A stretch of 64,000 nt of DNA, taken from Octopus vulgaris (lineage: Eukaryota). Both the position numbers and the translations under genes were made by a program. How positions within the stretch are numbered: the stretch's first letter is position 1; every line of letters begins with the position of its first letter. The stretch lies in the NCBI GenBank assembly GCA_951406725.2, contig OX597820.1:72230001-72294000 (forward strand). Direction: 5' to 3'. Shown here piece after piece: positions 1-64,000 of the stretch. The notes beneath the pieces were generated by a model that saw only the letters and a list, made by a program, of their open reading frames with translations, was not told the DNA's origin and did no database searches.

Positions 1-451
1 GGACAAGGCGGAAGAACTCCACCCTCCTGTGGCTCAAAGGAAAAAAAAGAAAAATGAGACATCACCGGCAGTTGGTGATACACTGCCGGCATGTCCCAAA
101 GCATCTTTGGTGGGCGTTGTGCCACCAAAGCTGGAGACTGTGCAGCCTCTCCGAGATATGGAGGAGGAATTTGTGGTCCTCTTCCATAAGGGAGGGACAT
201 TGGAGTGCTTTGTCGGCAAGCTTAAAACGAAGGGCCGAAGGGAGAGGATCCTGTCCTGCACGGAGGACCCTGACTGGCCTTCACAGGTTGCTGTGAAGGT
301 CATGAGGGAGAACAACCTGTTCAGGATAATGGACTCCTTCCCCAAGGATACATACAGATTTATGTTAAATTGGCCCGACTTGGAGCCGTGCTGGTGTTTT
401 TCTGAGGTGAGAAGTCTGGTCGGGCAAGAAGATTGTATTTTTGATATCTAA
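1..451 (+). mobile_element. 3' part of a GC-rich unspliced ORF running off the window edge; probably retroelement ORF1/gag-like
   Basis: About 50% GC against an AT-rich background, open to stop at 451, basic RKKKK patch; no recognisable domain inside the window. Confidence 0.35.
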
Positions 452-859
452 ATGGACTTGAGTAAGAGGTTCATTGCCTCAAAATGGTTTCGTATGTAGT
501 CAATGTAAGAGGTCTATTGCCTCCTTAATGTGTTTTTGTAAGAGGTTTATGACCTCAAAATGTTTTATAAAAGAACAATGTGCTCGGGTATACAGCAATT
601 GGCGGGCGTTGCTGTTACCCTCATTTTTAACCATTTAATTTGTCATTCATATCCTTATGTGTGTGTCCAGCCCGCAGCTTCATTTCTGTGTAAGGCCCTT
701 GTGGCCAATTGAATGAATAAAAGAAGCTTGCTTCCCAACCATATGGTTCAGCCCCACTACATGGCACCTTAGGCAAATGACTTTTACTATTGCCTTGGAT
801 TGACCAAAACCTTGTGAGTGGATTTGGTAAATGGGAATGGAAAAAAGCCTGCTGTCCAA

Positions 860-1100
860 AAGTCCCAGCTGTCTCATCTAGGATGAGGACCATGAACTGC
901 AATAGCTTGGGATTCAAGACCCACAGCTATTTAATTCATTGCCAAAAGATCTGAGGGACCTCCATGGAGTGGAAGTAGTTGTTTTCAAGAACAATATCCC
1001 AGATGAACCAATATCAAGGCAGGAAACTCAAAAGAGGACAGCAATATCAAACTCCCTCCTTCACCAAAAGCCAATCCCATAAAATTGGCCAATTAAAAGG
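860..1100 (+). mobile_element. Decayed CR1/L2-group LINE 3' fragment
   Basis: Translates to ..QLFNSLPKDLRDLHGVEVVVFKN.IPDEP, typical of a LINE RT C-terminal tail. Confidence 0.5.
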
Positions 1101-1155
1101 TGATTACATCGGCAGTGCTCCAGCATGGCTAAAACATATAAAAGAACAAAAATAC

Positions 1156-2406
1156 ATTATCATCATTCTCGTCATTTAACGTCCACTTTCCATGCTGGCA
1201 TGGGTTGGACAGGCTAACTAAGGGCTGGCAAGCCAGAAGGCTGCACCAGCCTCCAATCTGATCAAGCAAAGTTTCTACAGCTGGATGCCCTTCCAAAAGC
1301 CAACCACTCCAAGAGTGTAGTGGGTACTTTTTACATGCCACGAGCATGAGGGCCAGTCAGGTGGGACTGGCATCGACCATGTTTCACTGGTGCTTTTTAC
1401 ATGGTATCAGCATGGGAGCCAGTCAGGCAGCACTGACAATGATCACACTCGAATTGTACTTTTTACATGCCACTGGTATGGGACCAGTCAGCCAGCATTG
1501 GTATCGACCACATTTGAATGGTGCTTTTTATGTGCCACCGGCATGGTGCTAATCATGCGGTTCTGTCATTGGCCATGACTATGACTTCACTTGACTCAAC
1601 AGGTCTCTGCAAGCACAGTTTATTGCCCAATGATTGAAAGGTACTCTTAAACGGTTTGGTTATGCTGCACTGGCAAAGGCCATGGTTACAGCCTCGCTTG
1701 GCTTGCCAGGTCTTCTCAAGCACAGCATATCCCCAAAGGTCTCGATCACTCATCATCACCTCTGTGAGGCCCAATGTTTGAAGGTCGTGCTTCACTACTT
1801 CATCCCAGGTCTTCCTGGGTCAACCTCTTCCACAGGTTCCCTCTACTGCTAGGGTGTGACTCTTTTTCACACAGCTGTCCTCATCCATACACAACACATG
1901 ACCATACCAGCACAGTCATCTCTCTTGCATACCACATCTGACGCTTCTTATGTCCAACTTTTCTCTCAGGGTGCTTACACTCTGTCATGTATGCACACTG
2001 ACATTACACATCCAACAGAGCATACTCGCTTCATTCCTTGCAAGCTTATGCATGTCCTCAGCAGTTATGGCCCATGTTTCACTGCCATGTAGCATGGCTG
2101 TTCGCACACATGTGTCATACAGTCTACCTTTTACTCTGAGCAAGAGGCTCTCTGAACTTTGCCCAGACTATTCTTATTCTAGCAGCTACACTCTCGGAGC
2201 ATCCACCCCCCACTACTGACTTGGTCACCTAGGTAATGGAAGCTATCAACTACTATTTTTATCCCCTGGCATGTGACAGAAACTGTTTTCTGCATATTTT
2301 CAGTGTCTATTGCCCCTGAGTATTTACCACACACAAAAACCTAGTTAGCCTTCCTTTGATCTTGGTGCACCTCTTATGTGTCCATAGCTTACACCAGGTA
2401 CATCTT
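1156..2406 (-). mobile_element. 5'-truncated RTE-clade LINE (3' UTR type B)
   Basis: RT C-terminal remnants (KHDLQTLGLTEVM.SDRDLW.YAV), CKLWTHKRC remnant at the truncation point, hairpin-repeat 3' UTR, GAT-type tail. Confidence 0.88.
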
Positions 2407-2417
2407 CTGGAGTTTAA

Positions 2418-3229
2418 GTACCTTGAGAGAAAAGTTGGGCCTAAGAAGCATCAGTTGTGGTGTGCAAGAGAGACGTTTGCGCTGGTATGGCCATGTGGTG
2501 TGAATGGATGAAGATAGTTGTGTGAAAAAGTGCCACACCCTAGCGGTTGAGGGAACCTGTGGAAGAGGTAGACCCAGGAAAGCCTGGGATGAGGTGGTGA
2601 AGCACGAGCTTTCAACTTTAGGTCTCACTGAGGAAATGACTAGAGACCGAGACCTTTGGAAGTATGCTGTTCTTGAGAAGACCCGGCAGGACAAGTGAGT
2701 CCATAACCCATGGCCTCTACCTGGGATGTAGCCAGTTCACTTATGCATACCTTTCCTTCTTGGGACACAAAACTCAACTTGCGAAGACCTGTTGAGGCAA
2801 GTGAAAATCAAAATCAAAATCGATCAACATCAATGGAAATTGTAGCTGTGATACCAGTGCCGGTGGCACGTAAGAGAATCATCTGAACGTGGCCGTTGCC
2901 AGCGCCGCCGCGACTGGCCTCCATGCCAGTGGCACGTAAAAAGCACCATCCGTGGCCGTTGCTAGCTTTGCCTGGCCTCTGTGCCGGTGGCACATAAAAA
3001 GCACCATCCGATCATGGCCGTTTGCCAGGCTCATTTGGCACCTGTGCTGGTGGCACGTAAAAAGCACCCACTACACTCTCGGAGTGGTTGGCGTTAGGAA
3101 GGGCATCCAGCCGTAGAAACACTGCCAAATCAGACTGGGCCTGGTGCAGCCTTCTGGCTTCCCAGACCCCAGTTGAACCGTCCAACCCATGCTAGCATGG
3201 AAAGCGGACGCTAAACGATGATGATGATG
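2418..3229 (+). mobile_element. 5'-truncated RTE-clade LINE (3' UTR type A)
   Basis: RRLRWYGHV..MDEDSCVKKC..EGTCGRGRPRKAW..DRDLWKYAV; (GAT)n tail at 3217-3229. Confidence 0.9.
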
Positions 3230-3614
3230 ATATAAATATATATAGGAATAATGGAGACAAATGCACAAGATGTTATTTAAATCATTTATGTCACCAATGT
3301 ATGTTCCGATTAATGCATTAAAATAAATCCGAGAGGAATAATAATAATAATAATATCTCAATGCATCAATTGAAACATATGTCAGTGATATGGTGATACA
3401 AATTATTTAAATAACATCTTGTGCGTTTGTCTCCATTTTCCATCATTCTTATATTCTCCAAAACATGTCTCACTTCTCAGAATTATCAACCACGCAAGTC
3501 TGATTACAAATTTCTTGTGTGACATTTGGTTACCATGTAACTGTTCCTCTTGATCTTTCCTTGTAAATTGTACAAGATATATATATAAATAAATATATAT
3601 ATACATATACACAC

Positions 3615-3757
3615 ACGGTAGAACCTTGGTTTTCAAACGACTCTGATCACAAATAAATCGTGCTTTATATATATATATATATTTACACACACACACACAT
3701 ATATATATATAAAGCACAATTTATTCACGATCAGAGTTGTTCAAAAACTGAGTCACT
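3615..3757. mobile_element. Small inverted-repeat element (MITE-like) with TA/CA microsatellite in its centre
   Basis: ttttcaaacgactctgatcacaaataaatcgtgct is mirrored by agcacaatttattcacgatcagagttgttcaaaaa. Confidence 0.6.
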
Positions 3758-3771
3758 AATGTATATATATA

Positions 3772-5008
3772 GAGTGGTTGGACAAAATAATGGTAACACC
3801 TTAAAATTTCAAACAAATTTATTTTAATATGGAGTAGAACCGCCTTTGGTAGTAATTACAGCTTGAATTCCACGAGGTATGGACTCGTACAAACTTTGAA
3901 TTGTTTCCAAATGGATTTTTGTCCATTCTTCAGCCAAAACAGTCTCCAGTTCTTGTAGTGATGATGGTCGAGGATATCGACTCCTTACTTGTTTTTCTGA
4001 AATGCACCATAAATGTTCAATAATATTGAGATCTGGGGACTGTGGTGGCCAGATAAGATGTTCAACTTCACTAGAATGTTCCTCATGCCATTCAGTAACA
4101 ACCTTAGCTGTGTGAATTAGTGCATTATCATCCAGAAACTGTTCTGCAACCATAGGATTAATTTAATCAGATAAAATGCTTAAATAGTCTTGACTATTAA
4201 TTCTGCCATGAGGGGAAACCATTGGGCTGGCGGATTTCCAAGATATAGCCCCCCAGATCATCATAGATCCTCCTCTATGCTTAACAGTTGGAAGAAGACA
4301 GTCTGGCTCAAATGCTTCTTTTTGTTGTCTTCACTTTCATACTCAGCTAGTAAAGAATGACTCATTCAAGAAAATAACATTTTCCCACTGCTCTAGGGAC
4401 CAATTCTGTTGGTTTTTACTCCACTCTAAATGCTTTGCAACATTTGTTTTTGAATATAGTGGTTTTCTGATTGCAGCCCTCCTGTGAAATCTGGCTTTGT
4501 GCACCTCCCAGCAAACAGTTTTTGTGGAAATTGGGTTCACGAGGTGGGCATTAAGCTCTGCAGTAATTTTGGGAGCTGTACTTTTGTGATCCTTTCTAAC
4601 AATTTGCTTAAGAGTCCGATGGTCCCTATCTGGAAGTTTTGGTTTTCTTCCGGAGTTTTGTTTTGATGAGGAGGTTTTTCCTTCTTTCTCAAAGGCTGTC
4701 ATTGCTTTTGAGACAGTACTTCTTGATACACTAAATATTTCAACTGTTTTCATTACACTAGTGCTTGCCATATGAGCACCAACAATTTGACCTCTATGAA
4801 AGTCTTAGATCTGTCATTTTAATGAATTTTAATTACCTTTTTCTGAATATATCTGAATAGAAACAGCAATTTTAGCAAATCATTTTAAGCAACACTAATA
4901 ATAAATTAAAAAAAACATAAAAATAAACAAGCTTTTGACAGTTTTATAGAGATTTCAAAATTATGATGCTATGATACCAGGTATTTCCATTATTTTGCCC
5001 AACCCTTG
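3772..5008 (-). mobile_element. Tc1/mariner-superfamily DNA transposon with disrupted transposase (ORF pieces 4343-4771 and 3824-4153)
   Basis: ~29-bp imperfect TIRs (ggttggacaaaataatggtaacacc / ggtatttccattattttgcccaacc) in TA context; GRKPKL HTH linker, WENVIFLNES, DDNA..H, WPPQSPDLNIIEHLW, GGSTPY end. Confidence 0.93.
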
Positions 5009-5066
5009 TGTATATGTATAAATATATATGTATGTATGTATGTATGTGTGTATATATATATATATA

Positions 5067-5444
5067 CACTACCGTCAGAAATTAATTAGCACCCTTGATT
5101 TTCTCTTCACTCAAGGTATGTGCTGTCACCTAGTGGCCATATCTCGAACTATTGCTCTGTTGCGAGTTCACTGTTGCGCAGAACGATGACGTAACTTTGT
5201 TTGCAGAGCAGTTTGAGAGTCTACAGCCTTATGATGTTGACATAGCAGTGCAACAACTTGGAGTGCGGATGCAGACAAATCTTCCTTTGTTTAATAGATA
5301 TAGGTAGCACCTCGCAAGGACCGAAATCACACCATACTAAGTTTTCTCATCGCGTAAGACGTTTTGAACAGCTCATAAGGTTAATTGATTTAACCTATTT
5401 AATGTAGAAATTTGAGAAGTGCTAATTAATTTCTGACGCAAGTG
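5067..5444. mobile_element. Non-autonomous Tc1/mariner-type MITE
   Basis: TIR cactaccgtcagaaattaattagcac / gtgctaattaatttctgacgcaagtg, flanked by TA. Confidence 0.85.
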
Positions 5445-6699
5445 TATATATATATATATATATAGGCATAACTACAGTTTAGTGCTCCAGTAGTCACTCA
5501 AATTTGACCACATTTTTCTTCTATAAATTTTTTTTTTATTGCATCAATTTTTGATATACTTTTCTCTGTTAGATTCCTCTTATTTAGATCTTATAAGAAA
5601 TCATAATTATACTACTCTTTTTTTCTAAGATATTACAGGTACAATATCTTGAAGATTATTTTAGGCCTTCCTTCTGTTCTGATCTGACATCTTTTTTATC
5701 TTATAAGTTTTTGTTTTTTTCTACAACACCAAGCTTGATGGAGTTTACAGAATAATATTCTTCTCATTCAGATCTCTTAAGAAAATGTAACTAAACAGAT
5801 AATAAAGAAATAAGGAAACTTTGCTGATGGGAAGTTGCATTTATGCATCACTCTCATATTTCCTGAATACAAATAACTTTATTGGAACATTTGTAACCTA
5901 ATTTTCCATTTTAATATCACAAAATGTAGTGAAGTGCTGGTCCTTTTCAAAGAACATAATTATATTTGATTTGATCAAGAATTTGATTAGCTAAGGGGCA
6001 TAAAAATGATCGTGAAGCACTAAATGTTGACCTTAATATTATTCATTTTCTGCTCTAATCACCTGTCACACTCTTTTCACTCAAATGTCCATACTTACCC
6101 ACTCACCTTTTCTTTCCTCTCTGTTCTCTCACATCTCTCTCTCTCTCTCCCTCTTCAAATGGGGAAGCCATGCATTCACTTATTCAGCAAGACATCTGTT
6201 CTTGTCCCTCAATAATCCTCACTACTATACCCTCTATACCCTACGCAGTAGAAAGGTTTTTCTCTTGGAAGTATTTGGTAACCTCACCAATGCTGGTGCC
6301 ACATAAAAAAGCACCCAGTACACTCTATAAAGTGGTTGGTATTAGGAAGGGCATCCAGCCATAGACACCATACCAAAGCAGGCATTAAAGCTCAGCACAA
6401 TCCTCTGGATCTTCCATGTTGAACCATCTGACCCATGCCGACATGGAAAAATGAACGTTAAACGGTGGTGATGATGATGCTGTGTGTCAATGATAAGGCA
6501 GCCAATTGGCAAAGTCGTTAGAGCATTAGATTGCTTTCAGACAACCATTCTGGTTCCCTGCCCTCTTAGTTCCAATCTTTCAAAGGTCAACTTTGCCTTT
6601 CGTTCAGTTTTTGGTTAAAATTAAAATATCATTTGAATGCTGGTCTTCAATTCTTCACCTTTCTAAACTTTTTCCTTCTGCCTGTCTTTTTCTTTGCCT

Positions 6700-7598
6700 C
6701 TGAAAGAAATTGACTCTGGTCAAACCTAGAGAAGAAAGGGGTTCACCTGGTCATTCTAAGACAAGGCATATGTCATGACTTGCACTGGACAAAGCACATC
6801 TCTAAAATTGTCAAGAAGGCCGAGGGTGTCTTGGCATTACTCAGCAAGACCTTTGTCAGCCACTCTTCAGCTTTCTATTTAAGGCTGTATATGGCTGTGG
6901 TGTGACCACACTTGGAATTTGCATCACCAGTCTGGAACCCCTATCTTGATCAGAACATTGACCTCCTGGAAACTGTTCAGACGTGCAACGAAGCAAATAC
7001 CCTCAATCAGGCATCTACCATTCACTGAATGCCTTGCTTCACTTCATATATACTGAATCTCTGACTTGGTAAACACCCACAACTGGCAACTGACTTGGTA
7101 AACACCCACAAAATTATTAACCGGCGTGCTAACAACAACCTTGAGAACCGTTTTTGAATTCTATGGTGTGAGGGTGATTGCTATGTCATTGAGCTAGACC
7201 TGGCCACTTCCATTAATGGGGACAAAACCTGGATTTGAAACACTGGATGCTGATGATGTGTCTAACACATGGGGCCATGCCAACAAAGTCAGAAAACAGC
7301 ACTGCTCCCATGACTTTCGGAAACATTTTTCCACACTCAGAGTTGTTGAGGCATGGAACAAACTACCTGCATCAGTTGCTAGCTGCTGAGACATTGCATC
7401 CTTTAGAACCTCCATTCTTCCTGAAATTTGTCAACACCACACCTGATATTCCCCCTCAATATGCATGCACGCATATATATCATGACTCATACACTGTTCA
7501 CTTTCCTGACTTTTGTACATAATTCTAAGTACTGTACATGCACCTTTGATGATTTGCAGTGCACCTGAGCACTATACACAACAATTTCATTATTATTA
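6700..7598 (+). mobile_element. Decayed CR1-clade LINE 3' portion
   Basis: LYMAVV*PHLEFASPVWNPYLDQNIDLLETVQ and FSTLRVVEAWNKLPASV; (ATT)n tail; the same 3' end recurs at 25419-25660. Confidence 0.85.
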
Positions 7599-7934
7599 TA
7601 ACACCTCTATAATTCCATCAAGTGGTTAAAGGCTCATGGTATAACAGGGCATATATATATATATATATATATATAGACATATTCATTTACAAATACACAT
7701 GTATGTGTGTGTATTGGTGCTGGTGCCATGTAAAAAGCACTCAGCCCACTCTGTAAGGTGGTTGGTGTTAGGAAAGGCATCCAACCATAAAAGCCCTACC
7801 AAAACAGACAGTGAAGCCTGGAGCATTCTTCTGCCAAGCCAACCCCTGTCAAACAATCCAACCCATGCCAGAATGGAAAACATGCTGAATGATGCTGATA
7901 TATATATAAAAATATTTATATATACATACAAAGT

Positions 7935-8348
7935 ACCTTGGATCATAGGGCGATCTGCTGTGCTTGAGGAGACCTATTGAGTAAAGTACATAACATCAAA
8001 ATGAAAATCAAAGCGAAATTGTAGTTATGATACCCGTGCCGGTGGCACACAAAAAGCACCATACAAACATAGCCGATGCCAGTGCCGCTTTGACTGGCTT
8101 ATGTGCCTTTGGCACGCAAAAAGCACAAACCGATTGTGGCCGTTGCCAGCCTTTTGGCCCCTATGCCAGTGGCATGTAAAAATACACCCACTACACTCAT
8201 GGAATGGTTGGTGTTGGGAAGGGCATCCAGTTGTAGAAACACTGCCAGATCAGACTGGAGCCTGGTGCAGCCTCCTTGCTTCCCAGACCCCAGTCAAACC
8301 GTCTAACCCATGCTAGCATGGAAAACGGTCGTTAAATGATAATGATGA
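7935..8348 (+). mobile_element. RTE-LINE 3' UTR-derived repeat
   Basis: gtgccggtggcac..aaaaagcacc units, gaagggcatccag, ccatgctagcatgg, (GAT)n. Confidence 0.8.
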
Positions 8349-8884
8349 CTCACATATATACAGCCATATCTGCATACACACAAACTACATTGTGTGTGTG
8401 TGTGTGGATTACTGATTTTTGCATAAGAGTTTTACTTTAGGGGGTTTTAAATTTTTCTTGTATCTTGGGTGGGTTGTTTCCCAAACTCTTCTTTTGTTAA
8501 GTTTAGTTGTTTCTTTTATTTTATCATTTTTTTTTTCTTATTCTCATTTCAGAAACTAATTAAATTTTAATTTTCATTTAATTCTTTACATCAAAATTTT
8601 AATTCATTTAAATTAAGCATTCATATCGTCATTGTGTGTGTGTGTGTGTGTGCGTATGCAAATGTTTCTTTCCCACATTTCAACATATCAGAACATGTGA
8701 ATACCAATATAGGCAACATCATCAATGATTTTATTTTGAGGTTAAGTTCTCTTTGAAGTTAGGAATAGTTCGGCTTAGAATAGGTTTATACAGGATGAAA
8801 TAAAATGGATGAGCAAAAAGAGTTTTATTTTATTTTTTAAGACTGAGCTGTGGAAAATTGAAGGCAATTTTCCAGTGAGAAAAT

Positions 8885-8887
<3 letters not shown>

Positions 8888-8932
<45 letters not shown>

Positions 8933-9064
8933 CATACATACACACAAATGTATGTGTGTGTATATATATATATACACACACACATGTATGTATATATATA
9001 TATATACACATACACACACGTATGTATGTATATATACATATATATATATACACACATATGTATG

Positions 9065-9095
<31 letters not shown>

Positions 9096-9561
9096 GTATG
9101 TATATATACATATATATACATACACTAACACATGTATGTATGTGTGTATATATATATAATATATATACACATACACACATGTATAATATATTTATATAAT
9201 ATATATATAATAAAACAAACACAAATATATAAATATATAAATAATACATACACACACATATGTATGTATATATTATATATATACACACACATGTATGTGT
9301 ATATATATATACACACACATGTATGTATGTATATATATATACACATGTATGTGTATATATATATACACACACATGTATGTATGTATATATATATATACAC
9401 ACACACACTATATATATATATATATATATACATACATACATACACACACATGCATATATATATATATATATACATACACACATACACATATACACACACA
9501 TGCATATACACACACTTACACACAAACATATCTACATACACATACATGCATAGATACATAT
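8888..9561. repeat. Compound (TA)/(CA)/(TG) microsatellite
   Basis: Directly visible; source of spurious YI/HT/CV ORFs. Confidence 0.95.
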
Positions 9562-10050
9562 AGGTGCAGGCATGGCTGTGTGGTAAGAAGTTTGCTTTCC
9601 AAATCCTTGGTTTCAACTTCAGTTCCACTGTGTGCTACCTTGGGCAAGTGTCTTCTACTGTAGTCACAGGCAGACCAAAGCCTTGTGAGTGAATTTAGAA
9701 GACAAAAACTGAAGGAAGCCCATTGTATGTGTGCGTGGATGTGTGTATGCTACTGTCTCCTTACCGTTACAATTGTGTCACAATGTAAAGCTAATAAAAG
9801 TTAGGTACACACATACACACACACACCATTACGTCACTAGATAATTGTAAAGGCATGTCCCCATCATGCAAGCAGTATCCTTTGTTTCCATAAAGACAAT
9901 TTATTTTATTATATTTTTTTCGGAATGTTTTATTGTAAAGAGTGCTCAATTTGAGCATTTGTTACGATTGATTTCAATAATGTATTTTTGAAATCAGTAA
10001 GAGTGTATTCTTTTAAAAAACCACGGTGGTGCGCAACTTCTGGGACACCC

Positions 10051-11583
10051 TGTCGTCATCATCATCATCATCATCATTTAATGTCCACTTTCCATGCTAG
10101 CATGGGTTGGACGGCTCAACTGGGGTCTGGGAAGCCAGAAGGCTGCACCAGGCCCAGTCTGATCTGGCAGTGTTTCTACAACTGGATGCCCTTCCTGACG
10201 CCAACCACTCCATGAGTGTAGTGGGTGCTTTTTACGTGCCAGACGAGGCTGGTACGATCGGATGGTACTTTTTACGTGCTACCGGCACGGAGGCCAGATG
10301 GGGCTGGCAATGGCCACAGTCGGATGGTGCTTTTTACATGTCACCGGCACAGGCCAGTCGGGGCGGCGCTGGCAAACGGCCATGTTCGGATGGTTCTCTT
10401 ACATGCCACCGGCACTGGTATCACAGCTGCAATTTCCATTGATGTTGATCGATTTCGATTTTCACTTGCCTCAACAGGTCTTCACAAGTAGTGTTTTGTG
10501 TCCCAAGAAGGAAAGGTATGCATAGGTGGACTGGCTACATCCCAGGTAGAGGCCATGGGTTATGGTCTCACTTGTCCTGCCGGGTCTTCTCACGCACAGC
10601 ATACTTCCAATGGTCTTGGTCTCTAGTCATTTCCTAGGTGAGACCTAAAGTTCGAAGGTCGTTCTTCACCACCTCGTCCCAGCCTTTCCTGGGTCTACCT
10701 CTTCCACAGGTTCCCTCAACTGCTAGGGTGTGGCACATTTTCACACAACTATCTTCATCCATTCTCGCCACATGACCATACAAGCACAAACGTCTCTCTT
10801 GCACACCACAACTGATGCTTCTTAGGTCCAACATTTCTCTCAAGTATGAACTCTGTCAAGTATGAACACTGACATTACACATCCATCGGAGCATACTGGC
10901 TTCATTTCTTGCAAGCTTACGCATATCCTCAGCAGTCATGACCCATGTTTCACTGCCATGTGGCATGGCTGTTCGTACACATGCATCATACAGTCTGCCT
11001 TTTACTCTGAGCGAGAGGCTTTTAGTCACCAGCAGAGGTAAGAGCTCTCTGAACTTTGCCCAGGCTATTCTTACTCTAGCAGTTACACTTTCAGCACACC
11101 TGCCCCCGCTACTGACTTGGTCACCTAGGTAACGGAAGCTATCAACTATTTCTAGTTTTTTACCCTAGAATGTGGCAGAAGTTGGTCTCTGCGCATTTTC
11201 AGTGTTTATTGCTCCTGAGCATCTGCCACATACAAAAACTATCTTTCTAGTTAGCCTTCCTTTGACATTGCTGCACCTCTTATGTGTCCATAGCTTACAC
11301 TTGGTGCATCTTATAGAGTTTCTACCTATGCCTTTTCTACAGATCGAGCAGGGCCATCTACCTGAAGGCGTTTGTGATTTGTCTACCTTCCTACTTATTA
11401 GGATTTTGATTTTAGCTAGGTTGACTCTAAGGCCCTTCGATTCTAATCCTTGCTTCCACACCTGAAACTTCTCCTCCAGTTCTGATAGTGACTCAGCAAT
11501 TAGAGCAAGGTCATCAGCATAGAGGAGCTCCCAGGGGCATCCTGTCTTGAATTCCTCCGTTATTGCCTGGAGGACTATGATAA
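10051..11583 (-). mobile_element. 5'-truncated RTE LINE (type A) with RT motifs 5-7 and an embedded PHD-type finger
   Basis: LLYADDL (YADD 11521-11510), GLRVNLAK, CSIC..CTKC.WTHKRC..CGRC, stop at 11167-11165, LEIVDSFRYLG, C-terminal RGRP motif and (GAT)n tail. Confidence 0.93.
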
Positions 11584-11636
11584 ATATATATATATATGGT
11601 TTCTCTATTAGATTATGAGACTGACATGCTGCCTAA

Positions 11637-12319
11637 TGCACTACTATGTGTTGTGTATGGATAAGGACAGCTGTGTGAAAAAGTGTCACATCCTGGCAGT
11701 AGGGAGAACCTGTGGAAGAGGTAGACCCAGGAAGACCTGGGATGATGTGGTGAAGCACAACCTTTGAACGTTGGGCCTCACAGAGGTGATGACAAGTGAC
11801 CAAGACCTATGGAGATATGCTGTGCTTGAAAAGACCCAGCAAACCAAGTGAGACCGTAACTGTGGCCTATACCAGTGCAGCATAACCGGCCCATTTAAGA
11901 GTACCCTTCAATCATTGGGCAATAAACTGCACTTGTGAGGACCTGTTGAGTCAAGTGAAGCCATTGTTGTGGCCGATGACATTACTGCCTGATAGGCACC
12001 CATGCCTGAGGCATGTAAAAAGCTCCATTTGAGTGTAGTCATTGCCAGTACCGCCTGACTGGCTCCCGTGCTGGTGGCATGTAAAAAGCACCATTCAAGT
12101 GTGGTCAATGCCACTACCACCTGACTGGCCCTTGTGCTAGTGGCACGTAAGAAGATCCCACTACATTCTTGGTGTGGTTGGCATTAGGAAGGGCATCCAG
12201 TTATAGAAATATCGCCAGATCAGATTGGAGCCTGGTTCAGTCTTCTGGCTTGCCAGCCCTCAGTTAAACTATCCAACCCATGCCACAATGGGAAATAGAT
12301 GTTGAATGATGATGATGAT
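11637..12319 (+). mobile_element. 5'-truncated RTE LINE (type B)
   Basis: GRGRPRKTWDDVVKH.L, UTR shared with the 1156-2406 copy, (GAT)n tail. Confidence 0.88.
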
Positions 12320-12624
12320 ATATGTCTGTGTGTGTTTTGTGGGGAAAAAAACTTTTTTACAATCCAGTCCACATAAATACATGCAAATACATACCGTGGA
12401 TGTTTGATTAAAATATTTTTTAAAAGTACTTTTCATATTTTCTGTGGATATTTGAAATCTTTAAAGCTTTCTTTACAGAATATTTACATTTACAATTTGG
12501 CTTCTTTGCTACACTTATGATATCATTATATGTTTAGCAAGCAGCTGAGCAAGGGAAATTAGTTGAGTGATGCTAGCGAATTGAAATGGCCGTCCATTAT
12601 ATTCCAACAGAGCAGTTATTGGAA

Positions 12625-12792
12625 CATGTATGTATGCACATATTTACATAAATACATATACATGCACATATATACATACATATGCATATTATATATATAC
12701 ATACATAAATACAAATATATGTACATACATGTATATATATATAGATATAGATAGATAGATAGATACATAAATGCATACATAAGTACACATAA

Positions 12793-12829
<37 letters not shown>

Positions 12830-13150
12830 CACACATATATATATTATATATACATACACATAGATAAATACATTATATGTATATATATATATATATATAT
12901 ACTGTACATACATAAATATATATACATACATATATAAATACATATACATACATAAATGCATAAACACACAAATACATATATATATATATACACACATGCA
13001 AATACATATATAAATGCATATACATATATGTAAAATCTACATACACACATACATGCAAAATTCATACACACATGCATTCATATATATATATATATTCATA
13101 CACACACATATATGTATGTATGATTCACAGGTATATATATGTATATTTAG
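12625..13150. repeat. Compound TA/CA/GATA microsatellite
   Basis: Directly visible. Confidence 0.93.
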
Positions 13151-13361
13151 CATGTGAGTTTATAAGGCAAAAATGCAAACACTAAAAATATATTGTGTTA
13201 GTGAACATTATGGCTGGTCATATCCATTATCAGTTCACTGAATACACCATCTCAGTAGATTTGATTAGAGCAGACTTAAACCTGTAGAAAATCGCATGGG
13301 GAACATTATCTCAAAGAAGAAAATTTTTATTGCAAGTTCTTTCTTATCATACATACATACA

Positions 13362-13403
<42 letters not shown>

Positions 13404-14079
13404 AGTTTTTGTCTTTTCCTGTTACGTGCAAATCTTTAATGTAGTTAATACAGTTTTTTTTTATTGTTTCTTTTTAATATCTCTATTTTGTAAACGGTTG
13501 CTAATCAATAGGTGTAATAAAATCTCTATTGTATAGGTAATTTTGCAATTTTGCTCGAACAAGTTTCGTAGTCGATGAATACAAACAGCATATTTTTATA
13601 AGATGGAGATCAAACAGGGGCAATAAGTAAATATACCATGTATTGATTTTTTTCAAAGGGACATGAGAAAATGTAGTCTGCAGTGCAGATAAATTTAGCT
13701 GCAGAAGCACCTTTCTTCTTCGGTGATTATTTAAAATTCTACACTCAGTCTACTTACTGTTTTCTATGAAAACAACTCATAAATTCTCATTAAATTACTA
13801 ATACTCCAAGTCAAGAGGGATATTATATTCCACTTTCCAAATTTCTTGAAAGAATATTGTATTAATTCTTGTTGGAAAATTATAATGCTGTTAGGTTCCA
13901 ACAGAGAAAGACTGAAAAGAAACTATATATCTTGGGGGAGAAACAAGTGGAAAACTTGTCAGGAAGATAATTGAAATAATGAGAATTTAAGGAAATATAC
14001 CAATTTTTATTGGATAGTAAATGGGACATGCTATCCCAAAAGACAACTTATGATAAATGAGAGAATTTGGCAATATTTT

Positions 14080-14466
14080 AATCAATTTGGAATTATATTT
14101 GAAGAATATATATAAGAAAAGAATTTTTTGGACAGGTTTTCTTATGGTCATCATCAATAAAATCTATTTGATGCTATTTATAAACCTCAAGTTCTTAGAA
14201 TTTTGCAAAACTTCTATCAATTGAATTATATTTGAAGATTGTGTTAGAAAAAAACATTTTTGTACAAGTTTTCTTATGGTCATCAGCAGTAAAGTCTATT
14301 TTATGCTTTATATATGCTTAAATTCTTAGAATTTTTCAAAATTTCAATCAATTTTGAATTATATTCAAAGATTATATGTTAGAAAAAAATAAGATAACTT
14401 TTTTAAACAAGTTGTGTTACGGTCATGATCAGAAAGTCCATTTGATATAAGTACATAAATTCTTTA
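14080..14466. repeat. Three diverged ~135-bp tandem units
   Basis: Recurring tcaatt..gaattatatt..aaga...caagtt..tta.ggtcat...ctatttgat...aattcttag near 14082, 14217 and 14348. Confidence 0.75.
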
Positions 14467-15579
14467 GACACCACTACTAGTGAAACCAGAACAATTCCTC
14501 TAAACTAGTGTATAGAATAATGAGCAATTGTTGAAAAATAACATTGAGGTAGACAGCAGTGTCCAAATGCTTATAGACATATATTTAACAATGAAATACT
14601 TTAGTTAATATGAAAAGAAATAGGGCTGATAGGAAAGATATGTTAAGAAATGTTTCAACTGATGCTAATGTCTCCAACAAATAATCTAAATATGATGGAA
14701 GCTATATTGTTAATGATGAGAGAGAATAATATTGCAATGGGTGTTGATGATTCAAGCACAACTAACAAGAGATAACTGCATTAATTTGTAATTTTCTTTC
14801 ATTTGTTTCTTTGAATAACAAAATTGTGGCATTTATGAGAGAGTAAATAAGGCCATTAAGACAATTTCCTTTTCCTGTGACAATCTTCTCTATGCTTTTG
14901 TTAATACCATGAGCTCTATTGTTAATCTGAGTTAGCACTTCACTCATTTTCAGGCCATTTCTACAAGATAGCTTCTACATGTTCACTTAACTTGCTAAAA
15001 ATAAGAGCAAAATTTCTCTTAAATCACACTCTACTACTTTAATAATGATCACATCTGACTATATAGATACAGTGGACAAAAAATAAATAATAATAAAAGC
15101 AATGGGCTTAAATGGAAAGCTTTAAATCATGAGGCTGCTTGTTCAGAACCAATTTGAGACTAACCAATAAAAACAGTCATGACAGCTGTTTCGATAGCAA
15201 AAAAAAAAAAGGACATCTATAAGACTTGATAACTAATGTACAAAATAGTATGGTTTATATAATTTGAGTTTAGCTCAGTTTCTCTGGATGGAAAGAGGAT
15301 TTAAAAGATTCACTAAAGATCTCAACCTCTTCTATAGATTAACAAAAAGAGCCTTGCACCAAACTATTTAAAATCAATATTCTAATAGATATGGCTAATA
15401 GGCATAGATATAGCTGTGTGATGAACAGGCTTGCTTTGCAACCCCGTGGTTTTAGGTTCAGTCTCACTGCATAGCACCTTGGGAAAGGGACTTCTATTAT
15501 AGCCCTGGGCCAACCACTACCTTCTGAGTGGACTTGAAAGATGGAGGGTGTGAGAAAGTTCATCGTGTGTGAGTGCATA

Positions 15580-15633
<54 letters not shown>

Positions 15634-15994
15634 CCAGAGTAAGCACATAAATGTGAAACGAGGTTGGAGAAAATAGTACTTGAATACCGGAGGTAGAGTA
15701 CTATGCTTTATTATTAAAGCTACAAAAATTTGCTACTCAAAGTTTCCCATTCTTTGGGCAGTTTTGATTGATTCTCAATCAAAATTGTCCGACAAACAGG
15801 AACATAAATCTCTGAGTAGCAGTTTTTTGTGATATCTTTGCAACTTTAATTGTAAAGTGTGTGTATATATATATATATATATATATTGGCCTGGTACAGC
15901 CTTCGGGCTTGCGAGACCCCAGTTGAACCGTCCAACCCATGCCAGCATGAAAAGCGGACGTAAACGATGATGATGATGATGATATATTCTCTTT

Positions 15995-16336
15995 CTCTCT
16001 CTCTTTTACTTGTTTCAGTCATTTGACTGTGGCCATGCTGGAGCACCGCCTTTAGTCGCACAAATCGACCCCAGGACTTATTCTATCGGTCTCTTTTGCC
16101 AGACCGCTAAGTTACGAGAATGTAAACACACCAGCATCAGTTGTCAAGCGATATTGGGGGGACAAACACACATATATACGACGGGCTTCTTTCAGTTTCC
16201 GTCTACCAAATCCACTCACAAGGCTTTGGTCGGTCCAAGGCTATAGTAGAAGACACTTGCCCAAGATGCCATGCAGTGGGAATGAACCCAGAACCATGTG
16301 GTTCGTAAGCAAGCTACTTACCACACAGCCACTCCT
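15995..16336 (-). mobile_element. tRNA-derived SINE (abundant family)
   Basis: Reverse complement of the 21148-21550 family. Confidence 0.85.
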
Positions 16337-19300
16337 ATATATATATACCTTTCCAAAACTGACCCCCACCCGCTGTACTTGTACCATGTAAGAAGCACTC
16401 AGTCTACTCTGCTGGGTGGTGTTAGAAAGGACATCCAATTGTGAAAACCCTGCCAAAAGAGACACAGAAGTCTGGTGCAGTCATCTGTCTGGCCAGCTCC
16501 TATCAACCATCCTGCCCATTCCAACATGGAAGGTGGACATTAAACAATGATGATGATATATAAATTGTTCAACTAAACTCTTCAAGGGGCAGCCACAGTA
16601 CTCACTTTGCAACCATGCTTCAGGGTCATGCATGGCACCTGAGGCAAGTGTCTTCTAGAATACCCCAGGGCTGACCAATACCTTGTGAGTGGATTTGGTT
16701 GATAGAAAGTGTGTGGAAATCCATTGTGTGTGCGTGCGCATGCACACACACACACATATATATATATACATATATACACACACACATGTATATATCATTA
16801 TTCTCATTTAACATTTTCTTTCCTTACTGGACTGGCATGGGTCGAATAGTTTCATGGGAGTTGGCAAGTCAGAAAACTGTGCCAAGTTCTGCTGTTTTGG
16901 CATGGTTTCTACAGCTGAATGCCCTTCCTAACATTAACCACTTTACAGAGTGTACTAGGTACCTTTTGTGTGGTACCAGCACCAGTGTGGTCACTAAGTA
17001 ACACCTGCAAGACAAGACACTCTACCTCCCCTAAGGTGGGTTTAGTATTGAGGGAGGTGGATTTGTGCCAGGTGATGAGATTAGAGCATGAACAGAGGGA
17101 CAAAAATAAGTGTCCTACAGTAGAGAAGGTATATGCCTACACGCACTCACATATAGATAGACAGACAGACAGAGATATGTGTGTGTCCCACTTCATTTGA
17201 CAATCAGTGTTGGTATGTTTCAGTGGTTTGGCAATATAGAAACCGATATACCAAGTATCAGACGTAGATAAATTGACCTGACTACTTTTTCTTTTTAACT
17301 AAAAATCCCTTTCAAGGCAGTGCCCCAGCGACTGAAACAAGCAAAAGATATATTGTGAGGAATACCTTAATAAACTGATAAAATTCTCTGCAAATAGTTC
17401 ACAAAAGTCTGTGAAACATATTGCCACAGACTATGAACTAGATTCTCTCTTGGCAAGTTAGAGAATAGTTTGGTTGTTACATTATCCCCATTTCTTCTCC
17501 ATGACAAATCACAGGCTTTCATGTAAATGCTAGCAGCAATTATTTAGCTAGCATTAGTTTTTTGGAGGGGTGTTATATAAAGACAAGATTAATGCTGGTT
17601 GTCAGTTACTTTTGTAGGGTGCCACTTAAAATGTTCCAATTTATCATGTTTTCATATAATTACTTTATCTGCCACCGCATTCTAAGACTAAGGACAACTG
17701 TTAACATGTGCAACTGTTCCATTTAGACTAAATAGGCAAGAATTTATTTGGAAAAATAAATAAATCAATCGTGAAGAATAATGACTGAAGAACACTTTCC
17801 ACCAAAGGAAAAAAAGACAGTCAAGTTAGTGTTAAGAGACTTAAGGTGGCCATCATCCATGTTCTATGCTGGTATCAGTTAGGTGGTTTAACAGGGTTTG
17901 ATGGACCCAGAGACAGCATCATATTCCAGTGTTTGTTTTAACATGGTTTCCGTGACTGGATGTTCTTCCAAATGCCAACTACTTTACAGCATAGACAGAG
18001 TGACTTTGCTTTTGTGTGACACCAGCCCTATTGAGGTTACTATACAGCATGCATAACTACACACTATAAGGGGACAGCTTTACACTTGGAGATCAGGGGG
18101 GTAAAATTATAGGAGAAAGGACTAGAACAGAATTACTTTCTTGCCGAAGAGGAACCACATGACAGTGACCATAAAAAAATATATTAAATTAGTAAACCTT
18201 AAATGATGAGGAAAAGATATTAACTCTGTAAAGTGTTTGGTTTTAGGAAAGGCAACTTAGCCATGGAAACCATGCCATATCAGACTGGAGTCTGGGGCAT
18301 CTCTCCAGCTCTGGTCAGACTGTCCAATCAAATGCCAGCATGGACAACGGATGTTCAAAGATGATGATGTCTGAATCCAGATATAATAGACTATCAAATC
18401 GGTTTCAATATATGCGGTTCCAACACTCTACACTTTCTTTATAAGTCATAATGTTCAAATGTGACTTTCAAAACCTGCCAACGATTTGCAAAGAAACCCA
18501 GATGTTGCTAGTGTGAGGATTATGAATCAGTGCAGGTGGTATATTTGTAGCTGCTTTTCTCCATTGCTTTACACCCCAAAGCTTGTGAATATTGGTTGAA
18601 AAATTCCAAAAGCATCACAATAAAAACAAAAAGAAATTAATTTTCTGTTTTTCCTTTTCTTTTTTTTTTTCTTTTAAAGTGAAAGAAAAACAAAAAAAAT
18701 TTAAGAATACATCTATTGTGGTAGTTGGAGTGGGAGGGAGGGGAGATGAAGATTGGCTAAAAAGGTAAAACCCACCCCCACTGCAATGATTGTGACTTTT
18801 TTTTTAAAGAGGGGTGGTGGTTCGTTTTACATTGTCTCTGATTTCTTTTTCACAGCACACAACCACAAGGAACAGCCGGATGTTGTAGAAAAACCATTTC
18901 ACTTCAGTTCAGTGAAACATTATTATTATTATTATTGTTTGCCATGGAACTATGTACAGATGTCAATATGACTTGAAGAGTGGGGGATGAAAAGTCTGCA
19001 GGAGGAGGGGAAGTGGAACTCTCTAGTGACAATGAAAGGAAAAAGGGGGTGGGTTGCAATTTGCAGAGATAAACAGCAAATTGATAGTAGAAAAAAAAAA
19101 GGGTCTTCTTTGGAGTGGATTTCATTCTCTTGTACCATTTTGACACAACAATCTCCATTCTGTTTACTCAAAGGTTTTGTGAGCTGTGCTAAAACACATA
19201 CACAAGTCTGGTGCAGTCATCTACCTGGCCAGCCAGCCAACCCATGCCAGCATGGAAGGCAGATGTTAAACAATGATGATGATTTTATATATATATATAC

Positions 19301-19798
19301 ATATATAGGTGAAGGAGTGGCTCTATGGTAAGTAGCTTGCTAACAAATCACATGGTTCAGTCCCACTGCGTGGCACCTTGGGCAAGTGTCTTCTTCTATA
19401 GCCTCGGGTCGACCAAAGCCTTGTGAGTGGATTTGGTAGACGGAAACTGAAAGAAGCCCATCGTATATATATGTGTGTGTGTGTGTGTATATGTTTGTGT
19501 GTCTGTGTTTGTCCTCTCCCAACATCGCTTGACAACTGATGCTGGTGTGTTTACGTCCCTGTAACTTAGCAGACTATATACTATGCTGGATACATTTGAT
19601 GTTCGTCTGGCATGTGGATTTTTTTGTTCATTTTTATGTGTCTTGATTAAGCCTGCACTGACGATTAGAAAGTATATTTTGTGCACTAATTATGAAATCA
19701 TATGATTTGCAGCTGAATCTGTTTTTAAGAGCTCGCTTCAAGAGTTGCATTCCCTCGCATTTGGTACACTATATTTATTATGGTAGTTTTGACTTTAA

Positions 19799-20867
19799 CC
19801 CTTTCGTTACTATATTTCTGACCAAAATACACCCCTTATGTGCTTCAATTAATTTCTAACATAATCATAAATTTAGTCTGGTTTCATTAAACAACTATAA
19901 CTTTTTTATTTATCAATATATTAACGTGAATTTTGGAAGATAATTTAATGAAATGTTCTCAACCAATTCTATACTATAATTTTTGTCACAAAGTGACTCT
20001 AATTGCAGGTAGATACAGGTAAATTCAACAAAATATAAAATTATTAAAATTTTGTTCAAACATCGCTATAGAAAATGGGTTATTAGCTAATATTCAATTG
20101 GGTATACAACAAAATTTTACGATAGAATTTGTTATTCTGGGTAACTTTCTGATACCCATAATAATATTTATGGCAAAATAGTCTTAATTTCATTTAAGGT
20201 TGTGGGAAACCACTAACTATCCTTTCTTTCGCTTTGTTTACATTTAGCGTAATGGTTCGTTTCCGCCGTAATGATTTCAAATAGGCTCATTCGAAAAAGT
20301 AAAAAGAAATAGTCTAAGGCTTTACTCTCCTGGGAAAGTCTGTGGCTTGGTCCAGTTTCTTCAGAAAAATCACCGAAAGAAACAGTTTTTAAATTTTCAC
20401 TCCATTCAGGTGCCAATTCATTTTCTTTATCGCTGTCGGAGCTCTCGGATTCACTGTTTTCACTTTCGGAAAATGAAACATCAGATTCATTATCAAATAC
20501 CACGCGCTTTTTTTTTTTCAGTCATAGAGTTAGATTTATCAAGGTCTTTTCAGTAGAAAATCCTTTGAATTCCGACTCGCTGCTTGATATAATGAAATTC
20601 GTATCCATTTTTTGTCAGAATTACAAATTTTGAAAACACAATAGGAACAAATTTTGGAAAAAAATCTCCCAAAATTCACGGAATTAAAATTACACTTCAA
20701 TTGTTGTACAAAACTGTAGATGAACTGTTTACGAAGTATAATCACGTGTTTTCACAAATGTACTAAAGAGATTTGCTGATATTCTCATTTAAATATGAAT
20801 AGGTAAATACGGGCGGGTTTGGTCACATTAACCAAAATTTTTTTCAGGCGGTTTGGTAACGAAAGGG
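19799..20867 (-). mobile_element. Internally deleted piggyBac-family transposon
   Basis: TTAA duplications (19795-98, 20868-71), TIR CCCTTTCGTTAC; ORF 20213-20503 has an acidic N-terminus followed by LDYFFLLF...EII.AETNHYA, a PGBD transposase N-terminal motif. Confidence 0.92.
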
Positions 20868-21147
20868 TTAAGAGTTCCTCATAGCGTGAGGCATTTATGT
20901 ATAGTAATGCCTTTAATATATATATATATTTAAAGGGAATAATTATGAATTTTTCCCTTATGAGGTTTTTCACGCTAACTACTTGATAAATTCTTATAAA
21001 GATTTTATCCTATTTTAAAATTTTATATATATATATATATATAGTTTTTAGGTTTGAGTAACTTTTAGATATGCCTGGGAAACTACCTCAGCTAGTCTAA
21101 GTCAAATAAAACTAGAGAAATGTAAGATGTGTGTCTGTGTGGTAAGA

Positions 21148-21550
21148 GGCGTAGGAGTGGCTGTGTGGTAAGTAGCTTGCTTACCAGCCACATGGTTCTG
21201 GGTTCATTCCCACTGCATGGCACCTTGGGCAAGTGTCTTCTGCTATAGCCTCAGGCCAACCAAAGCCTTGTGAGTGGATTTGGTTGACGGAAACTGAAAG
21301 AAGCCCATTGTATATATGTATATGTATGTATGCGTAAATATTTGTGTATCTGTATTTGTCTCCCCAACATCACTTGACAACCGATGGTAGTGTGTTTACG
21401 TCCCCTTAACTTAGCGGTTCAGCAAAAGAGACCGATAGAATAAGTACTAAGCTTCCAAAGAATAAGTCCTGGGGTCGATTTGCTCAACTAAAGGTGGTGC
21501 TCCAGCATGGCCGCAGTCAAATGACTGAAACAAGTAAGAGAATAAAGAGT
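21148..21550 (+). mobile_element. Near full-length tRNA-derived SINE; further copies at ~9563, 19308, 22915, 23950, 29908, 31110, 55400
   Basis: Pol III A-box-like (tggctgtgtggtaag) and B-box-like (ggttcattccc) head, central TA/TG tract, conserved tail ..gactgaaacaagtaa.agag. Confidence 0.9.
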
Positions 21551-22154
21551 ATACATGTACACATATGAATATGTACGCTCACGCATATATATATATATAT
21601 ATATGCACACATAAATACGCATATAAATATAGACACACATATATGTTATGCATAGATATATACAAGTTTGTATAAATCTTAAGATTTCAAATGATCATCG
21701 TTTCCACCTGCTGTTTCCGTGCAGGCATGAATTGAACAGGTTTGTCATAAAACAGCATCATTCCAGTCTCTAGTCACCACATCCATTATTTACCAATATG
21801 GTACTGCATCAGTATCTCTGTCTGTATTCTAACCAAAACAGTAAATGTCTGCTTGGTATTTTCCAGTCAGTTTCTACAGATAACAGGTTTTAATTTTTTT
21901 CTTATTCTGATAGACATAACTATTTAATTCTGCTAACCCACTGTGTACAACTTTTGATACAGATTTTTTTTCTTTTTAAACAACCATATAATTGGTAATA
22001 TTTCACTATAAAAGAAAAATACAAATGCTAAGCATGGCTATGCAGTTAAGAAGCTCAATTTGCAACGACGCAGTTTTGAGTTCAGTCCCACATCACAGCA
22101 CCTTGGCGAGAATTTTCTAATATAACCCTGGGTTGACCAAAGCCTTGAGTGTTT

Positions 22155-22473
22155 TTAGTAGATGGAAGTTATGCAGAAACCTGTAATATGTATGTGTGTT
22201 CGTATCTGTCTCTGCTCCCAATTCCATGCTTGACAACTGGTGTTGGTTTGCGTCCCCAAAAGGAACCCATAGAATAAGATTTAAAACATAAATTTTGGAG
22301 TTGATCTGTTCGTGAATTTAGTAGATGGAAGTTATGCAGAAACCTGTAATATGTGTGTGTGTTTGGATCTGTCTCTGCTCCCCATTCCCTGCTTCACAAC
22401 TGGTGTTGGTTTGCGTCCCCAAAAGGAACCCATAGAATAAGATTTAAAACACAAATTTTGGAGTTGATCAGTT
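22155..22473 (+). repeat. ~162-bp tandem duplication inside a SINE body
   Basis: tagtagatggaagttatgcagaaacc...ggagttgatc.gttc occurs twice with few differences. Confidence 0.9.
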
Positions 22474-23072
22474 CAACTCAAACCCCTCAAGGCTGATTTA
22501 AAAAAACAAAACAAATAAACATGCAGTCCTTGTTTCAAGGCAGATGAGCTTCCTGTTAAGTTCTAGCAATGTTTGGAACTCATTTACAAAAAGTTCATTA
22601 CTTAAAATTAATTGCAATATTTTTATTGAATATTTTAAAAAGAAATTTTGCATGAAAGGAATAAAAACAGTCTTAGGCTGGTTTGATTTTAAAAGAGTCC
22701 GCAAAGAACTGAATATTACAAAACATTTTCATAATGAAGTTTATGTCCCAATCTCATGGCGTTCAGTTTCCAGGGTTAATAAAATAAGTAGCAATTCAGC
22801 TCTGGGGTATAAAGGGTTCGGGAATTTATCTAAATTATAGAATCTAGAGTCAATATTAGAAACAGTATACAAGACAATGAGCTGGCAGAATTGTTAGCAT
22901 GTTGGGCAATCCAGGCGCAGGAGTGACTGTGTGGTAAGAAGCTTGCTTCCCAGCCACATGGTTCCAGGTTCAGTCCTACTGCATGGCACCTTGAGTGTCT
23001 TCTACTATAGCCTTGGGCTGACCAAAGCCTTGTAAGTGGATTTGATAGAAGGAAACTGAAAGAAGCCCATCG

Positions 23073-23104
<32 letters not shown>

Positions 23105-23620
23105 CATTTGTGTTTACATCCCTGTAGCTTAGCAGTTTAGTAATAGAGACTGATAATTACTAGGCTTACAAAGAATAAGTCCTGGGGTCAATTTGTTCAA
23201 CTAAAGGCAGTGCTACAGCATGGCAACAGTCAAATGACTGAAGCAAGCTAAAAAAGAAACTGCTAAATATCATTTTGTCCATCTCTATGGTCTGAGTTCA
23301 AATCCCACAGAGATCAACTTTGCTTTCCATCCTTTTGGAGTAGAAGTAATCGATTTTACTTCACCCCTGAAATTGCTGGCCTAGTGCCAAAATTTGAAAC
23401 CAGTTATTAGAAATGGTATAATCGTTATTTGAAACTTATTCTCAGTTATATATTTAGTAATACAATCTCAGTAATTACTTAATCCTTTCTATACTACACT
23501 GCCTATAGTCTCATAATCCAAAACTGCCTACTTTAAGTATTGATGCTTAAATAAGAACCTTCTAGTGGGATTTTTTGTGAGAATTTTAAATTATCTCTCA
23601 ATTGCAATTAAGACCTTGAT

Positions 23621-23696
<76 letters not shown>

Positions 23697-24280
23697 CGTA
23701 AGAATCATCAACATTCAACATCTACTTTTACATGCCTGCATGGGTCAGATGTATGTGTAGTAGCAGACTGAAGCTCACCTTGCAACCTATAAGGTTCTAT
23801 GTACAGTCCCACTGTGTGGGACCTTGAGCAAATGTCTTCTGCTGTAGCCTCAGGCTAACCAAAGCCTTGTAAGTGGATATGGTAGACAGAAACTGAAAGA
23901 AGCCTCTGTGTGTGTGTATATATATGTATAAATGGAGAGAGAGAGAGAGAGGTGCAGGTATGGCTGTGGTAAGAAGCTTGCTTTCCAACGACATGGTTCC
24001 AGGTTCAGTCCCACTGCGTGGCACCTTGAGCAAAAGTCTTCTACTATAACCTTGGGACGACCAAAGCCTTGAGTGGATTTAGTAGACAGAAACTGAAAAG
24101 AAGACCATCGTGTGTGTGTGTGTCTGTCTGTCTGTCTCTCTCTCTCTATATATATATATAAAGTTAATCCAAACATGAAAACACAACGACGCGAGGACGT
24201 GGAACAAGTATACACACACACACACAGAGGCCCAAAAGTAGGTTTGCAGTTATTCATCTCTTTTGCATTCATATATTAAT

Positions 24281-24677
24281 ACTCTTTTACTTGTTTCAGT
24301 CATCTGACTGCGGCCATGCTGGAGCACCACCTTTAATCGAGCAACACGACCCCAGGACTTATTCTTTTGTAAGCCCAGTACTTATTCTATCAGTCTCTTT
24401 TGCCGAACCGCTAAGTAATGGGGGACATAAACACACCAGCATCGGTTGTCAAGCAATGTTGGGGGGACAAACACAGACACACAAACACGCATATATATAT
24501 ATATACATATTTACGACGGGCTTCTTTCAGTTTCCGTCTACCAAATCCACTCACAAGGCTTTGGTCGGCCCGAGGCTAAAGTAGAAGACACTTGCCCAAG
24601 GTGCCACGCAGTGGGACTGAACCTGGAACCATGTGGTTGGTAAACAAGCTACTTACCACACAGCCACTCCTGCGCCT
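24281..24677 (-). mobile_element. Near full-length tRNA-derived SINE
   Basis: Reverse complement of 21148-21550. Confidence 0.9.
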
Positions 24678-25257
24678 ATAAGTTTAGATTTTAATTATAA
24701 AAAAAACATGAAACCATTATTCTATGCTAATTTAGTTAATTGTAAGAAATTTAAATGTAATAAAATGTTTTAGAAGAAATTTAGTGCCTACATGTTAACT
24801 GTAAGCCTACTTCTGGGCCACCCTCTATATGTATGTGTGTGTTTGTACCCACCAACATCACTTAACAAACTAATGTTGGTGTTTACATCCCCATAACTCA
24901 GTGGTTTGGCAAAAAGAGACTGATAGAATAAGTACTAAGCTTACAAAAAATAAGTTCTGGGATCGAAATGTTCGACTAAAAGTGGTGCTCCAGCATGGCC
25001 AGTCAAATGACTGAAACAAGAATATATATATATATATATATAAGGGTGGGTGAGGATGTACATATCTTTGCTTGTCCCCACCACCATCACTATACAAATG
25101 GTGATTTTCTTACGTCCCCCCATAATTTATCAGTTTGGCCAAACTGATTATTAAAATATAAAAAAAAAAAAACAAAATAAGAATTTGGTGGATCAATTCA
25201 ACTAAAAAGTCTTCAAAGTGCTCCAGCATGACCACAGTCCAATGAGTGAAACAAAAG

Positions 25258-25308
<51 letters not shown>

Positions 25309-25683
25309 TATGTATACCACATAAGTTTATTTTTCATTCAATTTACATCCATTTTGCCACATTAGCATCAGCTGAGACAAATATAGTATTGAGGTGGCAT
25401 TGTTTTACAACTTGATATCATGGAACAAACTACCTGCGTCAGTTGTTAGTTGCTGAGACACTGCATCCTTTAAAACCTCCATGCTTCCTGAAATTTGCCA
25501 ACACTACACCTGATATCCCCCTCACCCGCCTTCATACGCATGCACACATGTATATTGTGATTCATAAACTGTTCCCTTTCCTGACTTTTGTACATAATTC
25601 TATGTACTATACTTGTAGCACACCTGAGCACTATACACAATATTTTCATTATTATTATTATTTCTAAGGTGGCAAGCTGGCAG

Positions 25684-25847
25684 TTAGTTAGTTAGTTAGT
25701 TAGTTAATTTGGCTCAAAAGCAAATAGTAAGGCTATGTAGGGGGACATGGAGTTAAGTACAGGGTGGTGTTCATGTAAAGAGTTCAGGCCACTTGAGGTC
25801 AAGGGAGGCTTTGAACAAAGCGGTCGTCGGCATCTTCACCATCTCGT
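25684..25847 (-). mobile_element. 5'-truncated CR1-type LINE end with (TAAC)n tail, inserted in a SINE
   Basis: EMVKMPTTALFKASLDLKWPELFT*; 7-bp TSD CTGGCAG at 25677-83 and 25848-54. Confidence 0.8.
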
Positions 25848-26217
25848 CTGGCAGCTTGTTAGCATGCCAGGTGTTGAGTTCAAATTCCGCTGAGGTCTGG
25901 CAGAATCGTTAGCATGCCAGGTGTTGAGTTCAAATTCCGCTGAGGTCGACTCTGCCTGCCATCCTTTCGGGGTCGATAAATTAAGTACCAGTTGCATACT
26001 GGGGATCAATCTAATCGACTTGCCCCCTCCCCCAAAATTTTGGGCCTTGTGCCTAGAGTAGAAAAGATTATTATTGCTATTATTCCTAAGGTGGCAAGCC
26101 GACAGAATCGTTAGCATGCTGGGCAAAATGCTTAGTATTTCATCTGGCACTACATTCTGAGTTCAAATTCCACCGAGGTTGACTTTGCCATTCATCCTTT
26201 CTGGGTCAATAAATTAA

Positions 26218-26439
26218 CCCTTTCGTTACTGTATTTATTTTGAGATGCTCTGTGTTTCTTTCAATTACTTTAAATTATAACAAAGAATTCAGTAAAATAA
26301 CTTAGTTATCATTCAGATAGTGTTAGGAACATAAATTGTGACTAAGGTTTAGTGGAAGATTTCAGTTCAAAACTTGTGAAAACAAGACATTTGTACTACA
26401 AAGCCAGAGCCGGTTTCAGCTGGATTGGTAACGAAAGGG
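26218..26439. mobile_element. piggyBac-type MITE
   Basis: TTAA|CCCTTTCGTTAC ... GTAACGAAAGGG|TTAA; same TIR as 19799-20867. Confidence 0.92.
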
Positions 26440-29394
26440 TTAAGTACCAGTTGTGTACTGGAGTCGATATAATTGACTCATCCCCTCCTCCAAAACTGCT
26501 GCCCTGGTGGCAAAATTTTAAAACATTATTATTGTTGTTATTCCTGTAACTAAACCTGCTTTCTTAAAGTATCCCAGGTTTTTCTAGGTGTAATATTAGT
26601 GGAGGACTTGTTGACTGGAGGAAACGATACCAACACCAGTGCCAGAAGCTGAGCAGAATTTTCAGAGAAGTGCAAACGTAAGTAAATACACATGCACCCA
26701 CACACTTCTTTCAGCTTTCCTCAAACAAATCCACCCACAAGGCTTTTGTTGGCCTGGGGCTATAAGTGTAGGCAGTGGAATTCAACCCAAAATCACATGG
26801 TTAAGTAAACTTCTTAACTACACAGCTTTTATTTATTTATATATATGTGTGTGTGTGTGTGTGAAATGTAAAGTTGATAAAGTTTATATAATGTACAACA
26901 TATTTCCCCTCTCATGTATATACACATACACACATACAAATCTATAAATATACACACATTTATTCCTATACGCATACATACATATACACACACATACATA
27001 TCTATACATATACATGCACATATATATACATATACACACACATATATACATATAGATACATACACATCTATACATACACACACATATATACATATAGATA
27101 CATACACATCTATACATATATACACACACATCTTTTCCTATACACAAACACATGCATACATACATATAGATACATACACCTATACATATGCACATACATA
27201 CATATATAAATTTAAAAAAATTTTATTAAAGTTTCCAGATTCTTTGAAAACTTCTGAAAATTAAGTAAATCACAAGTAATATATTTTATCAGCATTATAT
27301 AATGAAAGGGTTATGTGAAAACTAGAAAAATTACGAAAAGGAAATGTAATATATTCTACATAGCACGTAGGTTAGAAATAATATTTATATAATTTGTAGA
27401 TAAAACGGTTTGCTATCATGAGACATCTAAAAGAAAGCAACATTACGCGAAGCATATGTACGACAGATATGCAAGTTTAGCAAAGCTAACATTGATAAAA
27501 TAATGGAATAAGTAAAATGCCGTAGTGAACAAAGCTAACATGTATCCCATAGTTACTTGTACAACACATCAATTCTAATTGGCTAACAATTTGTGGGGCC
27601 TATGATTATAAATTAGCTGTAAATATATCTCAACAACTGATGGTCATTTATTTCATTGCATCTGATGAATTCATATTGACGGCTTTGTATTACTGAGTGT
27701 GAACAAGATTTTATTGCTACGGCAGCAGGTCTTCATTGTTAGCTTTGCTTACATGTAAAAAGGACAAAAACATGTAATATGGATAATTTGTAGTCTTCAA
27801 AGAGAAGTGACTGCTTGTGAAGTTTGATGTGATGCTGTGTACACGTATGCATTGATTTATAGACACACACATATAAAGATAGGAGAGGTGTGTCATGTCA
27901 TTTCATTTCATTTCCAGAAATGACATAAAAATTGCGCTAAACATGAATACATCAATTTCAGTGTTTTACATGCAATCTTTGCACCATATAATCTAACGAG
28001 TGAACAGGCTTGCAACCACTTGGCCTGCTAGAAATAGTAGCCAAATCCTCCACTATATATCTCCCATTCATTACACAGGCTTTCCAAAAATACAGTGATA
28101 AATGAATCATCTCTACACACTTTGGTATCAATGAATCTATCATTTGTTCCTTTCAGAAACTTATGACCCGAAACTGCAAAGCTTCCATAGCCAAATATTT
28201 TCTTGATTATCTCTACCTTTTCCTGTAGAAAAATTACATGTCATTTGTTAGGATCAGGGTGACTACTTTGTAGGTTTTCCTGTTCACTGGTCCTACACTG
28301 ACAGGTATGAGCGCATAAATCCCGCTAAAACATATGCAGCCCTGCAGCATGGTCATGTAAACACAAGTGACAGTTGGTGCATTGCAGGTGGTTGTTGGAG
28401 GAGTGCTCTTGCAGTACAAACAGAATCTTTGATCACCGAAGCATAACATGGCTCGCAACTGAGCGTAAGTATCTTATTCCAGATCAGCGATAAGCAATGT
28501 TATATGTATTGTCTACATAGAAAAGTAAATATTGGATATTGTAGTTTACGGTAGATACAGAAACAAGGCACAATCATCTAACGTCTGCTTTCCAAGCTGG
28601 CATGGGTTGGATGGTTTGACTGGGGACTGGTGAGCCAGATGGCTGCACCAGGCCCCAATCTGATCTGGCAGAGTTTCTACAGCTGGATTGCCCCTGATCA
28701 TAGGACTGCTGTGTTAGCAGTGACTGGCTGCTAAAAAGGATCCTATGAATATATATATAATGTACATAATATTGCAATCACTGGAGTGTGGCCAAGCTGA
28801 GGCACCATCTTGAAAGGCATTCAGGTGAACAAATCAGCTGCAATATTATTTCATTTAAGTTTGGTATGTATTCCAGTCTCTTTTGCCAAACAGCTAAGTT
28901 GCAAGGATGAAGACAAACCAACACCAGTTGTCAAGTAGTGGGAGTGAGGATAAACACACACACATACATATGAAGGCTTCCACAGATTCCATCTACCAAA
29001 TTCATTCACAAGGCATTGACTAATTCGGGGCTATAGTAGAAAACACTTGCCCAAGGTGTCACGCAGTGAGACTGAACCCGGAACCATATGGTTGGGAAAC
29101 AATCTTCTTAACCACACAGCCATGCCTACATCTAACATAAAACAAATTACATCAGCTCTTTGTAAGAGCTTGCACGAATTGACCTTAAACCTCACCTTAG
29201 CTGAGGTTTGTTCATACAGTAATATTGGTACAAATATATACAGCAGTGAGAATATAAATTTTGAATATATATATATATATATATATATAAAAGCCTATGC
29301 TATCATAACAGTATTACAAAAGCCTTTGAATGCCTTCAGTAAGTAAATTAGAAAAGGGACATCAAGGGAAGAATCTACAAAATTGGGTATTTAA

Positions 29395-29512
29395 CCCTTT
29401 CAGTCCTAACATCCTGAACCATATTTTACCATATACTTGGCACTCCACTGGTGCTATGGTATAGAGAAAAATAAGCCATCCACCAGTAAAATGGTATTAC
29501 AGGTCCAAAGGG
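29395..29512. mobile_element. Mini TTAA-targeted MITE (piggyBac-like); related decayed TTAACCCTTT elements at ~33258, ~33570, ~34361, ~39612
   Basis: TTAA|CCCTTT ... AAAGGG|TTAA. Confidence 0.65.
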
Positions 29513-32500
29513 TTAATAGTGGAGCCAGTGAAAAATTGTATTTTTTCGTCCCTATTTTCCTTGTATTGGATTTATTTTAATATATGAACCGAAATCGTAG
29601 TCATGCCTGATGTCAGTGCCACCTGACTGGCACATAAGCACCATTCAAGTGTGGTTCCAACCCATGCCGGCATGGAAAGCGGACGTTAAATAATGATGAT
29701 GGATCATGGATAATCTCCACTATTTTATAATAAGAATTTAACAAAATATATTAACTACAAATTTAAGGAAATATGTTTTTGTTACATTTCTGTTTTGTTT
29801 CAATTTTAAAATAATTTAGTCATTACTATGCCATTTGAAACAAATTAAGATGAACTTTGATGGAGTTTTAACATAGCAGTTCACTTTTAAAAAAGTTTGC
29901 ATCACAGGTGTGGGAGTGGCTGAGGGGTAAATAGCTTGCTTACAAACCACATGGTTCTGGGTTCATTCTACTATAGCCTCGGGCCGACCAAAGCTGTGAG
30001 TGGATTTGGCAGCCAGAAACTGAAAGAAGCTCGTCATATATATGCATGTGTGTATATATGTTTGTGTATCTGCGTTTGTCCCCCAACATCAAGTGACAAC
30101 TGACGCTGGTCTGTTTACATCCCCCATAACCTAGTGGTTCGGCAAAAGGATCCAATAGAATAAGTACGAGGCTTACAAAGAATAAGTCCTGGGGTTGATG
30201 TGCTAACTAAAGGCGGTGCTCCAGCATGGCTATAATCAAATGACTGAAACAAGTAAAAGAATAGGTGGTAAGGTGAATTCTCATGTGTGTTATATATATA
30301 TATATATATATATATACATCCATAATCTTTTATCTTTCATTTGTTTCAGTCATTAGACTGCGGCCATGCTGGGGCACCACCTTGAAGAATTTTTAGGTGA
30401 ACGAATTAACCCCCACTTTTTTATATTTTTTTAAGCCTGGTACTTGATCTATCAACATCTTTTGCCCAACCGATATATATCATATTGTGCCAGTTTGGAG
30501 AATGGTTGTTAAAAGGACTATAGAATAAGGAATGGTTAAGAAAATAAATTTTTTTTTTTTTTAGCTTGTTCCAGTCATTGGACTGTGGCCATGCTGGGGC
30601 ACCACCTTTTGGTTCTGTAACACAATGCTGTTTTTTTTTTTTAGAAAAAACAAAAGATTATTTAAATTTAGAGCTTTCCATTGTGATTTTCTACTGAAAT
30701 GTTTTTATTAAATGGGTGTGTTTTTGGTATTTTCAAGCATTAACTAATATGTAATGTCCATAGACACACGGTCATAAAAGGGTTAATTTAAAATGCTAAG
30801 GTGGTTTGAAAGCCAGGCAGTATAAGAATGTCTGTATAATTTCAGTCACACTCTAAGAAGCAGCTTAACAGATTAATTATTCTTTAATCAAGAAGTATGT
30901 TTAATACGATTATGAAACTATCATTCAAACATCACAAGATGTCAGTTAATCTATATTTACTCACTAATCTGATATAATAAATCAATGTGGCAAGTTAATT
31001 GAGAAAAATATTGATAATTGGTGGCAACATTTTTTTTTTGAAGAAACAGCTTTGTTAATTGTTTTCATGTGAAATTCATACTGAATGCAATTTTAAAAAG
31101 AAAAAATGTAGGAATGGTGTGATAAATTTGCTTTACAACCACATGGTTCCAGGTTCAGTCCCACAGTGTGGAACCTTGGACAAGCGTCTTCTACTGTAGC
31201 CCCAGGTCAACTTAATCCTTGAGTGGATTTGGTAGCTGGAAGCTAAAAGAGGCCCGGTTATATGTGTCTTAGTATTTGTCACTCATCACTGCTTCTCAAC
31301 TGGTGAGAGTTTGTTTACATCTCCATAACTTAGCAGTTCAGCAAAAGAAACTGATAGAATAAGCACCAGGCTTAGAAAAAAAAGTACTGGGGTTGATTCT
31401 TTTGACTAAAGCTCAAGGCAGTGCCCCAGCATGGCCAGTCCACTGACCGAAACAAGATAAAAAGATGTACATTTTACATCTTAATCATTCACTAATCCAT
31501 AGTTGTTTTAACCATTTTCCAAACTGGCACATGACGGATATATACATATATACACACACATGTGCAAAGGCAGATATATATTATCACTTGTCTTGATCCT
31601 GTCATTCGAGGCTTAATATCCAGATATCTGACTTCCCATCAGTGCATCAAGCCAGTCAGCATTCATTTGTATCATAAGCTTATTTTAAGTTGAAATGAAA
31701 GAAACTGGGGAATTCTCTTTAACTGTTAACCTTCCTGTCCCTAATGCTTTGGCCTATCTCAGTTTTACTTGTCAAACATTTTATAGCTAAATACATGGTA
31801 ATGACAACGAACTGGAATAAATACTTTACAGCCTAACCCTCCCACCAGCCTTCCCATAACCAAGAATGCCATCATCTTGGATTCTATGGTGAATTCTTAA
31901 ACATTTCTATTCCACATTGGTAAGTACATAAAAAAAAAAAATAAATAAAACCATTTTATATTTAATATATATTTCTGTAGTGAAGTATCACTGGTCGATA
32001 TTAATGCTGAAATATGTAGAGATGGTTAATTTGTGACAACCAGACAAAAATCAATTCCATACACTACAATGCACACAATAGTATCTGTAGCCGAGAACAA
32101 AAAATATCTAGAAGTAGGATTTATATCTCAGTTCACACATTCACTTTGGTAGCTTGTTCTTAAACCTATCTAATACCACCACCCTGGTCCCGAGATACAA
32201 AAAATACAAAACTGCTCCTTTTAAACCTTTCATAAACAGGTGGAGATATGGCTGTGCTACCACAAAGTTTTCCTGTGCAACCATGTGGTCTCAGGTTCAA
32301 TCCCACAGCATGGCACCTCAGGCCTGTCTTCTACTATACTACAGGCTCAGAACAGTTTTGAGAGTGGAAATCGAAACTGTATGGAAGCTCATTATATATC
32401 TTTCTCATATTTCAGTCATTCAACTTAAGAGACCCATGTACTTTTCTTTTTGCAAAGCCTGGTAATAATCTTTTTTGCCAAACAAGTTACAGGGACATAA

Positions 32501-34569
32501 ACACACCAACACCAGTTGTCAAGCGGTGTGGGAGGGAGGACAGCACAAATATATATATGTCTCTAAATTAATGTTACCATTATTCAATGGTTTAATATGT
32601 AATGTTAAAACTCCATCAAAGTTCATGTTAATTTGTTTCAAACGGCATAATAATAACTAAATTATTTTAAAATTGAAACAAAACATATTTCCTTAAATTT
32701 ACATAAATTTCCTCTATTTACATTAATATTGAGATCCCTTTCTTTTGTTATCTTACTGTTTTTACCAATATATATATATATACACACACACACAAATGTA
32801 TTTATTATACATATTACAGGCTTTTTTCAGTTTGTCAGCCTGGGGCTATAGTAGAAAGACACCTGCCCAAGGTGTCACACAATGGAACTGATCTGGGAAC
32901 CAACCATGTGGTTGGGAACTTCTTGCCAGTCATATCTTTATGAATATTTAGCAGAAACAACATATCAAACTATATGTATATACTTACACACATATACAGG
33001 TGTGAATAAGGGTCATGCAAGTCTTCATTAACACTAGTGATATAGTATATTTTTTCGAGTAAACTAATATTCCATGGTTCAGTGGATGTGTGAGGGACTG
33101 AGGAATGGAAAATACAGCAAACTATTTTCTATTCTGGGAGTTAGCAAAAAGAAGATCATCCAGTCATAGAAAACCTGCCATGCTAACAGAGAATCCAACA
33201 TAAAAAGCAACAATGAACCTTTCGTTAAGCTAAATACGATGAAAATAATTGGTATTTTAACCATTCAGCATTTAAATCACCCATATCCAGCCAAAACAGT
33301 TTGTTTTATGTTCAAAGCAGCCACATCTAGCCCCCACATACACCTACCCTACAATGACATCCAAATAATAAACAATCATCTTATCAGAATCTTGAAGCTA
33401 TGTGATAATGCATGATTAATTCAGAATCTTGAAGCTATGTGATAATGCATGATTAATTAAAAACAATGAATAAATAGGCATTAGATTTGACCGAGTAAAC
33501 TGAACGCTAAAAAGATTTCTGAAAATCTAACTGCCAGTGTTGATATTTCAGTTTCTTATGAAATACAGTTAAACCCTTTAGCAGCCACATCTGGCCAAAA
33601 TATCCTGTTTTATGCTCAAACTGATCAAATCAGGCTTCTCAGAGCTATAAGATAATGCATGATTAATTCAAAACAAGCAATCTGAATGCTGAAGGGTCAA
33701 ATTAGCTCGTTATTATATATCAAGTTTAACATTCATTCAACAATGTGTAGAGAGTAATTGTCATATTGAGGATATAATGTATCAATTGGAAAATTTTATT
33801 CATCACAATCAAAGATAAATGCAGTAAATTAATTATTAACCATGGCTTCGTCAGGCCCAGTCTGCCAGATCTGACTGGTCCTGACGAAGCCTTCCAGCTT
33901 CACAGACCCCAGTTGACCCGTCCAACCCATGCTAGCATGGAAAGCGGACGCTAAATGATGATGATGATGATGATGATAGCACACATGGTCCTTTCAAGGA
34001 CCAGAAGAATAAAGATATCTCAAAAAATACAGGTGTTGCAGAAATATGGATTAGTTTGTCATCAAGACCAGAGTGTCTTTCATATATTATCAAAAAATTT
34101 TTGGTAATAAAATTTGGAAAGAGGATCTTAGATTAAGTTGCTTTAAAATCAGAGATTGTTTGTCACCCAACACATATCATCCCTAGGCCAACCAAATTCT
34201 TGAATGGATTTGGTAGATGGAAACTGAAAGAAGCCCACTGAATGTATCATGTAATAGTTGTAAAGTCAATCGTACAAGAGTGTCATTTCCAGTATCCCAT
34301 AGAAATAAGGCTGGACTACGGGGAAATGTTATATTGCTGGGAAACGGGTGAAGGTTGACATTAACCCTTTAGTGTTCAGATTACTCTGTTAAATGTAATA
34401 CTTTTTTCACTCAAATTATTTTGAATTAATCACACATTATCTTGCATCATTGAAACCTCAAAGCTGTAATTGTTTACTTTTAGAATGTCAATGTAGGTTA
34501 GGTATGAGAGGCTAGATATGGCTAGTTCAAATATAAAACAAGTAGAATATGTTTGTATATAATATATTA

Positions 34570-37500
34570 ATAGATCATTTCATTCACTCATGTTACACAA
34601 CTAAAAGCAATTTACATGCAGAAAACAAAGTAAATATTTAATATAAATAAATTTCAGGACATTTTACTATACCTGCAATTTGAAGAATATTGGTAGTACC
34701 ATCAACTGTATCCCAGAGTCTTCTGATTATGATATCCTAACAAGATTTGATTGAATTGGTAGACCAACAAAAATAGTCTTTGATTTCATTAGCATTTGTT
34801 CGTTAACTTTTTTTTTTTTCCACTGATCCTCAGGACATTTAAATTCTGAATTTTGTTATAAATGCAATCCACATACAGATAAAAAAACCACACCATAAAC
34901 CCAAAAAGATAAATGTGCTGTTTGTTTTGAAGTGAAGAAAGTCCATATTAAACACACGTAAAAATGTAATTTGTACAACTAATAACTGTGACGAATTTCA
35001 CATTTTGAAATTTTCAGTGAGAAAAAAATTCCATCATATGCGAACCATTAAGCAAATATGACAGTAAAAAAAGACACCTGTTATTAAAAGGATGCAAAGT
35101 CTGATAATTTTTCAAAATAAAATACGCAACTATATGAATTTTTTATAGAAAAATAATTTTTATTTTTTTAAAAATACTTTTAAAAATACAGTAAAAATAC
35201 AAAAAATCACAGGTTTCCCATCTTGGACGTTTTAAGATCAGGTCTCAAGTGATATCTGGAGAAAGAAAAGGGGGAGAAAAATACATTAGTTATGGAAGAA
35301 TAGAAATTTAAATTAATGATGTGGGGGGAAAAAAAGACCAGACCTGTCCATTCTGTGTATGTTACATAAAAAAAAGGAAAGGAAAATAAAAGAACTTGAC
35401 CAAGTGATAGAAACCGGAGAAAGGTGAACGAAAATTTTCAGTTGTGAAAAGAGAAAAACAGGTCAAAGAAATAGAAAGAGTGAGATTCAATAGAGAGAGA
35501 GAGAGAAACAGACAGAAAGAGAAAAAGGAAGAGAGTGAAATGCAGACATGAAAGAATTTGGTAGAAAAGTCAGTTTACAAATACAGAAATACAACAATTT
35601 ATTTTTTAAAAAAAATATATATATATATATATACATAGGAAAATCTATAAAGAGACAAAATGAAAAAAAATAGACAAACATGACAGCTGCAAGATATCCA
35701 TAGACAAGAGCTAAGGACTGAGCAGCAGATTTGGAGGATGTGTAAGAAAACAAGAACAAAAAAAAAAAATAATAAAAACATAGAAGTGAAAGTTCCAAGT
35801 GGGAATCAAGGAAAAGGGTGGGTGGGCAGCTAATATCCAAACTACCGAGTCACAAGCAGTAAACCACGATAGCTGTTGGTAGTTCTTACCAACACAATGG
35901 AAAATTCTAAATTAAAAATGTCAACTTGAAAGGATTTTTCAAAAGTCAGTCAGTATCCGGTAGCACCTATTTTTTTTTTTAAGTTTTTAAGTGTTTTTTT
36001 TTCATTTAAAGAAATTTTAAAATTATTTAGCTTTTTAAAATTTTTTAAACATTTTAAAAACATTTTTTTTTAAAAAAAGTATTTTCTTTTAAATTACAAT
36101 ACAAGGTAAAAATCAGAAGACCCATTCGATATGGGTCAATGAGCTAATTATATTTTATTAGGGGCAGTTGATTTTCGTTCACCTTTCTAAAACTTGAAAA
36201 AGTTTAAAATTACAAGAAAAAGAAATTAGGAGATAATGTTTCCTAACAGAGGAGACATTATATATATATATATATATATATGCATGAGTGTGTATATATA
36301 TATATGTATGTATATATATACATATAAACATATGTATATATAAATATATATACGCACACACACATATATGTAAGTTTTAAGTTTAAGATCTTTAAAAGCT
36401 ATGAAAAGCTAAGATGAATCTCGTGTTCACTGTTAAGAGCAAATTAAAGGGACTGCAACTATTGATAATATATCAACAGTTTGCATTTTAATGTTTAATT
36501 TTTTTTTCTTTTTCCTAGTCTAAAAACTGAAAGCATCTTGGAAAACATTGAAAGCAAAAAAAAAAAAAGGAAAGGAAAAAAGGAAAAATTTAAAAAATGG
36601 AACAGTAAAAAAAGCAATTTATAATTGAAAACATCAACTGATGCCCTGATTTAGTTTAGATAATTTATCAATTTATATATATTGAACAGTTATCAATTAG
36701 GAGGGCAGATCATTTTTTTTTTAAGCCACAAATTTCTAAAGTTTATGGTTTTTAAACGGCAGTTATATAGACAATGACATGCTGTTTATTTGTGTTAACA
36801 TTCACACTGAAAAGACTACCACTTGGAATGGGAAGAAAAGATCACCACGTTACCTGGCATTACTATGGATTGGGATTCCTCGATCAAGCAGTAAAGATAC
36901 CTTAAGTGCTGATATCACATTTCCTGTGTCTTTGTTTTCCCTGGAGTCTCAGTAGCCGTCCAAATTGTAGTAGTAGTAGTAGAATTTTACTGGCAATAAA
37001 TGCCAGAAACTTGAGTACTTGTACAAAAACTTATACAATCCCTGCTGATGTACTACAAGTGTCAGAACATTAACATTTGTACATTTTTTCACTGAATTTC
37101 AATATAAACCAGGATAAGTGCTAATATCGACATATTAGCAGCTAGCCTCTATCTTTTTAGTGAGCACATACAAGCCTTAAGGATAGAAGCCTGTTACGTT
37201 TAAGACTTTTTTCTTTGTTTTGTATTGTTTTGTTTGGTTAGTTTATGTGCCTGGATTAATTAATTTATTTAGGGTTGTACAATAATATCAAAATTTGCTG
37301 CATCTTTAAAAAATTGCCTAAAGATTATTATTATTATTGTTGTTATTATTATTATATATATACATATATATTTTTTTCCTCAACCTGATAATTTGTTTAG
37401 CAGCATTTGAAATTGATTTACAACAGTTTGGATATCTAGTGGCTCTATCCTTAAGCTATTTAGAACTAGTTTGGTAGTTTTACTAAGTTTTAAAATGCAT

Positions 37501-38356
37501 TGTATGTGCCCAGTCTCCATTTAGGTCCTGGAGGAGATTTTTAGCAAGTTGAAATAAACAACGGACCAGAGTAATTTTAGACTGAATTTTATGTATTTTT
37601 TTTTTATTATTTTATTTTTAACTTTTTTAAATAATTCAAGTTACTGGGTTTTTAACCGCCACAACATTTACTAATATTGTGGCATTGCCAACTATTGATA
37701 CTCATAGTTGATTCAGTTTTACTTACATTTTTCAAAGTTGAAGAATCTAATCAGACTCATTAAGCTTTTTAGGTGTCCAGCAGAAAAAACAAAAGGCTGA
37801 CTTCTAAAACTAGTTTAAAACTTGATATTTTTTTATATGTATATATATATATGCATATATATATATATTATATATACATATATATATATATTTTTTTTTT
37901 ATTTTTAAATTTTTGACAAAGATTAAATCTACATTTGGCAGCACGGAAGCATGAGGTGACAAAACATCACTAAAATCATTTTGTACTACATGGATACTGA
38001 CAATGAGGAGAACGTGGTCGATGTAGTTTGGGTTTAAGAGTTAAAATACTTAAAAAGCCTTGTTAGGTCCTTGCCAGTTCTGTGTCACAGAGTGACAATA
38101 AAATGGATGAAAGGAGACCAAAATTCAATGAAAATGTCCCACTTATTAAGTGTTGGGGTGATATGGAAGAGTGAAATATGGTGCATGAAGTCATGATTTT
38201 TGTACCTCCTTGCTCACATGCTTGTCATTCTTCTGTGGGCCACAACTGAGATTGGCATCAGTTGGTCAAAGCCACTCGGCTTAAGTGGATGGAGACTGGA
38301 CGAAGACAGCGAATACGACCAGTGCAGCAGGGTTAGGTTTTGACCAGGGCTAGTTT
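34570..38356 (-). other. Probable long (~3-3.8 kb) 3' UTR / alternative terminal-exon region of KHDRBS
   Basis: Directly downstream of the stop; lacks the SINE/LINE copies that fill both flanks; U/A-rich with several minus-strand AATAAA (e.g. 35164-35159). End point uncertain. Confidence 0.6.
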
Positions 38357-38469
38357 TTAGTAACCTCCGCCTCTACCTCCATATGGATGACTTCTGTATT
38401 GTCCCTTTGCACCTCTAGTGGGTGGTGGGGCCTTCATCTGTCCAACATTTGAGCCCCAGCCACCATCAC
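38357..38469 (-). CDS. KHDRBS: KHDRBS exon 9 coding part ([37 protein letters not shown]), PY-NLS
   Basis: TTTTCAG acceptor; R-x-HPY NLS; TAA at 38359-38357. Confidence 0.95.
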
Positions 38470-41400
38470 CTGAAAATGAAAATAACTTGGCTAAAGACAT
38501 CACATCAAAGTAAATTAATAAAAATACACACAGGTTTTAATTAACTTAGAGAACATTATACAAACTATTTTTTATCTTCATTAGGTGGGTCAAAGACTCT
38601 AAAAACATGAAAGCTTAGCCATAGATTCCACATCTTGGTGTGCTCTACTTTTACTTTACATAGGCCTCTGATGTACTTCTAGGCATCTTATATCCATTTT
38701 GTGGTAATGCTGAGGCATCACCTTGAAGGGTTTTAGCCAAGCAAATTGCTCCCAGTACTATTTTTTTTTAAAGTTTGGTGCTTTTACCATCAATTCCTTT
38801 TGCCAAACTTAAGTTTAGGAAATGTAAACAAACTGCAGTTGCTAAGTAGTGTAGAGATCAAACACACACACATCTATAAATAGCAGGAGTCCAACATTGA
38901 TCAAAGGCATTTGCCCATGGTGCTGCACAGTGGGACTGAACCTGAAACCACGTGGCTGCAAAAGTGAGCTCCTTAACCACACAACCATGCCCGTACCTAC
39001 ACCACATATTTTGAAACCAAATCACCCATTGAGTTAAACGCGGGAGCGAATAAAAACTAATTCATTTTCAGAAAATGAGTCACTGAACATGTGGGTAACA
39101 GTTGTTACACCCAACCTGTTACATAATAACCATCAACAAATATTCAGCCTTTATATTAAATGTTAGAATCAAAACAATAAAGGGAAAATAATCTCTTTTT
39201 TAATACATATTGACAGTATATTTTACACATTGAAGACCAAAAACTAATTTTGTTTTTGTAGCTGCATATGTCTCTTTAGAATTGATTTAATTATTCAGAT
39301 ATTCAAGTTCATTCACCATAATGCAATGAACAGAGTCGGTGGGGGGAGATAGATGTTAAAAACCCAAATAATTCAGTCATTGTAAAGAAAAAATTTACAA
39401 AATTACTTGAACACTCACTCTAACAAAAGCACTTTTTTGTGCTCATTATTAAAGGAACAAAACAACTCACCGTATCCCTCATCATACTGTCCCCCAGCGC
39501 CGTAATCATAATATTGTGAGTCCCTACGAAGGAAAACAAACAATATTTTTATGCTTTTTTTTTTGTATTTCATTTTTACAATTATATATTTCATAAAAAA
39601 GCGTTTCAAACATTAACCTTTTAGCATTATTCATGTTAGTCACTTAAATGTAATGCTTATTTATTCAGATTGTTTTGAATTAATCATGCGTTATCTCATT
39701 AACTACTTCAATGATGTAATTGTTCAGTTTTAGGATGATATTGCAAGAGAGTTGTGAGGGTCAAATCTGGCCAGGCTGAACATAATACAAGTAAAACATT
39801 TTGGCTGGACATGGAAGGTTTAAATGCTAAAGTATCAAAGTGACATTTGCAGATTTCATACATTTTTTATAAATGTGTAAGCCAGTTGCAAGACCAGAAT
39901 TACTAAGACTTCCAGCAAAGGTTTTTTTTTTTAAATATCAGAAGGGGCTTGAAATGTGAGCAGCCTTGTGATTTAAGGCAAAGAAATCTATTCAAATTTT
40001 GACTCCACAGAGTGACCCCAGCTGATCCAGACCTGTAGATATATTCATATAAACATGTGCACGTATATGTAAACACAAACACAAGTATATGTTTATATAG
40101 TTATATATGTTTATATATATATATATGATACACTTACACACACATATATACTTTTTAAAAAAAAACTTATACCAGGCTCTGGAGACACAGATACATAAAT
40201 TCACCTGAGCACTATGTACCTGGAGAACTTTACTGTCCGGTCAAATATAGAAATACAACACTATCTGCCAGAAAATACTTCTGGCTTCCAGTATATTTCA
40301 GACAATAACGTCTGAGTACTTTACATACTGACCATAGAGAGAAAAAAGAAAAAGTTTATTAAGACTGGATAATGAACAAATACTGTACTGTTTTATCTAA
40401 AGACAGCTGTTTTAAAACCAAAATGTTAACTAAAATTCAAAAGGAGAAATAATTCTAGATACGAGGAACAAGAGACAACTTTAGTTGTTAACCATACCAT
40501 ATGGAATGGTATAGAATTATTACAATGGTTTTATTATGTAAACAATAAACATGACTAAGATAGTGAACACAGTAAATATTATGTGCTAACAATTACTAAA
40601 TTAGCCAACAATTGCCAAATTGAAAAACTGACACAAGAAAACTTACAAAATATTAGGATGATTATCAGATTGAAATTAATGTTCTCTTTGTTTTAATTCC
40701 ATTCGCATCTAGTACACTTTATAAGAATATAAATTAACTCCCAGCAATTAACTGAACCGAGCAGGCTTTGAACTCAGAACAGAGCCATAACTACCATGCA
40801 TTTTATCAGATGCCTTAACACTTTTGCTAATCACTACCAATTAAATGTATTTGCACAGAAAAGAAAAAATTAAAATGCTGTGGCAAATTGTACCTAAGCT
40901 AATAGCAATACACATTATGTGATGAAAGACTACAAAAGATGTGTAAAAATTAAAAAATTGACAATATACTTACACTTGGCCATATGACTGATCACCATAA
41001 CCACCTTCATAACCACTTTGATCTCCATAACCTTCATTATAACTTTGATCATATCCCTGTGGAAATTGAATAATGCTAGTTGTAGACACACATTTACATA
41101 GCTTCAGAGAGTCAATTAAAAAAAAAGCAACAATTAATTATATGGTCACAAAGAGACAGCTTATGAGGACAAAAATGAACATTAATTGGTTTTTTATAGG
41201 CCAATAATTTGTTTAATTGTACTTACTTTTGCTTCATTAAATTCAAAATTGTTTATTATCAGACCAGCAACAAACTTTTGCTGGTATCAACACTTTATAA
41301 TTAATCAGATTTACTACAAAAAGCCTGGATAATCTAATTCAGTGGAAACACAAAGCAAAAGTAAACAGTCAGTTTGAAAGGAAATCAATTGACCAGAGAT

Positions 41401-44400
41401 TATAAACTAGATCTAATCTGAAAATTATTTGGCACTGTGTAGAAAATAAACAGCAAAAAGGAAAAGTATTATAATGACATGTAACACTAACTTGAATTAG
41501 TTGCATAAGGTAATTCTAGTATCTAATCTAGTGATTTAGTGTTTAAAAATATATACTAACATAGTCATCATAGCTTTGTTCCATGGGTGGTGGCACTTGT
41601 GGAGCAGGTGCTGCCCGACCTCTGCCAGCCGCCATACCCCCTCTTGGTGGACCACCTCTTGATGGGGGTGTACCACGTCCTGCAGGAGCACCCCTCGTAG
41701 GAGGTGGAATAGCACCACCCCTGATAAAACAGAAAAAAAAAGATAAATCAGAGAATGTCTTAAGTACATAATATGTTAAAAAAATTGAAACATGTCCGAA
41801 TAAAAACTGTTTTAGTTTATAAAAGACAAATGAAAACTAAAGGGCAGAGGAGAGAAGAACCAAGAAAAACTTCATTTTACCTGCCAGCGGGACCACCTCT
41901 TCCAGCAGGAGACGTTAGAAGACCACCCCGTGGTGCCCCTCGGGGCGTCTGTCCGGGAGCACCTCTGCCACGACCTCGACCACGACCACCATCACCACCA
42001 TTTAAATACATCAATTCTTGAAGTTGCTGTTGACGGATTTCATCATTGTAATCATTCTGCAACAGCAAAAATGTAGAATATACATAAAAAATAAAACAGC
42101 ATGTGAATAACCAATAAGACAGAAATAAGTTTACAATCAATTAATAAAAAAAAAAGGGGGAGGCGGAAGCTCCACAAAAAAAAGAAAACACTCAACTCAC
42201 CGGAATTAAATACTTCTGTAATTCAGTGAAAGCATGTGCCATTCTTTGATATGCATCTGATGCTTCTGCATAAACTTCTACAAGAACATGAAGATCTTCA
42301 TTTAAGTGGGTATATTTTCCACCTTTCTTTCTTAACTCATCTTCCTATGATTAAGAGAAACAAGTAATATTAAAATATCCGTCAATAGACCATACATACA
42401 TGAGAAAGAAAAAACAAACAAAACAAAAAAACTAGCTATTACTTGAATGGCTAAATGGTAATATTGGGAGGTGGCAAATAAATTCTTTCAATTTTATTTT
42501 TATTTTTTTCTACTGGGCACCCTATCATCGTGTCTGTAAAGGGGTAAACAACATTCGTCCAAATTTTAAAAATATACAGAAGTTGTAGAGGAATAAGAGT
42601 TAAAAAGAAAAAAAAAAAACTTTAAAAGCACTATGATAAAAATATTCTTTGTATTAATTCAATTAACACTAAAAAGGGTCTAAATAGAATGAAGAAAAAA
42701 AACAAAAAACGAAGGAATTTATCTGACAACTTAATTTTGAAAACAATGAGACACTACAAATTGACAATGAAAATTCAATAATTACTAAGTATTTTTTTAA
42801 AACACACAACATATAAATCACAATAATTCCAGTTAAAAGTAATAAGGATAATTTAACCAATCTACCTACCTTATCTTTGTCTCTCATTGAACCTTTACCA
42901 AGTATAGACATTTTTGTCATTGTTTCTTCCTGTAGTCTTTTTAACGAATTACCTTTTGGTCCTAATAACTTTCCCACAAAATTGAACTGAAGAGTATATA
43001 AAATCAGAATATATTACATTGGGTTCAATTTTATATCGATGAATATCAGTTATAGATATTGTCCAGTCAAACAGAAACTGATAGGTCTAAGTACAAAGAA
43101 TTTATTAACTTCGTACACTGCCAAGAAACATGCAGTCAAAAGTTACAGAAACCGCCGTGACATCTCTCCAAACCATTGGAATTCCTAACCGAAATATTGC
43201 CAAAATTACTGACTAAACTAGTCCTAGTTTAAATGAAATGGTCATAAAAATTATGTAAGAAAAGAATTTATAATACTATTTAACAAACCAAATAAACATT
43301 CTTAACTAAAATATTTAAATTCTGTTCCAAACGATAATATTAAGTGTTGCTAACATTTATAGTTTATCTACAATGTTTTGGACAAGATCTAAGTACTTTC
43401 TACACTTGAGAGAAATTTAAGATTTCTTTTTTAATATATTGTGAAATAATCCTCTTTCTGTATAAATTTATCCAAGTATAAGAGTTTAAAATTATTTTAA
43501 AACACGATCCTTAATTCAGATATTCAATTATTTGATTATTGCTGAACAGTGGCGAGAAAACGAAAACCGATACAGAATTAAAGACGGACACACACACACA
43601 CAGATAGTAATAACAATAATAAAATGAAAGTAACAACTAAAATACCTTGGGAAATTCTTTAACAGGAATCTTGATTTTACACGAGTGTTTGTATGGTTTT
43701 CCAGTGTGTATTTCAAAACATGGTATATTTTTTTCATCTTTTTGTGAACCAGCTGGTGCATTCCCTGATTGAACTCTTTCTATTTCTAAAGAACAGATTT
43801 CTAATAATCAGGTTACAAGTGGTTATCAGAAAATTAAAGAAGAGTATGTGTTTGTGGGTTTTTTCATTTAAAAAAAAAAAAAAAAGAAAAAAAGTCAACA
43901 ATTTAAACACTAAAATCAAACATTTAAAGTTCGAAGAAATATTCATTGAAGCAAACAAAAAGTTTTCTCTATCCTGCAGGAAATACGCTAACAAAATACG
44001 AGAAAGTATTTGCAAAAGACACAAAAAAAGTGTAAAACATCATCGAAGATTTATATAAAGTTTGCAATAAAATAGCCAGTGCTTACCTGAAATGAGCAAC
44101 ATAGATTAGCTATAAGTTAAAGAGTATCCGATCAAAACACACAGCTTGCTTCAACAGACACGGAAATAGTGACTGCTTATTTATCAAGCTTCGTTTGAGA
44201 GGATGTTGATGTGTAAGTTGGCAGACAATCAATGAAGGTGTGTAAAAGTTTACGTGAGCGGTGATAGCCTTGTGTCAGCATCAAATCTTGAAAGGCAGGC
44301 GTGCGTGATAAGGAAGCTAGTCTATTAAGAGACGAGTAGTGCTTTTCCTCAAGGGTTACACACTTGCAGCCAGCAGCACTGCAAGATTACCTCTCTCCGC

Positions 44401-47400
44401 TGTAAAATACTGCAGTCGCACGCAAGCGGGCATCTACAACACACACTGGCTAACTAAAGCTTAAAAAAAAAAAATACTATATACATATGTGTATATATAT
44501 ATGTATATTTATATACGTATGTATATCACTGTTCGAGTGTATTAAAAGGCTGAAGTGTCACATACGGCAAGCTGGTTGAGATTTATACAAAAATTATAAC
44601 GGAAGCAGATTAACCTCTTTTATTTTATTAATATATAGATATACGAGTATGTGGGTGTGTGTGTGTAAGCGAGTGCGCGTGTGAGTATGCGTGTTAGCTA
44701 TGGTTGTTTATATAGCAGTGTACCTGCGGAAGAGCAGATAGTTGGTTGGAAATAAATAAAAACACTCAAAAGAAAATGAGTGAATGAATGAGTAAAAAAA
44801 AAGTGAACATTCGCAGTTAACCAGAGCTTTATATATAGATGTGTATGCATGTACGTACACACACACATATATACACGCATAACAGTGGAAGAAGAGACAG
44901 AGCGAGCGAGTGATGGAGAGAGAGAGAGAACGTTGATGCGCTGCATTAACGGCTGATGATGATCGGTGAATGTACTACGTACGGAAGGGCTACAACAATA
45001 ATAACAGCATCATCTCTTCCTCCTCCTCCTCCTTCTGCTCTTCACCGCCACCGCCGCCACCACCACCACCACCGTCGTCGTCAGGAGTGCAACGGCGACC
45101 ACCGTGCTGCACACACAGCCAGGAAATAGTAGGATTACTATTAACCATAACGGAACGGTGCCGTCAAAAATGACGGATGATAATAAGAAGAATTCTTAAT
45201 CACACACATTCTTTTAAAGATTTCGGCTTTTTCTTGTATTTTCTTTACGGGGGAAGGTGAGGGGGGGAAGTGTTTCACCGTTCGATCTCTGTTCTTTTTC
45301 TTTCTTTCTCTCCACTGATGTGGGAGGAAGTAAAATGAATTAAATTACATAGGGAAATAACGATAGGGGACAAATTTCGCTGGGATTCTTCCTACTACAT
45401 TAAACAACACATATTTATAGTCAAGGGAAGAAGGATAAACCGTGTTAGAGGACCAAAATTTTTTGCATTTTATTCCTTTTTTTTTTTTTCTTTTCAAATC
45501 TAAATTATTCTCAGAATGAAATGGAAGGCAATTATTAAATTTTAAATTACACTTTCGCCTTTCTTCTTTTGAAGAATGATTTTCTTAGGAAAAAATTGAA
45601 GATATTTAAATATTTGTTTTGATTAAAAATAGATTATCAGACTACCAACATACATATATATACAGATAGATAGCAAGATAGAGATATGTGGCATAACTAC
45701 ACAAGTGTGCCCCTGTTCACACACGTTTATACATATACATTTATGACATGACTATACAAGTGTGCCTTCATCTGTGCGTGTATATATGGGTGAATGTATG
45801 TATAAATACACATATCTAAATTACATACACACACACACATAAATACAAATACATACATACATACACATATATATATACATACACATATATATATACATAC
45901 ACATATATATATACATACACATATATATATACATACACATATATATATATACATACACATATATATATATATATATGTATAAAAAAAATATAATATATAC
46001 ACATATATATATATATATATACATACAAAAAATATATATATAAAAAAAATACACACATATATATATATACATACACATATATATATATACATACATATAT
46101 ATATATAATACACATATATATATATATACATACACATATATATATATACATACACACACACACATAAATACAAATACATACATACATACACATATATATA
46201 TATATATACACACATATATATATATACATACACATATATATATACATACACATATATATATACATACACATATATATATATATACATACACATATATATA
46301 TATATACATACACATATATATATACATACACATATATATATACATACATATATATATATACGTACATATACATACACATATATATACATACATACATATA
46401 CATACACATATATATACATACACATACACAAATATACATACATATATATATACAGATATACATACACATATATACATACATATATATATATACACATATA
46501 CACACATACATACATATACACACATACATACACATATACACATATATATATACATATACACATACATATACACATATACATACACATATATACATACACA
46601 TATACATACACATATATACATACACATATACATATACACATATACATACACATTTATATATATATATATATATATACATACACATATATAAATACAATAT
46701 ATAAATACACAGAAGAACAAAGGACACACGTGGCGGCGTTGAAAAAGATTCCAGAAAAAGTATATACACATTTTATTTTATTTATTCATTCCAGAGTGAA
46801 TGTATAATGAAAATGCGTCGATTGCACTTCGAAAAAGTGATCAAACATTTATAAATCTAACGTCAAAAGCCATTATTGCATCGCTCTTGATTTCCAGGTG
46901 TCCATAAAACAAGGTTGAAGAGACAAGAGTGGAAGAGACAAGGCATTTCATAAGAACAAGCAGCTTAGGTGACATTCAATGAACACCATCGACTGTCGGT
47001 CAATGCTTTTGGTTGATTGATAAAATATAGAGGAGCTAAGGCAGCAGAGAAGAGATAAATGTAAGGAAGAAGCACTGGGAGACGACAGACAGTAAACTGC
47101 TATGACAGTTATAGCAGCGGAGAGCCGCCACATCTCTCAAAAACAACATTCTACCAAAATTATTTTACAAAATAAGTCAGCCATTTTAGAAAATTTTCGA
47201 CAGATACTTCGTGATGCTTATCATAGTTTCAATAAATATGAATAATAAACATAAAGCAAGTGGGGATTTGAAAGAAAAAAAAAAAACGGGAAATAGGGAA
47301 GCAGATGAAAAAAAAAAAAATCTAAATGAATAAAACTAGGTTATAGATAGCCATGTGCGAGATAACGAGATCAGTCATGTTTACTGCATGTTCTGGCAGA

Positions 47401-47935
47401 ATTCGTTAGAGAAAAATGTTCAAATTTGTGATTTATTTACTCAATATTGAAGACAACATGTAGGAAGGTGATAACTTAAATATAAGATGGAGACTGGGTC
47501 ACGCCGATCGGAAAAAAAACAGCATGACTGAATACAACGCTGTAGTTGTCGTGTTCTGTGATGAATAAAGTATAATATTTACACCTTAGCTTAACCACCA
47601 AGCCATTTGCTAGCCTTTCGTATTAATATCGGCTATTAGTAGTAAGATAAAGAGTATATAAGCTGCCAGAACAATCTATTTCATCTACTATCAGTTAGAA
47701 CATAAATGAAATGACAAGCAGTATACCGGTAAATATGGCCGACCTCAGTCTCATACAAGCAATATGGACCATTATAACAGCAACTATCACGTAAAAAAAG
47801 ATAATATTATTACATACCTTCAGTTATTAATCGAGCAGCATGAGAAGAGGGAGAAAGTGATGTAACTTCGGCTTGAAGTTCATCAAGATATGTATTGTTT
47901 TGCATCTGTTGTTGAGCGTCTTCTTCAACCATCAT
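38357..47935 (-). CDS. KHDRBS: KHDRBS (Sam68/SLM1/SLM2-like) STAR-family KH RNA-binding protein, 9 coding exons, 367 aa; join complement(47818-47935, 43646-43785, 42870-42986, 42201-42344, 41881-42056, 41561-41720, 40974-41056, 39471-39523, 38357-38469)
   Basis: Manual splicing gives an open 1104-nt frame with GT-AG introns and matching phases. Motifs: [25 protein letters not shown] (QUA1), [30 protein letters not shown] (maxi-KH, GPKG loop), [11 protein letters not shown] (QUA2), RGG/Pro-rich, Tyr-rich, and [15 protein letters not shown] matching the Sam68/SLM C-terminus. Paralog number (1/2/3) is not assignable. Confidence 0.96.
38715..39000 (-). mobile_element. Decayed tRNA-derived SINE in KHDRBS intron 8
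   Basis: gtgggactgaacctgaaaccacgtgg..ttaaccacacaaccatgcc matches the reverse of the SINE head. Confidence 0.75.
39471..39523 (-). CDS. KHDRBS: KHDRBS exon 8 ([17 protein letters not shown])
   Basis: CCTTCGTAG acceptor, G|GTGAGT donor; YYDYG motif of the Sam68/SLM Tyr-rich tail. Confidence 0.93.
40974..41056 (-). CDS. KHDRBS: KHDRBS exon 7 ([27 protein letters not shown]), Tyr-rich
   Basis: TTCCACAG acceptor, GT|GTAAGT donor, phase 2. Confidence 0.92.
41561..41720 (-). CDS. KHDRBS: KHDRBS exon 6 ([10 protein letters not shown]...[11 protein letters not shown])
   Basis: TTATCAG acceptor, TAT|GTTAGT donor; RG/Pro-rich frame continuous with exon 5. Confidence 0.92.
41881..42056 (-). CDS. KHDRBS: KHDRBS exon 5 ([20 protein letters not shown] + RG/P-rich)
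   Basis: QUA2 motif; TTGCAG acceptor, CAG|GTAAAA donor, phase 2. Confidence 0.96.
42201..42344 (-). CDS. KHDRBS: KHDRBS exon 4 ([24 protein letters not shown]...ELQKYLIP)
   Basis: [14 protein letters not shown] motif; CATAG acceptor, CCG|GTGAGT donor. Confidence 0.97.
42870..42986 (-). CDS. KHDRBS: KHDRBS exon 3 ([39 protein letters not shown]), KH core
   Basis: STAR KH signature; TTCAG acceptor, AAG|GTAGGT donor; overlaps ORF 42669..42977. Confidence 0.98.
43646..43785 (-). CDS. KHDRBS: KHDRBS exon 2 (EIERVQSG...[11 protein letters not shown])
   Basis: TTTAG acceptor, AAG|GTATTT donor, 140 nt, phase 1 to 0. Confidence 0.93.
45820..46705. repeat. ~0.9-kb compound (TA)/(CA) microsatellite in KHDRBS intron 1
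   Basis: Directly visible; sub-period CATACACA(TA)n. Confidence 0.95.
47818..47935 (-). CDS. KHDRBS: KHDRBS exon 1 ([39 protein letters not shown]), QUA1
   Basis: ATG at 47935; donor GAAG|GTATGT, phase 1; resembles the Sam68 QUA1 helix pair. Confidence 0.9.
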
Positions 47936-48300
47936 TGCAACGGTACGTAGTAATAAGCCGAAGGAATTAAACACACTACTTGTGCAAAGCTTTGTTGTAG
48001 TAATTTATATATCCGAATTACAACTACAGTAAGCTGTCGCGATTGTATAAAATCCGTTATTATTTAGCACACAACGGAAAGCTGTTGTAAATATACAATT
48101 AGAATTTTGGTATTTATATTAGTGACAATATAGTAATTCTATTACTGCAAAGTATTGTATAAAATTAATTAAAATTAAACGGCGAATGAATACACTGACT
48201 ATTTTCCCGCCATTTCCAGAGCGCGATACTTGCATTACCAAGTGTAAATAGGGGCCCCTTGGTAGGAAAAAGGTTCAAATCAAACCGCCATCTTCTGTGG
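47936..48300 (-). promoter_or_regulatory. 5' UTR / core promoter region of KHDRBS with YY1-like and E2F-like motifs
   Basis: Repeat-free, locally CpG-enriched; CCGCCATCTT at 48285-48294, CCGCCATTT at 48207-48215 overlapping TTTCCCGC at 48203-48210. Confidence 0.55.
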
Positions 48301-49216
48301 CTATTTAACTATTGAAATCTCTGTTCTTCAATAAAAATTTGCAATGACCTTATCGGGAAATAAATGAATAAATTATTAGTAGTAGTCATGTTGTAAATAA
48401 AATGTTCCTTGTTTATATTTTGGCAACTGAACATCAGGATTATGAGTTAATAAAATTTACTGTTGAATTTTTCCCAATAAAATATTAAAGTTTTTTTTTT
48501 TATTATTATTATATTTCGTTTAATTTCCAACAATATGTTCAATTTCGATCTTTGTTTGTGGAAGTGTATGAATTTCTGGAAAGATGATATATAGTACTTT
48601 GAAGAATTTTGGAGACTGAACTGGTTTCCATATATTAGCTGCAAGGGGGAAAAAAATAATAAAGCTGGAAATAGAGATTGTTTATTTGTTATATAGTCTT
48701 TTTCTATTTATTTATTCTGATTCTGTGCTTATTCTGAAGAAAATAGAAAGAATACAGGAGATGGAATGTTTTCTGTGAGAACTGCAACTGCAACTAGAGT
48801 TATATAAGATGAGTGGCAGTCATGTGGCAGCATTCAGTCTCAACTTGAGCAATTGATGGTAACTCGCAACAATGAGGAATATATTTGGAAGAAAAAAATA
48901 AATAAATAAGCTAATTATATTAGAAGAAATATTATTCAGAAACTAAATTACAATTTCTGTTGTAAGTTCTTTCAATTCTTCTGACCATGGAGAAATTAAT
49001 TTCAAATTTGCTTTTGTTATAAAGCAATTATAGTTTTTAAACTTTTACTACATCATATCTTTTCCAATAAAATATACAGATTTATGAGTTTCAATTAATT
49101 TTGAATATATTTAAGAATTTAACCATATAGTGAAAAATGTGCTCTTCTTCACATATATGTAATTTTGGTTTCCATCTGATTGTATGGTGCCTTGATTAAG
49201 TGTCTTTCTCCATAAC

Positions 49217-49357
49217 CAGGGGCGGACTGAGAGTATTAAAGGCCCTTGGGCATAACTGTTTATCAGGCCCCTTAGCATTGATATCAGTAGAGTTAACATG
49301 TAGAGTGCGGGGCCCCTCAGGCAGTGCCCAATTGACTGAAGGCTCATTCCGCCCCTG
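49217..49357. mobile_element. hAT-type MITE, 141 bp
   Basis: TIR CAGGGGCGGA.TGA / TCA.TCCGCCCCTG; perfect 8-bp TSD TCCATAAC (49209-16, 49358-65). Confidence 0.92.
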
Positions 49358-50193
49358 TCCATAACCCTGAATTAAGTGTTGTGAAAGAAATTTGGTTGAG
49401 AGGAATGTGTAGAATTCTGCTAAATGTACCATTGCTGTTTTTTTAGTATAAGACTTTGTCCTGCTTAACCATGATAACTTAATACAATATTCAGAAGTTA
49501 TGAAATACAAATAAAATTAATATTATTCAGAAGTTTTCTAAATTACAATTTCTATCATTTATAAGTTGTTACAATACTTGGGACCAAAGTAAAATTTTGA
49601 ATTTTAAAATTCTCTTACATAGCAGTTATACTTTTTAAACTTTTTCTATATATTATATTTTAAACATTCCATGGCCATATTTGCAATAAAATATAAGTTC
49701 TAAGTTATTTGCATCTTAGGAATTTAGAATCTATGAGAGATGTGAAATAATTAATTTTGAGAAATGGAATTTGAATTAGATAAGATTATAAATGTAAAAT
49801 ATTGGTTTTAGATTTTGGTACAAGGATAGCAATTTGGTGGGAGGAAGTATGCTGATCACATCATCCCCAGTGTTCAGCTGGTACCTGTTTCATTGACCCT
49901 GAAAGGATGAAAGCAAAGTCAAACCTGGTGGAATTTTACCACAGAACACAAAGACAGGTGAAATGCCACTAAGTGTTTTGCCTGGCATGCTAATGGTTCT
50001 GACTGCTCCCCAACTTACAAACATGTAAAATATTGGGCTAAAAAAAAAAACCCTTTGGAAAGAAAAAGTCGAAGAGCAACCTTTATCTACTTTAAGCTAC
50101 ATTCCAAAGATGGGGCTTTGTATCTTTGTCAGAAACCAGCTCGTTCTTCCGAGGAACAATTTAAATGATTAAATACAGAAGAGACACATACAT

Positions 50194-50258
<65 letters not shown>

Positions 50259-50987
50259 TTATGGTTGCCCCCTTGTTATCGAGTATGGCCATTGCACAAA
50301 GCTTAACTGTTACTGGTGCTGTGATCGAATGTGACTTTTCAGCCCAGCTAACGATCTACAATGTCTAGTACAAAATTAGCAACTAAAATCTTTACTGGTA
50401 ATAGCCGGCTGTAGTTGTAACTGGGCTTCATGTACCTTTGCATGTCGTTTAAGTCCTCCTGCCGAATTACACTTTCATACATATATACATACATTCATAC
50501 ATACATACATACATACATACATACATACATACATACATACATACATACATACATACATGATGGCTGCCTACTCATTAGATGAGTATGACCATCACTGACA
50601 GGGAGTGTTGGCAATGCCCATGCAAGTGCAACTTGCACAACACTACAATGACCCTCACTAAGAATACCAAGAAGGTCAGAGACAAGCAAAGTGCAAAATA
50701 TCTGGATCAGTAGAGCAGTAGGAAGGCTAGAGGTCCCTCATTCCCAGTGGGCTTACTGCATCCTTGGACTTCAAACAGAGCATTTCTACATCCTGGTATA
50801 CATACATATATATGTACATACACATACATACACACACATACACATACATGCATACATATACACATACATACATACATATTCATACATACATACATGCACA
50901 CTCATACATATACACACATACATGCACACACACACATGCACACTCATACATGCAACCAAACATATACACGCATACATACATACATAA

Positions 50988-51368
50988 ATGGAGACGCAAT
51001 GGCCCAGTGGTTAGGGAAGCGGACTCGTGGTATAGGATTGCGGTTTCGATTCCCAGACCGGGCATTGTGAGCGTTTATTGAGAGAAAACACCTAAAGCTC
51101 CACGAGGGTCCGGTAGGGGGTGGCGGTGAACCCTACTGTACTCTTATCCTACAACTTTCTCTCACTCTTTCTTCGTGTTTATGTTGTACCTGTATTTCAA
51201 AGGGACAGCCTTATCACAGTCTGTGTCACGCTGAATCTCCCCGACAATTACGTTAAGGGTACACGTGTCTGTGGAGTGCTCAACCACTTGCATGTTAATT
51301 TCACGAGCAGGCTGTTCCGTTGATCGGATCAGCTGGAACCCTTGTCATTGTAACCAATGGAGTGCCAC
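50988..51368 (+). mobile_element. tRNA-derived SINE, third family
   Basis: tggcccagtggttag (A box) ... ggtttcgattccc (B box), followed by a non-tRNA body and (ACAT)n tail. Confidence 0.75.
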
Positions 51369-51924
51369 ATACATACATACATGACCCTTTTATGTAGCAA
51401 CATCAGCAAATGATCTCTGAGTCATGCTAAGATGACTATGTTTTGCTGATGAGAACCAATAAGACTGAAACATATCTGTTAATTTCACCAGTAGGTTTAC
51501 ACAGAAGATACATTCTTGATTACATTGTGTCTATTTTCCAAAACTTGGGATTAGCTAATTATTGAATTTATCTCTCTTGTTATTATTTTCTCCTAATTTT
51601 TTTAATAACATTTCTTTTACTAGTTTTGACCTTTATACTGTGGTCATGCTGTAGCTCCAGCTTGAAGGGTTCAGTTGCCCAAATCAACTAAAGCCTGGTA
51701 CTTATTTCTATCAGCCACTAAATTATTGGAATCTAACCCATATCACTTGTCAACTGACGGCTGTGATGGAACAGACAGAGACTAAGGCAAACACATACAC
51801 ACTACACACATGCATGCATGCACACACACACACACACACACACATACACACACGCACACACACACACACATATGTCTTCTGTCTGTCTGCTGTTTATATA
51901 TATGTATGTGTGTATATTCAAGAG

Positions 51925-52256
51925 TAAAGGGTAATCACCCACTTCTGTCATGAATAACCATGGGATTGCACCTAGAAAGTTACACTCCAAGGCACAAGTC
52001 TGGGCAAGGTTGTTTATGGAAGACCAGCAGTCACCCATGCATATCAGCCTCCCCTTACTGTACCACTGATGTAATCCAAAAGAAAGGCAAAGACCAATAC
52101 AACTTGGCACCAGTGACGTTGTACTCATTTCTACAGCTGAATGAACAGGAGCAACGTGAAATAAAGTGTCTTGCTCAAGAACGCAAAGCACAGCCCGGTC
52201 TGGGAGTTGAACTCGCTACCTCTTGATTGTGAACCCAGCACTCTAACCACAGAGCC
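51925..52256 (-). mobile_element. tRNA-derived SINE, fourth family
   Basis: Minus strand ggctctgtggttagagtgctgggttcac...gagttcaactccc...ttgagcaagacacttt. Confidence 0.72.
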
Positions 52257-52685
52257 ATATATATATATAGGGAGAATTCGCAAAAAACAAAAGACAAAGA
52301 CAGGTGGTATAGACACCAAACAGAACTATTAGTATAATGCTCAGGAAGCAAAGAAGTCTTTAATGTTTCAAGCCTACGCTCTTCCACAGAAAGAAACAAG
52401 GAGAGAAAATAAAGAATGTGTAGTGACTAGCAATCTATCATGGTGATATATATAGGGCAATAACAAAATGGAGGGGATCAATAGGTGGTATTCATCAACT
52501 TTTAGACATTATATTATGTCAACTTATTTATTTATTTACTAAAATGACAATTTCAACAATATACATACATGTATAACATATTATGCTTTACATGTATAAT
52601 ATATAAAGATACAGTAATTATTAAAATATATAACATACAGGAATAGAAATTGGGAAAGTATCTTACAGGTGTTTCAGTCAAGAAG

Positions 52686-52793
<108 letters not shown>

Positions 52794-53037
52794 ATATATA
52801 TATATGTATATATATATATATGTATGTATATATGTGTATATATATATATAATACAAATGGATAAACAGATTTGGTTTGTTCATCAACTTACGGATAGTAT
52901 AATGTTGGATTATTTATTCATTTTACAAATGAGAACATCAAAAGCATACAAAAATAATATATAAATCAATAGATAAGATAATAATACAAATACAGATTTT
53001 AAAAGTCATATTATAAATTAATGAAATCCTAAAAATT

Positions 53038-53180
53038 ACTTCTTACAGCTGTTTCAGCCTATGGTCATAAGTGAATCTAATTTTCGTTGCCTATAGATGT
53101 CAACATACTAAGGTTGTAGGCATTTAAAAAATATAATACTTATATGTTAAAAAAAACCATAGGCCTCGTCAGAGGTTATA
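53038..53180 (-). ncRNA. Hammerhead-ribozyme-like motif (type I topology, extended stem II)
   Basis: CTGACGA (53172-53166), stem II GGCCTATGG/CCATAGGCT, GAAA, palindromic CAGCTG, GTA cleavage triplet; stem I weak. Confidence 0.55.
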
Positions 53181-53274
53181 ATTAACTTTAACAATATTAA
53201 TAATAATATTAATATACTAAACATGATGCACGTATTACATAATATATAAAAATAAACAATAAACAAATATCCAA

Positions 53275-53354
<80 letters not shown>

Positions 53355-54820
53355 GTATATGCGCAAAATATATTAATGAGCACCGTTAAACAATACATTA
53401 CATTGGATATACCATATGTCATTTATATACATAAATACATTAGAACATATACACACTACTATGCTTATCAGTAACAACAATATTATTGTATTAACAATAA
53501 TCTTCAACAGATCTTACATACTATAATAATGTCTACTAACATATCAAAAAATCACGATACAAGATTCAATATATATATATATATTCATACATATACATAT
53601 ATGCGCATACAAAATTACAAGCGTATCTCGTTTGTAGAAAACATAAATCCAGAGAAGAAGCACACTCTAAGATGTAGAGTAGTATAATGTTCCACTGGGA
53701 AAGGCTGATTTATGAGATTATCCTGGGTTTTCCGTCCATAAAGGGTTTAACTTTATGGTGTCTCATCAGATGGAAATCCAGGGTAATCCCATAAACTGGC
53801 CTCTCCCAGTGAAATATATTTATATATATCATCATCATCATCATCATCATCATCATTTAGCGTCCGCTTTCCATGCTAGCATGGGTTGGACGGGTCAACT
53901 GGGGTCTGTGAAGCTGGAAGGCTTCGTCAGGCCCAGTCAGATCTGGCAGTGTTTCTACGGCTGGATGCCCTTCCTAACGCCAACCACTCCGCGAGTGTAG
54001 TGGGTGTTTTTTACGTGCCACTATACTAGCACTATGACCCGGCAATGCTGGGTCATAGTGCTAGTGCATGCATATTCAGCTGCGTGCGTGCGCACATACA
54101 TGCAAGTACTATCCAAATCTCCGACCAATCACATACAGCTAGCTGGCATTCAATTGGCGTATCAAGTTTCGGCCATTTTGATTAGGTTTTGGATAGAAAA
54201 TTCACAAAAAAGTCACTTCTATTGATTTTTTAATGGCTTTGCAGGGTGACTGGGGAAATGTAAAGATGTGCACGACCACCCTTGGACGGTTTTGAATAAC
54301 CATAGAAAGTGTGAGCCTTCTAAGTGAAACATTCTGGATTTGTATAAAGGATACACACACACACAGACAGACATTTTGCCGTTTATTTATATAGAGATAT
54401 ATACTCACACACATATAGATACACACACACACATATAGATACACACACACACACACACACACACACAAATTCATGATGGGCTTCTTTCCATCAAGGAAAT
54501 CTACTTGCAAGGCTGTGGTCAACCTGAGGTTATAGTAGAAGATATATATCCAAGGTGGTGCACAGTGGGACTGAACTCAAGACCATATAGATTGGAAGCA
54601 AGAATCTTAACCACACAGCTACACCTGCTTATAAGAAATTGCTATTTTCCAATTGCAAAAGTTTATCATCTCATAATATGACATAAGTGAGATTCTACTA
54701 CTGTGTGTGTATCTACCATACAAAATTTTTTTCTGAAGTATTTTCCATCTCCTCTACAGTTGATATTTATAATTAGAGTCACTACTTTTTAACTATACTG
54801 TATATATATATATATATATA

Positions 54821-54962
54821 TAAGGTTGTCCCAAAAGTTCGTAGAAAGTCTTGGAAAATAATGGTCTTTATTTTGAGGAATAATTTTTGTTGTTTTTGTT
54901 AGTACTTGGCGAGTAAAAATTCAATTTTCGCAAGTGTTTACGAACTTTTGGGACAACCTAAT
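54821..54962. mobile_element. Mariner-type MITE
   Basis: TIR aggttgtcccaaaagttcgta / tacgaacttttgggacaacct within TA repeats. Confidence 0.88.
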
Positions 54963-55797
54963 ATATATTCACATAGTAGCCCCAGCCCATCCAAACTACC
55001 TTGGATTGCAGGACAGCCTGCTGTGCTTACCCTGGATTGTTGGGTGATCTGCTGTGCTTGAGGAGACTTATTTAGTCAAGTACATCAAAATAAAAATCAA
55101 ATGGAAATTGTAGATGTGATACCTGTGCCGGTGGCACGTAAAAAGCACCGTCCGAATGTGGCTGATGTCAGCGCTGCCTTGACTGGCTTCTGTGCCGGTG
55201 GCACATAAAAGCATCAACCAATCGTAGCTGTTGCCAGCCACCCCTGGCCCCTGTGCTGGTGGCACGTAAAAAGCACCCACTACACTCACGGAGTGGTTGG
55301 TGTTAGGAAGGGCATCCAGCTGTAGAAACACTGCTTGATCAGACTGGAGCCTGGTGCAGCCTCCTGTCGAACCGTCCAACCCATGCTAGCATGGCTAGCT
55401 TCAGGCTAACAAAAGCCTTGTGAGTAGATTTGGTAGACGGAAACTGTGTGTGTGTGTGTGTGTGTGTTTGTGTGTCTGTGTTTGTCCCAGCAACATCACT
55501 TGACAACCAATGCTGGTGTGTTTACATCCCATAACTTAGTGCTTTGGCAAAAGAGACCAATAGAATAAGTACTAGTCTTACAAAGAAAAAGTTCTGGGGT
55601 CGATTTGCTCAACTAAAGGCTATGCTCAAGCATATCCACAGTCAAATGACTGAAACAAATAAAAGAATAAAAGAACAAGAAGAGTAAAAGAATACACATA
55701 TATATAAATATACATATATATATATATACATATATATATGTGTGTATATATATATATATATATGTATCTATATTTATATATATATATACATATATAT

Positions 55798-55848
<51 letters not shown>

Positions 55849-58800
55849 TATATACACACATACATACATTTGAAAAAATTAGTAGAGATGGCTTTTTGTG
55901 GGGGATAATTTTTATTTTAATCTTAATAATAATGTTTACAGAGAGTTATCCTGATATGAGTTTTGAGCTTCAAGTAGCTGTATTCAAACTGAAAAAATGT
56001 AGGTTTTACTGGTTGCTTAAATAGTAAAAGATTTTTTTTCTTACAAGTATACATGCAAAAAAAAAAAAAAAATTATATGCAAAAAAAGTGAGGGGAATAT
56101 TTAAAAAATATATATATGTAAAATACAAAAGCATGTGTGAAATACAAGTGGAAACAGCACTGAAATATCTTTACAGATTCATTTTATTATTTTTTTTCCT
56201 TTAATTGAACAGGATAAGTATTTCATATTCATTACATTAAATGACTTTTATAAAACATTACCAGCTTCAATGTGTATGTCCATCTTAGCAAATATCAAAA
56301 ACTAAAAGTCAAAAATTAGGAAATAAGAATTAAAAATTAGTAAAGATTAAAAAAAAAATTATCCTCTCACAAAAGCCATCTCTACTCGTTTTTTCAAATA
56401 TATATAATACTGTACCAAGAACTTTCTTTTTATTATTCTACTATTTTACAGATTGGTACAAGACAGGATGGCTTACACAAGATTGAAATCAGCAACTGAA
56501 TTACTGAAATCTGAAACATTATTAGAGGAAATTTCCACAAAACTTTCAATCATAAGCAAATATGAATCCCTTGCTGATACTTTCTATGAAATGGAACAAG
56601 AAACATGGATCTTCAGAGAAACACTGCATTCCCTTCTTACAGACATCATCAAAATGAAAACCAAAGCAGAACTCCAGAAACGAGTATCCACAACCTAAAT
56701 TCAACCACACAAAACATATTAAAGGAATGGAATGAACTCAACTTGGAAAAGGAGACATAAAAAAAGAAAAACCAGATGAAAAACATCTGGAACAGCAAAT
56801 TAAATAAAAGAAAACAAGCATATTGGAGAGCCCTAAAAAATGAGAACCTAGCCAACACATATGAACAGTGGAGAAGCAGAGAAGTAATGCAATGAAGAGC
56901 AAAGAAATAAAGCCAGAACCAAATGAAGAAACAAAGATTTGGCTCAGTTTAGCACTACAGAGATTTGAAGCTGAAATAACACTATTTTGCCTTAGAGTAA
57001 CAAACATCCAAAAGATATTTGAAAAATGTGACACTTATATACATGAAGAAATTAACTAAAAAAGCAGTGGAAGTATCCAAAAAAAACAAAACTTCTAGAC
57101 ATGGGGAAAACTGACACCATCAGAGAGGAGACTAAGTCTAAGAAGATCTTGGAATCAATGAAAACTCTTCTGGCTACAAGAATACAAAAACACCTATGGG
57201 AAAAACCAAATAAAAACTAAACACCGACCTACTACAACAACCCTCAGACCTCAAAATGACACCAAAAGAAAGGAAGTTTTCCCACAAAATAGACAAAGAT
57301 ATCTCAGTCCTCTAAGAATCGCAAATTTGTGATTATGTGTGGATATAATAAGAAACAAGAGAACATACAATCCCAGCCAAAGAACAAATAGAACTCTCAA
57401 GTGACCAAATCATAGACGCAAACGAACCATATGGAACAACAATAGAATATTGAGTCAACCCCCAATCCAGCAACCAAGAGTGTACTCACCCATGACTAAC
57501 CAACCTAAAATATTTTCATACAGAAAAATACAAAATTCCCACATAAACACTCCCAATTCCAATGGAAATCATTTTTTAAGACAGGAAACCTACCGCTAAA
57601 AAAAGAAAAAAATAGCACCATTCTTCTCAAGACATCAGAAAACAAACTCATAAGCAAACTGAAAACACAAAATTTAGCCACAAAGAAATTATCCAAAGAA
57701 GAAATTAAACTTCTGGAAAATGGTTTGAAATTTACACCAACCAGGCTGAATTCATAAAAGACACAGAAGAATTTTGCCAAAAATTACAATTGATAGAATT
57801 TTTTCTAAATACTAGAGACACAGACAAATCACTGGTTAAAAATAGAACAGGATTCAGACATCCCTTAAATAGAGACAAAAATTTAGAAGAATATATTAGC
57901 TACCTACAGCGATCAGCTCAATCCAGAGGAAGGGTAAATCCAACATATCTAAATATCAATTGGAAGCATTAAAAAGTTTACAAAAAGACTCTTCGATAAT
58001 TTTCAAAGTTGACAAAGGTGGAGCAATAGTTATCATGGACAAGAACCATTACAGAGATATAGTGATGGAACAACTCAATGACCATCACTTCTACAAGAAG
58101 CTAAACCAAAACGTGGATAAAAATTCCATGTGTAAGATACATAGACTCATCTCAAAATATCATAATAACCTAACTGCAAATGAAGTTAATTATTTAACTA
58201 ACTTCGAAGTAAAAACCAATAACTTCTATGGTTTACCAAAGATCCACAAATAAAAAGAAATCTAAGACAATATAAAAAGAGACAATCCAACATATATCGA
58301 AATTCTGAAACCCAGAGATCTGAAATTAAACCCAATCATTGTAGGACCAGCATCCAGTACACAACATTTATGCAACTTAATAGATATAATTCTAAAACTG
58401 TTATGCAAAATGAAACCAAGCTTTGTCAGGGATATGGACTTTTTAAACCTCATGTTTTCATGGTTGATTTGTCTCCATAATTCTTTTCATAGGGTGTAAA
58501 CCATTCTTGATGCTTCTCCCACATTTTTCTGGATCTTGCTTCTTCTGTCTGTATCTCTCTTCCATAGGTTTCTCAATTTCTCGTGGCATTGTTTATCACT
58601 TCGCTCTGTAGAGTATCTACAGACATTTATTACAAAAAACAGACACACATCACTATCTCAACTTTGACTCTTGCCACCCATCACACATTAAAAGAAATAT
58701 ACCCTACTGCATGGCAAGACACATAAGCACTATAGTTACAGACACTGCAACACGAAAAACTAGACTTGACGAACTCTAGGACTTCCTCGAAATACAAAAA

Positions 58801-58959
58801 TACCCTTCAGGTTTGATAAAGGAAGGTTTTAAAAGGTATTGAAACTCAACATCACCGAATTAAGAACACCAAAAGAAAAAAACCAATAAACAGACAATAC
58901 CATTCGTCTCCACACACAGTCCTGGCATAACAAATATTTTCCAGGGTATAAAATCAGAC

Positions 58960-59507
58960 TTGCCCATCCTTTTACAAAGACCTAAAATGAGGAACCTGAT
59001 GAACAAAAAAATCCTACTCAACAGCAAATGCCAACCGAAAAACCTTAAAAAGCACCTTACAAGGGCAGAATTCAGATTGGAGAAGGGACCAGAATTCTCT
59101 GTAACAGAATGTGGAGACAAAAGATGCGGAACATGCAACAACGAGAATAATTACAAATACCTACAATGTGGTTCCCACTTAAAATTTTTAAATGGCTCTC
59201 TCTTTAAGATCAATGCTAATATGACTTGCAAAACACAAAACCTCATATATTGCATTACTTGCCCAAACTGCAAGGAAAACTATATTGGCGAAACGAACAA
59301 CTCTCTCTGCCAACGTGCCAGGATACATAGGCAGCATATAAAACAGGAAGAGTTACGCAAGATACCATTAAGCAAACACCTAGAAGTATGCGGGAATGGA
59401 AAATTTAAAATCATTCCATTCTACAAATGCTCATGGAATGACCTGGAATACCGTTAAGCTATGGAACTGCACTTCATAGAAAAATTTAGCCCAAAATTGA
59501 ACAGCTA
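58960..59507 (+). pseudogene. GIY-YIG endonuclease domain of the Penelope-like element, with premature stop at 59455-57
   Basis: LIY...YIGET motif, upstream Cys cluster, and ELHFIEKFSPKLNS continuing after the stop. Confidence 0.9.
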
Positions 59508-60264
59508 AAAAAAGTAAAAGTTGTAAAAAAATCAATGATGATGTGATACACACAAAAAAGGAAAAAAAACCTCTTTCTATATCTTTATATACAAATGAAA
59601 GAATTCTCCTTTTTCTTTTTTTATATATACAATTATGCCTCTTAAACTTCTGACTATGTATGTATGTGATTATAAATGCTTATATGCATATGGACGTGTA
59701 TATATATGTACAGACAAGTTTGATATTTTTTATATATATTTTATATATATGTGTTGATATATGTGGTCGTATATATATGTATGCAAGTATATGTATGTGT
59801 ATGCATATATGTGTGGTTCTATATGTGGATATGCATGTGTATGTGTGTATATGTGTGTGCATACATATATATGTTCATATATGTGTGTGTGTGTATGAGT
59901 GTACATGTATGTATATGCATGTATATTTGTATATGTATGTGTGGGGTGTGTGTGCGTTTATTTATATATATGTGTGTGTGTATGTGTGTATGTGCACATA
60001 TTGATATGTGTTTAGGTGTATATATATGTATATCAAACATTGAATGGTCAACCACCTGTTCTTTTAGAAACCCAAGTGAGTGCCATGCCAAGTGAAGAAT
60101 GGACACAACATTTTCTTTATATTTTTATTTTTATATTTTATTTTTTCCCTTTCTTTCTTTCTCATTTTCAAGATCACACAGCCATATATGTATGAATGTT
60201 TATGAAAATGTACACACACAATAGGTTCCTCCATATGTGTATATATATATGTGAGTGTATGTGG

Positions 60265-60309
<45 letters not shown>

Positions 60310-60652
60310 TATATGTAGGGATATATACATAGCAACACTCCTACAATTGAAAAACAGACCCTCTCAAACCCTATTTTTCCTTCTCTCTTTCCATTTCTTA
60401 CAAGGGTCATCCAAAAAATACAAAAAGACCCCAAAAAAGAAAAAAGAGAAAAATACACAGTTTTAAAACACACACACCCATATTCTCTCTCCTTCACCTT
60501 CTCCATCTCTCTATCTCCCTATCACTCCCTCTCTCTCTTTCTTTCACCTTCTCCCTCCCTCTATTCTCCATTATATACACACACACACACTCTCTCTCTC
60601 TCCCCAATTCATTTACCAATAATATAAATACAGGCAAAACTTTTAAAACTGA

Positions 60653-60695
60653 CATTTCCGATGAAACTACAGAAGTAGTTGAAAGCGCTAATATG
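60653..60695 (+). ncRNA. Minimal hammerhead-ribozyme-like motif in the Penelope 3' region
   Basis: cattt-CCGATGA-AACTAC(agaa)GTAGTT-GAAA-GCGC-TA-atatg; one core change (U4 to C), one stem I mismatch. Confidence 0.6.
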
Positions 60696-60806
60696 AAGTA
60701 ATAATATATGATATGTAAATAAATATATATTTTTACAACCATCCAGCATTCTGAACATCTTTTTTCTTCCATATGTATTAAATCTGTACTTCACTCCCAA
60801 TACTTC

Positions 60807-60837
<31 letters not shown>

Positions 60838-60864
60838 TTTATATATATATATATATATATATAT

Positions 60865-61227
60865 ATGTAAAAGCACCATCTGCTCATGTCCGTTGCCAGC
60901 CACGCCTGGCCCCCGTGCCGGTGGCACGTAAAAGCACCATCCATTCGTGTCCGTTGCCAGCCTAGCCTGGCCCCCGTGCCGGTGGCATGTAAAAGCATCA
61001 TCCGTTCGTGGCTGTTTGCCAGCTCTGTCTGGCACCTGTGCGGGTGGCACGTAAAAAGCACCCACTACACTCACAGAGTGGTTGGCATTAGGAAGGGCAT
61101 CCAGCCGTAGAAACACTGCCAGATCTGACTGGGCCTGATGAAGCCTTCCGGCTTCACAGACCCCAGTTGAACCGTCCAACCCATGCTAGCATTGAAAATG
61201 GACGTTAAACGATGATGATGATGATGA

Positions 61228-61230
<3 letters not shown>
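60865..61230 (+). mobile_element. RTE-LINE 3' UTR fragment nested in the Penelope-like element
   Basis: Hairpin-repeat units and (GAT)n tail. Confidence 0.85.
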
Positions 61231-61271
<41 letters not shown>

Positions 61272-62213
61272 GTATATATGTATGCATGAGTGTATATGTG
61301 TATATATATGCATATATGTGTGCATACATGCAAAAGTCTAAAGGTTAAGAGGCATGTAAGTTAGTATGTGTATATGTGTGTATATGTATGCATAAATATA
61401 TATATGTGTGCGTGTGTGTGTATAAATTTTTTTTATCCTCTATTTCTTTCTACGAAATGTGAAGAACTGTGGAACTGTTATTTTAACAAATTGTATTTGT
61501 TTATCACCCAATAAGATACATCTGCACCGTTGAATGCTCCTGAACCAATTGTTAAGCGTCCCACCCTTGAGGAATCGATGCTAGATGTGTTGAAACGATT
61601 GTCATGATTAATAATAAATTCTCATATATTCCATCTTCCGTCTTTCATTTACCATATATATATATATATATATATAAATGTGTGAGTGTGTGTATGTGTA
61701 CACCAAACCACCTGTGAGAACTGAATATATGACTCCAAATAAATTGGCACTGCACAGGTCATCTTATGACAATAACACAACAATAACCACTCCAAAATAT
61801 TCCATTTCTTTATTCTTGGTGGACTTATCTCTCCTCTTGACTGTTCCCAATCACTATTATTCTTATTTTATTTTCATTTCTTCTTCTTCTTCACACATAC
61901 TTTTGTATTTTATACATACATACACACATACATATATATATATATATATTTTTTTTTTTTCCTGTTTTTATATATATTTTGTTTGTATGTATACTTGTAA
62001 GAAAAAAATCTTTGGTTATTTAAGCAACCAGTTAAACACATCTTTCAGTTTGAAAATGTCTACTTGAGGCTTGAAATTCATATCAGAGTAACTCACTGTA
62101 AAAATTATTATAAAGATTAAAATAATAAATTATCCCCCACCCACTCAAAAGCTATCTCTACTCATTCTTTTAAAGATATATAATACTATACCAAGAACTT
62201 TCTTTTTATTATT

Positions 62214-62274
<61 letters not shown>

Positions 62275-62344
62275 ACACACACATAATCTTAATATATATA
62301 CATATATAATCTCCCTCTCTTTCTCCCTCCCTCCCCCTCTCTCT

Positions 62345-63250
62345 CTCTATATAAAACTGAGAATGTGTCTGTTTGTCTGTGTGTTTCCCTAAAACTTGAG
62401 AACTACACAACCAATTACATTCAAATTTTACACATGCCTTACTTAGGGTCTGGGGAGTGTTACTGGCAAAAACAATTTTTAACTTTTTGCCTAGGGCGAG
62501 CCCACAGCAATATCATATCTTCTCCACTATGATTCCCTAAAACTTGAGAACTACACAACAAATTTCATTCAAATTTTACACATGCCTTACTTAGGGTCCA
62601 TGTAGTTTCAGGGGCAAAACAAATATTCAACTTCTTGCCGAGGACGAGCCCATAGCAATATCATATCTTCTCCACTATTTCAGTATTACGTGTTAAAAGT
62701 GAAACAAAATATTTCTCTATTTTATGTCAGATACTTTCACTTTAACAATAAAAATTAGAGATAATAATAACAATTGAATTATATGTAGTAAGTAGTAATT
62801 AAAAATCAAACTAAATTAAATCGTAACATAACAATTAAAAGTAAAAATAGCAATTGCTATAAAATTGCATCAATGACTCGAACTTGAATAAGTGGTTTCA
62901 CATGAATGGGAATAAATTAAAAATAATATTAGTGTGCAGAAATGGAATAGTCCAGATGGAGCTGTGCACATACCCTTTACCATGGCGTTTACATTAGATT
63001 ATCTGCTAATTAGCTAGCATTAAGTATCTATATGAAGTTTGGCTGTATGTAATGTCTGTTTTCTCTAACAGCCGCTTCTACTGAGTACTACTGTTGGTTT
63101 ATTTATTATACATAAAGGACTATAGCTTCAACTGCGTACTGCTTTTTGATTCACCGTAAGGTTTGTTGTTATTATTATTACTGTTTAACTATTGTTATCA
63201 CGTTTGTTGCTTCCTCGTAAGGGAAACGTTGTTGTGTTGCATTTGTTAAA
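62345..63250 (+). mobile_element. Helitron-like non-autonomous element with ~148-bp internal tandem duplication (~62385-62532 / 62533-62680)
   Basis: 5' TCTATATAAAA followed by (GTCT/GTGT) tract; duplication directly visible; 3' end not identified. Confidence 0.5.
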
Positions 63251-63378
63251 TAATTGTAAACCGTAACCCTCCCCCTTTGGGAGAAGAAGCTTTGGTTATT
63301 GTTTAAAAATTGAATTGTGTCCCTGTTTGGGGAAATTGACAATATTTTCACCGTTTATACGGAAGCATTTTTATTAAA

Positions 63379-63960
63379 ATGCCTTCGATAGAAGAAAGTC
63401 CAAAAATGAATTTCACTGCAGCCGTCGGCGGACGCGAACTCATTAAAATTAAAATGGAAGAAATACAAACCTATTTCGGATTGATCACCGACAAAGATGG
63501 TGAATCTAGGATAACACCACTAAACGAAATAAAAAATAAAATTAAAGAAAAGACAATTGTCTATAAAGTATACAATGTAGAGAAGAAAAAAGATTTGAAC
63601 ACCTGGAAGAAAGCACCATCGAAAAGTGTCTTGGTACGACTATGAAAGATATGTAACCAGAGGTGGTAAATTCGCCACAATAGAAGCAAGGTTCGAGTCA
63701 ACGGAGCATGCAAGGGAGTACTCGACTCGAACCTTGCAAAGTGGAAATATTTTATTTTTACCTTTATATCTGGGATGTCGGACGTCCAGGATAAAAATTT
63801 AAAATGTCCCCCCAGAAGTAGAGGTAGGCTGGATTGTAGCCACACTTCTATACAAGAGGGAGGACAAGATACAATTGATTGAAATTGCAAGAGACGGGCC
63901 TACAATTCCGTCTCCTGCATTTTCAATATATAACAGACTGTTTTATATTTTGGGTATTGT
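63379..63960 (+). pseudogene. Disrupted ORF, probably LINE ORF1/gag-like
   Basis: 88-aa ORF, then shifted frame ..KFATIEARF..LFLPLYLG.RTSRIKI*NVPPEV..W resembling an ORF1 RRM-like region; family assignment from memory only. Confidence 0.45.
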
Positions 63961-64000
63961 TATCACTAGCGATATCAAGATATAACTTTGTATTTTGTAT

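Follow-up and report, generated by a model that had tools for sequence, protein, structure and literature searches.

Within the KHDRBS family, the closest described systems are those of mouse Slm2 and human Sam68, in which a donor within terminal exon 9 is spliced to non-coding exons, as set out in the available portions of two reports (PMC5199341, PMC11077083). According to these portions, the protein induces the spliced form and cycloheximide stabilises it, as does loss of UPF1 in the case of Sam68 (PMC5199341, PMC11077083). According to the accessible part of Ehrmann et al., this feedback predates the split between Sam68 and SLM2 (PMC5199341), while SLM1 (KHDRBS2) is, in work mentioned in the available excerpts, cross-regulated by SLM2 via nonsense-mediated decay (NMD) (cited in PMC5199341, PMC11077083). 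One khdrbs gene is given for the invertebrates analysed, the fly excepted, in the available portion of a further report (PMC5758493). Among the papers found, as far as their available text goes, none links KHDRBS, octopus and splicing, and none deals with a feedback intron in an invertebrate KHDRBS gene. Autoregulation of splicing factors through unproductive splicing is a well-known kind of control, and the surprise of a further candidate is therefore moderate. In other STAR genes alternative last exons reportedly change the protein, as in QKI-5 versus QKI-6/7 and in Drosophila How-L/S.

The window, that is, the whole stretch of 64,000 nucleotides of Octopus vulgaris DNA analysed here, contains on its minus strand a KHDRBS gene of nine coding exons, which runs from the ATG at 47935 to the stop codon TAA at 38359-38357 and gives an open join of 367 aa. 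Coding exon 1 (47818-47935) was located by tblastn with the Sepia model P0002 (82%) and by the open join. Coding exons 2-7 (40974-43785), encoding the KH domain, the RG/P-rich part and the Y-rich part, were placed based on GT-AG borders, a single open frame, a KH match in Pfam and tblastn; individually they occupy 43785-43646, 42986-42870, 42344-42201, 42056-41881, 41720-41561 and 41056-40974. Exon 8 (39471-39523), defined by the exon joins, leaves in phase 1, and the coding part of terminal exon 9 (38357-38469) carries RSHPY and the stop, a tail also present in P0001 and P0003.

Exon 3 matches PF22675 and KH_1 of Pfam, and P0003, which is near-identical to the window protein, gave a KH match together with a Qua1 match under the Pfam cut-off (25.4 vs 29.3 bits). 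In tblastn, seven exon-sized pieces were 82-96% identical to a Sepia protein named KHDRBS3. The nearest named relatives are KHDRBS proteins, and the C-terminus has the RSHPY PY motif and a Y-rich tail. Judged from its sequence (the STAR-type KH domain, the KHDRBS relatives and the PY tail), the gene is a member of the KHDRBS (Sam68/SLM) group. A genome search with exon 4 returned one match; by this search, KHDRBS is single-copy in this genome. A possible alternative first exon was noted in intron 1 (44102-44081, minus strand), where a strong donor in phase 1, like that of exon 1, comes 16 nt after an ATG. The Logan proteins P0005 and P0007 start just ahead of exon 2, without most of Qua1.

Downstream of the stop codon, a long AT-rich 3'UTR of about 3.2 kb is predicted (35140-38356, minus strand, the 3' end included in the prediction), of which RNA-like contigs cover 35228-35950. 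It contains eight AATAAA signals, at 37903, 37616, 37608, 37269, 36790, 36159, 35603 and, as the last one, 35164. On the KHDRBS sense strand, 3.1 kb downstream of the stop codon, the branch-point consensus ACTAAT was read at 35290-35285 (branch A at 35286, 31 nt ahead of the exon), followed by 24 pyrimidines without interruption (35281-35258) and AG (35257-35256), so that tract and AG together span 35256-35281 and the first base of the exon is 35255. The branch point, pyrimidine tract and YAG of a U2-type 3' splice site are thus all present with normal spacing, and with AATAAA at 35164-35159 a candidate short non-coding terminal exon of 97 nt (35159-35255, minus strand) was computed. An acceptor made up of ACTAAT, a long pyrimidine tract, CAG and the AATAAA at 35164-59 had been proposed in the initial annotation and was confirmed from the minus-strand sequence; its coordinates were right, and its tract had been written with one T too many.

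A candidate internal 5' splice site (36848-36856, minus strand) was identified by donor scoring, with its last exon base at 36854, 1,503 nt past the stop. It has the top score (5.3) among the 154 GT sites from 38420 to 35300, on a scale that rests on human base frequencies. A donor as strong appears in 37% of shuffles, and its strength alone is unremarkable; it is also the only one of the 154 GT sites to have four bases (CCAG) in common with the acceptor flank. The AATAAA at 36790-36785 (minus strand) lies 64 nt past this candidate donor and might serve as a proximal end, in competition with a UTR intron.

Based on donor scoring and on the contig ends described below, a candidate 3'UTR intron was delimited at 35256-36853 (minus strand). 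In the reading that we prefer, and for which we see about equal chances of being right or wrong, 35255 is a genuine 3' splice site, though a minor one, and closes this 1,598-nt intron from 36854, with the 367-aa protein unchanged; we infer the join from where the contigs break. Most transcripts would retain the long UTR, the unspliced form being the productive one, and a fraction would splice 36854 to 35255, which would take out the 1,598 nt and leave a junction 1,503 nt past the stop and a 97-nt exon up to AATAAA. By analogy with the vertebrate genes, the spliced mRNA might go to NMD, lowering the mRNA level, and the KHDRBS protein itself might promote the splicing and so close a negative feedback loop. 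The initial annotation had presented the acceptor as belonging to either an isoform without the nuclear localisation signal (NLS) or an NMD switch. The switch fits best, as a candidate with decay by analogy, having the vertebrate precedent of a donor within terminal exon 9 and an X1 contig end at 35230 that matches a join from 36854, one of the donors it had named. The isoform was unsupported.

The layout resembles "alternative end 2" of SLM2 (KHDRBS3) and Sam68 (KHDRBS1). Here too the ninth and terminal coding exon contains the stop; the candidate donor lies after the stop within this exon, with AATAAA soon after it (36790), the downstream acceptor would open a non-coding exon, and the protein would stay unchanged. 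Unlike mouse Slm2, in which exons 10 and 11 lie beyond the annotated terminal exon, the octopus candidate intron is covered unspliced in RNA-like contigs, and the prediction includes just one short exon. In vertebrates, splicing, NMD and autoregulation have been demonstrated, whereas the octopus likeness is one of sequence layout. In vertebrate SLM2 fewer UWAA motifs precede the donor, whereas the 3 found in the 300 nt upstream of 36854, against 14 downstream, are explained by composition (z -1.1 vs shuffles; values as low occur in 8% of UTR windows). UWAA density likewise equals the composition expectation in the UTR (z 0.24) and in the candidate intron (z 0.13), and UWAA enrichment was dropped as a line of evidence.

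As with SLM1, the level of a KHDRBS transcript may be controlled here through splicing of its 3' end. Unlike in SLM1, where cross-regulation needs paralogues, the single exon 4 match means that any octopus loop would be self-regulation. We regard it as rather unlikely that a vertebrate-like self-limiting KHDRBS loop (an intron in the 3'UTR of exon 9, with NMD) dates to the bilaterian ancestor and works in octopus; that the same layout was kept despite lost sequence similarity is part of this idea and is held just as tentatively. If octopus has a matching intron, either the feedback is as old as the protostome-deuterostome ancestor or it arose convergently in a large-brained invertebrate. Many lineages lack EJC-type NMD or have not had it characterised, according to the available part of one source (PMC6173133). 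If it is absent here, splicing would cut the UTR to half its length and might make the mRNA more stable; if the preferred reading is true, the intron would be a natural reporter on whether molluscan NMD reads downstream junctions.

The strict acceptor motif occurs once in the 128 kb of the window's two strands. A looser form (CTRAY, at least 18 of 20 pyrimidines, YAG) has two sites in the window, the second being the true acceptor of exon 6 at 41720. In 1000 dinucleotide shuffles, with four ACTAAY/CTRAY definitions that were post hoc and fitted once the site was known, the motif appeared in 0-0.8% of shuffles of the 3.2-kb UTR and in 0-2.9% of those of the distal 760 nt; with the loosest definition (YTNAY), equally post hoc, these figures rose to 5% and 19%. 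Genome-wide, the strict pattern gave 30 matches in 2.8 Gb, or about 1 per 190 Mb of strand. The reversed pattern gave 12, a scrambled branch point 35 and CAA in place of CAG 54. The motif is rare, yet genome-wide it is not enriched over background and, since its count is not above the latter two controls, it is by itself no mark of function. A retrocopy of the terminal exon was rejected, a genome search having returned one match, the site itself. Rfam gave no matches within 34500-38500, and no match to 34000-39600 was found among 28 metagenome loci scanned.

These counts bear on whether the site is an unused look-alike, in which the pyrimidine-rich distal 3'UTR carries ACTAAT and CAG by chance and transcripts read through to the AATAAA at 35164. 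We consider this the main rival, possible but on the unlikely side. The genome-wide background agrees with it, as does the local composition: the 200 nt from 35557 downward are 79% pyrimidine, and a CT-rich stretch adjoins the site. Moreover, when 20 of the 29 other genome-wide matches were inspected, about 4 led into an open frame of at least 25 codons that reaches a donor scoring at least 2. Those four (L030, L036, L039 and L042), each with an open coding-like exon after the motif, are probably true acceptors. Against a chance origin stand the local shuffles, which seldom yield the motif, and the precedent for such an intron in the KHDRBS family.

A second way to do without splicing would be to take ACUAAU, in the mature 3'UTR, as a site bound by a STAR protein of the QKI/How type, while other proteins occupy the U-rich tract. 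ACUAAY is the QKI/SF1 motif, and ACTAAY is present twice in the UTR (37242 and 35290), its copy at 35290 lying within the cover of RNA-like contigs. Finding the hexamer twice is unremarkable for an AT-rich UTR of 3.2 kb, however, and binding would leave both the spacing to tract and AG and the contig ends unexplained; we rate it very improbable.

The region is contained in 20 sequencing runs, none of which is recorded as RNA and 14 of which were guessed to be RNA. Four of these 20 (X1, X5, X12 and X19) were aligned to 31000-35950, a section that spans the acceptor and the donor 35890 and in which repeat-derived contigs dominate the alignments. The donors 36854 and 39471 lie outside it, so their junctions could not show as joints, and with this scope no joint at 35255 was found among the 15 listed of 533 in the section, as would also be the case for an unused site. 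Contig 7 of X1 (404 nt, depth 49.8) aligned to 35230-35464, with its first letter at 35230 and without a loose end, and contig 8 of the same run (depth 38) aligned to 35645-35950; judged by their lengths, these two share exactly 30 nt, which is the overlap of neighbouring contigs at a branch of the assembly graph. In X1, unspliced sequence of the intron side is thus found at a depth of 38-50, which again suits a look-alike. In X5, from a separate study, contig 31 (depth 13.8) begins at 35228.

Logan contigs are non-branching paths in a k=31 graph, as described in the available part of the source (PMC12424806), and a join at 35255 would therefore force the intron-side contig to stop 30 letters beyond the first base common to both forms. 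For any join at 35255 the predicted end is 35226-35230, and the X1 and X5 ends both fall inside this range, reaching 26 and 28 letters, respectively, past the AG, under the 31-letter bridging rule. The donor 36854 predicts 35230, exactly the end of X1 contig 7, and is the sole one among the 154 GT sites to do so; the best donor shares exactly CCAG in 2.6% of 500 shuffles. That contigs of two studies end in the 5-nt range, one of them at the very position predicted by the best donor, argues against an unused site, on a geometry test that was devised post hoc and, for the exact match, on a single contig. The shared downstream contig expected from a join is not visible in X1, where contig 7 alone accounts for the bin depth of 25.8. 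Assemblers may clip or filter short dead ends, which is a possible fate of that contig.

A plain end of coverage near the transcript 3' end is another possible cause for a contig to halt there, and the DNA-like run X19 is also without depth in the bin of the contig ends. Of 30 bins, 9 were without depth in X1, all of them below 35150; X5 and X12 lacked depth at 34984-35149. Loss of cover was rejected as a sign of a 3' end near 35164, X19 being also thin there (0, 0.81) and X12 being gapped upstream too. A poly(A) fork at 35230, where the contig ends on four A, is unlikely because there is no AATAAA or ATTAAA between 35603 and 35164. The shares of words found in 13 unaligned or partly aligned runs (0.37-0.51) were nearer to the value for a UTR reaching 35140 (0.41) than to that for one reaching 36770 (0.24) and were set aside because repeats inflate them.

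The X5 end at 35228 suits donors ending in AAG or GAG, not 36854, and coincides with the end predicted if 35255 were used with such weaker donors, either in the UTR (36901, 36183) or within the exon 9 coding sequence (38413, 38377). Of the latter two, 38413 would give a protein without the PY-NLS and 38377 one that retains it. These donors score 0.8-3.4, however, against 5.3 for 36854, and at an X5 depth of just 13.8 the contig may simply end with its coverage. For 36183 there is the further objection that X1 contig 8 should by its length extend unbroken to about 36289 (its aligned part stops at 35950). We judge the use of 35255 with these donors highly unlikely. The third donor named in the initial annotation, 35890, is crossed unbroken by X1 contig 8 and was rejected for this run.

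The remaining donor, that of exon 8 (39523-39471, phase 1), would give the isoform without the NLS. Exon 9 would be skipped, and a cytoplasmic KHDRBS protein of 333 aa, compared with the normal 367 aa, would lack the PY-NLS in the manner of QKI-6/7. The in silico join to 35255 behaves as the initial annotation had described, with three residues and a stop gained and RSHPY lost; the reading frame works and the stop falls in the last exon. The lost RSHPY fits the PY-NLS consensus R/H/K-X2-5-PY as given in the available part of the source (PMC2408616). As in QKI and How, this is a STAR gene whose C-terminal localisation signal 3' splicing could remove. Unlike in QKI and How, the octopus signs point to a UTR donor. 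Joins from exon 8 (39471) and from 35890 both predict a contig end at 35227, whereas the ends seen in X1 and X5 are 35230 and 35228, and for the isoform the acceptor of exon 9, a normal one lying 3.2 kb upstream, would have to be skipped.

The protein data point the same way. In a cephalopod cluster of 10 members, 8 were counted and two unrelated fragments of 56-57 aa were left out; none of these 8, which include no octopus protein, ends at the exon 8 boundary, and the RSHPY tail terminates 7 of them. RxHPY is kept in all of the 12 best non-cephalopod matches (P0011-P0022), and the protein searches yielded no KHDRBS protein from octopus itself. We give the truncated isoform a very slight probability, lower than that of the weaker donors. 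The eighth cluster member, the Sepia model P0002, goes out of frame in exon 9, following PPPTR; this appears to be a frameshift in the model, and P0002 was not accepted as isoform evidence. Two frames of the proximal 3'UTR at 38333-38197 (minus strand) match the C-terminus of P0002, with 58% over 31 aa and 47% over 19 aa, which suggests conservation of about 140 nt of non-coding UTR between the octopus genome and cuttlefish.

Elsewhere in the window, broken frames at 3824-4804 (minus strand) were taken, by their motifs, to be a Tc1/mariner-like transposase, and fragments at 10634-11632 (minus strand) presumably derive from a LINE-like reverse transcriptase. At 57500-59457 (plus strand) there is what we assume to be a Penelope-like element, with broken frames and a GIY-YIG-like end.

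Follow-up and report, generated by a model that had tools for sequence, protein, structure and literature searches.

Sam68-type proteins contain a single KH domain and rely on dimerisation to control splicing. Splicing-factor genes, for example those of the SR proteins, carry conserved poison exons, which are typically conserved as well as or better than the coding exons. In T-STAR, the KH/linker interface is about twice the QUA1 interface, and QUA1 is cited as required for Sam68 dimerisation (PMC4735526). Homeostatic feedback by SLM2 and Sam68 works through 3′UTR exons and a donor located within the last coding exon (PMC5199341). Isoforms of 4.1R are reported to be determined by intrasplicing, and 3′ recursive events are reported in introns of 0.5–5 kb (10.1101/159350).

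The window analysed here (the whole stretch of 64,000 nucleotides) contains a hidden exon whose host gene, as judged from its predicted protein, is a coleoid cephalopod KHDRBS gene (Sam68/SLM-type STAR). Like KHDRBS1, KHDRBS2 and KHDRBS3 (Sam68, SLM1 and SLM2/T-STAR), it has the QUA1-KH-QUA2 order and the RGG/Pro and Tyr-rich tail, as well as the phase-1 intron in QUA1 helix 2 that is implied by the vertebrate models. Unlike them, it has a second exon-2 acceptor, adding five residues, and the hidden exon. The hidden exon resembles poison exons in its very high conservation, its stops in every frame tried and its strong donor, but the upstream junction that defines a poison exon was unseen among the joints listed for it. 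With the NMD feedback of SLM2/Sam68 (PMC5199341) it shares being a conserved non-coding KHDRBS exon that could lower output; however, it lies in intron 1, and dependence on the gene's own protein is only hypothetical here. Compared with 4.1R (10.1101/159350), it likewise has an intronic donor joined to a downstream exon with alternative acceptors, whereas its conservation covers a whole exon-sized block and a second splicing step is only hypothetical. The human model XP_054215569.1 (KHDRBS3 isoform X6) and similar models carry a short new N-terminus at the same exon-2 boundary and lose QUA1. These swapped N-termini are mutually unrelated and some are probably annotation errors, while the cephalopod exon is conserved between species; no published function was found for the swapped-first-exon KHDRBS3 models. 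The hidden exon is a known kind of event which, for this gene, we did not find in print: a limited literature search, mostly without subscription papers, returned no description of it or of a QUA1-less KHDRBS isoform.

The host gene and its two exon-2 acceptors

The predicted whole protein of 367 aa contains the QUA1-KH-QUA2 STAR domain and has its best matches among KHDRBS proteins, which places it in this subfamily. It is identical to P0004 at 347 of 367 residues and to mammalian KHDRBS3 at 179 of 367. The Pfam Qua1 match, on residues 15–49 of the 93%-identical relative P0002, scored 25.2 bits, below the curated cut-off of 29.3. The gene is laid out as follows.

47818..47935, minus strand: coding part of exon 1 (118 nt, phase 1), encoding the first helix of QUA1 and the greater part of the second
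43786..43800, minus strand: in-frame 15-nt extension of exon 2, from the second acceptor (AG 43802-01)
43646..43785, minus strand: exon 2, with the QUA1 end, linker and first KH strand
38357..42986, minus strand: exons 3–9, with the remaining KH, QUA2, and the RGG/Pro-rich and Tyr-rich tail

Splicing was examined in four public runs (X1, X4, X11 and X20), in which the evidence consists of contigs, not reads. None of the runs is recorded as RNA; their RNA nature was deduced because the contig sets are small and include joints that skip introns. Introns 2–5 were seen as joints in all four runs, and exons 7–9 are known from sequence and homology only. Exon 1 lies outside the stretch onto which the contigs were mapped, and its 3′ end was recognised in loose ends of run contigs that abut each of the two exon-2 acceptors, at 43802 in 4/4 runs and at 43787 in 2/4. 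By translation, the 15-nt extension inserts five residues into QUA1 helix 2. The preliminary description had missed this 43800 acceptor. A joint between 43602 and 45646 in X1 was discarded as an artefact (GA..AC, with a short repeat-rich side).

A conserved exon in intron 1 spliced to exon 2

The preliminary description had proposed that a non-repetitive, GC-richer block in intron 1 is either a poison cassette or an alternative first exon lacking QUA1. Its coordinates were all correct (exon 2 start at 43785, the AGs, the donor at 44087/86 and the 367-nt span 44453–44087), and the block is indeed single-copy within the window. Its GC content (0.44) exceeds that of the flanks (0.27–0.33), but 44900–45250 is higher still (0.48).

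44087..44460, minus strand: hidden exon, with an exact 3′ boundary; 5′ limit at 44446 in one run and beyond 44462 in three
44081..44089, minus strand: strong donor CAG/GTAAGC, used according to contig joints
44454..44474, minus strand: T12 run (44474-63) and acceptor-like AGs at 44461-60 and 44455-54, candidate acceptors recognised from sequence alone

The donor at 44087 exceeds chance expectation: intron 1, 4 kb long, has no other GTRAG, and the window has no second minus-strand CAGGTAAG. When the non-repeat part of the intron was shuffled 300 times, CAGGTAAG arose in 1.7% of the shuffles. As expected of a first exon, this 5′ splice site is used to a downstream exon: it was joined to exon 2 in three of the four runs (X4, X11 and X20, from three studies and three organism labels). 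The junction 44087->43785 that had been proposed as a check was seen in X4, and the joint 44087-43800 in X11 and X20, so that the hidden exon used the 43800 acceptor in 2 of its 3 joints.

The sole relative diverged enough for a conservation test was organism B, with about 5% intronic divergence, where the 376 nt of the block show just 1 substitution and 1 gap. This rate (1/375) is far below the 34/~687 differences in intron 2 (Fisher p 6e-6) and the 15/238 further upstream (p 5e-6); the coding exons had 5/440. The block was present at 0.88–1.00 of its words in 20 of the 24 listed runs, from 8 studies and 3 organism labels. Neither an unused donor nor neutral divergence, the two outcomes that had been named as counting against the proposal, was found, the donor being joined to exon 2 and the block strongly conserved. 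These observations confirm the hidden exon as a real, strongly conserved exon spliced to exon 2.

It could be argued that the RNA is functionless and reflects splicing or promoter noise where a strong cryptic donor happens to adjoin an open 5′ region, the conservation being caused by an enhancer or promoter role of the DNA. The form appears minor, the frame of its ATG is at chance level (see below), and X1 has no joint; its block continues unspliced into the intron, which weighs against a first exon. The block RNA is also unstructured: its fold was not unusually stable (z 0.31; about 37 windows of 80 nt gave a best z of −2.2), 0/38 weak Rfam matches overlapped it, and it does not qualify as a structured ncRNA or miRNA hairpin. 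However, the same donor is active in three organism labels, the block is kept by the 20 runs of 8 studies, and conservation spans the exon and drops in the adjoining intron (10/216), making noise a very improbable explanation.

The upstream end of the hidden exon

In the proposed poison cassette, exon 1 would be joined to 44459 or 44453, giving a premature stop and NMD, possibly under the control of the protein itself. Inclusion after exon 1 does give the claimed premature stop (six sense codons, with TAG as codon 7), and in silico a premature stop followed from every AG, including two more at 44451-50 and 44447-46. The T12 run and AG are located where contig depth falls, and 44453 ranks second of 129 intronic AGs, behind the used 43800 acceptor, on a small scoring matrix for which 9 sites, 43800 among them, served as training set. 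The block is conserved at least as well as the coding exons, which also suits a poison cassette, and NMD targets are rare and contigs lose rare forms. Nevertheless, no exon 1-to-block joint or loose end was among those listed for the contigs of the four runs, from which such rare forms are lost, and the junction 47818->44453, also proposed as a check, was likewise unseen among the joints listed; 29 loose ends and 118 pieces lie beyond these listings. Contigs of X1, X11 and X20 cross both AGs and run up to 44462, so 44453 is not their splice path. The unaligned ends of these contigs are 11, 28 and 45 letters, respectively, whereas a join of exon 1 at 44459 should leave 27 under a 30-letter overlap rule that also fits the known joints. 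The ends in X1 and X20 misfit; that in X11 is within one letter, which speaks for the cassette and against a first exon. In X4, exon 1 goes 113 letters without branching into exon 2, and the spliced block contig simply begins at 44446. Further points against a cassette are that no branch-point-like motif lies within 45 nt above either AG (4/9 used acceptors also have none), that UWAA is not enriched in the block (4 seen, 3.9 expected) and that known KHDRBS feedback acts via 3′UTR exons (PMC5199341). With no exon 1-to-block link listed and the contig ends arguing against it, the poison cassette is so far unsupported and we consider it unlikely.

Contigs cannot establish a transcription start, the region from 44463 to about 44524 is apparently repeat-masked, and the stop at 44462 also coincides with 3 letters shared with the end of exon 1. 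The upstream extension of the contigs without a joint would fit 3′-first recursive splicing (intrasplicing), in which the 44087 donor splices to exon 2 first, on transcripts that start at the normal promoter. The 3′ end of the block would then be a new acceptor to which exon 1 is joined second, or the product would be a dead end; the block would be an intermediate and might influence which of the two exon-2 acceptors is taken. Its 3′ end is a CAG in a pyrimidine-rich setting (14/20 pyrimidines), preceded at −23 and −34 by branch-like motifs, but this site ranks only 28th of 129 as an acceptor, and all 376 nt are conserved, beyond the last 40. The block contig was also deeper than upstream contigs in 4/4 runs, contig depth being a crude figure that was not used to rank isoforms. 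We regard recursive splicing as improbable here.

The region directly upstream of the block is a possible site of transcription initiation.

44463..45250, minus strand: CpG-rich region, candidate internal promoter on the basis of CpG content

This region has 36 CpGs against 30.4 expected, while the gene body has 53 against 141.4 expected, and its CpG content ranks second-highest of 311 windows. TTAGTT at 44457-52 also fits the arthropod-type initiator consensus, a weak match (4.8 matches per kb); TATA and initiator matches were rejected as promoter evidence because of their frequency (11.4 and 4.8 per kb). The promoter assignment is weakened by the remainder of intron 1, which is also CpG-rich; the zone is almost continuous with exon 1. 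In many octopus genes the first third is unmethylated (PMC9476566), which was counted against an internal promoter.

The 44087 joints, the lack of an exon-1 link among those listed, the contig ends, the conservation and the CpG peak directly upstream lead us to favour the block being an alternative first exon of the cephalopod KHDRBS gene, probably transcribed from a second promoter in intron 1. The Met-Lys proteins of the squid/cuttlefish type, the vertebrate QUA1 swaps and the P0008 dimer prediction described below point the same way. For the first exon lacking QUA1 that had been proposed, the exon, its donor use and its conservation thus stand, and the reading as a whole is favoured yet unproven. 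Transcription would begin near 44450–44510 or in the CpG-rich zone above.

Predicted QUA1-less proteins and dimerisation

Three short reading frames of the hidden exon bear on its coding potential.

44356..44433, minus strand: upstream ORF 1, an out-of-frame run of 25 codons whose start context is weak
44177..44281, minus strand: upstream ORF 2, 34 codons, out of frame
44087..44102, minus strand: candidate start ATG and five codons, in frame with exon 2; translation putative

ATG 44102 is in phase with exon 2, as had been described, but an in-frame ATG is no better than chance: the nearest upstream ATG is open and in phase at 109 of 334 intron-1 GT sites. Its context is weak, with T at −3 and +4, and translation from it, a prediction, is unproven. 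In organisms B and C, upstream ORF 2 ends differently owing to a gap of 1 nt at 44194. A leader of about 350 nt with two upstream ORFs would damp translation from this weak ATG, and the resulting minor transcript would have as its sole long reading frame one without QUA1. No fetched protein had the predicted N-terminus or the five-residue insert. A search among shorter proteins gave 47 matches, none cephalopod-like; an exon 2 search of representative proteins gave one spurious repeat protein; and a metagenome search with P0008 gave 34 loci, none near-identical and none matching the block (blastn).

In the squid/cuttlefish-type cluster (10 members, 2 of them unrelated fragments), 2 of the 8 KHDRBS members begin with Met-Lys at the exon-2 boundary. 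This implies a different upstream exon, since reading through from an unspliced intron, whose last letters are AG, would place Glu there. Intron 1 of the window has no ATGA/GT donor matching the squid-type exon, a possible homologue that ends differently from the hidden exon. About 21 of the 120 homologues listed swap QUA1 at the same intron position, all of them automatic vertebrate models; a human RefSeq XP isoform is among these. Among the 59 members listed of ten mollusc/lophotrochozoan clusters, a single Mytilus model has a swapped N-terminus; it looks like intron read-in and was set aside, leaving the swap without support outside coleoids in these clusters.

The predicted dimer of the natural QUA1-less protein P0008 (residues 1–155) scored 0.66, compared with 0.01 for the best of 3 controls, with contact agreement of at least 64%, pLDDT of at least 75 and contacts centred on the equivalent of T-STAR Y141. 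In a eukaryote benchmark, the dimer mark was reached by 17/29 solved pairs (7/16 for animals) and 0/30 single chains; the T-STAR KH dimer is already solved, so the P0008 result may reflect memorisation of that structure by the predictor. At the KH helix-3/linker interface of the window protein, the equivalents of Y141 and M144 are kept, Y45 aligns across a gap, and the interface changes from T-STAR are Q58C, D125E, A138S, G145A and L148F. The term 'dimerisation-deficient', used in the preliminary description, was an overstatement, since the KH/linker interface downstream of QUA1, the larger one in this subfamily, would be retained and P0008 is predicted to dimerise through it.

The predicted product of the alternative first exon would retain the linker, KH, QUA2 and tails and should still bind (A/U)AA RNA. 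It would still pair via the KH/linker interface but lose the QUA1 clamp, giving a weaker or differently partnered dimer and not a monomer. Combined with the 15-nt acceptor choice, three QUA1 states would be possible: intact, five residues longer or absent. We tentatively suggest, as a possibility that is itself doubtful, that cephalopods of the octopus type and those of the squid/cuttlefish type have both kept a first exon in intron 1 giving a translated QUA1-less KHDRBS, which with the 15-nt switch tunes the two dimer interfaces separately.

Whichever role applies, the exon is an event of a familiar type, confined to one gene, and not a new kind of system. If the exon acts as a poison exon or as a leader damped by its upstream ORFs, it would provide dosage control at the 5′ end, placed differently from the 3′UTR feedback of vertebrates. 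A conserved QUA1-less isoform with the KH/linker interface would, if true, separate the two dimer surfaces in an animal, and would offer a natural test of QUA1's contribution to the KH dimer, both for bipartite RNA binding and for splice choice.

The hidden exon and its splice signals

The minus-strand gene, modelled from the window sequence, has nine exons and encodes a 367-aa STAR protein. In sequence comparisons this protein shared 347 of 367 residues with P0004, a cephalopod KHDRBS homologue that clusters together with a Sepia protein named KHDRBS3, and 179 of 367 with mammalian KHDRBS3. These matches indicate a coleoid cephalopod, probably an octopus. The region upstream of exon 1 at 48195–48300 (minus strand) is likely to be the main promoter; two ATGGCGG motifs that resemble YY1 sites lie there. 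Intron 1 interrupts QUA1 helix 2, coinciding with the break point of vertebrate models with swapped first exons.

The coordinates of the hidden exon proposed within intron 1 (44087–44460, minus strand) all hold on rechecking the window sequence. Its strong donor at 44087 is the sole GTRAG in this 4 kb intron and was joined to exon 2 in three of the four sequencing runs compared; CAGGTAAG occurs at no other minus-strand site in the window and arose in 1.7% of 300 shuffles of the non-repeat intron. The 44453 acceptor ranked second of 129 intronic AGs with a small matrix built on nine sites. The in-frame ATG at 44102 is unsurprising, because the nearest ATG is also open and in phase at 109 of the 334 GT sites of intron 1. 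No structured RNA was found in the block, and UWAA counts there were at chance level. A further AG/GT junction, the pyrimidine-rich CCGCAG/GTACAC, lies upstream near 44723 (minus strand); no joint near it was among those listed, and contigs of runs X1 and X20 cross the site.

The block differed from organism B, one of the organism labels, by one substitution and one gap in 376 nt. A 717-nt organism B contig, mostly intron 2, had 34 substitutions and 42 gap letters (Fisher p 6e-6 against the block), and substitutions were also more frequent just downstream (10/216, p 3e-4) and upstream (15/238, p 5e-6), while three coding exons were similar to the block (5/440, p 0.23). The runs were chosen by presence of the block, a choice that hardly yields near-identity against a 5% background. 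Organism C is too near the window sequence to inform, so the evidence for conservation comes from a single comparison. The hidden exon is real and conserved to an unusual degree, and noise is a very improbable explanation of it.

Use of the exon and its 5′ end

The block was present at 0.88–1.00 of 33 sampled words in 20 of the 24 listed runs, which span eight studies and three organism labels. Contigs of four of these 20 (X1, X4, X11 and X20) were compared over 41600–45790, with exon 1 and a TA/TG microsatellite of about 900 nt (45810–46711, between exon 1 and the CpG-rich stretch that lies upstream of the hidden exon) lying outside. None of the records is labelled RNA; the four runs skip the gene's introns, with introns 2–5 as CT..AC joints in all four, and therefore behave as transcriptomes. 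The predicted junction 44087 to 43785 was seen in X4, the 44087 donor was joined to 43800 in X11 and X20, and the X1 block contig was unspliced, continuing to 44020. Loose ends carrying the end of exon 1 lay at 43802 in all four runs and at 43787 in two, and thus exon 2 has two acceptors 15 nt apart:

43786–43800, minus strand: second exon-2 acceptor segment, a 15-nt extension used by exon 1 in all four runs

On translation, the upstream acceptor adds five residues inside QUA1 helix 2; this insert was absent from all retrieved proteins, squid/cuttlefish-type ones included.

The preliminary description offered either a poison cassette or an alternative first exon. No exon 1–block joint or loose end, including the suggested 47818 to 44453 junction, was among those listed for the four runs, a listing that omits 29 loose ends and 118 pieces. 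The X1, X11 and X20 contigs match uninterrupted across 44453 up to 44462, so that acceptor is not their path. Position 44462 is ambiguous: a T run that appears to be masked has its edge there, and an exon-1 join at 44459 would end at this position too, because the sequences have three letters in common. With a join of this kind 27 letters should stay unmatched, by a rule that fits the 24- and 28-letter ends of known joints. The ends observed in X1, X11 and X20 (11, 28 and 45 letters) fit run-on into genomic repeat; only that of X11 comes within one letter of a cassette's expectation. In X4, exon 1 continues unbranched for 113 letters into exon 2, and the spliced block contig has its first letter at 44446, preceded by no foreign sequence. 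A cassette thus accounts poorly for the four 5′ patterns and is unlikely, while an internal transcription start explains them all because a start makes no branch in the assembly graph. Contigs lose rare forms and cannot reveal a transcription start, and a minor poison form could be missed. The block's 3′ end, an acceptor-like CAG with branch-like motifs, would also suit 3′-first recursive splicing (10.1101/159350, in excerpt), which we consider improbable. The hidden exon is most likely an alternative first exon.

The CpG rate at 44463–45250 is 3.2 times that of the gene body, and this stretch contains the second-highest of 311 windows. It points only weakly to an internal promoter, because the remainder of intron 1 is likewise CpG-rich and the first third is unmethylated in 6,545 octopus genes (PMC9476566, in excerpt). 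Further CpG-rich peaks at 19800–21000 and 62800–63800 are probably 5′ ends of other genes.

Novelty and autoregulation

Among 120 listed homologues, a pattern screen for a swapped first exon flagged 27, and six partial, unrelated or QUA1-retaining models were removed by eye. The remainder, about 21, are all automatic vertebrate models, human XP_054215569.1 among them. Across ten mollusc/lophotrochozoan clusters, one of 59 listed members had a swapped N-terminus, in a doubtful model. The event type is common; for this particular exon, or a QUA1-less KHDRBS isoform, no description was found in the literature listings searched or in passages of PMC3636136.

In mouse, SLM2 and Sam68 are both self-limiting through NMD that acts via 3′UTR exons (PMC5199341, in excerpt); this analysis found no link between a loop of this kind and the exon in intron 1. 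The 3′UTR of the octopus gene has a donor-like CCAG/GTAACG at about 36853 (minus strand). A strong acceptor-like site with a long pyrimidine tract and CTCCAG lies 3 kb below the stop codon at about 35256 (minus strand), with AATAAA at 35164. Judged by sequence, the two sites are a possible counterpart of the vertebrate feedback.

The predicted QUA1-less product

In the block leader, ORFs of 25 and 34 codons precede the ATG at 44102, and T stands at −3 of each of these three starts, so protein output from 44102 is probably low. Two of the eight KHDRBS members of the squid/cuttlefish-type cluster (P0006 and P0008) begin Met-Lys at the exon-2 boundary, where an unspliced intron would encode Glu, implying another upstream exon. 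These starts are independent support for a QUA1-less product, with a cassette or an assembly artefact as equally possible origins; compared at the protein level, that exon's 3′ end is unlike the block's.

The product had been called dimerisation-deficient. QUA1 would indeed be lost, but the KH/linker interface would be kept. According to excerpts of PMC4735526, the area of this interface in T-STAR is 1,065 square angstroms on each monomer, close to double that of QUA1, Y141E abolishes splicing activity, and QUA1 is cited as also needed for Sam68 dimerisation. Alignment showed Y141 and M144 kept in the window protein and five other interface residues changed. Two copies of P0008 (1–155), naturally without QUA1, were predicted to dimerise (score 0.66; best control 0.01), with contact agreement of at least 64% and pLDDT of at least 75; the predicted contacts involve the linker and helix 3 and centre on the equivalent of Y141. 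Among eukaryotes, 17 of 29 solved pairs (animals 7/16) and 0 of 30 single chains attained this mark; the P0008 pass may reflect memorisation by the predictor, because a similar dimer is already solved. 'Dimer-weakened' is a safer description of the QUA1-less product than 'dimer-deficient'.
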